This document shows positions 1 through 64,000 of a stretch of 64,000 nucleotides of DNA, piece by piece. Every line of letters starts with the position of its first letter. Position 1 is the stretch's first letter. The position numbers and the translations under genes were made by a program. The stretch comes from Acidobacteriota bacterium (lineage in GTDB: Bacteria > Acidobacteriota > UBA890 > WLXD01), in the NCBI GenBank assembly GCA_965248695.1, contig CBDFKD010000002.1, forward strand, positions 384,001-448,000, given 5' to 3'. Below the pieces are notes generated by a model that was not told where the DNA came from, made no database searches, and saw only the letters and a list, made by a program, of their open reading frames with translations.

Positions 1-428
1 GCCTCGGCTGCGGTCAGGGTGAGGAACCCCACCTCGCACATGTAGGTCCACGGATACCGAAATAGCTCGGGCTCGTCGAGTCCGACGATGTTGCCGTTGT
101 CCTGATTCGCAGACATACCGGTGACCAGATCGAGGATCTCGGCCAGACGACGGTCGGCACGCGGATAGTCGTGGTTCCACTTGAGGTCCAGGCCCCATTC
201 GTAACGTCCCGGACGCCACTGCGACGGGTTGAACTTCACGCGCGCAAAGCTGAAGCGACCGTCATACTCCGCGTTCTGGTACTCGACCTCGGGAGCGGGG
301 CCCGTGTTCCCCCTCCTCCTGGAGCCCCATTGCGCGCTTGCAGCAGCGAGGGCGGCGGACGCCACCAGGCAGCCGATGGCCACGGCGCTCACCGTCGCGG
401 TGATCGTCCCGGCGCGCGTGCGGCTCAT
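1..428 (-). CDS. DUF4159-domain protein (partial, runs off window start)
   Basis: Manual translation MSRTRAG...GRFSFARVKF...WNHDYPRADRRL...ELFRYPWTYMCEVG; paralog of 6368-7195; ATG overlaps the upstream TGA (ATGA). Confidence 0.8.
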   Translation of the reverse strand, partial: MSRTRAGTITATVSAVAIGCLVASAALAAASAQWGSRRRGNTGPAPEVEYQNAEYDGRFSFARVKFNPSQWRPGRYEWGLDLKWNHDYPRADRRLAEILDLVTGMSANQDNGNIVGLDEPELFRYPWTYMCEVGFLTLTAAE

Positions 429-3070
429 GTTCCCTCCCGTGCACGTATCGCCAACAGCAACTCCTGCGCTTCCCGGTAGCCGGGCGCGAGCTCCAGAGCC
501 GCGACGACCGCGCGGCGCGCGGCGCGGGTATCACCGCGTCGATCGTGCGCAAAGGCCAGCCGATACAGCGCCGACGCTCGATCGACCGGCGCCAGCGCCA
601 CCACCGCGGCGCGCTCCTGCACCGCAGCGCCCCATTGTTCCAGACTCTCGCGTGCCAGAGCCAACTGCTCATGGCGCGAGATATCCCAAGGGTCGATGAA
701 CATCGATCGCTGCAGGTAGTCCGATGCCTCGTGCGAACGCCCGGCCTGCTCGAGCAGATCCGCAACCTTCAAGTACGCTGGCAGTAGCGTTTCATTGAGC
801 GACAGCAGAGTTCGCAGCTCGGTCACCGCTGCAGTCAAGTCGCCGCGCGCCTCGTGGATCCTCGCCAGATGCACGTACGCACTGTCGGCACCGGCGTAGC
901 CGGGGAAGAGCTGTTTGGCGCGCTCGAGGTACTCGATTGCCTCCTCGCTGTTCTGTTGCGCGAGCGCTGTACCGGCCGAGAGCTGAGCGATGAAGTCCGA
1001 CTCGTCGGCATCGGCGAGCGCCTTCAGATCTGGCGCCGCCACCGTCGGGCGGCGCTCCGTCGGAGCGCGCTTGGCCGCCGCGTCGAGCGCTCGCAACGGT
1101 CCTCGGTAGCGTGCCCGGAGGTACTCGTCGAAGCGGTTGTCCAGGTCGTCGGGCTCGAGGCCGAGTCCGATGCGAATCGCCTCCGCGCCCGTGTACCCGT
1201 CGCGATACGCGTCGAGCAGCGCCAGGATCGCATCGAAGCCATGATCCTCCTCGATCAGCTCGCACACCAGCGACGCTTGCAGGTAGGAGTGCGACAGGTG
1301 CTCCCGGTACCGTGGGCGCGCGAACCCCTCGTTGATCTTACTCACCGGGAGCAGCTGTCCACGCAGGAACGCCAGCAGGAATCCTGGGGTGGCATCATCG
1401 CCCCACGCCTCACGGGCGCGCCGTTCCTCGTAGACCGACAACCCCTCGCTCAACCAACGCGGGACTCGAGAGTCGGTCACCCCGAGCGTTACGACGTGGG
1501 CGATCTCGTGCCAGAGAGTCGAGCCCCAATTGAACAGCCCCATGCCTGGTGTGAGCGGGGCATCCACCGCGACTACCGGACCGAACGCCACCCCGAGCGC
1601 CCCGAGGCCCGCCAGTCCCAGCGTGCGAACAGAGAAGTCCGCGTGCCGGTCGTAGACCTCAATGCGCACCGGAGCCTCGGGTCTGTAGCCGTACTTGGCG
1701 CTCAGCGACTCGTAGGCCTCCTCGGCCAGGGGGCTCATGTACAGCGACAACAGATCGGCGCGGTCGCGATGGATCATCAACCGGAAGCTATCCGTCTCCA
1801 CGGTCCGGTATTCCGCGAACGTGTCGAGCAAGTCCAGCGTGTTCTTGATCCACACGTTGAACGGATCGCCCTCGAATGCCCCTTCGAGACGAGTTCGAGC
1901 TTCTTCGATTCGTCCGATGCGCATCAGATTGATGCCCATGGTGCCGTGGGCGGCCCATAGCGTGGGGTCGATCTCCGTCGCCCGCCGCGCCAGCTCGACC
2001 GAAGCTGCGTACAGACGGTTCTGCACCGCAAGCTCGGCCGCCACAGCGAACAGCTCGCCGTAGTTGGGATCGCGCGACAGAGCCCTGGCGGCGACCGCTT
2101 CGAAGGCCTCGATCTCACCACGCAGGAAGTGGAGCGAGGCCTTCAGCGAGAGCACCTCCATAGAACCGGGGTTGAACGCCAGAGCGCGCTCCACTTCGAC
2201 GCCGGCCGCGTCGTGCGACTCGGCCGCCATCAACAGCCGCGCCCGCAACGCACGCGCCGCGACGAGCTCCGGGTTGAGCTCGAGCGCACGATCGACCTGC
2301 GCCATAGCCTCCGACGATCCGTTGAAATGCGACCGACGGGCAGCGGCCAGGTGAGCTCCCGCGTGACCGGGATTGAACCGCAATACCTCATCGATCAGCG
2401 CCCCGGCCTCGGCGCCGTCGTACTTCGCCAGAAACAGCTCCGCGAGGCGCAGACGCGGCTCCGAGCCCTCCGGGTCGGCTGCAATGGCCTCGTCCAAGGC
2501 CCGCACGGCGTCATGGAACAGGTCCGGGTCGTCGCGCCCGAGGTAGGTGCAAGCAGTCCCAATCGCAGTGAGCTGTTCCGCGTCGAGGGTCGCGGTCGAG
2601 TTGTAGACGTCGATGAACCGGTTGAAGCGACGGTTGGCGGATTCCCGGTCACCGTTCTCGAACTCGAGAACCGCGAGGTTGAGCTCCGCAACCAGCGCGT
2701 CGGCAGCATCCTGCTCGATCGAGGCCTGAAACAGAGCTCGCGCCTCCTCGATCTGTCCACGGGCGTAGAGCAGCTCTCCCCAGCGGTTGGCGATCGCGGC
2801 CGCGTTCCCGGCGGTGCTGAACGCGCGCGCCGCGGCCTCGGCGCGCACGGATTGTCCAGTCACGCGCAAAGCCTGGATCAGCGCCCGTACCTGAGAGACT
2901 GAGGCATCGCCTCGCTCCAGCGCGGACTGCCACACGGCGATCGCCTCCTCGTAGCGGCCGCTTCGCAAGGCCGTCAGCGCCGCCTCGTCCTGGCTCACCG
3001 CTCGGGGCACGTTGGCGCTCGCTGCGCCGACCAGAGTCACGCATGCCAGCACCACCCTAAGCCGTCTCAC
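425..3070 (-). CDS. Secreted TPR-repeat protein with central HExxH (peptidase MA/M1-like) domain
   Basis: Signal peptide, many TPR-like helices, STLWHEIAH...PRWLSEG gluzincin-like motif. Confidence 0.8.
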   Translation of the reverse strand: MRRLRVVLACVTLVGAASANVPRAVSQDEAALTALRSGRYEEAIAVWQSALERGDASVSQVRALIQALRVTGQSVRAEAAARAFSTAGNAAAIANRWGELLYARGQIEEARALFQASIEQDAADALVAELNLAVLEFENGDRESANRRFNRFIDVYNSTATLDAEQLTAIGTACTYLGRDDPDLFHDAVRALDEAIAADPEGSEPRLRLAELFLAKYDGAEAGALIDEVLRFNPGHAGAHLAAARRSHFNGSSEAMAQVDRALELNPELVAARALRARLLMAAESHDAAGVEVERALAFNPGSMEVLSLKASLHFLRGEIEAFEAVAARALSRDPNYGELFAVAAELAVQNRLYAASVELARRATEIDPTLWAAHGTMGINLMRIGRIEEARTRLEGAFEGDPFNVWIKNTLDLLDTFAEYRTVETDSFRLMIHRDRADLLSLYMSPLAEEAYESLSAKYGYRPEAPVRIEVYDRHADFSVRTLGLAGLGALGVAFGPVVAVDAPLTPGMGLFNWGSTLWHEIAHVVTLGVTDSRVPRWLSEGLSVYEERRAREAWGDDATPGFLLAFLRGQLLPVSKINEGFARPRYREHLSHSYLQASLVCELIEEDHGFDAILALLDAYRDGYTGAEAIRIGLGLEPDDLDNRFDEYLRARYRGPLRALDAAAKRAPTERRPTVAAPDLKALADADESDFIAQLSAGTALAQQNSEEAIEYLERAKQLFPGYAGADSAYVHLARIHEARGDLTAAVTELRTLLSLNETLLPAYLKVADLLEQAGRSHEASDYLQRSMFIDPWDISRHEQLALARESLEQWGAAVQERAAVVALAPVDRASALYRLAFAHDRRGDTRAARRAVVAALELAPGYREAQELLLAIRAREGT

Positions 3071-4065
3071 TGGCTTACCTCGGTGCGCGCGCGGATTGCC
3101 ACGTCGATCTCGGCGATCCGCACCAAGAGGTCCTCGAGCTGCGCCAGATAGTCGTCCTCCGACAGGTCGGACTTGGAGGCGCGAAGCCGATCGAGTGCCG
3201 CCTGCTGCTCACCTCGGTCGACCAACATCGCCCGCAACTGCTCGTCATCGGCAGCTCCCGCACGACGGGCAGCGCTCTGGACGCCTCCGAGGATGAAGCT
3301 GCGCGCCAGCACGCCGTCGGCTTCACCGACCTCCGGAGTCTCGGTGCCGTTGCCGTCACCGTCATCGTCGAGCAGAGCGTTCTCGGTGCGCAGCGTCCCC
3401 TCCAGCTCATAGGCACGTGCCACCTCTGTCCGCGCATAGACGAACGACTCCAGCAACGACACTCCCTGGTCCTTGTCGGTATCGGCAACGTCGGAGCTCA
3501 ACGCGTCAACGAAGAACTGTCCGAACAACGGCTCCTCCCGCTGGCGGGCGCGCGTCGCCGTCACCACGACGCGGCGCGGACCTGCCAGTGTCAGGAACCC
3601 TCCGGACGCGCTCGCCGTGTTGACGAATCCGACGCGTGCGGTCAGCTGATCGAGAAGCGACTCGAACTCCGCCGGCCCCATGTCCGGTCCTGGGAGCGCG
3701 AAGCGACCACCCTCACCCTGCGTGCTGCCGTGCCCGATGAGCACGATCAACACCTGGTCGTCGGGGCCGGTGCGCGCCGCGAAGTCGGCTATGGCGGCGC
3801 TTATCTGCTCGCGGGTGGACCGCGCCACGGCTCGTCCTTCCGCAAGCTCGACACGCTCTGCGAGGTAGGTGATCTGCTCGGCCGGGATCGCGAAGCGCTC
3901 CTGCGCCGCATCGATCAGCTGCAACGAGCGGTCAACGAACTTCTGGCGATGGGCCGCGTCTCCACCCACCCCGCTGACCACGAGCAGCAGGGTGTCCTGA
4001 GCCGTCGCCACGACAGGCCACAGGCCGCCGGCGAGCACCGTCATCGCCAGCGCGGCCCGCCTCAA
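3067..4065 (-). CDS. Secreted protein with caspase/C13-like (clan CD) domain and C-terminal helical tail
   Basis: LIGHGS motif, TASASGGF, VVTAT; TTG start overlapping the upstream stop; start uncertain. Confidence 0.6.
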   Translation of the reverse strand: MRRAALAMTVLAGGLWPVVATAQDTLLLVVSGVGGDAAHRQKFVDRSLQLIDAAQERFAIPAEQITYLAERVELAEGRAVARSTREQISAAIADFAARTGPDDQVLIVLIGHGSTQGEGGRFALPGPDMGPAEFESLLDQLTARVGFVNTASASGGFLTLAGPRRVVVTATRARQREEPLFGQFFVDALSSDVADTDKDQGVSLLESFVYARTEVARAYELEGTLRTENALLDDDGDGNGTETPEVGEADGVLARSFILGGVQSAARRAGAADDEQLRAMLVDRGEQQAALDRLRASKSDLSEDDYLAQLEDLLVRIAEIDVAIRARTEVSQ

Positions 4066-6368
4066 GCCAACCTCCTGAGCTTCCGTAGCGACCACTCGGT
4101 GCCAATCAAGGCGATGAACGCCAGGAAGAAGATCGGCATGTCCCACAGATCCAGAACCTCAGTAACCGTGGTCCCGCCATCGGCGAAGGCCACGTCACCC
4201 GGAAGCTCATCCAGGGTGGCGGCGGTGTAGAACTGCCCCCCTGTCTCGTCGGCGACCCGCTCGAGCAACGAGCGGTTCATCTCCGCCCCGAAGAACTCGC
4301 GCGTCAACTCCGCCGCCTCCCCCGTGATGCTGTCGCTACCCAGTGGCTCGCCGTTGCGCAGTGCCTCGACAACTACTCGGTGATAGCCCTCGGCGGTGGC
4401 CGCAAAGGCGCCCCGGTAGCGCCCGTCGACCTCCACGTCCCATTCCAGCGGCAGCTGACTGGTCTCCCCGGTCGGATCGGTGATCGTGGCAATGACCCTG
4501 GCGTTGTTCACCGCCAGGTAGGTATCGTCGAACACATCGGCGCTCACCTGAACGGACTCACCGACGGCGAAACGATCAAGGCCGAGGTCTGCACGTACCT
4601 GTCCCGGAACGTCGCTGACGAGCCAGCGCAACAGCTGCTGCCAGAGCATCTCGTGCGTCTGATCCTCCAGCGGTATGTCGTGGTGCATTTGCCACTGCCA
4701 GGTATCTGTAACCGTCAGGGCGATCGACTTGCCCGCCCCGTAACGCTGGTAGGCAAGCACGACCTGCGGGTCACTCAACGACTCGGAACGCCCTTCGAGC
4801 AGTGTCGCCGCACCTGGCTTTGTACGCGAGATAAGGTTCACTGTAAGCAGAGGCGGCAGGGTCTCCCACCGCTGCTGGCTCTCCTCGAGCGTGTTCGCCA
4901 GCTGCACCGCCGGATGCGAGCGGCCGAAGAGCGTCGGAGTGACTCCGACCTCGGCGAACCGACCGGGCTCGCTGGCGGCCGGAAGCACGACCGGCAGTAC
5001 GTCGGCTACGGCCGTCCCGGCATAGCCTCCGTTGGCAAACGAATGTCGACCGCCGAGCGCCAGCAAGCCGCCACCCCGCTGCGAGACGAAATCGGCGAGC
5101 ATGCGCAGCTGGTCGGCGGTGAAGAACTCGGCCTCGACGCTGCCGAGGATCACGCCGCTGTATCGATACAGCTGCTCGCGTGTCCGCGGAAACCCGCCGA
5201 AGAGCTCCTGTTCGCCCCCGTAGCGCTCATCCGGGTCGACGATGAGGCTCTGAAACTTGTTCTCGGCCGAACGCACCAGCACCGCCAACGCGATGTTCTG
5301 ATCCTCGTGCATGGCACGGCGGATGAATGCCACCTCGTGCCGTGGCTCACCCTCGAAGTAGAGAATGCGTGCCTGCTCGTCGCTTACGGTGACCAGGGAC
5401 TGCAGCTCGTTGTTGCGCTGCACCATTTCGCCCTCCGCCGGGGCAATGCGGAAGGTGAGCAACCGCGGGCCGGCTTCCTCGGCCAGGAACCGGGTACGCA
5501 CCACCGTGCTCTCGCCGGCGCCCGGCAGGCCGACGTCGATCGTCGACAGGATGCGCCCGTCATCCTCGACGAACAGCTGCACCGTCTCGCCGTCAAAGCC
5601 GCGCTGACGAACCACGACGTCGGCGCCGACGGACGATCCTTGCAGCACCTCGCGCGGGACCTCGACCCGGACCACTTCTATATCGCGCGGGAACTCTTCA
5701 CTGCCCACCCCCACCGCGAAGACCGGGATCGTGGCGTCGCGCAACCGGTTGATGGCCTCGGTAAGGCCGGCGTCAGCGTTGTCGGCGCCGTCGGTCACAA
5801 CCACCAGCCCGGACAACGGTACGCTGGCCAGTTCCTGGCGGGCGCGGTCGAGCGCCCGCGCCAGATTGGTCCGATGGCCCGCGAAACTGAGCTCGTCGAT
5901 ACCGTCGACGCGCGCCGAGCCGGCCGCGAACGAAAACAGGCGCAGCTTGAAGCGCTCCTCGAGGGCGCTCAGCAAGGGGCTCTCGGCGGCCAACCACTCG
6001 CCTATCTGGGCACTACGCGACTGCCCTGCCAGGTCGGCGATACGCATGCTGCGGGAATCATCGATCAGCACGCCGATGAAGTTCTGCTGCGGCACGGCGG
6101 TGGCCACGACGAGCGATGGGCGCATCAGGCACAGCACCAGCAACGCGACAACCGCAATCCGAATCCCGGCCAGTATCTTGCGATCTCTTGGCGACGCCTT
6201 GCCTCCGACGAGCGCGTAGCGCCGTATGGCCGGCACCGCGATCGCTACCAGGAGCACCGCGATCAGCACCGCCGGCCAGGACGGCGACAACAGTAGCCGC
6301 CCCTTCTCGAAGACGAAGGGCTTGTACTTGAACAGCAGCGAGAACAGCGACTCCACGGCCGGCGACAT
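4062..6368 (-). CDS. Membrane protein with VWA and glutamine-amidotransferase-like domains
   Basis: N-terminal TM helices, DDSRSM and VVTDG (MIDAS), GGGLLALGG, C-terminal EWSLRK. Confidence 0.8.
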   Translation of the reverse strand: MSPAVESLFSLLFKYKPFVFEKGRLLLSPSWPAVLIAVLLVAIAVPAIRRYALVGGKASPRDRKILAGIRIAVVALLVLCLMRPSLVVATAVPQQNFIGVLIDDSRSMRIADLAGQSRSAQIGEWLAAESPLLSALEERFKLRLFSFAAGSARVDGIDELSFAGHRTNLARALDRARQELASVPLSGLVVVTDGADNADAGLTEAINRLRDATIPVFAVGVGSEEFPRDIEVVRVEVPREVLQGSSVGADVVVRQRGFDGETVQLFVEDDGRILSTIDVGLPGAGESTVVRTRFLAEEAGPRLLTFRIAPAEGEMVQRNNELQSLVTVSDEQARILYFEGEPRHEVAFIRRAMHEDQNIALAVLVRSAENKFQSLIVDPDERYGGEQELFGGFPRTREQLYRYSGVILGSVEAEFFTADQLRMLADFVSQRGGGLLALGGRHSFANGGYAGTAVADVLPVVLPAASEPGRFAEVGVTPTLFGRSHPAVQLANTLEESQQRWETLPPLLTVNLISRTKPGAATLLEGRSESLSDPQVVLAYQRYGAGKSIALTVTDTWQWQMHHDIPLEDQTHEMLWQQLLRWLVSDVPGQVRADLGLDRFAVGESVQVSADVFDDTYLAVNNARVIATITDPTGETSQLPLEWDVEVDGRYRGAFAATAEGYHRVVVEALRNGEPLGSDSITGEAAELTREFFGAEMNRSLLERVADETGGQFYTAATLDELPGDVAFADGGTTVTEVLDLWDMPIFFLAFIALIGTEWSLRKLRRLA

Positions 6369-7195
6369 CAGTGGCTCATGGCGTAGAGGATCGTGTTCAC
6401 CGCCAGCTGATAGGCGAAGTTCGAAAACTCGATCGGGTAGTACGGGTCATCAACCCATTCCCAGGCATCGCCCAGGTCGGTGTTCCAGTTGATGATCACC
6501 AGCAGACGGTCGTCATCGTCGAAGATGCCGCGCACGTGCGGATAGTAGCCATCCTGCTCCCAGGTCGGGCCGCCACGCGTGATGCGCACGCTCGGCACCT
6601 GCAGGATTTCATCGATGTCGTAGAGCGTATGAAAGATCGGGTGTTCCAGGGGCAAGTCGACGATGCTGTACTCCGGCAACACGCGAGAGATCTCGTACTC
6701 GAAGTTGCGCCACTCCCAGCTGCCCCAGAAGTCGTCGATGAAAAGAAAGCCACCGGCGAGAAGATAGCGTCGAAGCGACGAAACCTCCTCCTCGGTCATG
6801 CTCATGTAACCGACCTCGAGGGCGTAAAGGAACGGGAAGCCGGAGAGCTCCGGATCGGTGAGCAGAACCGGATTCTCGCTCTCGAACGCATCGATGCCGG
6901 TCAGGCGGCGGAGGCCGAAGACGAACTGGCGATCGGCCTTCGGAAAGTCGACCGCCCACGATCCGCGACGTCGATAGCTACCCAGGCCACTGTAGACAGC
7001 CCGGGTGAAATAGAATTCGTGTGGACCGAAGCTGTCGCTGCGCGGCATCGAGCGGCCGTCGAGCGCCGACCGCAGGTCCTCCAGCTCTCGAGCATCCGAG
7101 GGGCGCTGCGCGCCGGCGATCGACCACGACCCGGCGACGCAAATCACCAGCAGCGCACCGGCTGCCATGGTCCTGACGATCCAGCCTCGTTTCAC
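6368..7195 (-). CDS. DUF4159-domain protein
   Basis: FTRAVY, WAVDFPKAD, GGFLFIDDFWG, NTDLGDAWE motifs; GTG start inferred. Confidence 0.85.
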   Translation of the reverse strand: MKRGWIVRTMAAGALLVICVAGSWSIAGAQRPSDARELEDLRSALDGRSMPRSDSFGPHEFYFTRAVYSGLGSYRRRGSWAVDFPKADRQFVFGLRRLTGIDAFESENPVLLTDPELSGFPFLYALEVGYMSMTEEEVSSLRRYLLAGGFLFIDDFWGSWEWRNFEYEISRVLPEYSIVDLPLEHPIFHTLYDIDEILQVPSVRITRGGPTWEQDGYYPHVRGIFDDDDRLLVIINWNTDLGDAWEWVDDPYYPIEFSNFAYQLAVNTILYAMSH

Positions 7196-7340
7196 GCAGC
7201 TTTCCCTGGGGATGGTACGGTCCTCGTACGACGCTCGCGCTGAGGTGGATACGGGGTTTCGCGCATGCTGCATCGCCCCTTCCGAGCCAACATTACCAGT
7301 TTTTGACCAGGGACTGCCGGGTGGCTATGCTGTGGGTCAC

Positions 7341-8192
7341 ATGAGTAAAGAAGCCGTCGGGACAATCGTAGGAACGCCGCATTTCCGCTGGCGCAACGTC
7401 GACAAGACGCCGTTCATCGCCATCGGCGCCTTGCATCTGGCGTGCCTGGCCGCACCCTTCTACTTCACCTGGGGGGCGCTGGCGGTAGGCGTGTTCCTGT
7501 GGTGGGTCGCCGGCGGTTTGGGCATCTGCCTCTGCTACCACCGCCTACTGACCCATCGTAGCTTCAAGACACCCAAGTTCTTCGAATACTTTCTGACCGC
7601 CCTCGGATGCCTCAACTGGCAGGGTGGTCCGATTCGTTGGGTCGGAACACACCGCCTGCACCACAAAGAATCGGATACCGAATTCGACCCCCATTCGCCG
7701 AGGCACGGCTTCGACTGGTCGCACATGCTATGGTGCGTCGTCGAGGATCCGTATGGCCGCAATCGCAACGACTACGCGCCAGACTTGCAGCGCGATCCGG
7801 GGATGCGGCTCCTCGAGCAGTACTTCTGGGTGCCACAGGTGGTGCTCGCACTGCTGCTCTATGTCGCCGGCGGTCTACCGTGGGTGATCTGGGGTATCGC
7901 CGTACGGACGGTGTTCACCTATCACTCTACATGGTTCGTCAACTCCGCCAGCCACACCTGGGGTTACCGGAACTTCAGGACCCGCGAGGAGTCGCGCAAC
8001 CTGTGGTGGGTGGCGCTGCTGGCCTTCGGCGAGGGCTGGCACAACAACCACCACGCCTTCCCGCGCTCCGCCGCTCACGGACTCCGGCGCTTCGAGCTCG
8101 ACCCCACCTACTGGGCGATCAAGGTGCTGTCGTGGGTCGGGTTGGCGAGGGACATCCACCTGCCGGCGCTCGGGAAAGGCCGCGCCCTCTGA
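7341..8192 (+). CDS. Delta-9 acyl-CoA/acyl-lipid desaturase
   Basis: Three His boxes HRLLTH, HRLHH, GEGWHNNHH; TM segments. Confidence 0.92.
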   Translation: MSKEAVGTIVGTPHFRWRNVDKTPFIAIGALHLACLAAPFYFTWGALAVGVFLWWVAGGLGICLCYHRLLTHRSFKTPKFFEYFLTALGCLNWQGGPIRWVGTHRLHHKESDTEFDPHSPRHGFDWSHMLWCVVEDPYGRNRNDYAPDLQRDPGMRLLEQYFWVPQVVLALLLYVAGGLPWVIWGIAVRTVFTYHSTWFVNSASHTWGYRNFRTREESRNLWWVALLAFGEGWHNNHHAFPRSAAHGLRRFELDPTYWAIKVLSWVGLARDIHLPALGKGRAL

Positions 8193-8278
8193 CGACGCAC
8201 GCTGACGACCGATCGCGTGCGGGCCTCGACAACCGATACGAAAGCGGGATGATTCCCGATCCCCTGCCCTAGTGGCCA

Positions 8279-8707
8279 CTAGCCCTTCTCGCTGTCGCGC
8301 GAGCCGCTCAGGCCGTAGCGATCCGCGCCTGCCAGGACATGACCGGCAAGGCAGGCGGCCAGAAAGGTCAGGTTGTTGGCGGTGGTTGGAATGCGGCCCT
8401 GCAAGGTGGTGCCAAAGCCCAGCGCTACCAACAACAGTGCCAAGCCCAGGAACACTTGCCGTGTCCGCCAGCCGGCCAGCAGCGCCAGACCACCGAGCGT
8501 CTCGATGAACGGCAGCGTGTATGCGAATACGTATAGAAACGGCGCCGCGAGTGTCGCACCGAGTATCGAGTCGCTGAAACCCTCGACCATCCCGGCGGAC
8601 GATGCGGGGAATCCTGCGAGCTTGCCGACCCCGAGCGGAAGGAAAAGGGCCGCACCCAAGTACAAGCGCAGCAACAGGACGACGATTGCGGATCGTTCGG
8701 AGCTCAT
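8279..8707 (-). CDS. DoxX-family membrane protein
   Basis: LLRLYLG...GVGKL...PFIETLGGLALLAGWRTR; GGAGG RBS before ATG 8707. Confidence 0.75.
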   Translation of the reverse strand: MSSERSAIVVLLLRLYLGAALFLPLGVGKLAGFPASSAGMVEGFSDSILGATLAAPFLYVFAYTLPFIETLGGLALLAGWRTRQVFLGLALLLVALGFGTTLQGRIPTTANNLTFLAACLAGHVLAGADRYGLSGSRDSEKG

Positions 8708-8816
8708 CGAGCCTCCCTGGTTTCGTCGCGAATGATCAATCGCGAGCCGAGTTGAGCCACGAACACGCCCCAGTGGGCGACAGCGACGTCGGCCACCCGG
8801 CAGGTGGCAGGTCCGG

Positions 8817-10829
8817 TTACTGTGCCACCGGTCGTGGTCGTCGTCCTTCGACGCGATCGAAGCGAATTCCCCGCACCTCACCGACCTGCACCACCAGGCC
8901 GGAGACGGCATCCTCGCTGTTCCGTTCGAACTCCAGCACGATACGGTCGCCGCGGAAACGAGCTTCGGACTCTGGCACGAGGACGATCCTGCGCCCTCTG
9001 AGGTCGAGCTCGAGGTCGCCGTCGCGAACTTCGAACGAGTAGGTGAACTCGAGCTCGTCGCTGTAGAAATGGCCGGCAAGCTCTTCGAGCTGTCGTGTCG
9101 AAAGAACGACAGGCGGTGCGGTGATCGAATCAGAGCGGGGCCCTCGCGCAGGCGGCAGACCCTCGGTGAATCGCTCGGCGAGGTACACGTCGGCGATACG
9201 GCGGGCCAAACGTCCGGGGCGGAAGTCGCTGAAGTTCGAAAGAACGATCACCGAGAAACGCTCATCGGGAAAGCGTAGGTAGTCCGCTACATACCCGACC
9301 GCTGAGCCGCTGTGCTCAACCGTGATGAGGCCGCGGTAGTCGCCCCACTCGAGACCGCCGGCATACGAGAGCTGTTCACCGTCCGTCGTCCGTCCCCGCT
9401 CTAGCAAGGTCCCGACGAGGCCACGGCCGCCCGTGCCCAGCACATTGGCATAGAAGTTCTCGTCCCAGCGCAAGAAATCCTCCACCGTACTGACGACGCC
9501 GAGATCCCCGATGACGTCCGAGCGCAGTATGTCGAGGCGGTAGCCGGCATCAGGGCGGCGAGAGTAGCCGTAGGCCAGGCCGGGCACGATCGCCGTCGGA
9601 TCGTCGTACAAGCGGCTGCTGGTCATCCCCAACGGGCCGAAGATGCGCTGCTGAGCGAAGGCGCTCGCCTTCATGCCGGACACGCGGGCGATGATCTCGG
9701 CAAGCAAGAAGTAGCCGGAATTGCTGTATGAGAAGCGCTCGCCGGGTTCGAAGTTCAGCGCTGCCTGGCGAGACAGGAGCGACAGGATCTCGCGCGAGGT
9801 GTAGCCGTGCACCCCGCCTTCCCGCTTGCCGATGAGCCCTACCAGCGCCAGATATTCGCGGATCCCGCTCGTGTGATGTAGCAGGTGGCGAATCGTGATC
9901 GGGCTACCGTAATCCGGCATCTCTGGAAGATACGCGCGGATGTCATCGCCCAGGGCCAGCTGCTGTTCTTCGGCGAGCAGGGCGATTCCCATGGCCACGA
10001 ACTGCTTGGATATCGAGCCCACCCGCAATACGGACCGCGGCGTCAGCGGGATTCCGTGATCCAGGTTCGCGGCGCCGTAGCCTCGCGCATGGACGATCTC
10101 GCCGTTGTGGAAGACACCGACCACTGCGCCTGGCGAGTCGGGCCGGTCCCATTCGGCGAGCAACGCGTCGACCTCAGGGCTGTGACTGGCGCTCGGCCGG
10201 CGCTCATCGGCGCTTGATTCGTAGTAGCTGCTCGCCTCGTCAACGATTGCCAGCGCCACATCGACATCTCCGAGCTCGCCGGGTTCCACGCGTCCGGCTC
10301 CTTTGTAGTTCGCGAACCATGTCTTGACGATCAGCAGCACGCCTGGATAGTCGGCCTCCAGCGTCTCCAGATCGCCGATCCCGGACAACGGGCCGGTGCT
10401 TTGAACGGCCAGGATCTTGTCGTCGCGCTCACCGTCGTCCACGAGCCGCAGGACGCCGATCGGACGTGCGCGCACGACGGCGCCGCGCTCAACGCGCGGG
10501 CCGAGCAGCAGCACGTCCAGCGGATCGCCGTCGCCTCCGAGCTCGCTCGGCAAGCTGGTGCGCGGAACCATCCCGTAGTTACCCGGATACGACAGGTACT
10601 GCACAACTCGCGGCCGCCCGTCGAGCTGCTCCCACTCCAGCGTGCCGCTGGTCTTGTCCACCTCCCATTTGTCGTTCGTACCGCCTGGGATCTCGACCAC
10701 CACGTTGATCGTTCCCGGGGCTGGGGAGGCGAGAATACCGTCGACGTAGTCCGGCCCGTCCTCCGCGGCGACGCGGCAACCGCCGAGACAAACCGCCGCC
10801 GCCAGCACCAGCAGGCACCCCCTAACCAA
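8817..10829 (-). CDS. Lipoprotein fusion: family I inorganic pyrophosphatase + beta-lactamase-like serine hydrolase
   Basis: Lipobox-like LGGC; PPase motifs EIPGG..K, NYG, DGDPLDV, DDKILAV; then SISK, LLHHTSG, YSN, HSG; start uncertain. Confidence 0.8.
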   Translation of the reverse strand: MVRGCLLVLAAAVCLGGCRVAAEDGPDYVDGILASPAPGTINVVVEIPGGTNDKWEVDKTSGTLEWEQLDGRPRVVQYLSYPGNYGMVPRTSLPSELGGDGDPLDVLLLGPRVERGAVVRARPIGVLRLVDDGERDDKILAVQSTGPLSGIGDLETLEADYPGVLLIVKTWFANYKGAGRVEPGELGDVDVALAIVDEASSYYESSADERRPSASHSPEVDALLAEWDRPDSPGAVVGVFHNGEIVHARGYGAANLDHGIPLTPRSVLRVGSISKQFVAMGIALLAEEQQLALGDDIRAYLPEMPDYGSPITIRHLLHHTSGIREYLALVGLIGKREGGVHGYTSREILSLLSRQAALNFEPGERFSYSNSGYFLLAEIIARVSGMKASAFAQQRIFGPLGMTSSRLYDDPTAIVPGLAYGYSRRPDAGYRLDILRSDVIGDLGVVSTVEDFLRWDENFYANVLGTGGRGLVGTLLERGRTTDGEQLSYAGGLEWGDYRGLITVEHSGSAVGYVADYLRFPDERFSVIVLSNFSDFRPGRLARRIADVYLAERFTEGLPPARGPRSDSITAPPVVLSTRQLEELAGHFYSDELEFTYSFEVRDGDLELDLRGRRIVLVPESEARFRGDRIVLEFERNSEDAVSGLVVQVGEVRGIRFDRVEGRRPRPVAQ

Positions 10830-11077
10830 GGGCGGGGCACCGACGCCATACCCTCCCCCAACGGCTGACGAGCGGTATCGGGTCACCGGGCGTGGACTCC
10901 TGTTGGCACCTCGTATCGAGGCGACTGGTGCTCGGTCGGGATCGGTGGCAGGGTACCAACCGCTCACGAACTAAGCCAAATACCGAGGGTCGGATGAAGA
11001 AGGCCAGCCCCTGGCCGTCACCTGCCGCCGCTCCGGAGAATTCGCTGAGGAACGCAACGCTCGATGACGGAGGAAAC

Positions 11078-12376
11078 GTGCTGAGACCAGTCGCTGGGGT
11101 GATCGCGGTTTCGTTGGTACTGGGGATCTCGGTTGCGTGCTCGCCGCAGCCCACCGCCGAGCCCGACGCATCTGGGACAAACACCCCTCCGGCTGAGACT
11201 GCCGCCGAGCCGCCAGAGGCTGCCGCCGGCGAGCCCACGGTGGGCGAGGAGACAGCGCAAGTCGCCGAGGTCGATCCCGAGCTCGCGATCATCAGGCTCG
11301 ACCCGAACGCCGAGGATCTCGACCTGTGGAGCAGCCTGCGTGACACCTCCGAGGATCCAGCGCGCGAGCCCGGCCCATTCCACATCGGGCGCTTCCAGTT
11401 CCCGGCGATCCACAGTTTCTTCGGTTTGCCGGTAGCTCTGACCCCGGAGGATCTCATCGCCGGCGACGTCGAGGTGGCGATCATGGGAGCACCTCTGGAC
11501 ATGGGCAGCGGCATGCGAGGCGCCAAGCTGGGGCCGACCGAGCTGCGCTCGCAGAGCCTCGCGTGGGGCCTGCCGCACATGCATGTGGGGGTGTCGTGGT
11601 CGACCGATCTCGTCGCGGTGGACTACGGGGACGCTCCGATCGACAATATGAGCACCGAGCGCAGCATGCCGCCAGTACGCCGCATGGTGCGCGAGATCGC
11701 CGAGACCGGTGCCATTCCGATCATCATCGGCGGCGACCACTCGCTCGAGTACCCGAACGTCGCCGCCGTGACCGACGTCTACGGCAAGGACAACGTCGGC
11801 GTGATCCATTTCGACGCCCATTACGACGCGGGCATCAACCGCACCGGACACATGATCGCGCACGGCAGGCCGATCCGCCGACTCATCGAGGATGGTCACA
11901 TCGACGGCAGCAACTACATCCAGGTGGGCTTGCGCGGCTACTGGCCCGGCGAGTCCGGATTCGAGTGGATGCGCGAGCACGGCATGCGCTACCACACGAT
12001 GGCGGAGATCGAGCGCGACGGATGGGCACGCGTCATGGATCGCGTGCTCGACGAGGCCAACGACGGCCCCGAGTATCTTTACATCTCGTTCGATATCGAC
12101 GTCATCGATCCGGCGTACGCTCCGGGAACTGGCACTCCCGAGCCCGGCGGCCTCACGACGCGCGAGGTTTTTCCGCTGATTCGCGGCCTGTGCGCCGAGA
12201 ACAACATGGTCGGCTTCGACCTCGTGGAGCTCGCACCGATGCTCGATCCTGGCTACCAGACGACGCTCAACGCTGACCGCGTCGTCCAGGAGTGCCTCAC
12301 CGGGATCGCGATGAACAAGAAAGGCATCGACGGTCGCCGGTATCTGAGCCCGCTTACGACCAACGACCGTCGCTGA
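11078..12376 (+). CDS. Agmatinase/ureohydrolase-family protein with lipoprotein signal
   Basis: GGDHS, DAHYD, SFDIDVIDP, PGTGTPEPGG; GGAGG RBS + GTG; hydrophobic leader ending SVAC. Confidence 0.88.
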   Translation: MLRPVAGVIAVSLVLGISVACSPQPTAEPDASGTNTPPAETAAEPPEAAAGEPTVGEETAQVAEVDPELAIIRLDPNAEDLDLWSSLRDTSEDPAREPGPFHIGRFQFPAIHSFFGLPVALTPEDLIAGDVEVAIMGAPLDMGSGMRGAKLGPTELRSQSLAWGLPHMHVGVSWSTDLVAVDYGDAPIDNMSTERSMPPVRRMVREIAETGAIPIIIGGDHSLEYPNVAAVTDVYGKDNVGVIHFDAHYDAGINRTGHMIAHGRPIRRLIEDGHIDGSNYIQVGLRGYWPGESGFEWMREHGMRYHTMAEIERDGWARVMDRVLDEANDGPEYLYISFDIDVIDPAYAPGTGTPEPGGLTTREVFPLIRGLCAENNMVGFDLVELAPMLDPGYQTTLNADRVVQECLTGIAMNKKGIDGRRYLSPLTTNDRR

Positions 12377-12418
12377 GCCGCGCGAGAATCGCGCCCTTGC
12401 CGACCGTTACTTCGGGGG

Positions 12419-15400
12419 CTACTGCGTCGTCAGTTGCCGTCCGGGAGTCCAGGACGCGCCGGCCGCGGCCAGGTCCGCCTCGAGTCGCGCCAGGTCCGCC
12501 TCGAGTAGCTCAGACAGGTCACGCACGAGGCCTTCGAAGCTCTCGGCAGCAAGCTCGAGGCTCCGCCGCTGCGTCGCTGTCGGCGTTTGACGCGTGTCCC
12601 AGTGCCCGCCGATCACCTGTCCTATGCGGCCGCGAATTGACGGCACCCTCGACTGGCTCAGCCGCTGGCGAGCGGGGTCGCCGGAAAGCCGCATCTGCAA
12701 GTCCAGGAGCCTCATCGCCAGCTGGTCCATTCTGGCGAACAGGCCGGGGTCCGCACGCGGCGTCTCGACGAGCGCCACCCGCATGTGGCGCAACCGCTCG
12801 TTGGCTCGGCGCATCTCGGCGCCGGCCCCGGCACTCCGTCGCATGAGGTCGTTTGCCTGGCGCTGGAACTCGGCGACGGCCACGAGATCTGTTTGCGGCA
12901 CGGTGTTCGGCACCGGACGGACATCGAAGGTGCGGCTCGAGCCCAGCGACTGCAGGCCATCGACGGAGACCATGAGCATCTCAACGCTGTACCGACCCGG
13001 CGGTGCCAGCGGCCCCCGGGGGGGACTGGCCCACGGCGGCGTGAACCCTGGCACGCGCAGCTCGATCGGATCCGGCGGCGGGCGCCGTAAGTCCCAGGTC
13101 AAGCGATGCACTCCCGGGCTCGTTGATCCCTCGATCCATCGAACTGCTTGTCCCCGCGCATCGCGCACCACCAACAACAACTTCGGGTCGCTCTCAACTG
13201 CCTCCAACCGCAAGCTCTCATAGCCCGGGAACGGGACGTCGTCGTCCCCTTCTCGCAGCTCACGCTCGGCTGCGCGGCGTGACTCGCGCTCGGTGATTGG
13301 CGCGTCCGCAAGAAAGTAGGTGAAGGTGGCGCCGAAGGGCGGGTTCGCGGCCACATAGGCGGTGCTGCCCTGGGTGGGGCGGCCGCGCGCCTGGCCGGGA
13401 ACCGACGGGATGTACCACCAGGCATCGCGCACTGGAAACACCCGACTGTCGCCGTCCAACGCCCCGGCGGCGATCTCGCGCAAAGGCGTGTAGTCGTCGA
13501 GCACGTAGAAGCCCCGGCCGAAGCTGGCGGCAACCAGGTCGTTGTCGCGCCGATGCAGCTTCAGATCCCGGAACGCGATCGTCGGCACGCCACGCGTTAG
13601 CTGTACCCAGTTGTCGCCACCGTTCAGGCTAGCGTGGATGCCGTACTCGGCAGCAATGAACAGCAGGTCAGGAACGACGTGGTCCTGCTGGATCGCCCAC
13701 ACGATCGTCTCGGCCGGGAGGTCGCCGACGATGAGCTGCCAGCTCTGCCCGCGATCTCGACTGACGAATATGTTGGGGCTGAAATCGCCCGTCTTGTGGG
13801 CGTCGGCGACTACGAAGACGACGTCCGCATCGTGCTGCGAGGCCTCGACATCGTTGATAAACGACAGCTCGGGCAGCTCGGGGAGAGTCGCCGCACGTCG
13901 CCAGCTCGCCCCGCCGTCCTCGCTCACCTGGATCAGGCCATCGTCGGTGCCGACGTAGAGCAGCCCTTCCACGACCGGTGATTCCGACACCGCGGTCAGG
14001 GTGGCGTACTTCGACATGGCGCCGTTGTCGTAGAGCGCATCGACGCTCCACACGCGGCCCATGAGCTCGAGCTCGTAACGATCTCGATCGCGTGTCAGGT
14101 CGCCGCTCACCGGCACCCACGAGTCGCCGCGGTCGTCGCTCCTCCAGAGCCGCTGCGAAGCGAAATACAATCGTTGCGGGTCGTGTGGGCTGATCAATAT
14201 CGGTGAGTCCCAGTTCCAGCGCTCGGGCGGGTCCCCGGCGTCGGGCAACGGCCGGATGCTGAGCGATTCGTCGCTGCGACGGTCTGTGCGCGACAGATTG
14301 CCCTCCTGAGTCATCAGGTAAAGCGTATCGGCGTCGTCCGGAGCGATCGCCACACCGTAGCCGTCTGCGCCCATCGGTACGTACCAGTCGCGGTTGCGCA
14401 CCCCCTCGACGTTCAGCGTGCGCGACGGCCCGTGCAATGTCCCCAGATCCTGGGCTCCGCCGAGGATGTCGTAGAAGGGCTCCGAGTTGCTCAGTGCGAG
14501 CTTGTAAAACTGCGAGATCGGCAAGTTGGGAAAGTGTCGCCAGGTCACCCCCTGGTCGAAGGTCTCGTACAGCCCGGCATCGGTACCGGCAAGCAGATGG
14601 CGACCGTCGTCGGGATCGATCCAGAGCGCGTGGTTGTCGCTGTGCTTCTCGCGTCCGGTGCCGAGATAATCGAAGCTGACGCCGGCATCCCGCGTCACCT
14701 GGATGAACACATCCATCTGGTAGACCAGCCGCGGGTCCTGCGGCGACGCCTCGATCTCCTGGTAGTAGTGCGGGCCCGTGCCGCCGGAGATGTAGGTACT
14801 GCGACGCTCCCAACTCTCTCCTCGGTCGGCCGATCGGTAGAACCCGCGCGCCTCCGCGTCCGCCTCGATCGTGGCGTACACGAGGTCGGGGTCGGCCGCG
14901 GTCACCGCAAGACCGATTTTCCCCACGTCGCCCCGAGGCAGCCCTTCGGTGACCTGTCTCCAGGTATCGCCCGCATCAGTCGACTTGTAGATCCCGGAGC
15001 TCGGACCGCCACCGAGAAACGCCCAGATATGACGCCGACGCTGATAGGCCGCCGCATAGACGATGTCGGGGTTCGATGGGTCGTACTCCAGGTCGGTGAC
15101 GCCGGTGTTCTCGTCGATCTCGAGAACGGCGCTCCAGGTATCGCCACCATCGACCGTCTTGTAGACGCCGCGTTCGCCGCCAGCCGACCACAACGGACCC
15201 TCCGCTGCCACCAGGACGACATCGCCGTCTCGTGGGTCGACGAGAATCTTGCCGATGTGCTCCGATGTCTCCAGCCCCATCCGCTGCCACGAGGCGCCAC
15301 CATCGCGGCTCCGGTAGACGCCGTCGCCCCAGCCGACGTGGCGTCCGCTGACGTTTTCTCCAGTCCCCACCCAGACTGTCGCCGGATTGCGCGGGTCGAG

Positions 15401-15706
15401 AGTGACGACCCCGATGGAGTAGGAGCGCTGGTCGTCGAACACCGGATCCCAAGTAATGCCCGCGTTGGTGGTCTTCCACAGGCCGCCGGAGCCGACGGCG
15501 ACATACCAGGTGCTGCGATCGTCCGGATGGACGGCGATGTCAGCGATGCGCCCGCCCATGAGTGCCGGGCCGATGCCGCGGAGCCGCAAGCTACCAACGG
15601 CGTCTGCGATTACGTCTTCATCGCCGGACTGCGCCGCTGCGCTCGAGTGCGACAGCAAAGCAATGAGAAACAACGCGAGCGTGCGACGGAATCCGAGTGT
15701 CGACAT
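12419..15706 (-). CDS. Secreted VPS10/BNR-repeat glycosyl-hydrolase-like protein
   Basis: IGPALMGGRIADI and repeated S/TxDGGxxW Asp-boxes; C-terminal coiled coil. Confidence 0.85.
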   Translation of the reverse strand: MSTLGFRRTLALFLIALLSHSSAAAQSGDEDVIADAVGSLRLRGIGPALMGGRIADIAVHPDDRSTWYVAVGSGGLWKTTNAGITWDPVFDDQRSYSIGVVTLDPRNPATVWVGTGENVSGRHVGWGDGVYRSRDGGASWQRMGLETSEHIGKILVDPRDGDVVLVAAEGPLWSAGGERGVYKTVDGGDTWSAVLEIDENTGVTDLEYDPSNPDIVYAAAYQRRRHIWAFLGGGPSSGIYKSTDAGDTWRQVTEGLPRGDVGKIGLAVTAADPDLVYATIEADAEARGFYRSADRGESWERRSTYISGGTGPHYYQEIEASPQDPRLVYQMDVFIQVTRDAGVSFDYLGTGREKHSDNHALWIDPDDGRHLLAGTDAGLYETFDQGVTWRHFPNLPISQFYKLALSNSEPFYDILGGAQDLGTLHGPSRTLNVEGVRNRDWYVPMGADGYGVAIAPDDADTLYLMTQEGNLSRTDRRSDESLSIRPLPDAGDPPERWNWDSPILISPHDPQRLYFASQRLWRSDDRGDSWVPVSGDLTRDRDRYELELMGRVWSVDALYDNGAMSKYATLTAVSESPVVEGLLYVGTDDGLIQVSEDGGASWRRAATLPELPELSFINDVEASQHDADVVFVVADAHKTGDFSPNIFVSRDRGQSWQLIVGDLPAETIVWAIQQDHVVPDLLFIAAEYGIHASLNGGDNWVQLTRGVPTIAFRDLKLHRRDNDLVAASFGRGFYVLDDYTPLREIAAGALDGDSRVFPVRDAWWYIPSVPGQARGRPTQGSTAYVAANPPFGATFTYFLADAPITERESRRAAERELREGDDDVPFPGYESLRLEAVESDPKLLLVVRDARGQAVRWIEGSTSPGVHRLTWDLRRPPPDPIELRVPGFTPPWASPPRGPLAPPGRYSVEMLMVSVDGLQSLGSSRTFDVRPVPNTVPQTDLVAVAEFQRQANDLMRRSAGAGAEMRRANERLRHMRVALVETPRADPGLFARMDQLAMRLLDLQMRLSGDPARQRLSQSRVPSIRGRIGQVIGGHWDTRQTPTATQRRSLELAAESFEGLVRDLSELLEADLARLEADLAAAGASWTPGRQLTTQ

Positions 15707-15756
15707 GGCCGGTCCTGTTGCCCGTCGCCTGACCAGGCGGCGGTTGACTTGCAAGT

Positions 15757-16359
15757 CTACGATCCCACTCTCGCGTACGGGAGGTACTTGCCGGTGCGAT
15801 CGCGATAGGTTCGATAGGCATCACCGAACCGTTCGATCAGCTTCTCTTCCTCGATGCTCGTACGCCGGACGATCAGGCCGAACGCCAGCGCCCCGGTCAG
15901 AGCCAGAAACCAGTTCGCCGTGACCAGCGAGTTGGCCAGTACGGTCAGCGCGAAAGCCAAATAGAACGGGTGCCGCACCCACCGATAGGGGCCCGTTGTG
16001 ACGAGCTCGTGCTGCGCCCGAGTCACCACCGTATCGGTGATGTTGTTCCCCAGGGAACGGAACACCCAGACCAGCAGCGCCCCGGCGCAAACGCCGATAC
16101 CTACGCCCAGCCAGCGAACCGAAGTTGGAATATCCACCTGCGACCACTCCATCCAGGCCGGGTCGACCAGGTAGGCGATGAGCCCGGCGAACCCGATCAG
16201 CCCGAGCGGTCGCAGGGTGGCAAGGATGAAGAGTCCTTCCTGGCGCCGATCGAGACGTTCTCCGGTCGCCTGGGACTTGAGACGATGGTAGATCCCAATC
16301 GGAAAGATGACTCCGAGCCCGATGATCAAGACGATACGAAAGATCTGATCGTCGCTCAT
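15757..16359 (-). CDS. Isoprenylcysteine carboxylmethyltransferase-family membrane protein
   Basis: LVTTGPYRWVRHPFY...EEEKLIERFGDAY. Confidence 0.88.
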   Translation of the reverse strand: MSDDQIFRIVLIIGLGVIFPIGIYHRLKSQATGERLDRRQEGLFILATLRPLGLIGFAGLIAYLVDPAWMEWSQVDIPTSVRWLGVGIGVCAGALLVWVFRSLGNNITDTVVTRAQHELVTTGPYRWVRHPFYLAFALTVLANSLVTANWFLALTGALAFGLIVRRTSIEEEKLIERFGDAYRTYRDRTGKYLPYARVGS

Positions 16360-16371
16360 GCTGACTCGTCC

Positions 16372-17010
16372 CTACAGGGCTTGCTGACGCTGTTGGCCTG
16401 TAACAGCATCTCCCGTCGGCAGAGCCGTCCCGGTTACCGCTCCGTACACTAGACCAGCGACCCCGAAAAAAACGGCCAAGCCCAGTGGTTCACCGAGCTC
16501 TCCGGTTACCAGGCTCGATACCCCGAAGCCCACCAGCAGACCCGCCGCAACACCGACTGCGCTGACACCCGTCCAGTTCGCCGAAGGTTCTCCGAGCTTC
16601 CGGAGGAAAATCGCCTGGCTGAACCCCACCGCACCACCTCCCACCAGCCCGAGCACCGCCAGCGCAACGACCAACCCGTACGTTCCCGTGGTCGTCATCC
16701 TCACCGGGGATCCCGTCAGCCACCCGCCGCCTTTTTCCACCAGCACCAAGGCAAACGTGAACCCTATGGCGGAGCCGAAGGCGGTATGCGCCACCCAGCT
16801 CCCCGCCGCGGCGAAATTTCGACAGACAACGGCCCACTGTGCCGTTCCGAGCAACGCACCGGCCAAGCCGGTCATCAGCGGAGTGACGAGCATCCCGCCG
16901 ACCAGAACCTCGAGCGGCGCTCCGAGCGCCAGGCCTGCCGGGATCCCGACTCCGAGGCCGAGCGCGCTAGCGAGGATCCAATCTCGCCGACTCCATTGAC
17001 TGGTATGCAT
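16372..17010 (-). CDS. Gly-rich multi-pass membrane protein, unknown function
   Basis: About 6 hydrophobic segments with repeated G..Q(W/A) units; GGAGG RBS. Confidence 0.65.
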   Translation of the reverse strand: MHTSQWSRRDWILASALGLGVGIPAGLALGAPLEVLVGGMLVTPLMTGLAGALLGTAQWAVVCRNFAAAGSWVAHTAFGSAIGFTFALVLVEKGGGWLTGSPVRMTTTGTYGLVVALAVLGLVGGGAVGFSQAIFLRKLGEPSANWTGVSAVGVAAGLLVGFGVSSLVTGELGEPLGLAVFFGVAGLVYGAVTGTALPTGDAVTGQQRQQAL

Positions 17011-17139
17011 TGCCAACCTCCCGTAGCAGCCGGAGCGTTGCGCTACTCTAGCGGCCTGCAGCAGGTATTCGCTACGGCGTCGCGGCTTCCAGGCCCGCTA
17101 GGATCCACTAGCAGCAGCCAAGCGAACAGCCCGAAGGCG

Positions 17140-17412
17140 TCACCGGCGCGGCGCGATGATCTCGGCGGCCTCGGAAGAGGTGACCACCGGCACGATCTCG
17201 AAGTCCACCAGGTCCGTCCACTGTGTCGCCCACTCATCCAGGAGCGCGCGATCGTCGCATTCCATGACCTGAAAACACCGTTTCATGTCGGCAGTGACCC
17301 AGCTCGCGACGTAGGTAAGCCCGTCGGGGAAACCGCGGCCGTGCTCGCCAAGTCGCCTGTAGACCGGCGCTGCGTCGCCGTCGCGGAACGTCTCGATGAT
17401 CATGTAGAGCAC
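17140..17412 (-). CDS. DUF3303-family protein
   Basis: YMIIETF...RCFQVME...WTDLVDFEIVPV; GGAGG RBS + GTG. Confidence 0.8.
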   Translation of the reverse strand: MLYMIIETFRDGDAAPVYRRLGEHGRGFPDGLTYVASWVTADMKRCFQVMECDDRALLDEWATQWTDLVDFEIVPVVTSSEAAEIIAPRR

Positions 17413-17497
17413 AGAGCGCCCTCCTGGCGGGGTGCGGAGAAACTACGCAGCTATTCGGCTGTCTTCCCAGCTCAGCACAGCGCAGCTGTCGTCGTAC

Positions 17498-17965
17498 TCA
17501 TAGCGCGAATCCCATGACGTATAGCGCCGTGCCGGTAGCGGATGTCAGACAAACCCCAATGAACGTCCACCTCCCCCAGGCCTTGTGCCCCGCGCTGAAG
17601 ACACCTGGAAGAGTCGTATCGAACTCCGACCAAGATCGTTTCACGAGCCATGTCCAGCTCGCCAACGACGGAATGGCGATCGTGAGATGCACTAGAAACG
17701 TGGTGATCAGCACAGCCGTGCCATCGAGGCTACTTTGACGAACCGCGGCGGTCACGCCTCCGAACCGGATATGGAGCTCGAGCACCACGACTGCGCCCAG
17801 CATCACCATCAGCAGGGCGAGCTGGAGCTTCCTGTGCGCCAAGAATCGTCCGTCGGCGGCTAGGCGAATCGCATACAGAATGCCGATTGGCACCGCGACA
17901 AACACCAGCAGCACGCTGTCGAGGAGCAGGTCCGCCCGCGTTCCGAGAAACCCGGGGCCCGTCAC
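17498..17965 (-). CDS. DUF420-family membrane protein
   Basis: 4 TM helices with conserved His (AHRKLQ, LVHL, GHKAWGR). Confidence 0.75.
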   Translation of the reverse strand: MTGPGFLGTRADLLLDSVLLVFVAVPIGILYAIRLAADGRFLAHRKLQLALLMVMLGAVVVLELHIRFGGVTAAVRQSSLDGTAVLITTFLVHLTIAIPSLASWTWLVKRSWSEFDTTLPGVFSAGHKAWGRWTFIGVCLTSATGTALYVMGFAL

Positions 17966-18014
17966 GTCGCAAACCTCGTGTCGAGCCCGAACTCCGTCTG
18001 CTCCCCTACGGTCA

Positions 18015-18725
18015 TCAACTCACCAGGGTGAACTCGGGCAGCGGCACGACGGCGCCGCCGCTATCCGCCGACTCGTGGGCGCAGATGCCCACGCAGGTCC
18101 AGTTAGCGCTGGTGACTGCATTCGGCCACGGATCGCGGTCCTCGTGCAGCGCCGAGACGAACTCGTGCGCCAGGTGCGGGTGTGAGCCGCCGTGGCCGGC
18201 GCCCTGGATGAACGACAGATGCTCGGCGTCCTGGATGGCCTGGGTGAAGCCGCGGATCTCCTCGGGCAGCAACTGCGCGAAGTCCGGCACCTCGACAGGG
18301 TCAGTGATCTCGGACTCCGGTCGCTTCGCCGTGTGCAGCACGTGTGATTCGCCCTCCACGAGAGCCCACTCGAACGACTTCTTGGAGCCGTAAACATCGA
18401 ACGACTCCCGATACTGCCGCGCCGTGTCGAATAGACAGCGCCAGACATGGGCGGCGATATCGGAGTCCTTGATCTTGATATGGCACGACTCCACGGCGTA
18501 GGGGTTGCCAGACTTGTCGGCAAGTCGCGGCGCGATAGTCCCCGAGCCGACGCACGAGACATACTCGGCGCGCCCATCGACCAGGCCGAGAACCGGCGAC
18601 ACCACGTGGGTGGCGTAGTGCATCGGAATCATGCGCTCCCAGTACTCGGGCCAGCCTTCCATGTCTTGCGGATGGGACGCCTGCATGTACTGGATCTTGC
18701 CGAGCTCGCCAGCCACGTACATCTG
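18015..18725 (-). pseudogene. 5'-truncated Gfo/Idh/MocA oxidoreductase (NAD-binding N-terminus missing)
   Basis: GELGKIQYMQASH...PMHYATH...GHGGSHPHL C-terminal half only; in-frame TAG four codons upstream of the ATG, no RBS. Confidence 0.75.
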
Positions 18726-21700
18726 GTGGCTCTAGCCGCCACCACCACTGAGTCGGCAGCGGCCGTTGGCGCGGCCAGACCTCAGTTAGGGTCTCGGCTT
18801 CGTAGAGACGGCCATTCTTCATCACGTAGCGGATCGAAGTGCTGTTCTGCAGGTCCTCCAGCGGATTGAAGTCGAGTACCTGGAGATCGGCCAGCTTGCC
18901 GGCCTCCAGCGAACCGATATCTCCGGCCAGGCCGATGGCGTCGGCGCTGTCGAGCGTCGCCATGCGCAGAGCGTCGTGGTTGTCCATGCCACCGGAGGCC
19001 ATCATCCATAGTTCCCAGTGCGTCCCGAGGCCCTGGACCTCGCCGTGGGAGCCGAGCCCTGCCTTGCCGCCGGCCTCGACCCATTTGGCCAGTTGCTCGG
19101 CGTGCAACGGGTGCACGTATTGATCGTCACGGTAGAAGCGGGCGCTCTTCCACTTGTCGAGCTCATCGTGCGGTGTGAAGAACTTCAGCCGCTCGACCTG
19201 ATCGACGTCGGTATGGGTGAGGTAGTACTCACGCCCCGATGGACCGCCGTAGGCAACGATGAAGGTCGGCGTGTAGGTCAGGCCACTGAAGCTGCCCAGC
19301 TCGGTGACATCGCGGAAGAACGGGCTGATGGGCAACGAATGTTCCAGCCCCGCGTATCCGTCCTGCATGAGCGTCAGGTTCATGGTGAAGTTCGAGCCGC
19401 CCTCGGTGGTGGGGGTCAGCTCCAGCTCACGGGCCGCCATGATCACCCACTGGCGCACCTTCCGATCGCCGGCCATGTACTGCTTGATGGTCTGAGTATT
19501 GAAGTGATCGGAGTAGCGACGCAGCACGTCGCGAGCCTCGTCGAGGCTGCTGATGTCGTCGCTCCAGAAGACCCCGGGGCCGGTGGAATAGATACGCGGG
19601 CCGATGAGCTCACCGACCTCCATCAGATCGCCATAGGTAACGACGTCAGCCGACGAGGTTTGCGGGTCGCGCTGCGTCGTCACGCCGTAGGCCAGCTGCG
19701 CCAGGAACTGGGACACCTGCCCCCGGTGGAGCCCCCACGCAACCCAGGTATGAGCATGGATATCGACCAGTCCCGGAAGGATTGTCTTGCCGGACATGTC
19801 ACGCACGTCGGCGTCGGCCGGGTACTCCACGGCGCCGGACGGGCCGACAGCAACGATGCGATTGTCGGTAACCACGATGTCGCCGGATTCGATGACCTCG
19901 TCGCCGCGCATGGTGATGAGGCGGGCGCCACTGAGCACTACGGTCCCCCGCGGCTTGTCCTTGGCGACGCGGATCTCGACATCGACCCGGTGCGCCTCGT
20001 ACTCCGGGCGATCGTCGTCGCCGTCTTCCTCCTCGGCGTCGTCGGCGTCCGCCCCGGTCGATTCATCGCCCACCGAGCCAGGATCCCCGCCGGCGCCCGG
20101 ATCTTCGTCCGAGTCGTCGTCGGCGTCCGGCGCCGCGTCGTTCTCCCCTGGCGGCTCTTCCGTCGCCTCGCCCTCGTCCGCTTCCGCCGCCTCCTTCTCC
20201 GCCAGCTCGGCGGCCTCGGCCACCGCCTCCGACATGGCCAGGTCGTAGCGGAAGAAGCTACGCCCGATCGAGTAGTAGGCCACCGCCCCGTCCTTGCTCC
20301 AGCCGACGAAATCCCCGCCAATCCGGGTCAACCGCCAGGTCGGCACAACCGAGGATTCCGCCACGGAAACCGACGGCGCCTCGCCGCCCACCGGCGGCAC
20401 GGTGATCATGTGCACGTTGCGGTTCACGCGCACCAGCGCGCGCTTGCCGTCCGGTGCGATCAGCACCTCGTCGGGCGTTGGGGCACCACCACGGGGTCCG
20501 CCCGGCGAAGGCGCCGTCACCTTGACGATCGTCTTGACGTCGGTGCCGTCGTAGCGCATCGACAGCAGGCCCTCGGAGCCGGCCCAGACGTACACGCGAT
20601 CCGGATCGGGGCCGGTATGCGGGGCGTTGCGGCCCTGTTGGGTAGCACCAGTGCCCACCCAGGTGATGCGCGTCGGCTCGCCACCGCCTGAGGGAAGCCA
20701 GACGTACTCGAGCTCCGCGGCGCCGCCGTGACCGCCGAAGTCCTCCAGTATGCGCATACGGTGCATCTTGGAGCCGCGTACGGCCAGCAGCCGCTCGCCG
20801 TCGCGCGAGTAGCTCACCTTGTCGAAGAAGGCCGACGTCGGCGTGAGCCGCTGCGGGCTGCCGGAGCCGTCGGCACGAACACGGTAGATATTGCCGCCGT
20901 CCGTGTCGTTCCAGGTGACGTAGGCGATGTACTGCCCATCCGGCGACCACGCCGGCGCGTGCTCCACGTCGCTCGAGGAGGTCAACCGCACCGCTTCGGT
21001 GATGGTCGGATGATCCGGTGCGACTCCCGCGTCGTCATCCTGGGCGGCGGTGGTCATCACAACTTCGGGATCGCTTGGACGTTGCGGTAGATCACCGACC
21101 CACAGGCGGTCGAGCGCCGCGAACACCACCCGCGTCTCGTCCGGCGACGGCCTCGCACCGCGGATCTGCGACACCGTCAGCGTCTCATCGTCGATCGGAT
21201 AGTCGAACTTCACCAAGGGTCCGAGCTCCTGGCTCACCTCGGCGGTGAACGGAACCGGCGTCACCTCGCCCGACGGCACCTCGACGCGCCAGATCTTGCC
21301 GTCGAAGCTGGTGATCAGCGCGCTGGAGTCCGACGTGAACGCGGAGCCCGGGTACACGTCGCGGTCGCGCGTGCCACCGCCCTGGCTATCGTCGCGCTGC
21401 ACGTCCATCAGCAGCCAGCGGTCCTCTCCGGTCGACAGGTCGCGCAACTTCAGCGCCTCGCGCGCGTCGTGGCGGGTGGCGTATACGAGCCAGCGGCCGT
21501 CGGGGCTGGCGACCGGACGAAAGGCACCCTCGAGCTCGTGGGTGCGAACGTGGATCCGTCCCGTCTCGCGGTCGAGCTGGGCAATCTGGTACGGCCCCAC
21601 GAGGCGGGCAGAGCTGCGATCGCCGTGATCGGGGCCGAACTCCGGCTGCCCGATCTCCGGTGCCCCGCTTTGGTTCGTGGTCGCGAACCCGCCGCCGAGA

Positions 21701-22338
21701 CTGCCGCGCAGGTTCACCCACAGGAAGCGCGGATCGTTCGACGGTGCGGCGCCGAAGTGGGCCCGCTGCGAGCCGGCGTCCTCGTCGGTGCCCGTGATCT
21801 GCAGCCCTGAGCCCCCGTCGACGTGGTAGATCCACAGCTGCGGGCCCTTGGACGCGATCACATAGTCACCGTCCGGCGACCAGATCGGCGACAGGTAGCT
21901 TTCCTTCTCGCCCGAGGTCAGAGCCTCGGCCTGGCTGCCGTCCGACTGGGCGATCCAGAGGTTCTCGGAGCCATTGCGGTCGCTCACGAAGACCAGCTGT
22001 GAGCCGTCGGGCGAGAACCGCGGCTGCATGTCGTACGCCTGGCCACTGGTAATCCGCGTTGCCGCCCCGCCCTCCACCGGAAGCGTGTACAGATCTCCCA
22101 GTAGCTCGAACACGATCGTGCTGCCATCCGGCGACAGGTCAAGCGAGATCCAGGTGCCCTCATCGGTGGTGAACTCGAGGGTGCGGGTGGTGATCAGCGG
22201 GAGCCCCTCCGAGTCCTTGGCTGTCGAGGCAGACTCGTCGTTCTCGGCGGGCGTCTGGGCGATGACCGGTAACGACAGAGCCAAGAACAACGTAAGCGTC
22301 GAGACGACTCCACGGCGGCGCAATGACGAGCTTTTCAT
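18301..22338 (-). CDS. Secreted PD40/TolB-repeat amidohydrolase; native stop lost, reads through into the oxidoreductase remnant out of frame
   Basis: SPDG repeats, PGLVDIHAH, GLEHS, GSLEAGKLADL, YVMKNG; plausible sequence ends near 18725 (WWRLEPP). Confidence 0.85.
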   Translation of the reverse strand: MKSSSLRRRGVVSTLTLFLALSLPVIAQTPAENDESASTAKDSEGLPLITTRTLEFTTDEGTWISLDLSPDGSTIVFELLGDLYTLPVEGGAATRITSGQAYDMQPRFSPDGSQLVFVSDRNGSENLWIAQSDGSQAEALTSGEKESYLSPIWSPDGDYVIASKGPQLWIYHVDGGSGLQITGTDEDAGSQRAHFGAAPSNDPRFLWVNLRGSLGGGFATTNQSGAPEIGQPEFGPDHGDRSSARLVGPYQIAQLDRETGRIHVRTHELEGAFRPVASPDGRWLVYATRHDAREALKLRDLSTGEDRWLLMDVQRDDSQGGGTRDRDVYPGSAFTSDSSALITSFDGKIWRVEVPSGEVTPVPFTAEVSQELGPLVKFDYPIDDETLTVSQIRGARPSPDETRVVFAALDRLWVGDLPQRPSDPEVVMTTAAQDDDAGVAPDHPTITEAVRLTSSSDVEHAPAWSPDGQYIAYVTWNDTDGGNIYRVRADGSGSPQRLTPTSAFFDKVSYSRDGERLLAVRGSKMHRMRILEDFGGHGGAAELEYVWLPSGGGEPTRITWVGTGATQQGRNAPHTGPDPDRVYVWAGSEGLLSMRYDGTDVKTIVKVTAPSPGGPRGGAPTPDEVLIAPDGKRALVRVNRNVHMITVPPVGGEAPSVSVAESSVVPTWRLTRIGGDFVGWSKDGAVAYYSIGRSFFRYDLAMSEAVAEAAELAEKEAAEADEGEATEEPPGENDAAPDADDDSDEDPGAGGDPGSVGDESTGADADDAEEEDGDDDRPEYEAHRVDVEIRVAKDKPRGTVVLSGARLITMRGDEVIESGDIVVTDNRIVAVGPSGAVEYPADADVRDMSGKTILPGLVDIHAHTWVAWGLHRGQVSQFLAQLAYGVTTQRDPQTSSADVVTYGDLMEVGELIGPRIYSTGPGVFWSDDISSLDEARDVLRRYSDHFNTQTIKQYMAGDRKVRQWVIMAARELELTPTTEGGSNFTMNLTLMQDGYAGLEHSLPISPFFRDVTELGSFSGLTYTPTFIVAYGGPSGREYYLTHTDVDQVERLKFFTPHDELDKWKSARFYRDDQYVHPLHAEQLAKWVEAGGKAGLGSHGEVQGLGTHWELWMMASGGMDNHDALRMATLDSADAIGLAGDIGSLEAGKLADLQVLDFNPLEDLQNSTSIRYVMKNGRLYEAETLTEVWPRQRPLPTQWWWRLEPPDVRGWRARQDPVHAGVPSARHGRLARVLGAHDSDALRHPRGVAGSRPGRWARRVCLVRRLGDYRAATCRQVWQPLRRGVVPYQDQGLRYRRPCLALSIRHGAAVSGVVRCLRLQEVVRVGSRGGRITRAAHGEATGVRDH

Positions 22339-22475
22339 CGGTCTCCTGCAGGCTGGGGCGAGCCATGACAAACGTTGCCCCGCGCGAGTGGCAGGGGTAC
22401 GCTGCGTCGGCAACGGATCGGCTCACCAGGCTCTGAATCGCGCAGCCGAGTCTACATCGGGCGGAACGCTTCCCC

Positions 22476-25154
22476 ATGTCGCTCCAGCCAGGCACCGAGC
22501 TCAACCAGTACCGCATCGCCGACAAGCTCGGCGAGGGCGGCATGGGCCAGGTGTACCGCGCCGAGGACACGCGCCTGCGTCGCGACGTTGCCGTCAAGTT
22601 GCTTCCACCCGAGCTTCTCCAGGATGCCGAGCGGCGAGCGCGACTCGAGCGCGAGGCGCAGGTGCTCGCGTCGCTCAATCATCCACATGTGGCGGCGATC
22701 TATGGCCTCGAAGAGGCCACCGACAGTGACGGAGCCGCGTCCAGCTTCCTGGTCATGGAGCTCGTCGAGGGAATGTCGCTGGCGGACCGTATCGCCGAGG
22801 GCCCGATTCCACCCGAGCGCGCCATTCCCATCGCCCGCGGCATCGCCCTGGGCCTCGAGGCAGCGCATGAGAAGGGCATCGTGCACCGCGACCTGAAGCC
22901 CGCCAACGTCATGCTCGACGCCGACAGCAACGCCAAGGTGCTCGACTTCGGCCTCGCCAAGGCGATCGAGGGCGAGCCCGGGTCTGCCGGCTTGAACGAC
23001 CTGTCTGCGTCACCCACGATCATGGGTACCCAGGCTGGCGTCATCCTCGGGACGGCGTCGTACATGGCCCCGGAGCAGGCACGCGGCAAGACGGTCGACA
23101 AGCGCGCCGATATCTGGGCCTTTGGTTGCGTGCTCTACGAGATGCTCGGCGGCCGCAAGCCGTTCGACGGCGAGACGGCGACCGACATCATCGCCGCGAT
23201 CGTCCGCGCCGAGCCCGACGTCAACAAGCTCCCCGCCGGAACGCCGCCTCGGCTACGCGAGCTCGTCCGCCGCTGCCTGGTGAAGGATCCGCGCGAGCGA
23301 CTGCGCGATATCGGCGATGCGCGCATCGAGCTGGAGCGTGCCTTCGACGAGCCGCTGGGGGCAGTGACCGCACCTTCGTCTGCCACCAGAGCCAGCTCCA
23401 GCTGGCTAGCCGCGGCGCTCGTCGGCGGTATCGCGCTCGGCGCCACCGGCGCCCTCCTGACTCGGCCCACACCCGTTCGCGCACCCGTTCGACACGCCCT
23501 CCTGGGCACCGAAGACGTCTTGCCGATCACGTTGACCGTGTCGCCGGACGGTCGATACGTCGTCTACTCGATCGGCACAGCGGCCTGGCTCCGCTCCATG
23601 GCCGACGGCACCGACTCGCCGCTCGAGATCCGCACCAACGGGCCTTCGATGGCGTTCGGGCCCGACGGGTTCCTGTACTTCGTCGAGGCGGCCACCGCGC
23701 TACGCCGTATGGACGTTCAGGCACGGGCCCCAGTAACAGTCGCCGAGAACGGCGGCAGCGTGTGGTTCAGCCCGGTGGTCGCGAGTGAGGGAACGGTCTA
23801 TATCGCGCGCTCAGTCAGTAACGGCACCCCTCCGATCGCGATCGACTCCATCGACATCGCGACCGGCAGGGTGACCGAAGTGGCGACCTGGGACTCTACG
23901 GAGCATTTCTTTATCCCGACGCATGCGATTCCGGGAGGGGAGGCTCTTCTGGGAGTGTCAACGACGGGCATAGCTCGGGCGCCGCAACCGGACGACCTTC
24001 AAGTGGCGCGCCTTGACCTCGACAACGGCTCGCTGACGGTGATCGCCAACGGTTTCGGCTGGCCTTCGCTCATCGACGACCGGACCATGGTCATGACCGA
24101 TTCGGAAGGACGACTGGTTTCCGTCGAGGTCGACCCGACCACCCTGGAAATGGTCGGGGTGCCGCGCCCGCGCATCGAGGGGCTCGCCTCGCTGGCGTTC
24201 TTCACAGCCTACTCCGTCGCCGCAGACGGCAGCCTGTTCTACGTCGGCGGCGACACGGTGCAGGCCGAGGAACGCATGCTCTACTGGGTCGATCGGCAGG
24301 GGCGTCCGAGCGAGGTCAGCGACAAGGTCTCCTTCTACGACAGCGATTCGACCATCTCCCCGGACGGACGCTACCTTGCCCTGGAACGCTCCGACGTCCA
24401 GACGGTGCTGATCTGGGTCCATGACCTCCAGCGCGATACCCAGGCACTGGTGTGGCCCGACGAAACGAGCTCCTTCCCGGTCTGGTCCCCGGACAGCACA
24501 CAGCTGGCCGTGCGTCTGGTACCGGCTGACGGCCCGGAAGGGATCTTTCTCATGAGTGTGGATCGGAGCGCGCCGCCAGAGCGTGTGACCTCGGCGGAAG
24601 CAGGCCGGTTCCACCTACCCATGGACTGGTCGGCAACCGGCACCCTCGTCTACGTGGACTCCGACAACCCTTTCCGCGCCGCTGGCTCGGACAGCAATCT
24701 CTGGCTCGTCCGGCCAGGCAGTGAGGCTGAGCCCGAGCCCTTCCTGGCGTCGGACGTCTTCGAGGTAGAAGCGCGGTTCTCACCCGATGGCCGCTGGCTT
24801 GCCTATGCCTCGGACCACAGCGGCACGACCGAGGTCTATGTTCGTGCCGCGGATGGCAGCGGCGGCGAAACGCCGATCTCTACCGACGGCGGCACCCGAC
24901 CGAGCTGGAACCCCGCTGGCGGCGAGCTATTCTACAATAGTGGCCGTCGGATGGTGGTGGTCGAGGTGGAGACCGGCGACAGGTTCACTGCGGGCATCCC
25001 GCAGGAACTGTTCGTGTTGCCGGAAGGCCACTTCGCCAACCTGGTGGAGCCGGACCGTACCGGACAGCGCTTCCTGACGATCAAGCCGCTGGCCGCCGGC
25101 CAGGTGACCCAGTTGCGCGCCGTGTTCAACTGGACGCAGACGCTGGAGCAATAG
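22476..25154 (+). CDS. Hanks-type Ser/Thr kinase with TM helix and PD40/TolB beta-propeller
   Basis: GEGGMG, VAVK, HRDLKPAN, DFG, APE; SPDG repeats. Confidence 0.93.
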   Translation: MSLQPGTELNQYRIADKLGEGGMGQVYRAEDTRLRRDVAVKLLPPELLQDAERRARLEREAQVLASLNHPHVAAIYGLEEATDSDGAASSFLVMELVEGMSLADRIAEGPIPPERAIPIARGIALGLEAAHEKGIVHRDLKPANVMLDADSNAKVLDFGLAKAIEGEPGSAGLNDLSASPTIMGTQAGVILGTASYMAPEQARGKTVDKRADIWAFGCVLYEMLGGRKPFDGETATDIIAAIVRAEPDVNKLPAGTPPRLRELVRRCLVKDPRERLRDIGDARIELERAFDEPLGAVTAPSSATRASSSWLAAALVGGIALGATGALLTRPTPVRAPVRHALLGTEDVLPITLTVSPDGRYVVYSIGTAAWLRSMADGTDSPLEIRTNGPSMAFGPDGFLYFVEAATALRRMDVQARAPVTVAENGGSVWFSPVVASEGTVYIARSVSNGTPPIAIDSIDIATGRVTEVATWDSTEHFFIPTHAIPGGEALLGVSTTGIARAPQPDDLQVARLDLDNGSLTVIANGFGWPSLIDDRTMVMTDSEGRLVSVEVDPTTLEMVGVPRPRIEGLASLAFFTAYSVAADGSLFYVGGDTVQAEERMLYWVDRQGRPSEVSDKVSFYDSDSTISPDGRYLALERSDVQTVLIWVHDLQRDTQALVWPDETSSFPVWSPDSTQLAVRLVPADGPEGIFLMSVDRSAPPERVTSAEAGRFHLPMDWSATGTLVYVDSDNPFRAAGSDSNLWLVRPGSEAEPEPFLASDVFEVEARFSPDGRWLAYASDHSGTTEVYVRAADGSGGETPISTDGGTRPSWNPAGGELFYNSGRRMVVVEVETGDRFTAGIPQELFVLPEGHFANLVEPDRTGQRFLTIKPLAAGQVTQLRAVFNWTQTLEQ

Positions 25155-25176
25155 TCCCAACGCCGGAGAGCGCAGC

Positions 25177-25707
25177 ATGAACGAGGAGCCCGATCATAGC
25201 GACGGCGCGGTGGCGAGCGCGACAGTGGGCGGCAAAACGAACGACAACGACGGCGCCGCCGTTCGCATTCCACCGCCAATGATCTACCTGGCGGGCGTAA
25301 TCGTCGGCGGTCTGCTCCACGCCTACGTCATGGCGGTACCACTGACGCTCGAGTTCGGCCCCCGGCTAGCGGTCTCGCTGACCTTCGTGCTGCTGGCGAT
25401 CACGTTGATGGCCGGCGCCTTCGGCCTGTTCAAGCGTACCGGGCAAGACCCGAAGCCATGGCTGCCGACGCCCGAGATCATCTCCACTGGCGTGTACCGC
25501 TTCACCCGCAACCCGATGTACTTGGGACTGGCGATGATGCAGGTCGGGATCGGCATCGGACTGGAGAACGGCTGGATCGTGGCCCTGCTGTTGCCAGTTC
25601 TCCTCCTCATCTACGGGACCGCGATCCGCCACGAGGAGGCCTACCTGGAGGACAAGTTCGGCGACACCTACCTGCAGTACAAGCGGTCGGTGCGTCGCTG
25701 GCTGTAG
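25177..25707 (+). CDS. Isoprenylcysteine carboxylmethyltransferase/PEMT-family protein
   Basis: IPPP, TGVYRFTRNPMYLG, EEAYLEDKFG, VRRWL. Confidence 0.88.
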   Translation: MNEEPDHSDGAVASATVGGKTNDNDGAAVRIPPPMIYLAGVIVGGLLHAYVMAVPLTLEFGPRLAVSLTFVLLAITLMAGAFGLFKRTGQDPKPWLPTPEIISTGVYRFTRNPMYLGLAMMQVGIGIGLENGWIVALLLPVLLLIYGTAIRHEEAYLEDKFGDTYLQYKRSVRRWL

Positions 25708-25741
25708 CGTCGGAAGCGACCAGCGTTGCTCCGAGCAGGGC

Positions 25742-26530
25742 TCAGCGCGTGATGCCTTGTTCCGCGAAGAACCGCAGTACGTCGGGCCATGGGCGCGGGC
25801 AGTCATTGTGTCCGCAGGACATGCTGACCAGCGTCGTCCCCGCGGCCCTTGCGAGCTGCTCACCGTGCGCGTGCGGAATCACCTGGTCACGTTCGCCGTG
25901 CAGGACGAGCGTTGGCGCGGAATGCTCTGCCACAGCCGCCAGGTTGTCGAACGGATCGAGCACCAGGACACGGGGTAGATACCAGGGCGCCACCGCCGCC
26001 ACGCTGGTGAATGTCGACTCCAGCACCAACCCGGCAAGTGGGCGCTCGGTACTGAGCGCGCAGGCAGCACCACCGCCCAGCGAACGTCCGTGGGCAACGA
26101 TGCGGTCGGCGTCCACAGCGGGGTGCTGGCTGAGGAAGTCGTAGGCCCCGACCATCGTGGCGGTGATCGACTCCTGGGTCGGTCTTCCTCCTGAGCGACC
26201 GTAGCTCGGATACTCGACAAGCAACACCCCGATTCCGGCCGCCGTGAGATCGGCAAACGGCGCTACCCAGTAGTCGATGAGCTCGCCGTTGCCGTGCGCA
26301 AAGATGACCACAGGGTACGGCTCAGCTGCGACGGCGGACGGCAAGAGCCAGGCCTCGACGTTGTCCGCGTCCCCGAGCCACACTGTCTCGGCCCCGACCG
26401 GCAGCTGCGTGCGGGCTGCCGGCAACGCCGGCCTCGGGTACATGACGCGTCGCTGCAGGCCAAGCATGGCAGCGAGGAAACCGACGCCCAGTAGCGCGAC
26501 GGGGAGGAAGCTACTCAACAGCGTTCGCAA
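25742..26530 (-). CDS. Alpha/beta hydrolase (ABHD17/Bem46-like)
   Basis: HGNGE, GRSLGG, HGERD, GHND. Confidence 0.88.
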   Translation of the reverse strand: MRTLLSSFLPVALLGVGFLAAMLGLQRRVMYPRPALPAARTQLPVGAETVWLGDADNVEAWLLPSAVAAEPYPVVIFAHGNGELIDYWVAPFADLTAAGIGVLLVEYPSYGRSGGRPTQESITATMVGAYDFLSQHPAVDADRIVAHGRSLGGGAACALSTERPLAGLVLESTFTSVAAVAPWYLPRVLVLDPFDNLAAVAEHSAPTLVLHGERDQVIPHAHGEQLARAAGTTLVSMSCGHNDCPRPWPDVLRFFAEQGITR

Positions 26531-26587
26531 GACTCGTCACCGCCAATCGGTCTCCTTTGCTCGGGGAGGTAAAGCCACACCCGAGCC

Positions 26588-26952
26588 CTAGCAGGCCGTG
26601 GTGAAAGTGTGGTGGGTCTGGTTACGGCGAGTTGGGGCCAGATGCAAGGCGGCCTGACGCACACGATGCCCTAGCAGGCCATGGTGGAAGTGTGGCGGGC
26701 CTGGTTGCGACGAGTTGGGGCCAGATGCAAGGCGACCTGACGCAGACGATGCACTAGCCATCGTCGAGGAGGGCCAACGCCGCAGATGGCCCCAAATCGC
26801 CGCAACCCTTCGGGCGACTGGGGGTTGCGCGCGGATGCTGCTGCGTCGTTTGTCGTCAACGATGGGGTGACCATCGCCTCCTCCTCTCTCCTGGCCTGCG
26901 CCTCGCAAAACCCTGTCGCCAGACCCACCACTCTTTCACCACGGCCTGCTAG
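26588..26952. mobile_element. CTAG-flanked MITE, composite copy (extra 83-bp left end + 282-bp unit)
   Basis: Ends CTAGCAGGCCGTGGTG / CACCACGGCCTGCTAG; second left end at 26671; homologous to 38085-38363. Confidence 0.85.
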
Positions 26953-27767
26953 AGGTCGCCCGCGAAGAACTCCAACTGGAAGCTCTCAGCGTACCTGGCG
27001 TCGCACGCTAGTTGCGCGGCGATCTCTGCATTCAGCTGCAATATCCGATCATCGAGGCCGCTGCCGCGCTGTTGCAGATTGCGGGTGTGCTGCGAGCGAT
27101 GGAAACGCAGCATCTCCCGCTTCCACTGTGCGGCCTTTTGGCCGAACGGCATGTAGGCGTCGAGGCGCATCTCGACCGTCTTGGGATCGCTCTGGTACAT
27201 CGCCAGCAGCGGGATTGGCGCAGACTTGGCTATGTCGCGGAACGCTGCGTAGGTGCGGCGGTGTCCGGCGTTCGTGTCGTCGCCATAGGGAAGCGTCACG
27301 ATATCGGGTGCCGCCGTGCCGATTAGCCGGGCCACTGCAGCCCGGGCGTTATCGTCGATCCGGAGCTCTCCATCGTCCTGCACCGGCAGGCGAAGAAACG
27401 TCGCTTTGCTGGCGGGGAGCTCGAAGAAGCTCAGCGCGTCGAGCTGTTCGGCCTCGCGCACCTGCACTTTTCGCGCGTCGGTCACCGGGGTCACGAAAGA
27501 GTCCAGCACGCCGGACGCGCCACCGGTAAGCACCGCCAGCGTAATGTCGGCTCCATTCTCCGAAAAGTGCCTCAGCGTGACCGCCACTTCGTCGAAGTCG
27601 TCTGGGTGCGGGGCCAGTACCAATAGCCTCAGCATTTCCGGCACCGGCAGGTCGGGCAGCGACGCGGGCTGAGCCGATGGCTCCGCTAGCCGCGAGAGAA
27701 ACGCCATGGTGGCGGCCGTGCGCGAGCTCGACTCGGGCGCCGAACGCGATGTCGGATCCGCGATCAC
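26949..27767 (-). CDS. PIG-L/LmbE-family deacetylase
   Basis: LAPHPDD, REAEQ, HRSQ, YAESF; GTGA overlap with upstream gene. Confidence 0.8.
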   Translation of the reverse strand: MIADPTSRSAPESSSRTAATMAFLSRLAEPSAQPASLPDLPVPEMLRLLVLAPHPDDFDEVAVTLRHFSENGADITLAVLTGGASGVLDSFVTPVTDARKVQVREAEQLDALSFFELPASKATFLRLPVQDDGELRIDDNARAAVARLIGTAAPDIVTLPYGDDTNAGHRRTYAAFRDIAKSAPIPLLAMYQSDPKTVEMRLDAYMPFGQKAAQWKREMLRFHRSQHTRNLQQRGSGLDDRILQLNAEIAAQLACDARYAESFQLEFFAGDL

Positions 27768-28546
27768 GCCGCCCAGTTCTGCGGCCGCACGAACAGTAGC
27801 TGGTCCTCGTCAGAGAGATCGGGGCGGAACTCGTACCCCTCCTCGGCGAAGTCCTCGAGTCCTGCCGGGCGATCGATTCGGTTCTTCACCACGAAGCGAG
27901 CCATCAAGCCGCGCGCGCGCTTGGCTGAGAAGCTGATCGTCTTGATCTGCCCGTCGCGGATCTCCTTGAACAGCGCTGTCACCAGCGGCGGCTTCAACTC
28001 CTTCGCCCGCACCCCTTTGAAGTACTCGTTCGATGCCAGGTTCAGAATCGCCTTGACGGGCCGCTCTTCATGCTCGGCATTGAGAGCCTCGGTCAGGCGA
28101 CCGCCCCAGAACTCATAGAGGTTCTTGCCGCGCATGTTGTCCAGTCGAGTGCCCATCTCGAGACGATACGGCTGGATCAAATCAAGCGGTCGCAGCAACC
28201 CGTAGAACCCCGACAGAATCCGCAGCCGACGCTGCGCCGAGGTGAGGTCGCGCTTCGTCAGGCTGGCCGCGGCCAGCCCGCGATACACGTCCCCACCGAA
28301 CGCCAGCAGGCACGGCTTGGAGTTGTCGGCGGTGAACGGCAGCGTCATCTCGTGGAACCGCTGCCGGTTGAGCTCGGCGAGCGGCTGGCTGAGCTTCATC
28401 AGCTTGCGCAACTCCGCAACGCTCAGCTTGCGACAGCGTTTGAGCAACACCTCGATGTCCTGCTCGAAGCGGGGCTCGGATGTGCGTAGTCCCGAGGCGC
28501 GAAAGTCGAAGTCCATCGTCTTGGCGGGCGAAAGCAGGGTCAGCAT
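27764..28546 (-). CDS. yaaA: Peroxide stress protein YaaA (UPF0246)
   Basis: LSPAKT, ILSGFYGLLRPLDLIQPYRLEMG, NLASNEY, AKRARGLM. Confidence 0.93.
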   Translation of the reverse strand: MLTLLSPAKTMDFDFRASGLRTSEPRFEQDIEVLLKRCRKLSVAELRKLMKLSQPLAELNRQRFHEMTLPFTADNSKPCLLAFGGDVYRGLAAASLTKRDLTSAQRRLRILSGFYGLLRPLDLIQPYRLEMGTRLDNMRGKNLYEFWGGRLTEALNAEHEERPVKAILNLASNEYFKGVRAKELKPPLVTALFKEIRDGQIKTISFSAKRARGLMARFVVKNRIDRPAGLEDFAEEGYEFRPDLSDEDQLLFVRPQNWAA

Positions 28547-28779
28547 GGGTCACTCGAACCAGATCTTTGAGCCGCCGTCGGAGCGAACGGCAGGGCTGTT
28601 AGCGGTACCGTGATTCTACCTTCTACGGCACCTGAGTGGCCGCTGACCGACACAGCACCCCGAAGCTTGCGGCGGCGCGAGAGAACGGACTCGACGCATC
28701 GAACCTGCGTCGCCTTTGACACTGGTGCGGCAGCGGCCTACGTTGCCACGGCTGGCAACCGCAAACCATGGAGGGTGTC

Positions 28780-29499
28780 ATGGCAGCCAACGACGAGAAA
28801 CTGTCGAGACGTGGATTCCTGGGAGCGACGGCAGCCGCCGCTGTCGGCAGCGGGGCTCTCGGCGCGTCGGACCAGGAGCAAGCAGACGAGGAGCAATCCC
28901 GACAACTGATCTCGACGGTGAGGATCCCGAAACAGTCCGGGCGCGGCGTGTTTCTGGACCGCGACCAGTGGATCAAGGTCATCACCCCCGAGGGCACGCA
29001 GGTCTCGGACCTGTTCGCCTTCGTGCGCAACTCGCCGGATGAGTTCCTCTGCCCGCGCACGACGATGACTCGCCAACGTCGGCTTTACCCCCAGATCGGC
29101 GAACCTTTCTACAGCAACAAGCGGCGCCCGCTGCTGTTGCTCGAGGAGGACACCGTGGGCGTCCACGACCTCTTCTATCCGGCGTGCGATGTGTACATGT
29201 ACCGCGACTACTGGGATGACGAGAATCACCCGAGCTGTCGCGGCAACCTCAACGCCGTGCTGCAGGAGCTCGACTTCGAGCCAGGCGGCTATGCCGAGCC
29301 GCACAACCTGTTCCAGAACTCGCCAGCGATCGACATGGACGGCAACCTGCAGGTACGCGAGTCACCTGCGAAACCGGGAGACTACGTGCTGCTCAAGGCG
29401 CTCGATGACCTGCTCGTGGTGGCCACTGCATGTTCTGTCGATCGTGGCGTGCTCAACGGCGACCGGCCCAAGGGGATCGTGCTCGAGGTCTACGTGTGA
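28780..29499 (+). CDS. DUF1989 (urea carboxylase-associated) protein with Tat signal
   Basis: SRRGFLG twin-arginine motif; EGTQVSDL, DTVGVHD, SCRGNL, NLFQN, ACS. Confidence 0.85.
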   Translation: MAANDEKLSRRGFLGATAAAAVGSGALGASDQEQADEEQSRQLISTVRIPKQSGRGVFLDRDQWIKVITPEGTQVSDLFAFVRNSPDEFLCPRTTMTRQRRLYPQIGEPFYSNKRRPLLLLEEDTVGVHDLFYPACDVYMYRDYWDDENHPSCRGNLNAVLQELDFEPGGYAEPHNLFQNSPAIDMDGNLQVRESPAKPGDYVLLKALDDLLVVATACSVDRGVLNGDRPKGIVLEVYV

Positions 29500-31418
29500 C
29501 GACGGCTCGCCATCGGCGGCGCAGTGCGGCGGCGTGCCTTCTGCTTCTCGGCGCCGTCGGCGCTCCTGCGGCGGGGCAGCGTCCGGCGACCGGGGGTGGG
29601 ATCGTCCTGACCGACGCGACCATCCCGGAGCTGCAGCAGGCCATGGAGAGCGGAACGGTCACATCGGTCGAGCTCGTCGATGCGTATCTGGCCCGCATCG
29701 CAGCCTACGATCAAGACGGCCCACGTCTGAACGCGATCCTGCACATGAATCCGAAGGCTCGGGATCGCGCCGCTGCGCTCGACCGCGAACGCCACGACAG
29801 CGGGCCGCGCGGGCCACTGCACGGCATCCCAGTGATCCTCAAGGACAACTACGACACAGCCGACATGCCCACCTCGGCCGGCTCGGTGGCGCTTGCGGGT
29901 TTCGCCCCCGGCCGCGACGGCTTCCAGGTCCGTAAGCTCCGCTCCGCCGGGGCGGTGATTCTGGCCAAGGCGAACATGGAAGAGCTGGCAATGGGCATCA
30001 CCACGATCGGCTCACTGGGGGGGCAAACCCTCAATCCGTACGATCCGCGGCGCAACCCAGGCGGCTCGAGCGGCGGTACCGGGGCAGCGATCGCCGCCGG
30101 CTTCGCAGCCGTCGGCATGGGGTCGGATACCTGTGGCTCGATCCGGATCCCGGCGTCGCACAACAACCTCGTCGGGCTCCGACCCACCAAGGGTCTGTCG
30201 AGCATTGCCGGGATCGTTCCGTTGGCCCACACGCAGGACGTCGGCGGGCCGCTGGCCCGCAGCGTCACCGATCTGGCCATCGTGCTCGACGCGACGATCG
30301 GTCCCGACCCTGACGACCCGGCAACGCGGGCGCTCGACGGCCGCGAGCTACCGAGATTCACCGACGGACTCGCCGGCGCGTCGATCGCGGACACGCGCTT
30401 CGGCAAGCTCACGTCGCTGTTCGAACGGGACGTCGCCGAAGATCAGGTGATCGAGGTGATCGATGCTGCTCTCGAGCACCTCGTTGAGCAAGGCGCAGAG
30501 ATCATCGACGTCGAGGTGCCCGGATTGCAGGATCTGATCGAGGAATCCGGCGTTATCGGTCACGAGTTCAAGTTCGACTTCATCGACTATCTGGCGGCCC
30601 GGCCGGGCGCCCCGATACGCTCGCTCACCGAGATCCTCGAGCGCGGACTGCATCATCAGGCGATGACCAGCCGCTTCACGAATATCGACGAGACCGAGGA
30701 GCGTGACTCGGCGGACTACCTCGCGGCGCTCCGATGGCGCGAGATTCTCGCCGACGCCGTCGCTCAGGTGCTCGACGAGCACCAACTCGAAGCCATCGTC
30801 TACCCGACCATCGTGCAGCGTCCCAAGCACGTCGGCGAGCGCCAGCCAGGGAGCAACTGCTCGCTGAGCGCCCAGAGCGGATTGCCGGCTATCTCGGTTC
30901 CAGCCGGCTTCACCGACGACGGGCTACCCGTAGGAATGGAGCTACTCGGGCGATCGTTCGACGACGTCCGACTGGTGAGGCTAGCGCATGCCTTCGAACA
31001 GACCACGGACCACCATCGGTCGCCTGCGACGACCCCACGCCTGGTCAATGGAGCCGCACCGGAGCCGGTTTCCTTCCGCGTGTCCGTCGCTGCCGAGGGT
31101 GAGATCGAAGCCGGAGGTTCGCCGATCGGAGGGGTCGCATTCATGTTCGATCCGACGCGTAATCGCCTCGCTTACGAGTTGAGCCTCAGCGCAGGCGAGG
31201 CGGAGAGGATCCTGGCAGTGACTCTCCATCGAGGCGAGCGAGGTGACGGACCCGTCATTGCGAGGCTTGCAGGCATCGGCGCCCGGCGAACAGCCGGCGA
31301 GCTCCAACTACGTCCCGCCGATCGCCTGGCGCTCGATCAAGGCGAGATTCATGTCCGAGTGTTCACGCGCAACGATCCGCTGGGCCTGACACGCGGGCAG
31401 CTCACACTGCCGCAGTGA
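29496..31418 (+). CDS. Secreted amidase-signature enzyme with C-terminal CHRD domain
   Basis: LKDN, GGSSGG, GSDTCGSIRIP; C-terminal LH..G..GPV...GQL CHRD pattern; GTGA overlap. Confidence 0.88.
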   Translation: MTTARHRRRSAAACLLLLGAVGAPAAGQRPATGGGIVLTDATIPELQQAMESGTVTSVELVDAYLARIAAYDQDGPRLNAILHMNPKARDRAAALDRERHDSGPRGPLHGIPVILKDNYDTADMPTSAGSVALAGFAPGRDGFQVRKLRSAGAVILAKANMEELAMGITTIGSLGGQTLNPYDPRRNPGGSSGGTGAAIAAGFAAVGMGSDTCGSIRIPASHNNLVGLRPTKGLSSIAGIVPLAHTQDVGGPLARSVTDLAIVLDATIGPDPDDPATRALDGRELPRFTDGLAGASIADTRFGKLTSLFERDVAEDQVIEVIDAALEHLVEQGAEIIDVEVPGLQDLIEESGVIGHEFKFDFIDYLAARPGAPIRSLTEILERGLHHQAMTSRFTNIDETEERDSADYLAALRWREILADAVAQVLDEHQLEAIVYPTIVQRPKHVGERQPGSNCSLSAQSGLPAISVPAGFTDDGLPVGMELLGRSFDDVRLVRLAHAFEQTTDHHRSPATTPRLVNGAAPEPVSFRVSVAAEGEIEAGGSPIGGVAFMFDPTRNRLAYELSLSAGEAERILAVTLHRGERGDGPVIARLAGIGARRTAGELQLRPADRLALDQGEIHVRVFTRNDPLGLTRGQLTLPQ

Positions 31419-31475
31419 TCAGGCCAGCGACCGCCACTGTCCGGTCGCACGCGGGCACGAAACGCAGGCCGCTAG

Positions 31476-32213
31476 CTACTTCCTGACCAGGAACATCTCG
31501 TGCACGCCCGGCTCGACTTCGGAGTGCTCGAGGGGTCGCACCACCGCGTCAACGAAGCCCACCTCGGCCAACAACGCCAGCCAATCATCGCGCCAGAAAA
31601 GGCCGCAGATTGCCCGATCGTGCTCGACGCGCACCGTTCCGTCAGCCGTCCGGAGCATGTAGGCCATGTCGTGCGTGTAGCTCGTATCGGTGGGATCGGG
31701 ATCGAAGGTCCACTCGAGATAGCGGAGCGCTCGTCCGTCGCCGTCGTGCCCGCCCTGATCCGTCGACGGCTGGAAGTTGTCGCGCAGGTGATCGGGACAT
31801 ACCAGCATCGCGCCGCCGGGCGCGCAGTGGATAAAGGCCGTCTCCAGGGCCGCCCGGAGGTCCTCCTTAGTCGACATGTAGTCGATGGCATCGTGGATGA
31901 ACACGGCATCGAACTGTCGACCCAGCCGCAGTGTGCGCATGTCGCCCTCGACGTGCTCACACTCCGGATTCAGCGCCCGACTCACCTCCAGCATCCCGGG
32001 AGCGACATCGACCAGCGTCAACTCGAAATGGCTCTTCAGGTGCGAGGCGTTGTTACCGCCCCCGCTACCGAGCTCGAGCACGGTCCGCGGCGCCGATTCG
32101 GTCGCCTCGACCAGGATATGACGGTAGATCTCCGCCTCCTCGGCGTATTCCCGTGGCGCCGATAGCAACGGCCACCACGACGCCAGCTCGTCGTACAGCT
32201 TCGGCAAGCCCAT
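31476..32213 (-). CDS. Class I SAM-dependent methyltransferase
   Basis: VLELGSGGG, GDMR, FDAV. Confidence 0.88.
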   Translation of the reverse strand: MGLPKLYDELASWWPLLSAPREYAEEAEIYRHILVEATESAPRTVLELGSGGGNNASHLKSHFELTLVDVAPGMLEVSRALNPECEHVEGDMRTLRLGRQFDAVFIHDAIDYMSTKEDLRAALETAFIHCAPGGAMLVCPDHLRDNFQPSTDQGGHDGDGRALRYLEWTFDPDPTDTSYTHDMAYMLRTADGTVRVEHDRAICGLFWRDDWLALLAEVGFVDAVVRPLEHSEVEPGVHEMFLVRK

Positions 32214-32227
32214 CGTTTTCGCTGCCA

Positions 32228-32285
32228 CTAGCAGGCCGTGGTGGAAGTGTGGCGGGCCTGGTTGCGACGAGTTGGGGCCAGATGC
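32228..32285. repeat. Truncated MITE left end (58 bp)
   Basis: CTAGCAGGCCGTGGTGGAAGTGTGGCGGGCCTGGTTGCGACGAGTTGGGGCCAGATGC matches the 26671 and 38085 copies. Confidence 0.85.
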
Positions 32286-32324
32286 GGTGCAGACCGAGGC
32301 GCGTCGAGCCGAGGGCGCCGAGCG

Positions 32325-32810
32325 TCAGGCACCGGGTGCGCTCATGTTCGGTAGATCGATCTCCTTGATGCAAGTTGGGCGCGAGACCGCGAGCACGCAA
32401 TCCAGCACGGCCAGCAGGTCCTCCATCGGTACCGCGTCGCCACGGTCGATCGCTCCGGGGCCGAGCTCCTCGAGAACCTCCGCGGTGCCTACGTCACCCG
32501 GATTGATGACCGTGACACCGATTCGCTGCGGGCGTAGCTCGGCCCGCAGCGCGTGCACCACGCCGCGCAGCCCGAACTTGGAGGCCGCATACGCGACCTC
32601 ACGAAACGGCACGTTGTCCTTCGTTGTTGCCCCGGCCGCGCTCGCCACACACGCAACGCCTTCCGGGGTGGACAGGTCTGCCGGCACCCAGGTGCCATGC
32701 TTCGCTTCGGTGCGCGAGACCGAGAACAGCGTGTCTACTCGAGGTTCGAGATGGGCGGCGACCGCCGCACCGATCCCCCGACTGGCGCCGGCAACGACCA
32801 CGTTCCTCAT
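32325..32810 (-). pseudogene. SDR oxidoreductase with in-frame internal deletion
   Basis: GASRGIG and YAASK present but only 161 aa; NNAG/central region absent. Confidence 0.7.
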
Positions 32811-33247
32811 CAGCGCTGGTTCGAGTTGTCCATATCGGAGAAAATCAGCCAGCGGCCATCTGCGCCCTTTCTGAGCGTCAGAGTGAACTTGCCGGCGTCC
32901 GGATTGCCCTGCTCCTGTGTGTAGCCGCCGATGATGTAGGCGACCTCACCCGCGGCCTCGTAGGCAATGGCGCGCAACGAGAGCGGCCCACCGCCGTCTC
33001 CGTAGTACGCCGCGATCGCCGCTCGCCCGCGTACCGGCGGGCGGCCTCCGGCGAGCACGAACCCGTCTTCGGCGAACAACGGCGCCAGGGCAACACCACC
33101 GACCCGATACGCCGTCTCGTAATCCGTGAGTACCCGAGCCAACTCCGGCGGGAGCACGACGCTCGGTTGTGCGTTTGTACCTTCCTGTGTTGCTCCCGAC
33201 AATGCCAGGATCGCCAGCAAGCCTGTGGTTATCAACGGCGTCCGCAT
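32810..33247 (-). CDS. Secreted NTF2-like/DUF4440 protein
   Basis: Signal peptide; LFAEDG, VRGRAAI, GKF..LRK..DGRWLI..D. Confidence 0.8.
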   Translation of the reverse strand: MRTPLITTGLLAILALSGATQEGTNAQPSVVLPPELARVLTDYETAYRVGGVALAPLFAEDGFVLAGGRPPVRGRAAIAAYYGDGGGPLSLRAIAYEAAGEVAYIIGGYTQEQGNPDAGKFTLTLRKGADGRWLIFSDMDNSNQR

Positions 33248-33289
33248 GTTCATCTCCAACTGCGCGCGGTGGGATCCGAAGTCAGGCCA

Positions 33290-33670
33290 CTACGTCCGCT
33301 GACGTGCGGCAAGCCATCCGCCGAACAAGCCAGCGACGATACGCCCCACGTTCGACACGACGAAAATCAGCTGAAAAGCCGTCCCGCTGGCAACGAGTAT
33401 CGCGACATCAATGGCAGCAACCGCGACGCCGAGAACGGTCCCGTTCAGCATATGCGACGCTGCAAGGCCCCTCGCAACCCACCAGCCGCCCACCACGCAG
33501 GCGCCGAACCCGGCGATCGGGCCCACCCAATACCCCAGCTGTTCCGCGTACGCCTGCGCAGCGACTGCGTCGTTCGGACCGAAGATCGCCACGAGCAGCA
33601 CAAGTACCAAGACGGCGGCTATTTCGGCGACAACCGCAGCAACCAGGATTCGACCGACGCGAACGTTCAT
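33290..33670 (-). CDS. Small 4-TM membrane protein
   Basis: Hydrophobic ORF with GGAG RBS. Confidence 0.6.
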   Translation of the reverse strand: MNVRVGRILVAAVVAEIAAVLVLVLLVAIFGPNDAVAAQAYAEQLGYWVGPIAGFGACVVGGWWVARGLAASHMLNGTVLGVAVAAIDVAILVASGTAFQLIFVVSNVGRIVAGLFGGWLAARQRT

Positions 33671-33813
33671 CCTAGGCTCCGCCGGTAAGCGCGTCGGCCA
33701 GCGCGCTCTCGGAAACGGCGGCGAGTATGTCGTCGATCGTGCGATCGATGTTCGAAAGGGTTGCTCGGTGTTCCGGCGTCATGACTGTCTGTCTCACTGC
33801 TCTGGAAAATCGG

Positions 33814-34164
33814 TTACTTCGGGCGCTCCAGGTACTCCTTGAGCGCGACGGCGTTGTTGTATCGAGTTTCACGCGATGCGAACACGAACGTAACTGGGCC
33901 ATCATCCAGGTGCCTCGAGATCGCATCGAGCGGGGCACGGCAATCACCCAACTCGTTGAAATAGCGACGTTTGAACTCCGGCCACTTGTCGGGATCGTGG
34001 TCGAACCAGCGCCGCAGCTCAGCCGACGGTGCCGTTTCCTTGGCCCAAAGATCAATCCTCGCATCCTCCTTGGACACCCCACGGGGCCAGAGGCGCTCGA
34101 CTAGGATCCGGAAACCATCAGATCGTGCGGCGGGCTCGTAGGCACGCTTGAGCAGGATCGCCAA
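33814..34164 (-). CDS. DUF488/YeaO-family protein
   Basis: KRAYE, RILVERLWPRGVSK, APSAELRRWF. Confidence 0.9.
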   Translation of the reverse strand: MAILLKRAYEPAARSDGFRILVERLWPRGVSKEDARIDLWAKETAPSAELRRWFDHDPDKWPEFKRRYFNELGDCRAPLDAISRHLDDGPVTFVFASRETRYNNAVALKEYLERPK

Positions 34165-34204
34165 ACTCGACTCCGTTTTCGTTACCGAGGCAACGCGCCG
34201 CTAC

Positions 34205-35464
34205 TCAGCTCCACTGTCGCCACGCCATCCAGCCGAAGAAAGCAATCGCCGCGGTCAGCGCAGCGACCGTGGACCGCTGGTTGACGTGGTCACCAACCCA
34301 GTCGCGCCGCCCGTTGAGGATCAACAGAACCAGCGCCAGCATCGGGATGAACATGGCGCCGATTACCGCGTAGAGCTTCTGAATCTCCCGGAAGCTCATG
34401 AACAACCCCAGCATCGGTACGAACGCGATCGCCAATAGGTACACCCGGTAGGGGGTGGATCGGGAATCGATGGTCTGGCCCGGCTCACGCCCCGTCGCGT
34501 CGGATTCCTGGATGAACAATCGCCAGATGTCGCCGAACAGATACGGCACCGACTGCCAGACACCCAGCAAGCTGCTGAACACCGCTCCGAACGCGCCCAG
34601 GAGAAAGAACCAGCGGCCCCAGAAGCCCAACGAGGTTTCCAGGCTGTCGGCGAGCTCCACTAGAAGACCAGCCCCGGCCCCCTCGATTCGCAGCGTGGTA
34701 CCGATGATGACCATCGCGATCCCGAAAACCACGGTCATGGCGTACGCAACGCCGAGGTCGATCCGGCACGTCGCGAGATATTCGGTTCCGACCCGTCCTT
34801 TCTCTCGAATCCAGTAGCCATAGCACAGCACCGTAAGCGTCCCGCCGACGCCGCCGACCAGCGCCACGGTCCAGGTAGTCCCTTCGCCGCCGGCGTGCGG
34901 GATCGAGGGCACGAACAAACCGCGCAGCACCTCCTCGAGGCCCGGGTTCAGAAGAGCGGCGGTCACCAGGACAGTGCCGAACATCACCGCGATGCAGACG
35001 CTCATCACCTTCTCGAACAGAGCGAATCCACCGACTCCCACGAGCCCCAAGCCGACCAGACTCGACAAGATGCCGAACGCGACCTTGCCATCGGCCGCAT
35101 CCGCAAAGGCCGGGATCATGGCGTGCAACGTTACGCCGCAAGCGCTCATGAGCGCCGAGCCGACGAAGAACGTCCATAGGAAGAGGTAGGGCAGGAACAC
35201 CCAACCAACCGGACGGCCGAGCCGCCGTGTCCCTTCCAGAAGGGTCTCCCCCGTCGCCAGCTGCCAACGCGTCAGACCCTCGTTCAGAACGAACTTGAAG
35301 AACCCACCGACGACGACCGCCCAGAGCACCGCGGTACCCAGCTGGCTGCCCGTGAAGCTGGCAGTAGCGAGATCACCGGCCCCGACGCCCGTGGCTGCAA
35401 CCAGCAGCCCGGGCCCGATCACCAAGAGCGCGCGCCGCACTCTAGCGACTCCCCGAAGGCTCAT
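34205..35464 (-). CDS. Nramp-like divalent metal transporter
   Basis: [15 protein letters not shown], ~11 TM helices. Confidence 0.82.
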
Positions 35465-35900
35465 GCTCGAGCAGCTGCTTGAGCCGGGCCAGGTCTTTGC
35501 GGTTGGCGCGACGAATCATGAACGACATAAACGGCGCCATCCAGGCGGAGAACCCCGACGGGCGTCCGCGATTACGCAGAGACATACGCGTCGATGCTTC
35601 GTCGATGGCCTCCCACGCGTAGCTCGTCTGCATCGGAAACGGGCCCTCCGCGGTCCGCATGACGAAGCGCTCGTGCGGAACCAACTCGACAATTTCATAC
35701 GTGTACTCGAGACGGCGTCCGAGGAAGTGCGCCACGAATGCAATACGCGATCCGACCACGGCGGGCGGCGGCGTCCTCCACTCGACCGACTTGATGTTGA
35801 CGTACCACTCCGGCGCATTGTCAGGATCCGAAGCGTAGCTGGCCACATCCTCAGGTGGACAAGCGATCACGATCTCGGTAGAGACGTCAACCTCGGCCAT
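35442..35900 (-). CDS. SRPBCC (polyketide cyclase-like) protein
   Basis: DPDNAPEWY...[10 protein letters not shown]. Confidence 0.85.
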
Positions 35901-36078
35901 CGGTCAGGTTCCGGCCTTTTCCGCCACACGGCGAACAGGCGATATGATCCGGCACGATCCATTCAGCGTCGCGAACAACAGCCTCGGCGAGGCGCAGCAC
36001 GAATGCAACCGGCTCCACGCTCGGTCCCTATGAGATCCGCGAGACGGTGGACTTCCTGGACCCGGTGACGGCTCAGAA

Positions 36079-36582
36079 CTAGCCGGAGGTGCCGGCCGCC
36101 GGAGCGCTCAGACGATAGCGGATGAAGCGCTCGCCCGCGATGATCGTCTCGCCGTCCTCGCGAAAACCCAGACGCAGCATCCCGGCGACGCGTGTTCTGC
36201 TCGGAGGAAGCAGCGCGATCACCGATTGCAGGCCGAGATCGCCAAAGGCGTGGTCGAGGATTCGGTGGCACAGGAATCTGCCCGCGCCCCAGTGTTCCGG
36301 ACTCAGCACGAGCCCAACGTCGGTGTCCTCACCCTCCGGCTGCAGTCCACCCCAACCGACGAATTCGTCCCCCAACATGAACGCCCAGGGCCCGTAGCCG
36401 TGCTCCTCCCACATACGTTCCTTGCTTGCGACGAACTCGTCGCAGTCCGCTGCACCGAACGTACCGTCGGCGAGTGGCAGATGCCGCCGAACCGCGGGGT
36501 CGTTCATGAGCCGGATGATGGCGCTCGACTTCACGTCGCGGAGTCGCCGGAACGCGATCCGCCGGCGATCGGGCCGGCTCAT
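36079..36582 (-). CDS. GNAT (RimJ/RimL-like) acetyltransferase
   Basis: FVGWGGL, HWGAG, RLGF. Confidence 0.8.
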   Translation of the reverse strand: MSRPDRRRIAFRRLRDVKSSAIIRLMNDPAVRRHLPLADGTFGAADCDEFVASKERMWEEHGYGPWAFMLGDEFVGWGGLQPEGEDTDVGLVLSPEHWGAGRFLCHRILDHAFGDLGLQSVIALLPPSRTRVAGMLRLGFREDGETIIAGERFIRYRLSAPAAGTSG

Positions 36583-36708
36583 CTTGTGGCGCCGAGCACA
36601 GTGCCGGCATACAAGGCCTCGAGAAACTGCCGAATCTTCTTATTGGTCAGGTAGAAGCCGCTCAACCGCGAATCCACCGTCCGGGACCGGCGCTACTTGA
36701 TTGGCAGG

Positions 36709-37503
36709 TCACGGCTTGTTCGCCCGGAAGTTGATACCGACGGTGCCGAACTCGCTGGCGCTCGATGCTTGTGGAGCACCGTCGAAGACCTCGGCTTTCC
36801 AGGTGATCTCGAAGTCGGTGAACCCTGCAGCGACGACCGTCGCTTCGAGCTCTGCTTCCAGCAGAGCGCCGGCGATTCAGCCGGTCCACAAATCGATCTT
36901 CTGTTTCGCAGCCTCGGACACTTCGCGGTCAACCAGAATATCGCCGATCTGCAGCCGGCCGCCGGGGCGCAGCACGCGATGCATCTCGCCCAGGGTCTTT
37001 TGCTTGTCGGGCGTCAGGTTGAGCACACCGTTGGAGATCACCACGTCGGCCCAGCCGTCGGGCACGGGAATCTCCTTCATGTAGGCCTCGCGAAACTCGA
37101 CGTTGTCGACGCCCGATTCGGCGGCAGCGGCGCGCGCCCGATCGAGCATCGCCGGGGTCATGTCGATGCCGACGACCTGGCCGCCGGGGGCGACCATGCG
37201 AGCCGCAACGAGCGCGTCGATTCCACCGCCCGATCCGACATCCACCACGTTCTCGCCGGAGGCCAGCTCGCCCATGGCAAACGGGTTGCCAGTGCCGGCA
37301 AACGATTCAACGGCCGATTCCGAAACACCTTCGAGCCACGCATCCTTGTAACCCACGATCTCGGTCAGCGGTCGGCCAGTATGGAAGTGGAAACCCTTGC
37401 CCGGATCCTCCGCGACTTCCCTGTACTCGTGCTGGATGGCCCGCCGCAGGGTTTCGGTATCGACATCGATCGCCTGCGCCACGAGTGAACGATCTGCCGG
37501 CAT
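36709..37503 (-). CDS. Putative selenocysteine-containing ArsM-like SAM methyltransferase (UGA at 36877-36879 recoded)
   Basis: VVDVGSGGG, GIDMT, ADVVISN, LRPGG; frame continues after TGA as IAGALLEAEL...RANKP*; SECIS-like hairpin. Confidence 0.85.
36841..36876 (-). promoter_or_regulatory. Bacterial SECIS-like element
   Basis: After UGA: AUCGCCGGC GCUCUGCU-GGA-AGCAGAGC; 8-bp perfect stem with a G-initiated loop 17 nt from UGA. Confidence 0.8.
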
Positions 37504-37567
37504 ATCTCTCCCCCTTCTCTCTCCGCGCAGTGCGGCTTTCGGTCTTTCGGAATGGAGGCTCACCGAG

Positions 37568-38059
37568 CTACAGGCCTTTCGGCTCTCGAAGTCGGCCCGC
37601 GCCCCGCGTCAGCCACGTTAGGCCGAGTCCGACGAGCGCACCGGCTGCCTTCACCAAAGTCCCGTTCGGGAGACCAGCGGTATCATCAGCTCGCAGGAGA
37701 CGCCAAATCACGCCGAACTCACTTTCCCGAACCTCGGAAGCTGTGAGCGGCGACAGTGAGTCTGTTTGGACGAGATGAACCAGGCTCAAGTCACCGAGGA
37801 TGAAGAAGCCCAGCACGGCCACGACGATCCCCTTGTGCGCTGGCGCGACTACATGCGCAGTACAGAGGGCGACCCATGCGTATACGAGGCCTGAAAGGAA
37901 GGCGGACGAATAGACGAGCGCTCCACTCGAACCGCCCGCTCCCGCGGGGTACAGCGAGCCAAGCACGCCCGCTGCCAGAAACCCAGCGATCACCGAGACC
38001 GGGAAAAGAACCGTCCACCGAAGCCACCGTGGTACCTGCTCGATCACTGCTCCAGGCAT
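37568..38059 (-). CDS. Membrane protein, unknown function
   Basis: Hydrophobic ORF with GAGG RBS. Confidence 0.55.
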   Translation of the reverse strand: MPGAVIEQVPRWLRWTVLFPVSVIAGFLAAGVLGSLYPAGAGGSSGALVYSSAFLSGLVYAWVALCTAHVVAPAHKGIVVAVLGFFILGDLSLVHLVQTDSLSPLTASEVRESEFGVIWRLLRADDTAGLPNGTLVKAAGALVGLGLTWLTRGAGRLREPKGL

Positions 38060-38084
38060 GCGCGCCTCGCGACGGGAAGAAGAG

Positions 38085-38363
38085 CTAGTAGGCCGTGGTG
38101 GAAGTGTGGCGGGCCTGGTTGCGACGAGTTGGTGCCAGATGCAAGGCGGCCTGACGCAGGCGATGCCCTAGCCATCGTCGAGGAGGGCCAACGCCGCAGA
38201 TGGCCCCAAATCGCCGCAACCCTTTGGGCGACAGGGGGTTGCGCGTGTATGCTGCGTCGTTCGTCGTCAACGATGGGGTAACCATCGCCTCCTCCTCTCT
38301 CCTTGCCTCCACCTCGCAAGACCCTGTCGCCAGGCCCGCCACACTTCCACCACGGCCTGCTAG
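38085..38363. mobile_element. CTAG-flanked MITE, full copy (279 bp)
   Basis: ~34-bp terminal inverted repeats CTAGTAGGCCGTGGTGGAAGTGTGGCGGGCCTGG / CCAGGCCCGCCACACTTCCACCACGGCCTGCTAG; no transposase. Confidence 0.88.
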
Positions 38364-39820
38364 GCAACGATCTGCGGAATCAGCTCGCCGTGGACATCCG
38401 TGAGCCGCATATCGCGACCGTTGAACCGGTAGGTCAGCTGCTCGTGGTCGAGGCCGAGCAGATGGAGCATCGTGGCGTGCAGATCGTGCACCGAGATCGG
38501 CTGCTGCTCGGCCTTGTAGCCGAACTCGTCGCTGGCGCCGATCACCTGACCACCCTGAATGCCGGCCCCGGCCATCCACATGGTCATCGTTCCCGGGTTG
38601 TGATCGCGACCCAGGCCGCGTTGCGAGATCGGCATGCGGCCAAACTCGCCGTGCCAGACGACCAGTGTCGACTCCAGCAAGCCGCGCGACTCCAGATCGG
38701 TCAGCAAACCGGCAATCGGCAAGTCAGACTCGGCGGCGTGCTGGCGGTGGTTCTCCTCCAGAAACCCGTGCGCGTCCCAGGTGTCGGTGTTCTGCTGACC
38801 GAGGCCACCGTGAAACAGCTGCACGAAGCGAACGCCGCGCTCGACCAGGCGTCGCGCCATCAGACACTGACGACCGAACGGTTCGGTCATTTGGTCGTCG
38901 AGGCCATAGAGCTTGCGGGTCGCCCTGGTCTCGGCTGAGGTGTCGATGGCCTCGGGTGCGCAGCCCTGCATCCGGTAGGCGAGCTCGTACGACGAGATGC
39001 GCGCGGCAAGCTCGGAGCTGCCCGAGTACCTCTCCATGTCGATCTCGTTGAGCTTCGCGAGCGTATCGAGCCGGGCGCGTTGCTCCTCCGCCGACATCGT
39101 CTCGGGACGCTTCAGATCGACGATCGGGTCTCCCGCCGAGCGGAAGACCGTTCCCTGATAGCTTGCCGGCATGAACCCGGCGCTCCAGTCGTTGGGCCCT
39201 CCCAACGGGCCACCTCGGTGGTCGTTCATGACCACGAAGGCGGGCAGGCTCGAGCTCTCCGACCCGAGGCCATACGTCACCCACGCGCCGACACTCGGGA
39301 ACCCCATCCGCAGCTGACCGGTCTGCAGCTCGTAGGTCGCTTGCACATGGTCGTTCGAGCGCCCGTAGACCGAGCGAAGGAACGCGATCTCATCGACCTT
39401 GGCGGCGAGGTTGGGGAATATCTCGGAGACCTCGATGCCGCTCTCGCCGTACTTCTTGAACTCGAACGGGCTCGGCATCAGCGGCCCCGGGAAGCCCTGA
39501 CGCACGATAACGTCACCGTCGATCTTGTCGTGCAACGGCTGTCCGGCGTACTTGTTGAGCGCCGGCTTCGGGTCGAAGGTGTCGACCTGGCTGACGCCGC
39601 CGCTCATGAACAGCGAGATCACCGCACGAGCCCGTGGCGCGAAGTGGGGCGCCCGTTCCGCAAACAGGTTGCCGGCCGCGGGGGCGGCACACTGCTGCGC
39701 CCCCAAGAGCCGCTCGCTTGCCAGCAGCTGGGTGAGCGCCAGCCCGGCGATGCCGCCGCCGGACTGAAAGAGAAAGTCACGACGCGACCAGAAGTTCTTC
39801 TGCTTGCCGCAGCAGCTCAT
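38360..39820 (-). CDS. DUF1501-domain Tat-exported protein
   Basis: SRRDFL, FMSGGVSQVDTFDPKP, RRLVERGVRFVQ, WDAH, GEFGRMP, GRDH. Confidence 0.92.
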   Translation of the reverse strand: MSCCGKQKNFWSRRDFLFQSGGGIAGLALTQLLASERLLGAQQCAAPAAGNLFAERAPHFAPRARAVISLFMSGGVSQVDTFDPKPALNKYAGQPLHDKIDGDVIVRQGFPGPLMPSPFEFKKYGESGIEVSEIFPNLAAKVDEIAFLRSVYGRSNDHVQATYELQTGQLRMGFPSVGAWVTYGLGSESSSLPAFVVMNDHRGGPLGGPNDWSAGFMPASYQGTVFRSAGDPIVDLKRPETMSAEEQRARLDTLAKLNEIDMERYSGSSELAARISSYELAYRMQGCAPEAIDTSAETRATRKLYGLDDQMTEPFGRQCLMARRLVERGVRFVQLFHGGLGQQNTDTWDAHGFLEENHRQHAAESDLPIAGLLTDLESRGLLESTLVVWHGEFGRMPISQRGLGRDHNPGTMTMWMAGAGIQGGQVIGASDEFGYKAEQQPISVHDLHATMLHLLGLDHEQLTYRFNGRDMRLTDVHGELIPQIVA

Positions 39821-39824
39821 CCGA

Positions 39825-42447
39825 TCACCGCAGGTAGAGAAACTCGTTCAGGTTGAACATGACGTGCGCCAGATCAATGAGGGAGCCGTTGTCCACCAGC
39901 TCGAGGGCGATGGCGGACTCCGCGTCGGTGGGCGACCGGGACAGCGCGATTCGGTACGCCAGGTCGATCTGGCTTTCAGGCGTCGCAGGCGCGTGCCGCT
40001 CGATGCGCTCCGCCAGCAGCTCCGCCTGTTTGAGCACGAACGGGTTGTTCAGCAGCGTCAGCGCCTGTGTCGGCACGGTGGAGATATTGCGCGCCGCTGC
40101 GGTGACGTTCGGATCAGGAAGATCGAAGGTCTCGAAGAAGGGAAACGTCAGCGACCGGCGCCGGTAGACGTAGACGCTCCGGCGCCAGGCCGCCGGCCCG
40201 TCGGGCTGGCGTTCCCACTTGCCGTGAAACTGCGAGGCGAGGATTTCCTCGGGTACGTATGGAAATATCGGCCGCCCGCCGACGGTCAGATCGATAGCAC
40301 CGCTGGCGGACATGACGATGTCGCGCACCACTTCCGCCTCGAGGCGACGCAGCCGGAACCTCCACAGCAAGTTGTTGTCGGGATCGTTCGCCTGGTTGTC
40401 GTCGAGGGCGGTGGAATCCGGGTACGCAGACGCCATCTGGTATGCCTTCGACGTCAGCATCAACCGGTGCATCTGCTTGATGCTCCAGCCGGAGCGCACG
40501 AACCGGATCGCCAGCCAATCGAGCAGCTCGGGATGTGTCGGACGATCGCCAACCAGGCCGAAGTTGTCGAGCGTTCTGACGATCCCGCGGCCGAAGTGAT
40601 GGTGCCAGATGCGATTGACGGCGACACGAGCCGTCAACGGGTTGTCGGCCGAGGCGAGCCACCGCGCTAGCGCCAGCCGTCGAGCGGAAGTACGCCCGCT
40701 CGGACGTGGGATCTCGGTGGGCGGATCACCGTAGGTGGCAACCGTCACGAAACCGGGAGCCATTGGAGAGCCCTTGCTATGAGGGTCTCCACGGATCAGG
40801 AAGTGGCTGGGCGGGACCTGGTAGCGCCCCGGCCCTTCGTGCAGAAAACTGCCGGGCTCATCGGGTATGACACGACAGGCTGGACACGACACCGTGTCGT
40901 CGCCGGATCCGTCCGGCGCGTAGCGGTAGTCGCCGTCGGTAACGATCTCTGCCATCGGTGGTTCAGCGGGCCGTTCTTCATCGAGGGAGACGAGACGATC
41001 CGCGAGAGACTGACGCGCCGCGGAATCTTCAGCCGTCAGCGACGCTGCGAGCTCATCTCGGTCGACGCCGATTGTCAGCACCTGCGTTGCAAGGAGCTCC
41101 TCGCCTGGCGTTCGCTCGTCGGCCGACTTGAGCAATACCAGCCGAATGTCCTCGGGGAACCGCTGGAGTTGGAGCTGACGCCGATACGGCGCCTCGATCT
41201 CGCCAATCTGCGCAGTGAGCCCTGCAGCACGGGCCTCGATGTCGCCAGCCTTTCTCAGGTAGGCGGCGGCCTCCGCCGGCGGTAGCAACGGCACCTCGAT
41301 CTCGACATAGCCGAAGATCGACGCCTGCATGCGGTAGTAGTCGCGCTGCAGGATCGGGTCGAACTTGTGGTCGTGGCAACGGGCGCAGTGCACCGTGAGT
41401 CCGAGCACTCCCCTGCCGACCGTGGCGAGCACGTCGTCGAGATAATCGTACCGCCGCTCCGGATTGTCCTTCTCGCGAAACCCAACGCGCGGCCCGGCAC
41501 GCAGAAAGCCCGTGGCGACGAGCGTTTCGTTGGTCGCGTCGTCGAGCTCGTCGCCGGCAATCTGCTCTTCGAGGAACCGATCGTAGGGCTTGTCGGCGTT
41601 GAATGCGTTGATGACGTAGTCGCGGTAGCGCCAGGCGTTGGGGCGGTCTTCGTCAAACTCGAAGCCACTGGTGTCCGCGTACCGCGCCACGTCGAGCCAG
41701 TGTCGGCCCCAGCGCTCACCGTAGTGTGGCGAGGCCAAGAGCCGGTCAATCAGCTGTTCCCAGGCGTCGGGCGCCGGATCGCGGACGAACCCGGCGCGCT
41801 CCTCTGGGGTCGGCAGCAAGCCGATCAGGTCGAGGTAAGCGCGCCGCAACGAGCGTCGACCGGTCGGCCTGCGGCGCCGCCGTCAGACCGCCTGCCTGTC
41901 GCGACTGCTCGAGGAAACGATCGATCGGATTCTCGAAGTCGGGCAACTCGGGCGGCGAAACAGCGACCGGGAGCTGAAAAGCCCAGTACTGCCGGGCGTC
42001 GGGCGGTAGCTCCGAGGTTTCGAGGGCCTCCAGGGCATCGTCCGCGGCGGTGGCCCCACCAGCATCCCAGTGAGCCCCGTTGTCGATCCACTCCCGGACG
42101 GCAGCGATCTCCAGCTCGGTGAGGGAATCCCCCTCCATGGGCATCGCCGGCCCATCGAGACCGGCGATGAAGCGGTAAAGGCGACTCTCGTCGGCCTGCC
42201 CCGGCACGAGGGCCGGGCCCCGCGTCCCGCCCCGGAGCGCCGCCTCGCGGGTACGCAAGTCGAGGTCCGAGGTCTGTACGGCTGCCCCGTGGCAATTCCA
42301 GCAGCTGCGCTCCAGAATCGGCCGAATGCTCGCCGTGAAGGTCGTGCTTGGCGCACTCAGCGCCGCGGACTGCGCCTGGGCCCCGGCAACGCTCGGCAGA
42401 CCACCCAACAGGGCTGCTACCAAGGTCGCTCGGATCGTCATTCTCAT
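39825..42447 (-). pseudogene. Planctomycete cytochrome c + DUF1549 (PSD1) + DUF1553 protein, frameshifted near 41850
   Basis: CWNCH, YWAF..P, GERWGRHWLD, CARCHDHKFD, PTHPELLDWLA; one extra base breaks ADRSTL/RRAYLDL. Confidence 0.85.
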
Positions 42448-42924
42448 TTCGCGACCTCCGCGGCCCATCCTAACGGTCGTGGCGGCTATTGAGAAGATAC
42501 GATGCCGATCTTCGAGTAACGCGTATCGACCGTCACGGCCAGGTCGGCCGTTGCGATCTCAATGTCGCGATATCCACCCATTGCCCGGCGACGACCACAC
42601 ACCGATTACGTCACGGAGCGCGCTCAGATCCTCACGAGTGGCTGGCCCCGGAGGCACTCAGGCCCGCCCACCAAAGCACTCCGATGAAGAATCCCTGCAG
42701 GGCGACGCGCGGAACGAGCGGCGTTACCGGCGCACCGCCGATCGTAGCTCCCGAGAGCGCGGCATGAACGTTCGCCGGCAGCAGGGCCACAAGCATCAGG
42801 ATCAACGCAATCGAGGCGAGACGGCGTGTCCGTGGAACGAGAAGCCCGACCGCACCGAGAATCTCGCACAACCCCGTGAGGGTAACCATGAGGCCAGGCG
42901 CCGGCACAAACGGCGGCACCATGG

Positions 42925-44184
42925 TGACCTGACCCCGCGGTTAGTACCATGTCTTATCTCAGTAACTCGGTGCTGACAAGAGGTTGTTGAGGCCGGCGAA
43001 GCGGAGCGCAGCCGGCTTCAACAACGTCGCTTCGGGTGCGGGCGGCCGATAGCTCAGCGAGCTGTGCGGTCGCATGCGGTTGTAGTGCTGACGCCATCTC
43101 TCGATCAGAACCTTTGCCTCCTTGAGCGTGTAGAAGATCTCTCCATCCAGCAGCTCGTCGCGTAGCTTGCCGTTGAAGCTCTCCACGTAACCGTTCTCCC
43201 ACGGCGAGCCCGGCTCGATGAACAGCGTCCCCACGCCCAACCGGCCCAGCCAGTCGCGAACCGCCTCGGCGGTGAACTCTGGTCCGTTATCCGACCGGAT
43301 GTGCTCAGGTATGCCCCGGTGTACGAACAACCTCCCGAGCTGCTCCAGCACGTCCTCAGAGTTGAGCTTCCGTGCTACATGGATCGCCAGGCTTTCTCGT
43401 GTGTACTCATCGACGATCGTCAGCAGCCTCATAGCCCGACCGTCGTGCGTCCGGTGGTGCAGGAAGTCATACGCCCAGACATGATCCCGGTGCTGTGGGC
43501 GCAGCCGGATGCAGGAGCCATCGCTCAGCCACAGCCGTGCTCGTTTGGGCTGTTTTCTCGGTACTTTCAGCCCTTCGCGCCGCCAGATACGCTGCACTCG
43601 TTTGTGGTTCACGGACCAGCCCTCCATGCGCAGCAACGCTGTCACCCTCCGATATCCGTAGCGCCCGTACTGTCGGGCTAAATCCACGATCCGCTCCGTC
43701 AAAATCTGCTCCTGTTGCGGCTCTCTTGGCACGTACCGGTGTGTCGTGCGTGGTTGTTTCAGTACCCGACACGCCCGCCTCTCCGAGACGCCCAGCCGCC
43801 CCCGTACATGTGCCACCGCCTCTCGCCGCCGAGCTGGGCTCAGAAGTTTCCCTCCGCCACTTCCTTCAGGATCGACAGGTCGAGTTCCTTTTCCGCCACC
43901 AGCCTCTTGAGCCGGGCATTCTCCTTCTCCAGTTGCTTGAGCTTTCTGGCCTGGTTGAGCTTCAGTCCGCCGTACTCTCGCCGCCACCGGTAGTAGGTGT
44001 GCTCGGTGATTGCTAGCTTGCGGCAGGCATCCTTGACCGTCGCCCCTCGAGCCAGCTCCACCTCAGCCTCCCGGAGCTTGCGTACGATCTGCTCGGCGCT
44101 GTGCCTCTTACTCGGCATTCTGACCTCCCGTTCTTGACCCAGATCGTGAGATTACATCCGGATCCGTTTTCGGGGGTCAGGTCA
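42925..44184 (-). mobile_element. IS3-family insertion sequence, copy 1 (1260 bp)
   Basis: TIRs TGACCTGACCCC / GGGGTCAGGTCA; 4-bp TSD ATGG (42921-42924, 44185-44188). Confidence 0.95.
42959..44118 (-). CDS. IS3 transposase OrfA/OrfB (-1 programmed frameshift)
   Basis: OrfA HTH 43840-44118; OrfB WAYDF, SDNGPEF, ENGYVESFN; slippery G_GGA_AAC at 43846-43852. Confidence 0.93.
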
Positions 44185-44410
44185 ATGGCAATCAAGTCTG
44201 GTCGTAGGCTGTTGAAGTGGGCCGCGGCCGTAAAGCTGAACATGAACGCCAACCCCACTCGCGCCGCCATCGCCCAGTCCCGCAGCCGCGCTGGGCCGAC
44301 CTGTCCGACCAGCCGCGCCAGCGTTGTGGTCACAACGAGGACGATCAGCGGTGCCATGTGCTTCTCAAGCCGCGAACGCCGGGCCTCATTCTGTGCATCC
44401 AGCGAGGCTC

Positions 44411-44872
44411 CTAGTCGGCCGCCGTGCGCATCAGCGTGATCACATCCTGAGATGTGAGGGCGATGGAACGAGGATCGTCATTCCCCGGCGGGCCTGGCTC
44501 CAGGTCCATGCGCAGCGTGTCTTCGTCGACGAACTCCACGAGGCCGTACATCACGAACCCCACCAACGGCCCGGTCTCGAACCCCGAAAGATCGATGCAC
44601 AAGCGCCCGTCTCGCGCGGCGGCAGCGTAGGAGAGGTTCATGGTCTCGGGACCGGATGGGAGCTGAACGACCCAGGTTGCGGTTTGGTCAGCGGAGAACG
44701 TGAACGACATCGATCCGCGGGTGTCGTTCTGACCCTCCCACGAGCCGAGCAGACGCCCAGCTAGGTCGTTAGATGAGCCCTGTTGCGATGCGCCGTCCAC
44801 GGGCTCGTCGCCTGCACCACAGGCGATCGTCGATGCGAGCACCATCAGCGCCACAGCGGTGGTTCTGCGCAT
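44411..44872 (-). CDS. Lipoprotein, unknown function
   Basis: Leader ending TIAC; LLGSWEG beta-barrel-like domain; GGAG RBS. Confidence 0.7.
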   Translation of the reverse strand: MRRTTAVALMVLASTIACGAGDEPVDGASQQGSSNDLAGRLLGSWEGQNDTRGSMSFTFSADQTATWVVQLPSGPETMNLSYAAAARDGRLCIDLSGFETGPLVGFVMYGLVEFVDEDTLRMDLEPGPPGNDDPRSIALTSQDVITLMRTAAD

Positions 44873-44977
44873 CGTCTCCAGCGGCTGTCTTGTCGTGTGC
44901 GGATGCGGCGATTCTGCCTCGTGCTCTCCCGTGCCTCAATGGGCGCTGGCGGACATCCGCCGAGCCGGCAGCGAGTC

Positions 44978-45534
44978 TCATTGCGGATCAGGCTCGGCGA
45001 TGCCCTGACGCACGATGCCACACCATAGCGCCACGGCGAGGCTAAGCAAGCAGCCAATCAAGAACCAGAGGGTCCACGTCGGCGGGAAGAAGAGGCCTCT
45101 CAACGTGCTGAACAATCCCAGTCCCGCCGCCGTCCCGACCATGTACGCGCCGCGCTCGACGATCCCGCTCAAGCGGTGTTGCGGTTGCTCGCGGTGCGCA
45201 CGCGACGAATGATCACGAAGTTGGCGATGATCCCGAAGAAAAGCAGCGCCCCCAGCGTCGCGGTTGCGGACCAGAGCACCAGCACACCCGCGAGCACCTG
45301 CACCAAACCGAGAAAGTGCCAGTAGGGACCGGATTGATACAGCGTCTCGAAGAACCCCCCGATATCCGTCGTCGGGCTCATCGTCGTGAATCGCCGACCC
45401 AGGAGCTTGACCATGCCGGTCGGGATGAAGCCCACGGCCAGCAGCACGCGGGTGCCCGGCGCGAGGCGATACAACACCGGCCGAGCGCGCACCCAACGTT
45501 GCAAGCTTGTGAGACGTTGATCTAAGTAGGACAT
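44978..45534 (-). pseudogene. DoxX-like membrane protein with deletion/frameshift
   Basis: RVLLAVGFIPTGMVK...YWHFLG...IIAN then the frame breaks near 45205; hydrophobic tail in another frame. Confidence 0.65.
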
Positions 45535-45588
45535 GCAGGTGAACCCAGCCTAGTGGAGATCGCGAGGCAGCTCACGGAGATCATGCTC

Positions 45589-46218
45589 ATGAGATTGCAT
45601 CACCGCACCCGCGCCACCCACCGTGCCGTAGCTGTAGCCTCCTTGCTCGTGCTGGCGCAGCCAAGTCCCGCACCGGTCGAAGCTCACGAGACTGCGTTAT
45701 CCCAGACGGCAACCCTGACTCTCGTGTTCCAGGCCGCGACGCCGGACGACGCGGCGGCGCGCGACGAGTACGAGGCAATCTGGCAGGCGGAAGGCGCGCA
45801 GATCGTCGCCGCGATGCGTAACTACACCGGTCTCGACTTCGAGGAGAGCGAGAACATCGTCCATGTGATCGTCGTGGAAGAGGCCAGCTCGTCGGGGTTT
45901 GGCGACAGGCCGATGCGAATCCGTTCGAGTTACCCCTCCGACACCAAGCGGGCGACCCTCATCCACGAGCTCGGCCACCGTCTCCACGGACGCTTCTTTT
46001 ATCGCGGCGACGAGGACCATCCGACGCTGTTCCTGTACATCTACGACATCTGGGTTGACCTGTACGGTCAGGAGTTCGCCGACGCGCAGGTAACCGTGGA
46101 GAGCCGGCGGCGCGGGCTGTACGACTACGAGGGCGCCTGGAGAGATGCCCTGGCGTTGTCGAAAGAGCAGCGGGCGACCCGACTTCAGGACGAGCTAGCT
46201 TCCAGAATACGCTCGTAG
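45589..46218 (+). CDS. Secreted protein with HExxH zinc-binding motif
   Basis: Signal peptide; TLIHELGHRLH. Confidence 0.65.
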   Translation: MRLHHRTRATHRAVAVASLLVLAQPSPAPVEAHETALSQTATLTLVFQAATPDDAAARDEYEAIWQAEGAQIVAAMRNYTGLDFEESENIVHVIVVEEASSSGFGDRPMRIRSSYPSDTKRATLIHELGHRLHGRFFYRGDEDHPTLFLYIYDIWVDLYGQEFADAQVTVESRRRGLYDYEGAWRDALALSKEQRATRLQDELASRIRS

Positions 46219-46247
46219 CTGGAGGCTCGCCGCCGGTAGCTAGACTC

Positions 46248-48686
46248 CTACTGCTCGCTTAATCGCGCCAGCGCCTGGTCGAGATGGCGCCGGTACTCCT
46301 CTCGGTCCTGCGGCCGCAACCATGCGTCGCGCTCGTCCACACGGCGCCAGATCTCCTCGATCACCGCCGCCAGAAACTCCGCGGAAGCGCGCGATGCGTC
46401 GTTCGGGCCGGCGTCCTCGAAGAACACCGGCGACGTGTGTGCGAACGTGTAGTTGTCGCCGGAGTAGCGAGCCTTGCCGCCCCGCGCCCGCACCGCAACC
46501 CAACGCGCATCTCGCACCGCTACGGACTCGCTGGCCCGCAGCCGGTTCTGACCCTCGGGCACCGGAATCGAGTGCGCGACGCGGCCATCGACCAGGATCT
46601 CGATCACATCCACCGGCGCGATGGTCGCCAGATCAACCGAGACCGTGGCACGCTCGCGTCCGGCAATCCGCGATCCCGGCTCGTGACCGTCCACTTTCGC
46701 GAACAGAAGCGGTCCGTTTGTGGCAACCGTGCGTTCGGCACGCACCGCCTCGACCCAGCGACGCCAGGTCAGCGCACCTTCCACGCGAGCGTAGGTGCGC
46801 GCCGTCCCCCCGGAGGGATCTCGCCAGACGTTGGAGAAGTTGTCCGTGCCTCCGGTTGCCGCCAGTTGGATGCCCACATTGAGCATGTGGTGGTACATCG
46901 CGGCGCTGGCCATCTCGTCCGAAGCGATGGACACGACATCGTAGAACTCACCACGGCGAAGAAGGAGATGGATGGGAATGTCCGACTGAGCGGCGCCGGC
47001 GACCGTGGCGACGTCCTCGACGCTACCGGTGTACGGGTGCAGGAAGCCGCTGACCCCGCCGAGGGCGTAGACCGCGTCCAGATACCCGAGCTTGAGGCCG
47101 TCGGCAGGGTACGGCGATCCACGCGTGCCGCCGATGAACGGAGTGAGGAACTCTCGCAACCCGAGCAGCGCCACATGCCCGAAGGAGCCGCGGAACTCCT
47201 GGCTGTACCGCAGGATGGTGTCGGCGGTGGACCCGGCATAGTTCTCGCCGGTCAGGTCGCTCCGCCGACCCATGATCTTGGTGCCATCCATGTGGATCAG
47301 GTCGTTGGTGACGTGAAGATCGTCGGCGCGTAGCTGATCGAAAAACTCGCTCTGCGTGAGGCCCCAACGCCCCTCGTGCAAATCGTGGACGTGCGTGTCG
47401 CCCGACACCCAACCGGATTGCCGCGGATCCGCTAGCCGCTCCATGCGTAGCTCGACCGTTACGGTCTCGCCGGAGGCGGCATCGACGGTGACGTCGGCGG
47501 GGAGCCACTCGAAGCCCCGCACAGCCTCGAGGCGCACTGCTCCCGCCGGAACGGTGACCTCGAACTCGCCGTCAGAGTGGAAGTAGTGGATCTCGTTGGC
47601 CGGGCTCACGCGGTGAAAGGCGGCGGCAGGGACGTAGCCCCGGCCGTCGGATGCCATCAGCTGGATCCGGGCAGGCACGATCGCGCCGTCGGCTCCGATC
47701 ACTCGGCCGCGCACCGTGGCGGTCTCATATCGCGGCGACAGGCGAGCCTGCTCGACCAGATCCCACGATGGGCGGCGGCCGCCGAAGCCGGACACGACGT
47801 GAAGGGCGGTGGGACCATCCTGATTGCCTACGAACGCCACGCGATGGCCGTCGGGACGCATCGCCGGTGCAAACTCGTCGAGGGGTTCGGTGGTCAACCG
47901 AACGGCGTTGCCTCCCGCGGCCGATACGGTCGCCAGGTCGTAGGACCCGGCAGCGTCGGAGGCGAACACCAGGGCAGCTCCATCCGGCGTCCACGCGGGC
48001 GCGGCGCGATAGCTGGTTTCCTCGTAGTGCACCAGTCGCGCTTCGCCGCCACTCATGGGAACAATCCAGATCCCTCCACTTCCAAGGCGCCCCCTGACCC
48101 GCGCGATAAACGCAAGCTGTGTTCCATCGGGAGATGGGGCCGGCTGGAACTGATGTCCGCTTCCGCCTACGAGGGTCTCGACTGCGCCGGTCGCCACCTC
48201 GTGGCGCAGGATGTCGAAATCCCCTTCGCGCGCCGAGGCGAAGACGACGAATCGTCCATCCGGCGTCCACGCGGGCTGAACGTCCACCGCGGCATCGGAA
48301 GTCAGGCGTCGAAACTCCGTGCCGTCGGCCCGGACTACGGCGATATCCAGATTGCCGTCAGTGTCTACGGCAAGCGCAATCCACTCACCGTCCGGGCTCC
48401 AGGCCGGCTCGAAGTGATACCCAGGACCCTGCGTGATGGCCCATGCGTGATCCGTCCCGACGATCTGAGCCCAGATATCGCCGCGCATCGAGTAGGCCAG
48501 CGTCAAGCCGTCCGGGTGCCAGCTCGGATCCAGCGGAGTGCTGGTAACCGCCGGGAGCATGTGGAGCTCCACCCGGGTGGCTAGCCCGTAGCGGGCCACC
48601 TGCGCGTCTGCCGCGGAGAGAGTAGCGATCACCACGGCGCCGGTGAGAAACAAGAGCCGACGTGTCATTTCCAGACTCTCCCGCAT
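46248..48686 (-). CDS. PD40/TolB-repeat + CehA/McbA-like PHP metallohydrolase
   Basis: PAWSPDG repeats; GDTHVH, GHV, FLHP, GGTD, TNGP, AHTSP. Confidence 0.85.
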   Translation of the reverse strand: MRESLEMTRRLLFLTGAVVIATLSAADAQVARYGLATRVELHMLPAVTSTPLDPSWHPDGLTLAYSMRGDIWAQIVGTDHAWAITQGPGYHFEPAWSPDGEWIALAVDTDGNLDIAVVRADGTEFRRLTSDAAVDVQPAWTPDGRFVVFASAREGDFDILRHEVATGAVETLVGGSGHQFQPAPSPDGTQLAFIARVRGRLGSGGIWIVPMSGGEARLVHYEETSYRAAPAWTPDGAALVFASDAAGSYDLATVSAAGGNAVRLTTEPLDEFAPAMRPDGHRVAFVGNQDGPTALHVVSGFGGRRPSWDLVEQARLSPRYETATVRGRVIGADGAIVPARIQLMASDGRGYVPAAAFHRVSPANEIHYFHSDGEFEVTVPAGAVRLEAVRGFEWLPADVTVDAASGETVTVELRMERLADPRQSGWVSGDTHVHDLHEGRWGLTQSEFFDQLRADDLHVTNDLIHMDGTKIMGRRSDLTGENYAGSTADTILRYSQEFRGSFGHVALLGLREFLTPFIGGTRGSPYPADGLKLGYLDAVYALGGVSGFLHPYTGSVEDVATVAGAAQSDIPIHLLLRRGEFYDVVSIASDEMASAAMYHHMLNVGIQLAATGGTDNFSNVWRDPSGGTARTYARVEGALTWRRWVEAVRAERTVATNGPLLFAKVDGHEPGSRIAGRERATVSVDLATIAPVDVIEILVDGRVAHSIPVPEGQNRLRASESVAVRDARWVAVRARGGKARYSGDNYTFAHTSPVFFEDAGPNDASRASAEFLAAVIEEIWRRVDERDAWLRPQDREEYRRHLDQALARLSEQ

Positions 48687-48737
48687 TCGGTCTCCAGTGC
48701 GTCACCAACTTCTATCATCAGGCCGGCAAGCGAGTCT

Positions 48738-49475
48738 CTATCGGACCGCCAACTCGGCGACGGAAGCGACGATAACCTCCTGGCGCCGGACGGTCAGCTC
48801 TGCGAGCCGAACCTTGCCGGGCAGCGTGCGAATGCGAGTCCAATACTCCTGATAGTCACCGAGAGAATCGAAGCCCAGGAATCTCAGATAGTGCCAGCCA
48901 TCCGAGACCAGGAAGCGTCCGGTCGTGGATGGGATTCCGGCAGCCTCCTCCCACGCCACCACCGTCATTTCGAGGGCCTCTTCGAAGGCGTTTGCCTGTC
49001 CGGGAGCGGTCCGATACCAGACGAACGCCGTCCGACTGCGGGACGAGGCGTCTCCTGAGCCCAGCGATGGAAGCATCTCGACGAACTGGTCGGTGTGCCC
49101 CGAGATCAGGCCGCCGATCTGACCATAGAAGCTGCCGATGCCGGCGCCGGACAGATAGGCGTTGGAGATGTCCATACCGGCCATACCGCGGAAAGCGCTC
49201 ACCATGACGAGGTCGAGGGGAATGGAGCTCTCCACCTCGCGGAACGCCCGGAACGACAGCATCGCCGCGTCCGCCTCGTAGAGCGGCAGCGCGTGCTGGC
49301 GGAACACGTCGATGGCGTCGGCGGACTTTCCCGGAACGAAGGAGAACGTCACGATCTGCCGCACCTCCGCCTCAACCGGGACTTGCCCGCCAACCGCTCC
49401 AGAAGCGATACCCGTCAGTACGGCACACACCGGAGCAGCCAGGAAAACGGCCGCCAATCCAGATCGAGCTGCCAT
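48738..49475 (-). CDS. Secreted protein with two NIPSNAP/ferredoxin-like domains
   Basis: Signal peptide; repeated PGK/PGQ..F motifs. Confidence 0.55.
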   Translation of the reverse strand: MAARSGLAAVFLAAPVCAVLTGIASGAVGGQVPVEAEVRQIVTFSFVPGKSADAIDVFRQHALPLYEADAAMLSFRAFREVESSIPLDLVMVSAFRGMAGMDISNAYLSGAGIGSFYGQIGGLISGHTDQFVEMLPSLGSGDASSRSRTAFVWYRTAPGQANAFEEALEMTVVAWEEAAGIPSTTGRFLVSDGWHYLRFLGFDSLGDYQEYWTRIRTLPGKVRLAELTVRRQEVIVASVAELAVR

Positions 49476-49621
49476 GAAACTCCGAAACGGTCGTTGACCC
49501 AAGAACCCCATGGGCCATTGTCCTTCCCTTGTGGGCGCGCGGCTACCGCCACGACGATCATCGAGATCGTCAGGAGCGACAGAATCAGCAGTGCTGCCGG
49601 GAGCCAGCGCAGCGGTGCTGT

Positions 49622-50218
49622 TCAAACGGCGTTATGAGGCTTCCTGCCTGCTCCTATCAGCGGGCTCAGCGATGTGTCGTTGACGATGATGGTGAAGGCA
49701 ACGTCCACCGACAAGACTTCGAGCCCCGCCGTCTCCAGCGCATCACGAATCGCGTCCCGAGTCAGACCGTGCGCTTCCTCCTCGTCCGGATCCAGCTCCC
49801 AGTCCCACTGCACGAGTATCCCCCCGGGTCTCAACTGAGAAACCAGCCGGGCCAGCGTGCCGGGGTAGTCGGTCAGGAAGCCGCAAACCGACGAACAGAC
49901 GACAACGTCGTACAGCCGATCGTCCGTGTGTAGTTCAGCGAGCGGTCGAACGTTCTTCAGCCACCGTTGAGCAACCTTGGCCTTGAGCACATCCAGCATG
50001 CCTTCGGAGCTATCAACGGCGTCGATGCTCCCGCATTCCACCGCGAGTCGCTCGGCCAACAGTCCGGTGCCACAACCGAAATCACAGACATGAGCGCCCG
50101 CCAACTGCAGATCGCTGTCCGCTAGCAGCTTCTCCAGCGATGCGAGAGCAGCGTCGGCGTACGCCTGAGCGCCTTCGTTCTCATCCCAGGTGGCGGCGTA
50201 GTCATCCCACTCAGTCAC
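49622..50218 (-). CDS. Class I SAM-dependent methyltransferase
   Basis: DFGCGTG, AVDSSEGM, LRPGG. Confidence 0.88.
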   Translation of the reverse strand: MTEWDDYAATWDENEGAQAYADAALASLEKLLADSDLQLAGAHVCDFGCGTGLLAERLAVECGSIDAVDSSEGMLDVLKAKVAQRWLKNVRPLAELHTDDRLYDVVVCSSVCGFLTDYPGTLARLVSQLRPGGILVQWDWELDPDEEEAHGLTRDAIRDALETAGLEVLSVDVAFTIIVNDTSLSPLIGAGRKPHNAV

Positions 50219-50234
50219 GGCATTGCTACTCGAG

Positions 50235-50975
50235 CTAGCGCCCCACTTGGTGACTCAGCGACCAGCCCCGCAGCTGGTCCATTGCCGAGTAGGCGGTCCA
50301 GTCGAAGAGCAGCGGCGTAATTGTGATCATGTCGCGCATGTACGCTTCCGTATCACTCTCGTCAGGGAAGCTGGTCTCGAGACCGATTCTCGGACCGAAG
50401 CGTCGGCCATCTGGCCCGGCCTCGAGCTCCTCATAGGCGAACCGCAGATAGCTCCCTCCCATCTTCGCCACGGTGACGCCGGCAATCTCGGCTTCCGAAG
50501 CTCTGGGGATGTTGATCGACAGCACCACCCCGGGCATCGCCGGACGTTGCAGCAGATCTTCGACGAACTCGGCGACGAACCGGGCCGGGTAATCGAAGTC
50601 TGCGCTGCTCACGACGAGGTCGAAGCCGCCCTCCGGAGCGAGCGTGGTGATCGCCAGCATCACTGCCCCTGCCGGGGTCGTATCGACGCAGGTTTCAATC
50701 GCGTTGTCCCGGTGTATCGGACGCACGATGAGCTCGTCTCTCAGCGCCACCGACATGCTGCTGCCGCTGCGCTCGCCGCAGGGCGCCACCACATGGACTC
50801 GACCAACGCCCCTGAGCTTCTGAGCGAGCACCCGGATTCCCGCCGACTCGATCCCGTCATCGTTCGTCAGCAGGATGTCGTACGGATCCGTTTGCCCGTA
50901 TGCCGGCGTCACAACGAACGCGGTCAGCAAGATGAACACCGGAACGGCACCGAGACAAGCGGGTTTCTTGATCAC
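50235..50975 (-). pseudogene. surE: Secreted SurE-family nucleotidase with in-frame deletion
   Basis: ILLTNDDG, VVAP..SGSS, TPA, DLVVS then jumps to ADFDY; GINxG..SGT segment missing. Confidence 0.8.
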
Positions 50976-51138
50976 GAACCGCTCCGTTGGTAGTGCCAGA
51001 GGTGCCACTTCCGGGGGCCTGCGACACAGCGTCTGGCATTGCTTGCCTCCTGGCCAATCGAGCCGACGAGGCACCCTATCGCCACTTCCGGTGAACTCCT
51101 AGTCGCCTCTCCGCAGCAGTTCGGTCAGTGCCGCTTGG

Positions 51139-51378
51139 ATGATCGGAACGACCCTGGTGCTGACCGGTGTCGGCATGGCGCTCGACAAGGCCTTCGGCGA
51201 CCACATGATGATCGAGGCACTGCTGCACTCCACGTTCTTCATTGCCTTGACGGTCTCCAGCCGAAGCACCTTCCTGCAGCCCTATTCGCGGGCGGCGCGC
51301 AACGGCATCGTTGTTCTGGGCTGTCTCGGCTGGTACGCGTTCTTCCTGGTGATGAACGTGGTGGCGAAGTTGACGTGA
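51139..51378 (+). CDS. Small membrane protein or fragment
   Basis: 79-aa hydrophobic ORF, no clear RBS. Confidence 0.35.
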   Translation: MIGTTLVLTGVGMALDKAFGDHMMIEALLHSTFFIALTVSSRSTFLQPYSRAARNGIVVLGCLGWYAFFLVMNVVAKLT

Positions 51379-51391
51379 GGTCGGCTCCGGT

Positions 51392-51426
51392 TTGACTGAT
51401 CGGTAAGTCTTCAGTTACGGTAAGTC
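51392..51426 (+). promoter_or_regulatory. Putative promoter/operator of the ArsR-SRPBCC operon
   Basis: TTGACT-N18-TACGGT; direct repeat CGGTAAGTC at 51401 and 51418. Confidence 0.55.
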
Positions 51427-51738
51427 ATGCCTTACGCTCAAGTTCTCACCGCCCTGGCAGACCCGACGCGCCGACACGTCCTGGAAGCGCTGCGCGAACG
51501 GCCCAAGACTGTGGGTGAGCTAGCGGCAGCGCAGCCCGTGAGCCGGCCCGCCGTGTCGCAACACCTGAAGGTCCTCGTGGCTGCGAGGCTGGTTCGAGCC
51601 GAGCCACAAGGAACTCGTCGCCTGTACTCCATCAGGCGCGATGGGCTCGACGAGCTGCGACAATATCTGGAGAGTTTCTGGTCAGACGCCTTGGCCGCTT
51701 ATGGCGCCGAGATCGCCCGGCGCATGACAGACGAATAG
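51427..51738 (+). CDS. ArsR/SmtB-family transcriptional regulator
   Basis: ALADPTRR, SRPAVSQHLKVL. Confidence 0.92.
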   Translation: MPYAQVLTALADPTRRHVLEALRERPKTVGELAAAQPVSRPAVSQHLKVLVAARLVRAEPQGTRRLYSIRRDGLDELRQYLESFWSDALAAYGAEIARRMTDE

Positions 51739-51747
51739 GACGAAGAC

Positions 51748-52203
51748 ATGCTCGATCCGATTATCAAGACCATCGAGGTTCCCTGCAGCCAGGAAGCCGC
51801 CTTCCGCGTTTTCGTGCACGAAATGGGCAGCTGGTGGCCGCTGGACCGGCGTTCGATGTCGATGCGCAGCGGCAAGCCTGCCAAGTCGTTGCGTGTCGAA
51901 CCGAATCAGGGCGGCAAGATCGTCGAGATCGGACACGACGACACCGAGCACCTGTGGGGCACGATCACGTCTTACGACCCGAACGACTCGGTCAGCATGG
52001 ACTTTCATATGGGTATGCCGCCAGATTCCGCCAGCCTGGTGGAAGTCCGGTTTGTCGCCCTCGGGGACCAACAAACCCGGGTCGAGCTCACCCAGAGCAA
52101 CTGGGAAGCGTTTGGGGACATGGCCGAGATGATGCGGAACGGGTACGGTTCCGGTTGGGTCATCATTTTCGAGGAAGCGTTCAAGTCGGCTTGTGGCGGC
52201 TGA
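51748..52203 (+). CDS. SRPBCC (AHSA1-like) protein
   Basis: AFRVF...WWP, SLVEVRF, TRVEL, GW; typical ArsR partner. Confidence 0.87.
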   Translation: MLDPIIKTIEVPCSQEAAFRVFVHEMGSWWPLDRRSMSMRSGKPAKSLRVEPNQGGKIVEIGHDDTEHLWGTITSYDPNDSVSMDFHMGMPPDSASLVEVRFVALGDQQTRVELTQSNWEAFGDMAEMMRNGYGSGWVIIFEEAFKSACGG

Positions 52204-52254
52204 CCCGAGGCGCTCGCACCCGTACCCATGACTCCGCCACGCACTGGTGATTCG

Positions 52255-53169
52255 ATGAAGCTCGCATCCCTGCTTCTTGCTTGCGTCCTAGCCGGGCCCG
52301 TTGCCGCACAAGAGGTGCAATCGGAGCTTTTCCGCAACCGAATCAAGGATGTTCCCCAACTACCGATGGACCGCACCGAGCTGGTGGTCAGCCCGGCGCT
52401 GGGTTTCGAGGGAATCTCAGCGATGTCGGTCGATGAGCATGGGAATGTGTACGTGCTTCATCGGCCGACCACTGGAGATCCGTTGGTCGTGCTGGATCCG
52501 ACGGGACGCGTCCTGCGGTCCTGGGGCGCGGGCATGTTCGCCATTCCGCATGGCATTCGCATCGATCCTGCCGGCAACGTCTGGACCGTGGACTCCAACA
52601 CATCCAAGGTCTACAAGTTCACGCCGGAAGGGGCGCGGCTGCTCGAAATTCAGATCGACCTGCCTGAAACAGGAAGAGGATTCTGCGGCGCCGCCGACAT
52701 CGCTTTCGCGAGCAACGGAAACATCCTCGTCGCTGACGGGTACTGCAACGGACGCGTGGTGGTGTTCGACCCGGCCGGACACCAGGTACACGAATGGGGC
52801 ACTCGCGGCACCGATCCGGGTCAGTTCGTCGTCGCCCACTCCGTCGCCGTCGGCCCCGATGGAATCGTGTACGTCGCCGATCGCGAGAACGGCCGTCTGC
52901 AGTCGTTCGATCAGGACGGGGGGCTCCTCGACACGTGGCAGTTCGCCCGACAACTCTTCAGCGTCGCCTTCAGCCCGACCGGGGGGCTTTTCATTTGCGT
53001 GAACTTAGGCGGGGATCCGGAAGAGTCCTATCTGGTCAAGCTTGATCCGGCTACGGGCGACATGCTCGGACGCATGGACGGCTATGGCCACGAGCTGGCG
53101 TTCTCGGCAGACGGCGCTCTGTGGGCAGCCACGAACGGTAGTGAGGTGCTGGCGTTTCGACCTCGCTGA
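52255..53169 (+). CDS. Secreted NHL-repeat beta-propeller (PAL-like)
   Basis: PHGIRID, VADGYCN, HSVAV, VADRENGR. Confidence 0.87.
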   Translation: MKLASLLLACVLAGPVAAQEVQSELFRNRIKDVPQLPMDRTELVVSPALGFEGISAMSVDEHGNVYVLHRPTTGDPLVVLDPTGRVLRSWGAGMFAIPHGIRIDPAGNVWTVDSNTSKVYKFTPEGARLLEIQIDLPETGRGFCGAADIAFASNGNILVADGYCNGRVVVFDPAGHQVHEWGTRGTDPGQFVVAHSVAVGPDGIVYVADRENGRLQSFDQDGGLLDTWQFARQLFSVAFSPTGGLFICVNLGGDPEESYLVKLDPATGDMLGRMDGYGHELAFSADGALWAATNGSEVLAFRPR

Positions 53170-53231
53170 CAAGGGCCGAGACGTCGACGAATCGGATCGT
53201 CGACCGGACAGCGCGCCGCCGACAACGCCGG

Positions 53232-53606
53232 CTACCGTTCGCCCGACACAGTAGTGATCTCAGCTGACATCCCATTCCTGGCGCGCTCCACCAGGACGAC
53301 AGCGGCCATGAGAACCGGCACAACGGAGACGAGCGCGAATGTGTTCTGCCCGGTCAAGAACAACATCACAGCGGAGGCCGAGAACGTTGTCGCCGCCACC
53401 GCCGCTCCCCAACGTCTCGTTTTTCGAAACACGAGGAAAACGCCACCGGCGACCTGAAGCAAGCCAAACACGACGACCGAATTGTCAGTGAGTCCGGCCC
53501 TTTCGAAGAACCCGATCTCCTGGGGCAATCGCATGAGCTTGGGGATTCCGGCGGTAATGCTCAGTGCGGTCACCAAGACAAAGTTGATCTTGCGTAGGGA
53601 CGTCAC
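53232..53606 (-). CDS. DoxX-like membrane protein
   Basis: AGIPKL...E..FF...GLLQVAGG..L..RKTR. Confidence 0.65.
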   Translation of the reverse strand: MTSLRKINFVLVTALSITAGIPKLMRLPQEIGFFERAGLTDNSVVVFGLLQVAGGVFLVFRKTRRWGAAVAATTFSASAVMLFLTGQNTFALVSVVPVLMAAVVLVERARNGMSAEITTVSGER

Positions 53607-53961
53607 TCGCCGGCGCGCCTGACAAAGAGCGTCGCGACCCGGTGGTAATTGAGCGTGGTCATCTCTCCCATTTCTGTACCTCGACGATGTTTCCTTCGGG
53701 ATCAGCGACGTACTGAAAGATCTCGAGACTCGGCCCGTCGTCTCCGTGACCGGGCAGGCGGAGGTGGCCCCGGACAATCGTGCCCCGCTGAGGCCGGTCG
53801 CCCGATCGAGCCACTCCCCAGAGAGATTCCGTTCCGGTGGGATGGGGACGCACCCGAACACCTCTTGGTAGAAGGCCGACAGCCGCCTCCAGTCCGTGGC
53901 GATCAAGTTCGTGTGCGCGTATCTCGAGTTATTTGCAAATGTTGTGGATCGGTGGATTTGT

Positions 53962-55218
53962 TCAGGCGGCGTCTTCGCTAGCGATCAGGTGAACTCCATC
54001 GACGAATGTGGCGCCCTCGAGTACGAGGGCAGTGAGGTGAGGAGCGTTGATGCGGCGCCATCGTTGCTGTGCCATCTCCAGGAGCTTGAATGCCATCGTC
54101 AGCGCCTTGGTGCGTGAGCCGGCGCCCTTGGTGACGCGTTGTCTCAGGCGTACGGTGGCGAACGCCGACTCGATCGGGTTGGCCGTGCGCAGATGAACCC
54201 AGTGGTCGGCGGGGAAGTCGTAGAACGTCAGCAGCTTGTCGGAGTCGCGTTGCAACGACGCCACGGCCTTGGAGTACTTGGCGCCGTAGTCGGCTGCGAA
54301 CCGCGCCATGCCCTCCTGAGCATCCTCGCGCGTTGGCGCACCGATGATCTCGTGCAGCGCGCGCTTGGCTTTGGCCTGCAGCCGCCTCGGTAGCTTGTCG
54401 AGCACGTTGCCAAGCCGATGCACCCAGCATCGTTGCTCTCGAGTCTGGGGCCATACATCCCGCACCGCCGCCCAGAACCCCAGCGCCCCATCACCCACTG
54501 CCACGAGCGGCGCCCGCATGCCTCGACGCTTCAGCTCCCGGAGCACGAACGCCCAGCTCTCGGTGCTCTCTCGATACCCGTCCTCGACCGCGATGAGCTC
54601 CTTGGTTCCGTCCGGCAAAACGCCCAGGATCACCAGCGTGCACAGCCGATCATCCTCGAGTCGAATGTTGAAGTGCACACCGTCCGCCCACACGTATACG
54701 TACTGCTTGGTGGACAGATCCAGCTTCCGGAATGCCTCGTACTCCGTGCTCCAGGCGTTCGTCAGCCGGCAGATCGCCGATGCCGACAGCCCGCTGGCTT
54801 CCTGTCCCAGTAAGATCGGCAGCGCCTCCTTGAAGTCGCCCGTCGACAGGCCCCGCAGGTACAGCACCGGCAGCACCTCCGCCACCTTCGGCGAGCGCCG
54901 CATGTAGGGCGGCAGGATCCGACTGCTGAACCGCTGCCTCAGTCCCTGCTCGTCGAGCCGCTTGTCGTTGACCCGTGGCGCGGCTACTTGCACCGTCCCG
55001 CACCCCAACGTGATCTTGCGTGCGCGAGCCCGACCGTTGCGTACCACTTGCCGACGGCCGGCTTCATCCAGTTGCCCGGCGTGGCTCTGGATATACTCCT
55101 GAACCTCCCACTCCAGTGCTGTTGCCAGCATCTGCAGCGCGCCCTGCCGGGCGAGCTCATCGACGTCCAGTGTCAGCTGTCCTTCCTCCGCGTCCGATCC
55201 ACCGATAATCTTGAGCAC
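53962..55218 (-). CDS. IS256-family transposase
   Basis: RNG, LYLRGLSTGDF, WADG, VGDG, QRCWVH, RTANPIES; AAGGAG RBS + GTG. Confidence 0.93.
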   Translation of the reverse strand: MLKIIGGSDAEEGQLTLDVDELARQGALQMLATALEWEVQEYIQSHAGQLDEAGRRQVVRNGRARARKITLGCGTVQVAAPRVNDKRLDEQGLRQRFSSRILPPYMRRSPKVAEVLPVLYLRGLSTGDFKEALPILLGQEASGLSASAICRLTNAWSTEYEAFRKLDLSTKQYVYVWADGVHFNIRLEDDRLCTLVILGVLPDGTKELIAVEDGYRESTESWAFVLRELKRRGMRAPLVAVGDGALGFWAAVRDVWPQTREQRCWVHRLGNVLDKLPRRLQAKAKRALHEIIGAPTREDAQEGMARFAADYGAKYSKAVASLQRDSDKLLTFYDFPADHWVHLRTANPIESAFATVRLRQRVTKGAGSRTKALTMAFKLLEMAQQRWRRINAPHLTALVLEGATFVDGVHLIASEDAA

Positions 55219-55243
55219 GGGTGGCGTCTCCTTCCCGGCCTCC

Positions 55244-56503
55244 TGACCTGACCCCGCGGTTAGTACCATGTCTTATCTCAGTAACTCGGTGCTGACAAGA
55301 GGTTGTTGAGGCCGGCGAAGCGGAGCGCAGCCGGCTTCAACAACGTCGCTTCGGGTGCGGGCGGCCGATAGCTCAGCGAGCTGTGCGGTCGCATGCGGTT
55401 GTAGTGCTGACGCCATCTCTCGATCAGAACCTTTGCCTCCTTGAGCGTGTAGAAGATCTCTCCATCCAGCAGCTCGTCGCGTAGCTTGCCGTTGAAGCTC
55501 TCCACGTAACCGTTCTCCCACGGCGAGCCCGGCTCGATGAACAGCGTCCCCACGCCCAACCGGCCCAGCCAGTCGCGAACCGCCTCGGCGGTGAACTCTG
55601 GTCCGTTATCCGACCGGATGTGCTCAGGTATGCCCCGGTGTACGAACAACCTCCCGAGCTGCTCCAGCACGTCCTCAGAGTTGAGCTTCCGTGCTACATG
55701 GATCGCCAGGCTTTCTCGTGTGTACTCATCGACGATCGTCAGCAGCCTCATAGCCCGACCGTCGTGCGTCCGGTGGTGCAGGAAGTCATACGCCCAGACA
55801 TGATCCCGGTGCTGTGGGCGCAGCCGGATGCAGGAGCCATCGCTCAGCCACAGCCGTGCTCGTTTGGGCTGTTTTCTCGGTACTTTCAGCCCTTCGCGCC
55901 GCCAGATACGCTGCACTCGTTTGTGGTTCACGGACCAGCCCTCCATGCGCAGCAACGCTGTCACCCTCCGATATCCGTAGCGCCCGTACTGTCGGGCTAA
56001 ATCCACGATCCGCTCCGTCAAAATCTGCTCCTGTTGCGGCTCTCTTGGCACGTACCGGTGTGTCGTGCGTGGTTGTTTCAGTACCCGACACGCCCGCCTC
56101 TCCGAGACGCCCAGCCGCCCCCGTACATGTGCCACCGCCTCTCGCCGCCGAGCTGGGCTCAGAAGTTTCCCTCCGCCACTTCCTTCAGGATCGACAGGTC
56201 GAGTTCCTTTTCCGCCACCAGCCTCTTGAGCCGGGCATTCTCCTTCTCCAGTTGCTTGAGCTTTCTGGCCTGGTTGAGCTTCAGTCCGCCGTACTCTCGC
56301 CGCCACCGGTAGTAGGTGTGCTCGGTGATTGCTAGCTTGCGGCAGGCATCCTTGACCGTCGCCCCTCGAGCCAGCTCCACCTCAGCCTCCCGGAGCTTGC
56401 GTACGATCTGCTCGGCGCTGTGCCTCTTACTCGGCATTCTGACCTCCCGTTCTTGACCCAGATCGTGAGATTACATCCGGATCCGTTTTCGGGGGTCAGG
56501 TCA
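55244..56503 (-). mobile_element. IS3-family insertion sequence, copy 2 (1260 bp)
   Basis: Same TIRs and identical translated ORFs as copy 1; flanks CTCC/CTGG (no TSD). Confidence 0.95.
55278..56437 (-). CDS. IS3 transposase OrfA/OrfB
   Basis: Translations identical to 42959-44118. Confidence 0.93.
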
Positions 56504-56700
56504 CTGGTTGTTGATGATCCCAGCGAAGGTTACGCCGCCTTTCTTTTTCCTCCCATCCACAACTTCCGGTTATATCTCGCGTATCTCGTCGGCATATTCG
56601 TGTTCCTTGAATCGCCAGCTGCGCCGAGCACGACGATCGATCACCGCCCCGTCGGTGCCATGGTCACTGCGATGGCCGCTTGCATGCTGTTCGTACCAGT

Positions 56701-56724
56701 TGTACCCTTAGTTCACATGGTACA
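56701..56724 (+). promoter_or_regulatory. Putative YtrA-type GntR operator
   Basis: Inverted repeat TGTACC-N12-GGTACA ending 21 bp before the GntR ATG. Confidence 0.6.
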
Positions 56725-56745
56725 CACGCCGAGGGCTAACACAGC

Positions 56746-57126
56746 ATGGAAATAGTCATCGACATCGACGATTCCGCCCCGTTGTTCGCTCAGTTGATCG
56801 CTCAGATCAAGCAGGCCGTGCTCTCCGAGGACCTGGACCCAGGGGATGCCCTACCTTCGATCCGACAACTTGCCAACGACCTCGAACTCAACAACAAGAC
56901 CGTGGCGAAAGCCTACAGACTCCTGGAGCGGGACTCGGTCATCCAGACCAAGGGTTACCGCGGCACCTTCGTTCACCCGGACGCCAAGGCCAACAGCACC
57001 ATCGACTTGAACGCGTGGGTTGTCACGACGCTGCGCGAAGCGATCGAGGCACTCAGAGGGTCAGGCGCGACCGACTCCGAGATTCGAATTGCGTTCGGCG
57101 ACGTCATGAATCGCCGCGACAGTTAA
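56746..57126 (+). CDS. GntR-family (YtrA-like) regulator
   Basis: LPSIRQLANDLELNNKTVAKAY..LE...GTFV; short C-terminus. Confidence 0.92.
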   Translation: MEIVIDIDDSAPLFAQLIAQIKQAVLSEDLDPGDALPSIRQLANDLELNNKTVAKAYRLLERDSVIQTKGYRGTFVHPDAKANSTIDLNAWVVTTLREAIEALRGSGATDSEIRIAFGDVMNRRDS

Positions 57127-57135
57127 GGAGATGAC

Positions 57136-57984
57136 ATGTCCGCACATGCGTTGTTGTACGTCGTGTTCCTGAGTCAGGTGGTTCTCATCTCGCTCTATCT
57201 TCCAACCAAGCTACTGAACCGAATGCGATACATCGTCGGGCGGTATCCGCCATCGGAGTATCCGAAGCTCTATCCGGTTCCACTCGACGCGGTCGAGCGC
57301 ACCCAACGCAACTACCGGAACATGAACGTGTTCACGCTGCTGGTGGGTTTGGCATTGGTCCTGGTGAGCGTCCTGGTCCCGAGGGACGAAATACTCGACT
57401 GGAGCACCTCGGTGATCACGATCTACATGGCGCTCCAATGGTCGCCGCTGATCATCGCCACAACAGCCGGGTTCACCTACTTCAATCTCAAGCGACGGCC
57501 TGATCCACGTTCCACCCGCAGCGCTAACCTGCACCCGCGCCGCCTCTTCGATTTCGTTTCACCAACGTTGGTCGGCGCCGCAGCCGTGGTGTTTGCGGCC
57601 TTCGTCCTGCTCATCCTGTACGTGAACCAGTTCGATTTTCCGTGGTTCGGTGGGTATCTGAACATCGTCGCGATAGCGGCTGCCAATCTCCTGTTCGCGG
57701 CGATCATCTACAAGAGCCTGTATGGCAAGAAGAAGGACCCGTACAAGACGCACGAAGATCGGATCCGAGAGATCGAGCTCACGGTAGGAGCCCTGGTCTG
57801 GACCAGCATTGTCGCTACGTTGTTCGTGTCGATCGCGGTGCTGCTTCGCGCTGCCGGGCTACCGGATGCAATCCCGGTAGCCATGAGCCTCTACTTTCAG
57901 GTCCTGGCCGTAGTCAGCTTCCGGGCCTTTCGCATCGATCAAGTGAACTTCGAGGTCTACAAGGATGATCCGGTCGTCGCGTAG
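57136..57984 (+). CDS. Multi-pass membrane protein, unknown function
   Basis: About 7 TM helices, RSANLHPRRLFDF; AAGGAG RBS. Confidence 0.75.
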   Translation: MSAHALLYVVFLSQVVLISLYLPTKLLNRMRYIVGRYPPSEYPKLYPVPLDAVERTQRNYRNMNVFTLLVGLALVLVSVLVPRDEILDWSTSVITIYMALQWSPLIIATTAGFTYFNLKRRPDPRSTRSANLHPRRLFDFVSPTLVGAAAVVFAAFVLLILYVNQFDFPWFGGYLNIVAIAAANLLFAAIIYKSLYGKKKDPYKTHEDRIREIELTVGALVWTSIVATLFVSIAVLLRAAGLPDAIPVAMSLYFQVLAVVSFRAFRIDQVNFEVYKDDPVVA

Positions 57985-58048
57985 CTGTGACAGGATGATG
58001 GCGCTGCAGCGTCGAGGGTCGGCGGACTCCACAGCGGAGGCGGAAGCG

Positions 58049-58348
58049 ATGGAAATAGTCATCAATGTCGATGATTCCAGCCCCTTGCTGGCTCGAGTCA
58101 TCGGGCAGATCAAGGAGGCGGTGCTCAGCAATCGGTTGTGCCCTGGCGAACGCCTACCCTCGATTCGGCAGCTGGCCAACGACCTGGAGGTCAGCCACAA
58201 GACCGTGGCGACAGCTTACGGCCTGCTCGAGCGCGACTCGGTCATTCAAACCAAACCTGGTCGCGGCACGTTCGTTCATCCCCAGGCCAAGGCGAACAGC
58301 AGTCGAGTTGGCTGGAGCTGGTGCCCCTTGGCGCCGAACACCAACTGA
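58049..58348 (+). CDS. Second GntR (YtrA-like) wHTH, C-terminally aberrant
   Basis: Close paralog of 56746 up to AKANS, then diverges; GGAGG RBS. Confidence 0.7.
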   Translation: MEIVINVDDSSPLLARVIGQIKEAVLSNRLCPGERLPSIRQLANDLEVSHKTVATAYGLLERDSVIQTKPGRGTFVHPQAKANSSRVGWSWCPLAPNTN

Positions 58349-59187
58349 CTGCTTTGGCGAGGAGAATCGGTGCGGCGGCGGAAGTGGCCCTGGTCCTGGC
58401 GCTGTTTCTCTATGCCAGGGACCTCCTCAGAGGCTCTGGCTTTGGTGAGTGGCAGGAATCGCTGTTCGGCGCGCCAATAATCTCCAGCTGCCTGCTCTTC
58501 TTCGCGCTGCCCTTGGCGGTGGTCTTGATCGGTGGTCGCGACCCGGGTAGCTGTGGCCTCACAACTGGGAACTTGGCGTATCACCGTCGCGTCGCGCTGA
58601 GGGCAGCCTCGATCGTCATGCCCGTGACTACCCTGTTTCCGGTCATCGGCTGGCTCGGAACAGAGCACAAGGCCTGGTTGGGCGCGTCAGTATTGGCCGT
58701 CGGATTCGCCGTCGCCGGACTGCTCGTCGCCCGCAGGAGCCGACAGCAGGCGAACTCGGCTCGAGCGGAACTCTCCTGGAGAGGCCTTCCGGTCTATGTC
58801 GCGCTGCTCGCCATTGGCGTGTTCGTCAGCTACCTGTTGCATCCTCTGTCACCGCTGGCAACACGGGTTGTCGCCGTGCTGATTTTCGTGGGCTTCCTGG
58901 AGGAGTTCTTCTTCCGTGGCTACGTTCAATCACGGCTCAATGACTGCTTTGGCAAGCCGTTCAGTTTTCAGAACGTCGATTTCGGCGCGGGCCTGCTCCT
59001 CACCGCGGCGATATTTGGCCTGTTTCATCCGCTCACTGCTACCGGTGACACACCATGGGCCTGGGCACTCTGGACTGCTTCAGGCGGCTTGGTCTTCGGT
59101 TTTCTGCGCCAGAAGACCGGCGCCGCGCTGGCCCCTGCGATGCTGCACGGTGCGATATGGCTCCCGGGAGTGTTCTTCGGCCCCTGA
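58321..59187 (+). CDS. CPBP (Abi/CAAX) intramembrane metalloprotease
   Basis: LEEFFFRG, FGLFH, AMLHG; start uncertain, overlaps GntR-2. Confidence 0.85.
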   Translation: MPLGAEHQLTALARRIGAAAEVALVLALFLYARDLLRGSGFGEWQESLFGAPIISSCLLFFALPLAVVLIGGRDPGSCGLTTGNLAYHRRVALRAASIVMPVTTLFPVIGWLGTEHKAWLGASVLAVGFAVAGLLVARRSRQQANSARAELSWRGLPVYVALLAIGVFVSYLLHPLSPLATRVVAVLIFVGFLEEFFFRGYVQSRLNDCFGKPFSFQNVDFGAGLLLTAAIFGLFHPLTATGDTPWAWALWTASGGLVFGFLRQKTGAALAPAMLHGAIWLPGVFFGP

Positions 59188-59219
59188 GCCGCTCCTGTCC
59201 CCTGGTTTCGGCGGCAACC

Positions 59220-59246
59220 TGTAACGTGTGCCGTACGACCGCGTAG
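59220..59246 (+). promoter_or_regulatory. Candidate ECF-dependent promoter 1
   Basis: TGTAAC-N11-GACCGCGTAG; same motif and spacing as 60015-60041. Confidence 0.55.
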
Positions 59247-59269
59247 CAACGAAGCGAGGGAGCATGCTC

Positions 59270-60019
59270 ATGTCCGCCGACGACAGGGAGTCAAGTAGGG
59301 GACCTCGCCGGTTTGCCACCACTCGGTGGAGTCTGGTCGTGGCTGCCGGAGACAGTAGCTCCGAGGGTTCCGAGCGCGCCCTGGCGGAGCTGTGCGAACG
59401 GTATTGGTACCCACTCTACGCCTATGCGCGCCGCCGCGGCTACGACCCCGAGGACGCACGCGACCTGACACAAGCTTTCTTCGTCAAGTTGCTGGAAAAA
59501 CGGGACTTACGGGCCGCCGACCCGGCGCGCGGGCGGTTTCGTACGTTCCTGCTGTCTTCCATGAAGAACTTCCTGGCCGGCGAATGGCGCAAAGACCAGG
59601 CGCAAAAGCGGGGAGGGGCGGTCCGCGTCCTGTCGCTCGACTTCGACTCGGCTGAGGAGTCGTACGCGTTGGAGCCCTCGCACGAGCTGAGTCCGGAGGT
59701 GATTTACGAGCGTCGTTGGGCCCTGGGCCTGCTTGATCGGGCGGTAACCGATCTCCGGGATCGGTATGCCGAAGCCGGCAACCTCGAGATATTCGATGCA
59801 CTGAAGGGCTTTCTCGGGGGCACGGATGATGTGCTTCCCTACTCAGAGCTGTCGCGGCGTCTCGGCCACAGCGAGGGGGCGCTGCGCACGGCCGCCTCGC
59901 GTCTGCGCTCCCGCTGGCGAAAACAGCTACGCCGGCTGGTCGCCGAGACGGTTCGAGACCCGTCCGATGTCCAGGACGAGCTTCAGAGCCTGATCGACTC
60001 CGTCGACGTCGGCGTGTAA
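59270..60019 (+). CDS. ECF sigma factor (kinase-associated type)
   Basis: FATTRWSLV, YWYPLYAY, DLTQAFF, GRFRTFL, AQKRGG; adjacent Ser/Thr kinase. Confidence 0.88.
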   Translation: MSADDRESSRGPRRFATTRWSLVVAAGDSSSEGSERALAELCERYWYPLYAYARRRGYDPEDARDLTQAFFVKLLEKRDLRAADPARGRFRTFLLSSMKNFLAGEWRKDQAQKRGGAVRVLSLDFDSAEESYALEPSHELSPEVIYERRWALGLLDRAVTDLRDRYAEAGNLEIFDALKGFLGGTDDVLPYSELSRRLGHSEGALRTAASRLRSRWRKQLRRLVAETVRDPSDVQDELQSLIDSVDVGV

Positions 60020-60041
60020 CAGTCCGGCCCCGACCGCATAG
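60015..60041 (+). promoter_or_regulatory. Candidate ECF-dependent promoter 2
   Basis: TGTAAC-N11-GACCGCATAG, 8 nt before the kinase ATG. Confidence 0.55.
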
Positions 60042-60529
60042 AACCAGGTATGAGCCCACCACGCATCTGTCCCAACTGTCAGACCACCGTCCCTGCCGAC
60101 GCGCCCGATGGCGTCTGCCCCGCGTGCGCGCTGCGTGCCGGATTCGACGACGGTCAAGCGACCGCTTCATCGACCCGGGCGGCCCCGATGCGGCGCTCAC
60201 AGCCGCTACCGGTTGAACAACTCGCCCGCCAGCTCCCCGAGCTCGAGCAGTTCGAGCTCATCGGCCAGGGCGGCATGGGTGCGGTCTACAGGGCACGCCA
60301 CCGGAAGCTCGATCGACCAGTTGCCGTCAAGGTGCTCGACTCGGCTCTGCGCGACACCGACTCATTTGCCGAGCGTTTTGCTCGGGAAGCACGCACTCTG
60401 GCGCAGCTCGACCACCCGAACGTCGTGCGGGTCTACGATTTCGGCCACCGAGACGATCTCTACTACCTCATCATGGAACTGGTGGACGGCGTCAACCTGC
60501 GGCAGACGATCGAGGCCGGGGGGCTGGCA

Positions 60530-61892
60530 GGATCCGGCCCGAGTCCTGTGGAAATAAAGATGGCGTAACCTCCGAGTAGGAAAAACACAAAGCCGCCACG
60601 AGCGGCAGGAGGCTACGCCGTGAAGCAGGTTAGCACGGAGGGAACCGGGCTCGTCGAGTTCCGGCAGGACGTACAGGCGCTGTTGCGCACCAGGATCCGC
60701 GAGGCGATCCAGATGACGCTTGACGAGGAGCTCACCGAGGCGCTGGGTTGCGACCGATACGAGCGCAACGGGCAGCGGCGAGGCTACCGCAACGGCAGCC
60801 AAAGGCGTCGGGTGACGACAGCCCAAGGGCTCCAGGAGCTGGACATACCGCGGGGGCGCATCGTGGGGCAAGACGGCAGCACCCGAGAGTTCCGCAGCGC
60901 GATCCTGCCACGGTACGCACGGCGAGCCCGGCAGGTGGACGAGGCGATCCTGGGAGCATACCTGGCGGGAGCCAACACCCGGCGGATCCGCAAGGCGCTC
61001 TCTCCGCTGCTGGGCAAGGCGCACCTGACCAAGAGCACGATCTCCAGGGTGGTGGGGCGCCTGAAGGCGTACTTCGAGCGCTGGAGACAGCGAGATGTGT
61101 CAGGCGAGCGGTACTGGATCCTGTATTTGGACGGGTTCCATCTGAAGGTCAGGCTGGCGAGGCGGGTCGTGTCGGCGCCGGTACTGGCGGTGCTCGGGGT
61201 CCAGCCCGACGGCCAGAAGGTGTTGGTAGCGTTGCAGTTGGCGGTCTCGGAGGCAGCGGTGCACTGGCAAGGACTGATCGAGTCGCTGGTGAGACGAGGG
61301 CTGCAGGCGCCGGAGGTGCTGATCGCCGACGGCCACAAGGGCCTGGCCAAGGCGATCGAGGTATGGCCCGATGTGTCGGTGCAGCGGTGCACACAACACA
61401 AGTGGAGCAACTTACGCGACCACTGCCCGGTTCATGCACGTGCGGAGATGAAGCGGGACTGGGATGCGATCGTCCGGGCCGATGACGGCAACCAGGCCAG
61501 AGCCGCCTACGCCGCCTTCGTACGCAAGTGGTCGACCCTCGTGCCCGCCGTGGCCCGGAGCCTGCAGGAGGCCGGCTTGAACCTGCTGACTTTCTACCAG
61601 TTCCCGAAGCCGATGTGGAAGACGCTGCGCACCACCAACGCCCTCGAGAACCTGAACCGGGAGTTCCGTCGTCGTACCAAGACGCAGGGCTCGTTCTCGA
61701 CCGAGGCCGCTGGGGTGACGTTGCTGTGGAGCCTGGTCGCCTTCGGCCAGATCCGCATGCGACGCATCGATGGCCACCGGTTCTTGGCTCAGCTCACGTG
61801 CGGCCCCGACAAACAGGCCGCCTAACCGATAGGATCATCCGTCGTCGCGGAGGAGACGCTCATCCAATTTCCACGACATTCGGGGCACATCC
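60530..61892 (+). mobile_element. IS256-family element B (1363 bp)
   Basis: Imperfect 26-bp TIRs GGATCCGGCCCGAGTCCTGTGGAAAT / ATTTCCACGACATTCGGGGCACATCC; 8-bp TSD GGCTGGCA (60522-60529, 61893-61900). Confidence 0.93.
60620..61825 (+). CDS. IS256-family transposase
   Basis: YRNG, YLDG, IADG, QRCTQH, RTTNALENLNREFRRR. Confidence 0.93.
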   Translation: MKQVSTEGTGLVEFRQDVQALLRTRIREAIQMTLDEELTEALGCDRYERNGQRRGYRNGSQRRRVTTAQGLQELDIPRGRIVGQDGSTREFRSAILPRYARRARQVDEAILGAYLAGANTRRIRKALSPLLGKAHLTKSTISRVVGRLKAYFERWRQRDVSGERYWILYLDGFHLKVRLARRVVSAPVLAVLGVQPDGQKVLVALQLAVSEAAVHWQGLIESLVRRGLQAPEVLIADGHKGLAKAIEVWPDVSVQRCTQHKWSNLRDHCPVHARAEMKRDWDAIVRADDGNQARAAYAAFVRKWSTLVPAVARSLQEAGLNLLTFYQFPKPMWKTLRTTNALENLNREFRRRTKTQGSFSTEAAGVTLLWSLVAFGQIRMRRIDGHRFLAQLTCGPDKQAA

Positions 61893-62906
61893 GGCTGGCA
61901 CCCAGAGAGGCTCTCGCCATGGTTCCCCACATCTGCGAGGCGCTCCAGTACGCCCACGATCAGGGCGTGGTGCACCGCGACATCAAGCCCGAGAACATCC
62001 TGGTTGACCGAAACGGATCGATCAAGATCGCCGACTTCGGACTGGCGAAGCTCATCGGCGGAGAAATCGGGCGACCCTTGACGCAGACCGCGCAGATCAT
62101 GGGAACGCCCGCCTACATGGCTCCCGAACAGCTCGAGAATCCGGGCGAGGTCGACCATCGGGCCGACATCTTCGCGCTTGGCGTCGTGTTCTACGAGCTG
62201 CTGACCGGTGAGCTCCCGATCGGCAGGTTCCCTCCGCCGTCGAAGAAGGTACAGATCGACGTACGCCTCGACGACGTCGTCCTTCGCACGCTGGAGAAGG
62301 AGCCGGGGAGGCGCTACCAGCAGGCCAGCGAGCTCCGATCCGCTGTGGAGTCGCTGACGGCCGGTGGCAACGAGACGACCGCGGTGCACGAAGAGTCGGA
62401 AGAACCCGGACCGGGCCCGGAAGACCCGCGAGACTACGAGTATCGCTCCGCGGCGACCGTTTTCGGATTGCCGCTCGTGCACATCGCATCTGGGCGCGAT
62501 CCCAACGGCACGAGGATGCGCCTTGCCAGCGGCATCATCGCCATCGGCGACGCGGCGATCGGCGTCGTCGCCATCGGGGTCTTCCCCTTCGGCGGGATCA
62601 CGATCGGCCCTTTTGGCATAGGCCTCGTGAGCATCGGCGGGGTCGTGTTCGGCCTGTTCACGGCGATCGGCGGTGTCGCCGCCGGAGGTTTCGCAGTCGG
62701 CGGGATCGCGGCCGGTCTGACCGCACTCGGCGCTCTGCATTTCGAGTTCTTTGAGCCGAGTGTTGCGGTGCTCTTACCGGCGTTGCTAGTCACGGTCGGG
62801 TGTCTCGCGATCGCTGCAGGAGCTGCCGCGACCGCCTGGATCATGGCTGCCCGAGCCGAATCCCGAGCCGGGCCGCCCGGCTGAAGCATTCTCCGACTGC
62901 CGAGCG

Positions 62907-63539
62907 TCAACCGTCGAGCAGCTTGTGTTCGATCAGCCGCCGCTCGAGCTCGTCGGGTCCGCGTACGAGCTCCGCCTGAAACCCCAGCTCAACGGCTGCC
63001 TCGATGTTCTTTTCGGCGTCATCCAGGAACAGGACGGCGCTCGGATGAACCGCGAGATCCGCCAGCACGGCGTGGAAGATCGCAGGATCAGGCTTCGCGA
63101 GGCCGAGCTCGAAGGAGACGTACGACTTGTCCAAATACGGCTCGAGCCAGACACGAAACGAGTCCCAATGGAGCTCATTCGAGTTGCTCAGGCAGGCCAA
63201 TCGAAACCGCCCACGAAGCGCACCGAGAAGCGATCGGGCACCCGGGTACAACCCACGCGGCCAGCTCGCGAACGCGGTCAAGAACTCCTCCGCGGAGAGA
63301 CCGAGGTCCCATTCAGAGAGAAAACGGTCGGCGAAGACCCGCGGTGCAGTTCTACCGAGCTCGAAGTCGCGAACAGACGCAGACATGAGCCAGCGCGTCC
63401 GTATCCCGTCGGTGGTTGCGTGCCCGCGAAGTAGATCCGCGATCTCCTCGAATCCCGCAAAGTCGATCAGGACACCGCCGAGATCGAACAGAATCACTTC
63501 CGGCTCGGACCGCCGCCATCCCCTCTCGCCGCCGGACAC
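62907..63539 (-). CDS. HAD-superfamily phosphatase
   Basis: FDLGGV, LSNSN, KPDP, FLDD. Confidence 0.9.
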   Translation of the reverse strand: MSGGERGWRRSEPEVILFDLGGVLIDFAGFEEIADLLRGHATTDGIRTRWLMSASVRDFELGRTAPRVFADRFLSEWDLGLSAEEFLTAFASWPRGLYPGARSLLGALRGRFRLACLSNSNELHWDSFRVWLEPYLDKSYVSFELGLAKPDPAIFHAVLADLAVHPSAVLFLDDAEKNIEAAVELGFQAELVRGPDELERRLIEHKLLDG

Positions 63540-63557
63540 TGCCCGAGATCAGCTCAG

Positions 63558-64000
63558 CTAGTCCCTGACAAACCTGACGCTTTGGATCAGGCCGTCTCTC
63601 ACCTCGTATATCGAGACGTATTCCGTGTCGGTGTCGCCGTAGCTGACGGTCTCGTGATTCACGACGTAGGTGTCCTTGGCGATCTGATGATGAATCTCGA
63701 CGTGCACAACGCCCTCCTCGAACATCGGCTCGAAGATGCTGCGAAGGTGGTCCCTGCCCCCACCCAATGATCTGTCCGGGTAATTGAAGATCTCGATCCC
63801 GTCGGCATACAGGTCCATGAAGGCGCCCAGGTCGTGACGATTGTAGGCACTCATACGGCGGTTCACGATGTCCAGCGGAGTTGCGTCACGGTCCCCTGGA
63901 GGCGCCGATCCGCTCTGCTGCGCCGAACCGGACGATGGCGCGTCCGGCGCGCACCCAACAAGAGCGCTGGTCAACGCAGCGACAAGGAAGAGAGGCGATT
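63558..64000 (-). CDS. SnoaL/NTF2-like lipoprotein (5' end outside window)
   Basis: LVGC lipobox; AYNRHDL..F...YA, IYEVRDGLI. Confidence 0.78.
   Translation of the reverse strand, partial: SPLFLVAALTSALVGCAPDAPSSGSAQQSGSAPPGDRDATPLDIVNRRMSAYNRHDLGAFMDLYADGIEIFNYPDRSLGGGRDHLRSIFEPMFEEGVVHVEIHHQIAKDTYVVNHETVSYGDTDTEYVSIYEVRDGLIQSVRFVRD

Follow-up and report, generated by a model that had tools for sequence, protein, structure and literature searches.

The window analysed here, a 64,000-nucleotide stretch of contig CBDFKD010000002.1 from an Acidobacteriota bacterium, carries on its reverse strand a gene that, judged from its sequence, very probably encodes a 264-residue selenoprotein: a class I SAM-dependent methyltransferase of the ArsM/AS3MT superfamily in which UGA 209 is decoded as selenocysteine (Sec). 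The features of the locus are listed in Table 1. The called open reading frame halts at the TGA after ...KIDLWTG and the frame then remains open for 55 codons; the coordinates and the peptide quoted in the initial annotation proved exact, and translation through the TGA yields the product of 264 amino acids that it had proposed (ATG 37503-37501 to final TGA 36711-36709). Homologues from related genomes, each with a single internal TGA, are 60-92% identical to the product over residues 1-264. A GTG at 37563, outside the span matched by homologues, is a possible alternative upstream start. The N-terminal part matches Pfam Methyltransf_31 at 1.5e-31, the residues of the region spanning VVDVGSGGGID, HFHTGR, Thr71, and Gly159 are invariant in the clade, and the Sec motif of the product reads U209-I-A-G212. 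The window's protein has no cysteines.

Table 1. Features of the predicted selenoprotein locus.
Feature	Position	Strand	Basis or remark
Predicted selenoprotein gene, 264 codons including Sec209, plus final TGA stop (36709-36711)	36709..37503	-	Translation with TGA=U
Probable start codon ATG	37501..37503	-	Direct sequence reading; same-genus homologues alignable from residue 1
Purine-rich Shine-Dalgarno-like GGGGGAG	37514-37508	-	5' of the ATG
N-terminal 207 codons past the ATG: SAM-binding core (VVDVGSGGGID), HFHTGR motif, Thr71, Gly159	36880..37500	-	
In-frame TGA, predicted selenocysteine 209, after ...KIDLWTG	36877..36879	-	Homologue codons; PDB alignment to CmArsM Cys224
Residues flanking codon 209: peptide WTG-x-IAGALLEAELEATVVAAGF			
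Predicted SECIS helix 1: 8-bp stem GCUCUGCU/AGCAGAGC, loop GGA, beginning 9 nt past the UGA	36849..36867	-	
Second hairpin GCGAC-GGUC-GUCGC, possible accessory recoding part	36830..36843	-	
55 sense codons 3' of Sec: last helix and final two beta-strands of the methyltransferase fold	36712..36876	-	

No ars genes lie beside the gene in the window, where its neighbors are GNAT, SRPBCC, Nramp-like, membrane, and DUF1501/PSD1 ORFs. Across 90 loci, no neighbor within 1.5 kb is generally conserved, the commonest occurring in 18. This is an ArsR-type HTH protein (its representative also with a rhodanese), followed by MFS in 10 loci, rhodanese with metallo-beta-lactamase in 7, and OsmC in 6.

The closest structural relatives of the protein are arsenic methyltransferases. 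A PDB sequence search gave 5evj as the best match (9.9e-28, or roughly E = 1e-27), and the top 12 Foldseek matches are all ArsM/AS3MT (TMq 0.63-0.69), which places the protein in the class I SAM methyltransferase fold nearest to the ArsM structures. In these alignments codon 209 coincides with Cys224 of CmArsM, an arsenic-binding residue, and with the cysteine of W-x-G-C in canonical ArsM paralogues, the position claimed for it in the initial annotation. These matches and this alignment, together with the listing in reviews of an 'arsenite methyltransferase' with a UxxG Sec motif and the ArsR-type regulator found near 18 of the 90 loci, favor an enzyme that contains Sec but is otherwise an ordinary arsenite methyltransferase, detoxifying As(III) as ArsM does. 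The remainder of the active site argues against it. According to a review of the field (PMC6138428), four cysteines are conserved in every As(III) methyltransferase, and two of them, Cys174 and Cys224, form the metalloid site. Only one of the four CmArsM positions (Cys44, 72, 174, and 224) is kept here, that of Cys224, as Sec. In alignments to ArsM structures and canonical paralogues, Thr71 and Gly159 occupy the places of Cys72 and Cys174 (each in 85/86 Sec forms and 4/4 Cys forms), HFHTGR sits where the N-terminal cysteines of ArsM lie, and 32 of the 86 Sec forms, the window's protein among them, are free of cysteine altogether. The 263-bit cut-off of NCBIfam NF008823 is not reached, the score being 222.8 bits for the protein with Cys substituted for Sec and 215.5 bits in a six-frame search of the genome. 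Furthermore, canonical four-cysteine paralogues coexist in related genomes on a separate branch (SH-aLRT 99, in a quick tree with long outgroup branches). An ordinary arsenite methyltransferase is thus an unlikely reading, although the one that survives best among the alternatives. Since a single ArsM cysteine is left, as Sec, and the ArsM score is below the cut-off, arsenite may not be the substrate. The description 'ArsM-like' in the initial annotation stands for the fold but does not extend to arsenite function, because the clade lacks the other three ArsM cysteines.

Codon 209 was compared across homologues. It is TGA in all 16 loci of close homologues in related genomes. Among the 80 best public loci, drawn from many phyla, it is TGA in 76 and TGC or TGT in 4, and 11 more Cys-form proteins place cysteine in the codon-209 column of alignment A1, giving the Sec/Cys pair and confirming the expectation of TGA or Cys at this position with conservation on both sides. 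Because the relatives were picked by similarity to a Sec form, the ratio of Sec to Cys among them is biased. Seven Sec/Cys changes were counted on the tree, of which the starred branches force only 2, the tree being a quick one with long outgroup branches; on these sequences Sec is tentatively taken as ancestral in the clade. Additions are present in some relatives: 28 of 36 extended forms have a Cys tail at the C-terminus, and a fusion to TusA also occurs. A second methyltransferase in the window (31476-32228) was considered as kin of the one fused at locus L083 and proved to be unrelated.

The genome is equipped for Sec insertion. As anticipated, selA (521.8 bits), selB (330.4 bits, or 354.3 with its C-terminal piece), selD (319.1 bits), and tRNA-Sec (70.2 bits, called by ARAGORN as tRNA-SeC with anticodon tca) are all present, above curated cut-offs. 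The genome also encodes an fdhA (1315 bits) that contains a single in-frame TGA, and selA was found in 15 of 16 genomes that have the TGA form, the exception being 69% complete. These data bear on whether the UGA could instead be read by a standard tRNA, through near-cognate Trp or Cys insertion or a code in which TGA is sense, as might be thought from two database proteins (P0021 and P0043) that show W in the codon-209 column. In the tree both W rows are surrounded by TGA rows, and they presumably come from a caller using a TGA=Trp code. TGA terminates 26 of the 42 long ORFs in the window, where it is the commonest stop, as well as the gene itself, which rules out a TGA-sense code. With the full Sec machinery and a Sec-type fdhA in the genome, the pairing of TGA with Cys in homologues that is the standard Sec/Cys signature, and a conserved hairpin sharing its geometry with the one past the fdhA TGA, decoding by a standard tRNA is highly improbable. 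A second Sec at the final TGA, in an ending of the 'UXX-star' type, was likewise rejected, since the final stops of Sec-form genes are mixed (TGA 47, TAG 26, TAA 11) and no conservation extends past them.

The initial annotation had staked its proposal on conservation of the 55 codons past the TGA and of the hairpin, and both are conserved in homologues, with a coding-type open frame on either side of the UGA and conservation over residues 1-264. An AF2 model of the tail contains a helix at 216-225 and strands at 229-234 and 258-262, and the tail can be aligned to ArsM structures up to residue 239. That the TGA is a true stop, the 208-residue protein the product, and the downstream codons a decaying remnant is scarcely credible: gene callers do output the 208-residue form here, as they do for 104 of the 120 best hits in the database, and TGA is the window's commonest stop, but variability by codon position downstream (0.116/0.133/0.394) is typical of coding sequence, the frame is open in all 96 loci with DNA save 2 that reach a contig end, the tail contributes the final helix and two strands to the fold, and TAA or TAG occurs at codon 209 in none of the 96 loci examined. 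The 208-residue fragments could not fold. The same database hits, which include the window's own protein, show that standard pipelines truncate the gene as predicted.

The hairpin after the UGA was found as first described, a perfect 8-bp stem closing a GGA loop 17 nt from the UGA. For a 66-nt stretch the folding energy is -31.9 kcal/mol (z = -2.26), with 7 of 200 shuffles folding equally well. This single-sequence significance is modest, and it is comparative evidence that places the hairpin beyond chance. Across 86 distinct TGA-bearing homologues, 97.5% of the helix 1 cells are paired, none of 500 shuffles attains the observed scores, and helix 1 is the sole helix predicted in the RNAalifold consensus. 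Codon use within the stem is almost fixed in these 86 Sec forms: Ala213 is GCT in 85/85, Leu214 CTG in 85/86, Leu215 CTG in 80/81, Ala217 GCA in 74/82, and Glu218 GAG in 83/85, while codon entropy at adjacent four-fold codons is 1.3-2.0 bits. Third-position variability is accordingly 0.141 in the stem codons versus 0.423 upstream and 0.394 downstream. Double changes are few (2 of 8 pairs) because helix 1 is so conserved. The same stretch folds at a mean of -12.9 kcal/mol in Sec forms (range -18.0 to -6.3) and at -1.3 to -9.6 kcal/mol in 4 Cys-form DNAs. An Rfam scan of 36650-36950 gave no matches at E up to 10. The pairing and the frozen synonymous sites mark a SECIS hairpin just 3' of the UGA, to which SelB is predicted to bind. 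Its very strong conservation across phyla offers a clean natural data set on the requirements of bacterial SECIS elements.

A second hairpin lies downstream. Its pairs are formed in 82.6% of cells (86 sequences) with compensatory changes in 5 of 5 pairs, one of which is GC in 27 sequences versus CG in 24, and it is absent from the RNAalifold consensus. These substitutions suggest a possible accessory role in recoding, whose signal may be a two-hairpin element. The optional lower stem UCGC/GCGA put forward in the initial annotation is present in the sequence but weak. One of the four base pairs fails to form in 37 of 86 sequences, and the stem competes with the second hairpin (36843-36830).

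Taken together, the machinery, the TGA/Cys homologues, and the conserved hairpin and tail support the proposal that the product contains Sec. Bacteria decode Sec through an established pathway in which SelB acts with Sec-tRNA(Sec). Here, SelB with its Sec-tRNA(Sec) would bind the hairpin that starts 9 nt past the UGA and deliver Sec to the ribosome at UGA 209. Where SelB fails to deliver, the product would end at 208 amino acids, short of the final helix and two strands that complete the fold.

The architecture of the site points to an unusual use of this residue. Sec209 would stand at the place of ArsM Cys224, adjoining the SAM site, with the other three ArsM cysteines swapped for His-x-His, Thr71, and Gly159. 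A lone selenolate in this setting could hold a soft substrate by one Se-X bond during SAM methylation. Instead of inorganic arsenite, which the four-cysteine cascade handles, the candidate substrates would be an arsenical that already carries methyl groups or a species of selenium, sulfur, or tellurium. The combined picture, offered tentatively, is of a distinct ArsM offshoot found in many phyla, Sec-ancestral, with a rebuilt site that includes an arginine, an add-on thiol, a substrate other than arsenite, a two-hairpin signal, and near-universal annotation as 208 residues. Within such an offshoot, the four-cysteine site may have been rebuilt as His-x-His...Arg / Thr / Gly / Sec with one selenolate left, and a second thiol, if any, may come from interchangeable add-ons such as the C-terminal Cys tail, TusA, or other fused domains. 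Possible substrates are then a one-ligand species such as dimethylarsenite and compounds of selenium or sulfur.

Where ArsM depends on a cysteine pair and a redox pair, the clade retains one selenolate, and a small Cys-free protein of this kind bears on what a lone Sec beside SAM methylates and on whether the branch merits the name 'arsenite methyltransferase'. There is also a practical consequence. The gene and at least a hundred similar database clusters are stored as 208-residue fragments, and surveys that tally 'arsM' genes or selenoproteins among bacteria of soil and sediment will score them wrongly.

Selenoproteins are already on record in this protein family. Fomenko et al. 2007 are credited with the arsenite methyltransferase selenoprotein family, and the GOS survey of 2008 is said to have counted such proteins as well. 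The word 'hidden' in the initial annotation consequently does not apply at the level of the family, which has been listed among selenoproteins since 2007-2008. Table 1 of PMC13188914 gives the 'arsenite methyltransferase' family with domain NF008823/PRK11873 and motif UxxG. As that table describes it, the catalogued family and the window's protein have in common the superfamily, a single Sec, and U-x-x-G where an ArsM-type domain has its C-terminal arsenic-binding cysteine. The window's protein differs in falling short of the NF008823 cut-off and in having none of the other conserved cysteines. The main text of the BSepDB paper (PMC13326102) does not mention the methyltransferase.

Against CmArsM, CrArsM, and human AS3MT (4fr0, 5evj, and 8xt7), the SAM core, D-M-T, and R-L-x-x-S/D align and Sec209 corresponds to Cys224. 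The differences are the replacement of Cys by Sec, the missing equivalents of Cys44, Cys72, and Cys174, and a length of 264 residues compared with chains of 321-387. The top NCBIfam matches to the methyltransferase domain are the double and triple selenoproteins with an ArsM-like domain, NF041537 (ArsM/AhpD), NF041536 (ArsM/DUF2284), and NF047649 (methyltransferase/UXPK-star). Their scores of 227, 206, and 205 bits fall far under the respective cut-offs of 510, 575, and 460 bits, which places the window's protein outside these families. The UxxG Sec motif is common to both sides, according to the review table, but the window's protein has no fused second domain or second Sec, and its final TGA is a true stop. 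These three families reportedly come from Haft and Tolstoy 2025.

The predicted recoding signal resembles bacterial SECIS elements such as that of formate dehydrogenase, being a hairpin within the coding sequence, directly 3' of the UGA, with a G-first apical loop. Comparison with the genome's own fdhA hairpin is closest: both have an 8-bp stem and a 3-nt loop, while the spacing from the UGA is 9 nt here and 11 nt in fdhA, the loop is GGA here and GUC in fdhA, and the methyltransferase gene has a covarying second hairpin.

The minus-strand gene for the ArsM-like methyltransferase (37503-36709) is very probably a 264-codon gene whose codon 209, an in-frame TGA, is decoded as selenocysteine (Sec). 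Its layout, tabulated here with the Sec genes of the same genome (G000), agrees with every coordinate and sequence in the initial annotation, including a perfect 8-bp hairpin. TGA is an ordinary stop elsewhere, terminating 26 of the 42 ORFs of at least 300 aa in the window, as well as the selenoprotein gene itself.

Features of the methyltransferase gene and components of selenocysteine metabolism in the same genome
Feature	Coordinates	Strand	Description
Start codon ATG	37503-37501	minus	preceded by purine-rich GGGGGAG
First in-frame TGA	36879-36877	minus	after ...KIDLWTG
Post-TGA open frame	up to second TGA, 36711-36709	minus	55 sense codons, IAGALLEAELEATVVAAGF...GINFRANKP
Helix 1 (SECIS hairpin)	36867-36849	minus	perfect 8-bp, GCUCUGCU-GGA-AGCAGAGC, 9 nt past first TGA
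Helix 2 (second hairpin)	36843-36830	minus	GCGAC-GGUC-GUCGC, 5 nt beyond helix 1
selA			521.8 bits
selB			330.4 bits; 354.3 counting C-terminal piece
selD			319.1 bits
tRNA-Sec			70.2 bits; ARAGORN: tRNA-SeC, anticodon TCA
Formate dehydrogenase alpha subunit (fdhA)	G000:C2:287086-290085 (L131), outside window		1315 bits; one in-frame TGA, context ...*H
Second FdhA-like gene	G000:C2:253932-254681 (L132), outside window		one in-frame TGA, context ...*H

The TGA/Cys pair at codon 209 is conserved among homologues, the pattern that had been predicted from the sequence. When 40 related genomes and the window's own were searched in six frames, 16 loci matched at 60-100% identity, each with exactly one TGA within the match and always at the identical codon; weaker matches (45% identity or less) contain zero in-frame TGA. 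A scan covering one genome per species turned up 547 relatives, of which the best 80 loci were kept; these carry TGA at this codon in 76 cases and TGC or TGT in four. By their record titles, these loci come from Acidobacteriota, Gemmatimonadota, several Chloroflexota classes, Actinomycetes/Rubrobacter, Eisenbacteria, Desulfuromonadales, Betaproteobacteria, Nitrospirae, Nitrospinota, Neomarinimicrobiota, Fimbriimonadaceae and SAR324. The protein database adds 11 full-length homologues (61-66% identity) with Cys in the aligned column. Two JGI-called proteins, P0021 and P0043, have Trp there; in the tree both fall within the TGA-bearing rows, and the Trp probably stems from the caller's TGA=Trp code on those contigs.

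The hairpin is constrained as RNA. Codon use was compared among 86 distinct Sec-form sequences (homologues with TGA at codon 209), numbered as in the window's protein. Ala213 is GCT in 85/85, Leu214 is CTG in 85/86, Leu215 is CTG in 80/81, Ala217 is GCA in 74/82 and Glu218 is GAG in 83/85, and Glu216, in the loop, is GAA in 58 and GAG in 17; flanking four-fold codons have entropies of 1.3-2.0 bits. The mean minor-allele fraction at codon positions 1/2/3 is 0.172/0.144/0.423 upstream (residues 60-204), 0.032/0.010/0.141 in the helix 1 codons (213-219) and 0.116/0.133/0.394 downstream (226-263). The tail therefore evolves like a protein-coding region, the stem is held by constraint on the RNA, and the conservation expected on the 3' side of the UGA is present in both protein and hairpin. 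In helix 1, 97.5% of cells are paired, the variants are chiefly G-U wobbles, and 2 of 8 pairs have changes on both sides; in helix 2, 82.6% are paired, with such changes in 5 of 5 pairs (for example, GC 27 vs CG 24). In 500 shuffles neither the paired fraction nor the covariation score of the real alignment was ever reached, and slid registers were 27-60% paired. The RNAalifold consensus contains helix 1 only, and the optional lower stem of the initial annotation is poorly supported. Taken singly, the window's 66-nt stretch is only moderately more stable than its shuffles (z = -2.26, equalled by 7 of 200). Folding energies for this stretch are -1.3 to -9.6 kcal/mol in the four Cys-form DNAs and average -12.9 (range -18.0 to -6.3) in Sec forms. 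Residues fixed in Sec forms vary in Cys-form proteins: ALLEAEL vs AMLESEL, AVLETEL, ALLEPEL and others.

The genome, which is 96% complete, encodes the Sec machinery called for by this reading, with selA, selB, selD and tRNA-Sec all over their curated cut-offs. Its fdhA carries, 11 nt past the TGA, a hairpin of 8 bp capped by a 3-nt GUC loop, the same architecture as in the methyltransferase gene. Across the 41 genomes selA was detected in 37, among them 15 of the 16 with a TGA form; the exception is a genome 69% complete. By the established bacterial pathway, SelB carrying Sec-tRNA(Sec) would bind the hairpin 9 nt past the UGA and insert Sec. As a separate observation, the selD match (L011, G000:C2:1557914-1558828, outside the window) lies inside a 794-aa open frame, much longer than a normal SelD, which suggests fusion to another domain.

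The prediction that standard pipelines would truncate the gene is correct and general: in a large protein collection the window's own protein is a 208-aa sequence, and 104 of the best 120 database hits span just 75-78% of the query, ending at the TGA. The other 16 run to full length and carry Cys or apparent Trp in place of Sec.

The 264-aa product, searched with Cys substituted for Sec, has an ArsM-type fold with Sec at the position of Cys224. Pfam assigns class I methyltransferase domains (Methyltransf_31 at 1.5e-31), and the NCBIfam matches are of the arsenite-methyltransferase group (NF041537, 227; NF008823, 222.8; NF041536, 206; NF047649, 205 bits), none of them reaching its curated cut-off; in the six-frame genome search NF008823 scored 215.5 bits, below its cut-off of 263. 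The closest solved structures are ArsM enzymes (5evj, 9.9e-28; 4fr0, 5.4e-25), with alignments that cross the TGA to residues 231-239. An AlphaFold2 model from a 14-row alignment (mean pLDDT 76.7, pTM 0.79) was matched by Foldseek to the PDB with ArsM/AS3MT in all top 12 places (TMq 0.63-0.69). Past the Sec codon the model has a helix (216-225) and two strands (229-234 and 258-262), so a product ending at 208 aa would be missing the final helix and the final two strands. The assignment as an ArsM-like enzyme thus stands for the fold and the Sec position; the scores fall short of the NF008823 cut-off and the other ArsM cysteines are absent.

The gene end is visible in 84 Sec forms: 48 stop within about 6 residues of ...RA.KP, as the window's gene does, and 36 (among loci L056-L120) have a C-terminal extension. 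A conserved (D/E)EW...AL..L.C tail containing a Cys is present in 28 of these 36; in 11 the Cys is only 3-4 residues short of the C-terminus, which recalls the 'UXX-star' endings named in NCBIfam. One Sec form (L061, 2089-2574) is fused to a TusA sulfur carrier (30.1 bits, cut-off 28.6), as are several Cys forms (359-aa database proteins, PF01206), and another (L083, 1315-2163) is extended in the same frame by a second class I methyltransferase domain that matches TPMT weakly. The add-ons appear to be exchangeable partners of the active-site Sec; the window's protein carries none of them, the Cys tail included. The window also holds a second SAM methyltransferase (31476-32228, minus; Methyltransf_25, weak NodS match), 4.5 kb from the selenoprotein gene; compared with the second domain of L083, it proved unrelated.

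No arsenic-related neighbours occur among the window genes. Immediately 5' of the selenoprotein gene lies a 163-aa hydrophobic ORF (37568-38059, minus) that matches nothing in Pfam; 65 nt separate its end from the methyltransferase start, and the two may be co-transcribed. At 38360-41849 (minus) a DUF1501 gene (509 bits) lies directly 3' of a PSCyt2/PSD1 (DUF1549/DUF1553) gene, a pair presumably typical of Planctomycetes-like genomes and found here in an Acidobacteriota-type genome. Neighbours conserved at other loci (an ArsR-type regulator, rhodanese-containing proteins, MFS, OsmC) occur too sparsely to settle the substrate. Adjoining some homologues are an ArsR-type HTH-rhodanese fusion (L075:3-1451) and a rhodanese plus metallo-beta-lactamase protein (L070:1681-2958), a pair that we take to resemble persulfide-sensing, detoxifying operons. 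By this analogy, the rhodanese-type neighbours are a possible hint of sulfur or selenium chemistry.

A quick maximum-likelihood tree separates the clade (86 Sec, 15 Cys and the 2 Trp rows) from four canonical rows with an SH-aLRT of 99. Cys forms are nested among Sec forms, with at least 7 changes by parsimony, 2 of them forced by well-supported branches. This nesting tentatively suggests that Sec is the older state in the clade, in a tree whose sample was picked by similarity to a Sec form and whose outgroup branches are long.

Comparison with canonical ArsM sets the clade apart. An arsenic-resistance review describes four conserved cysteines in all As(III) methyltransferases, Cys174-Cys224 forming the metalloid site and Cys44/Cys72 taking part in a disulfide cascade (PMC6138428). 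At these sites the canonical paralogues L039-L042 of related genomes (40-45% identical) have CC..., GCGNP, SNCVINL and W-x-G-C, whereas the clade has GFHFHTGR, GTGNP, SNGVLNL and WTG-U. His39, His41, Arg44, Thr71 and Gly159 each recur in 85 of the 86 Sec forms, and all four Cys forms have them as well. The clade has no further conserved cysteine, and 32 of the 86 Sec forms, the window's protein among them, have zero Cys. With such an active site, the lone selenolate would hold a soft substrate by a single bond beside SAM, and inorganic As(III), whose methylation calls for two or three thiolates plus a redox pair, would be an unlikely primary substrate. In the cited ArsM mechanism dimethylarsenite is bound by Cys224 alone (PMC6138428); candidate substrates would be dimethylarsenite, or selenium or sulfur species.

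The selenoprotein family itself is already known. Two prokaryotic selenoproteome reviews, crediting Fomenko et al. 2007, enter 'arsenite methyltransferase' as an experimentally verified one-Sec family with domain NF008823/PRK11873 and motif UxxG (PMC13188914, PMC9312934), and the newer, citing Haft and Tolstoy 2025, adds three multi-Sec fusions that are built on this domain (PMC13188914). In a 2008 ocean metagenome survey, arsenite S-adenosylmethyltransferase was represented by 8 Sec and 245 Cys sequences (PMC2398784). The window's protein has the motif U-I-A-G and is thus a correct rediscovery of this catalogued family in a new genome. Worth recording are the systematic annotation error and the peculiarity of the clade within the family: one Sec, no cysteines and a score below the ArsM cut-off.
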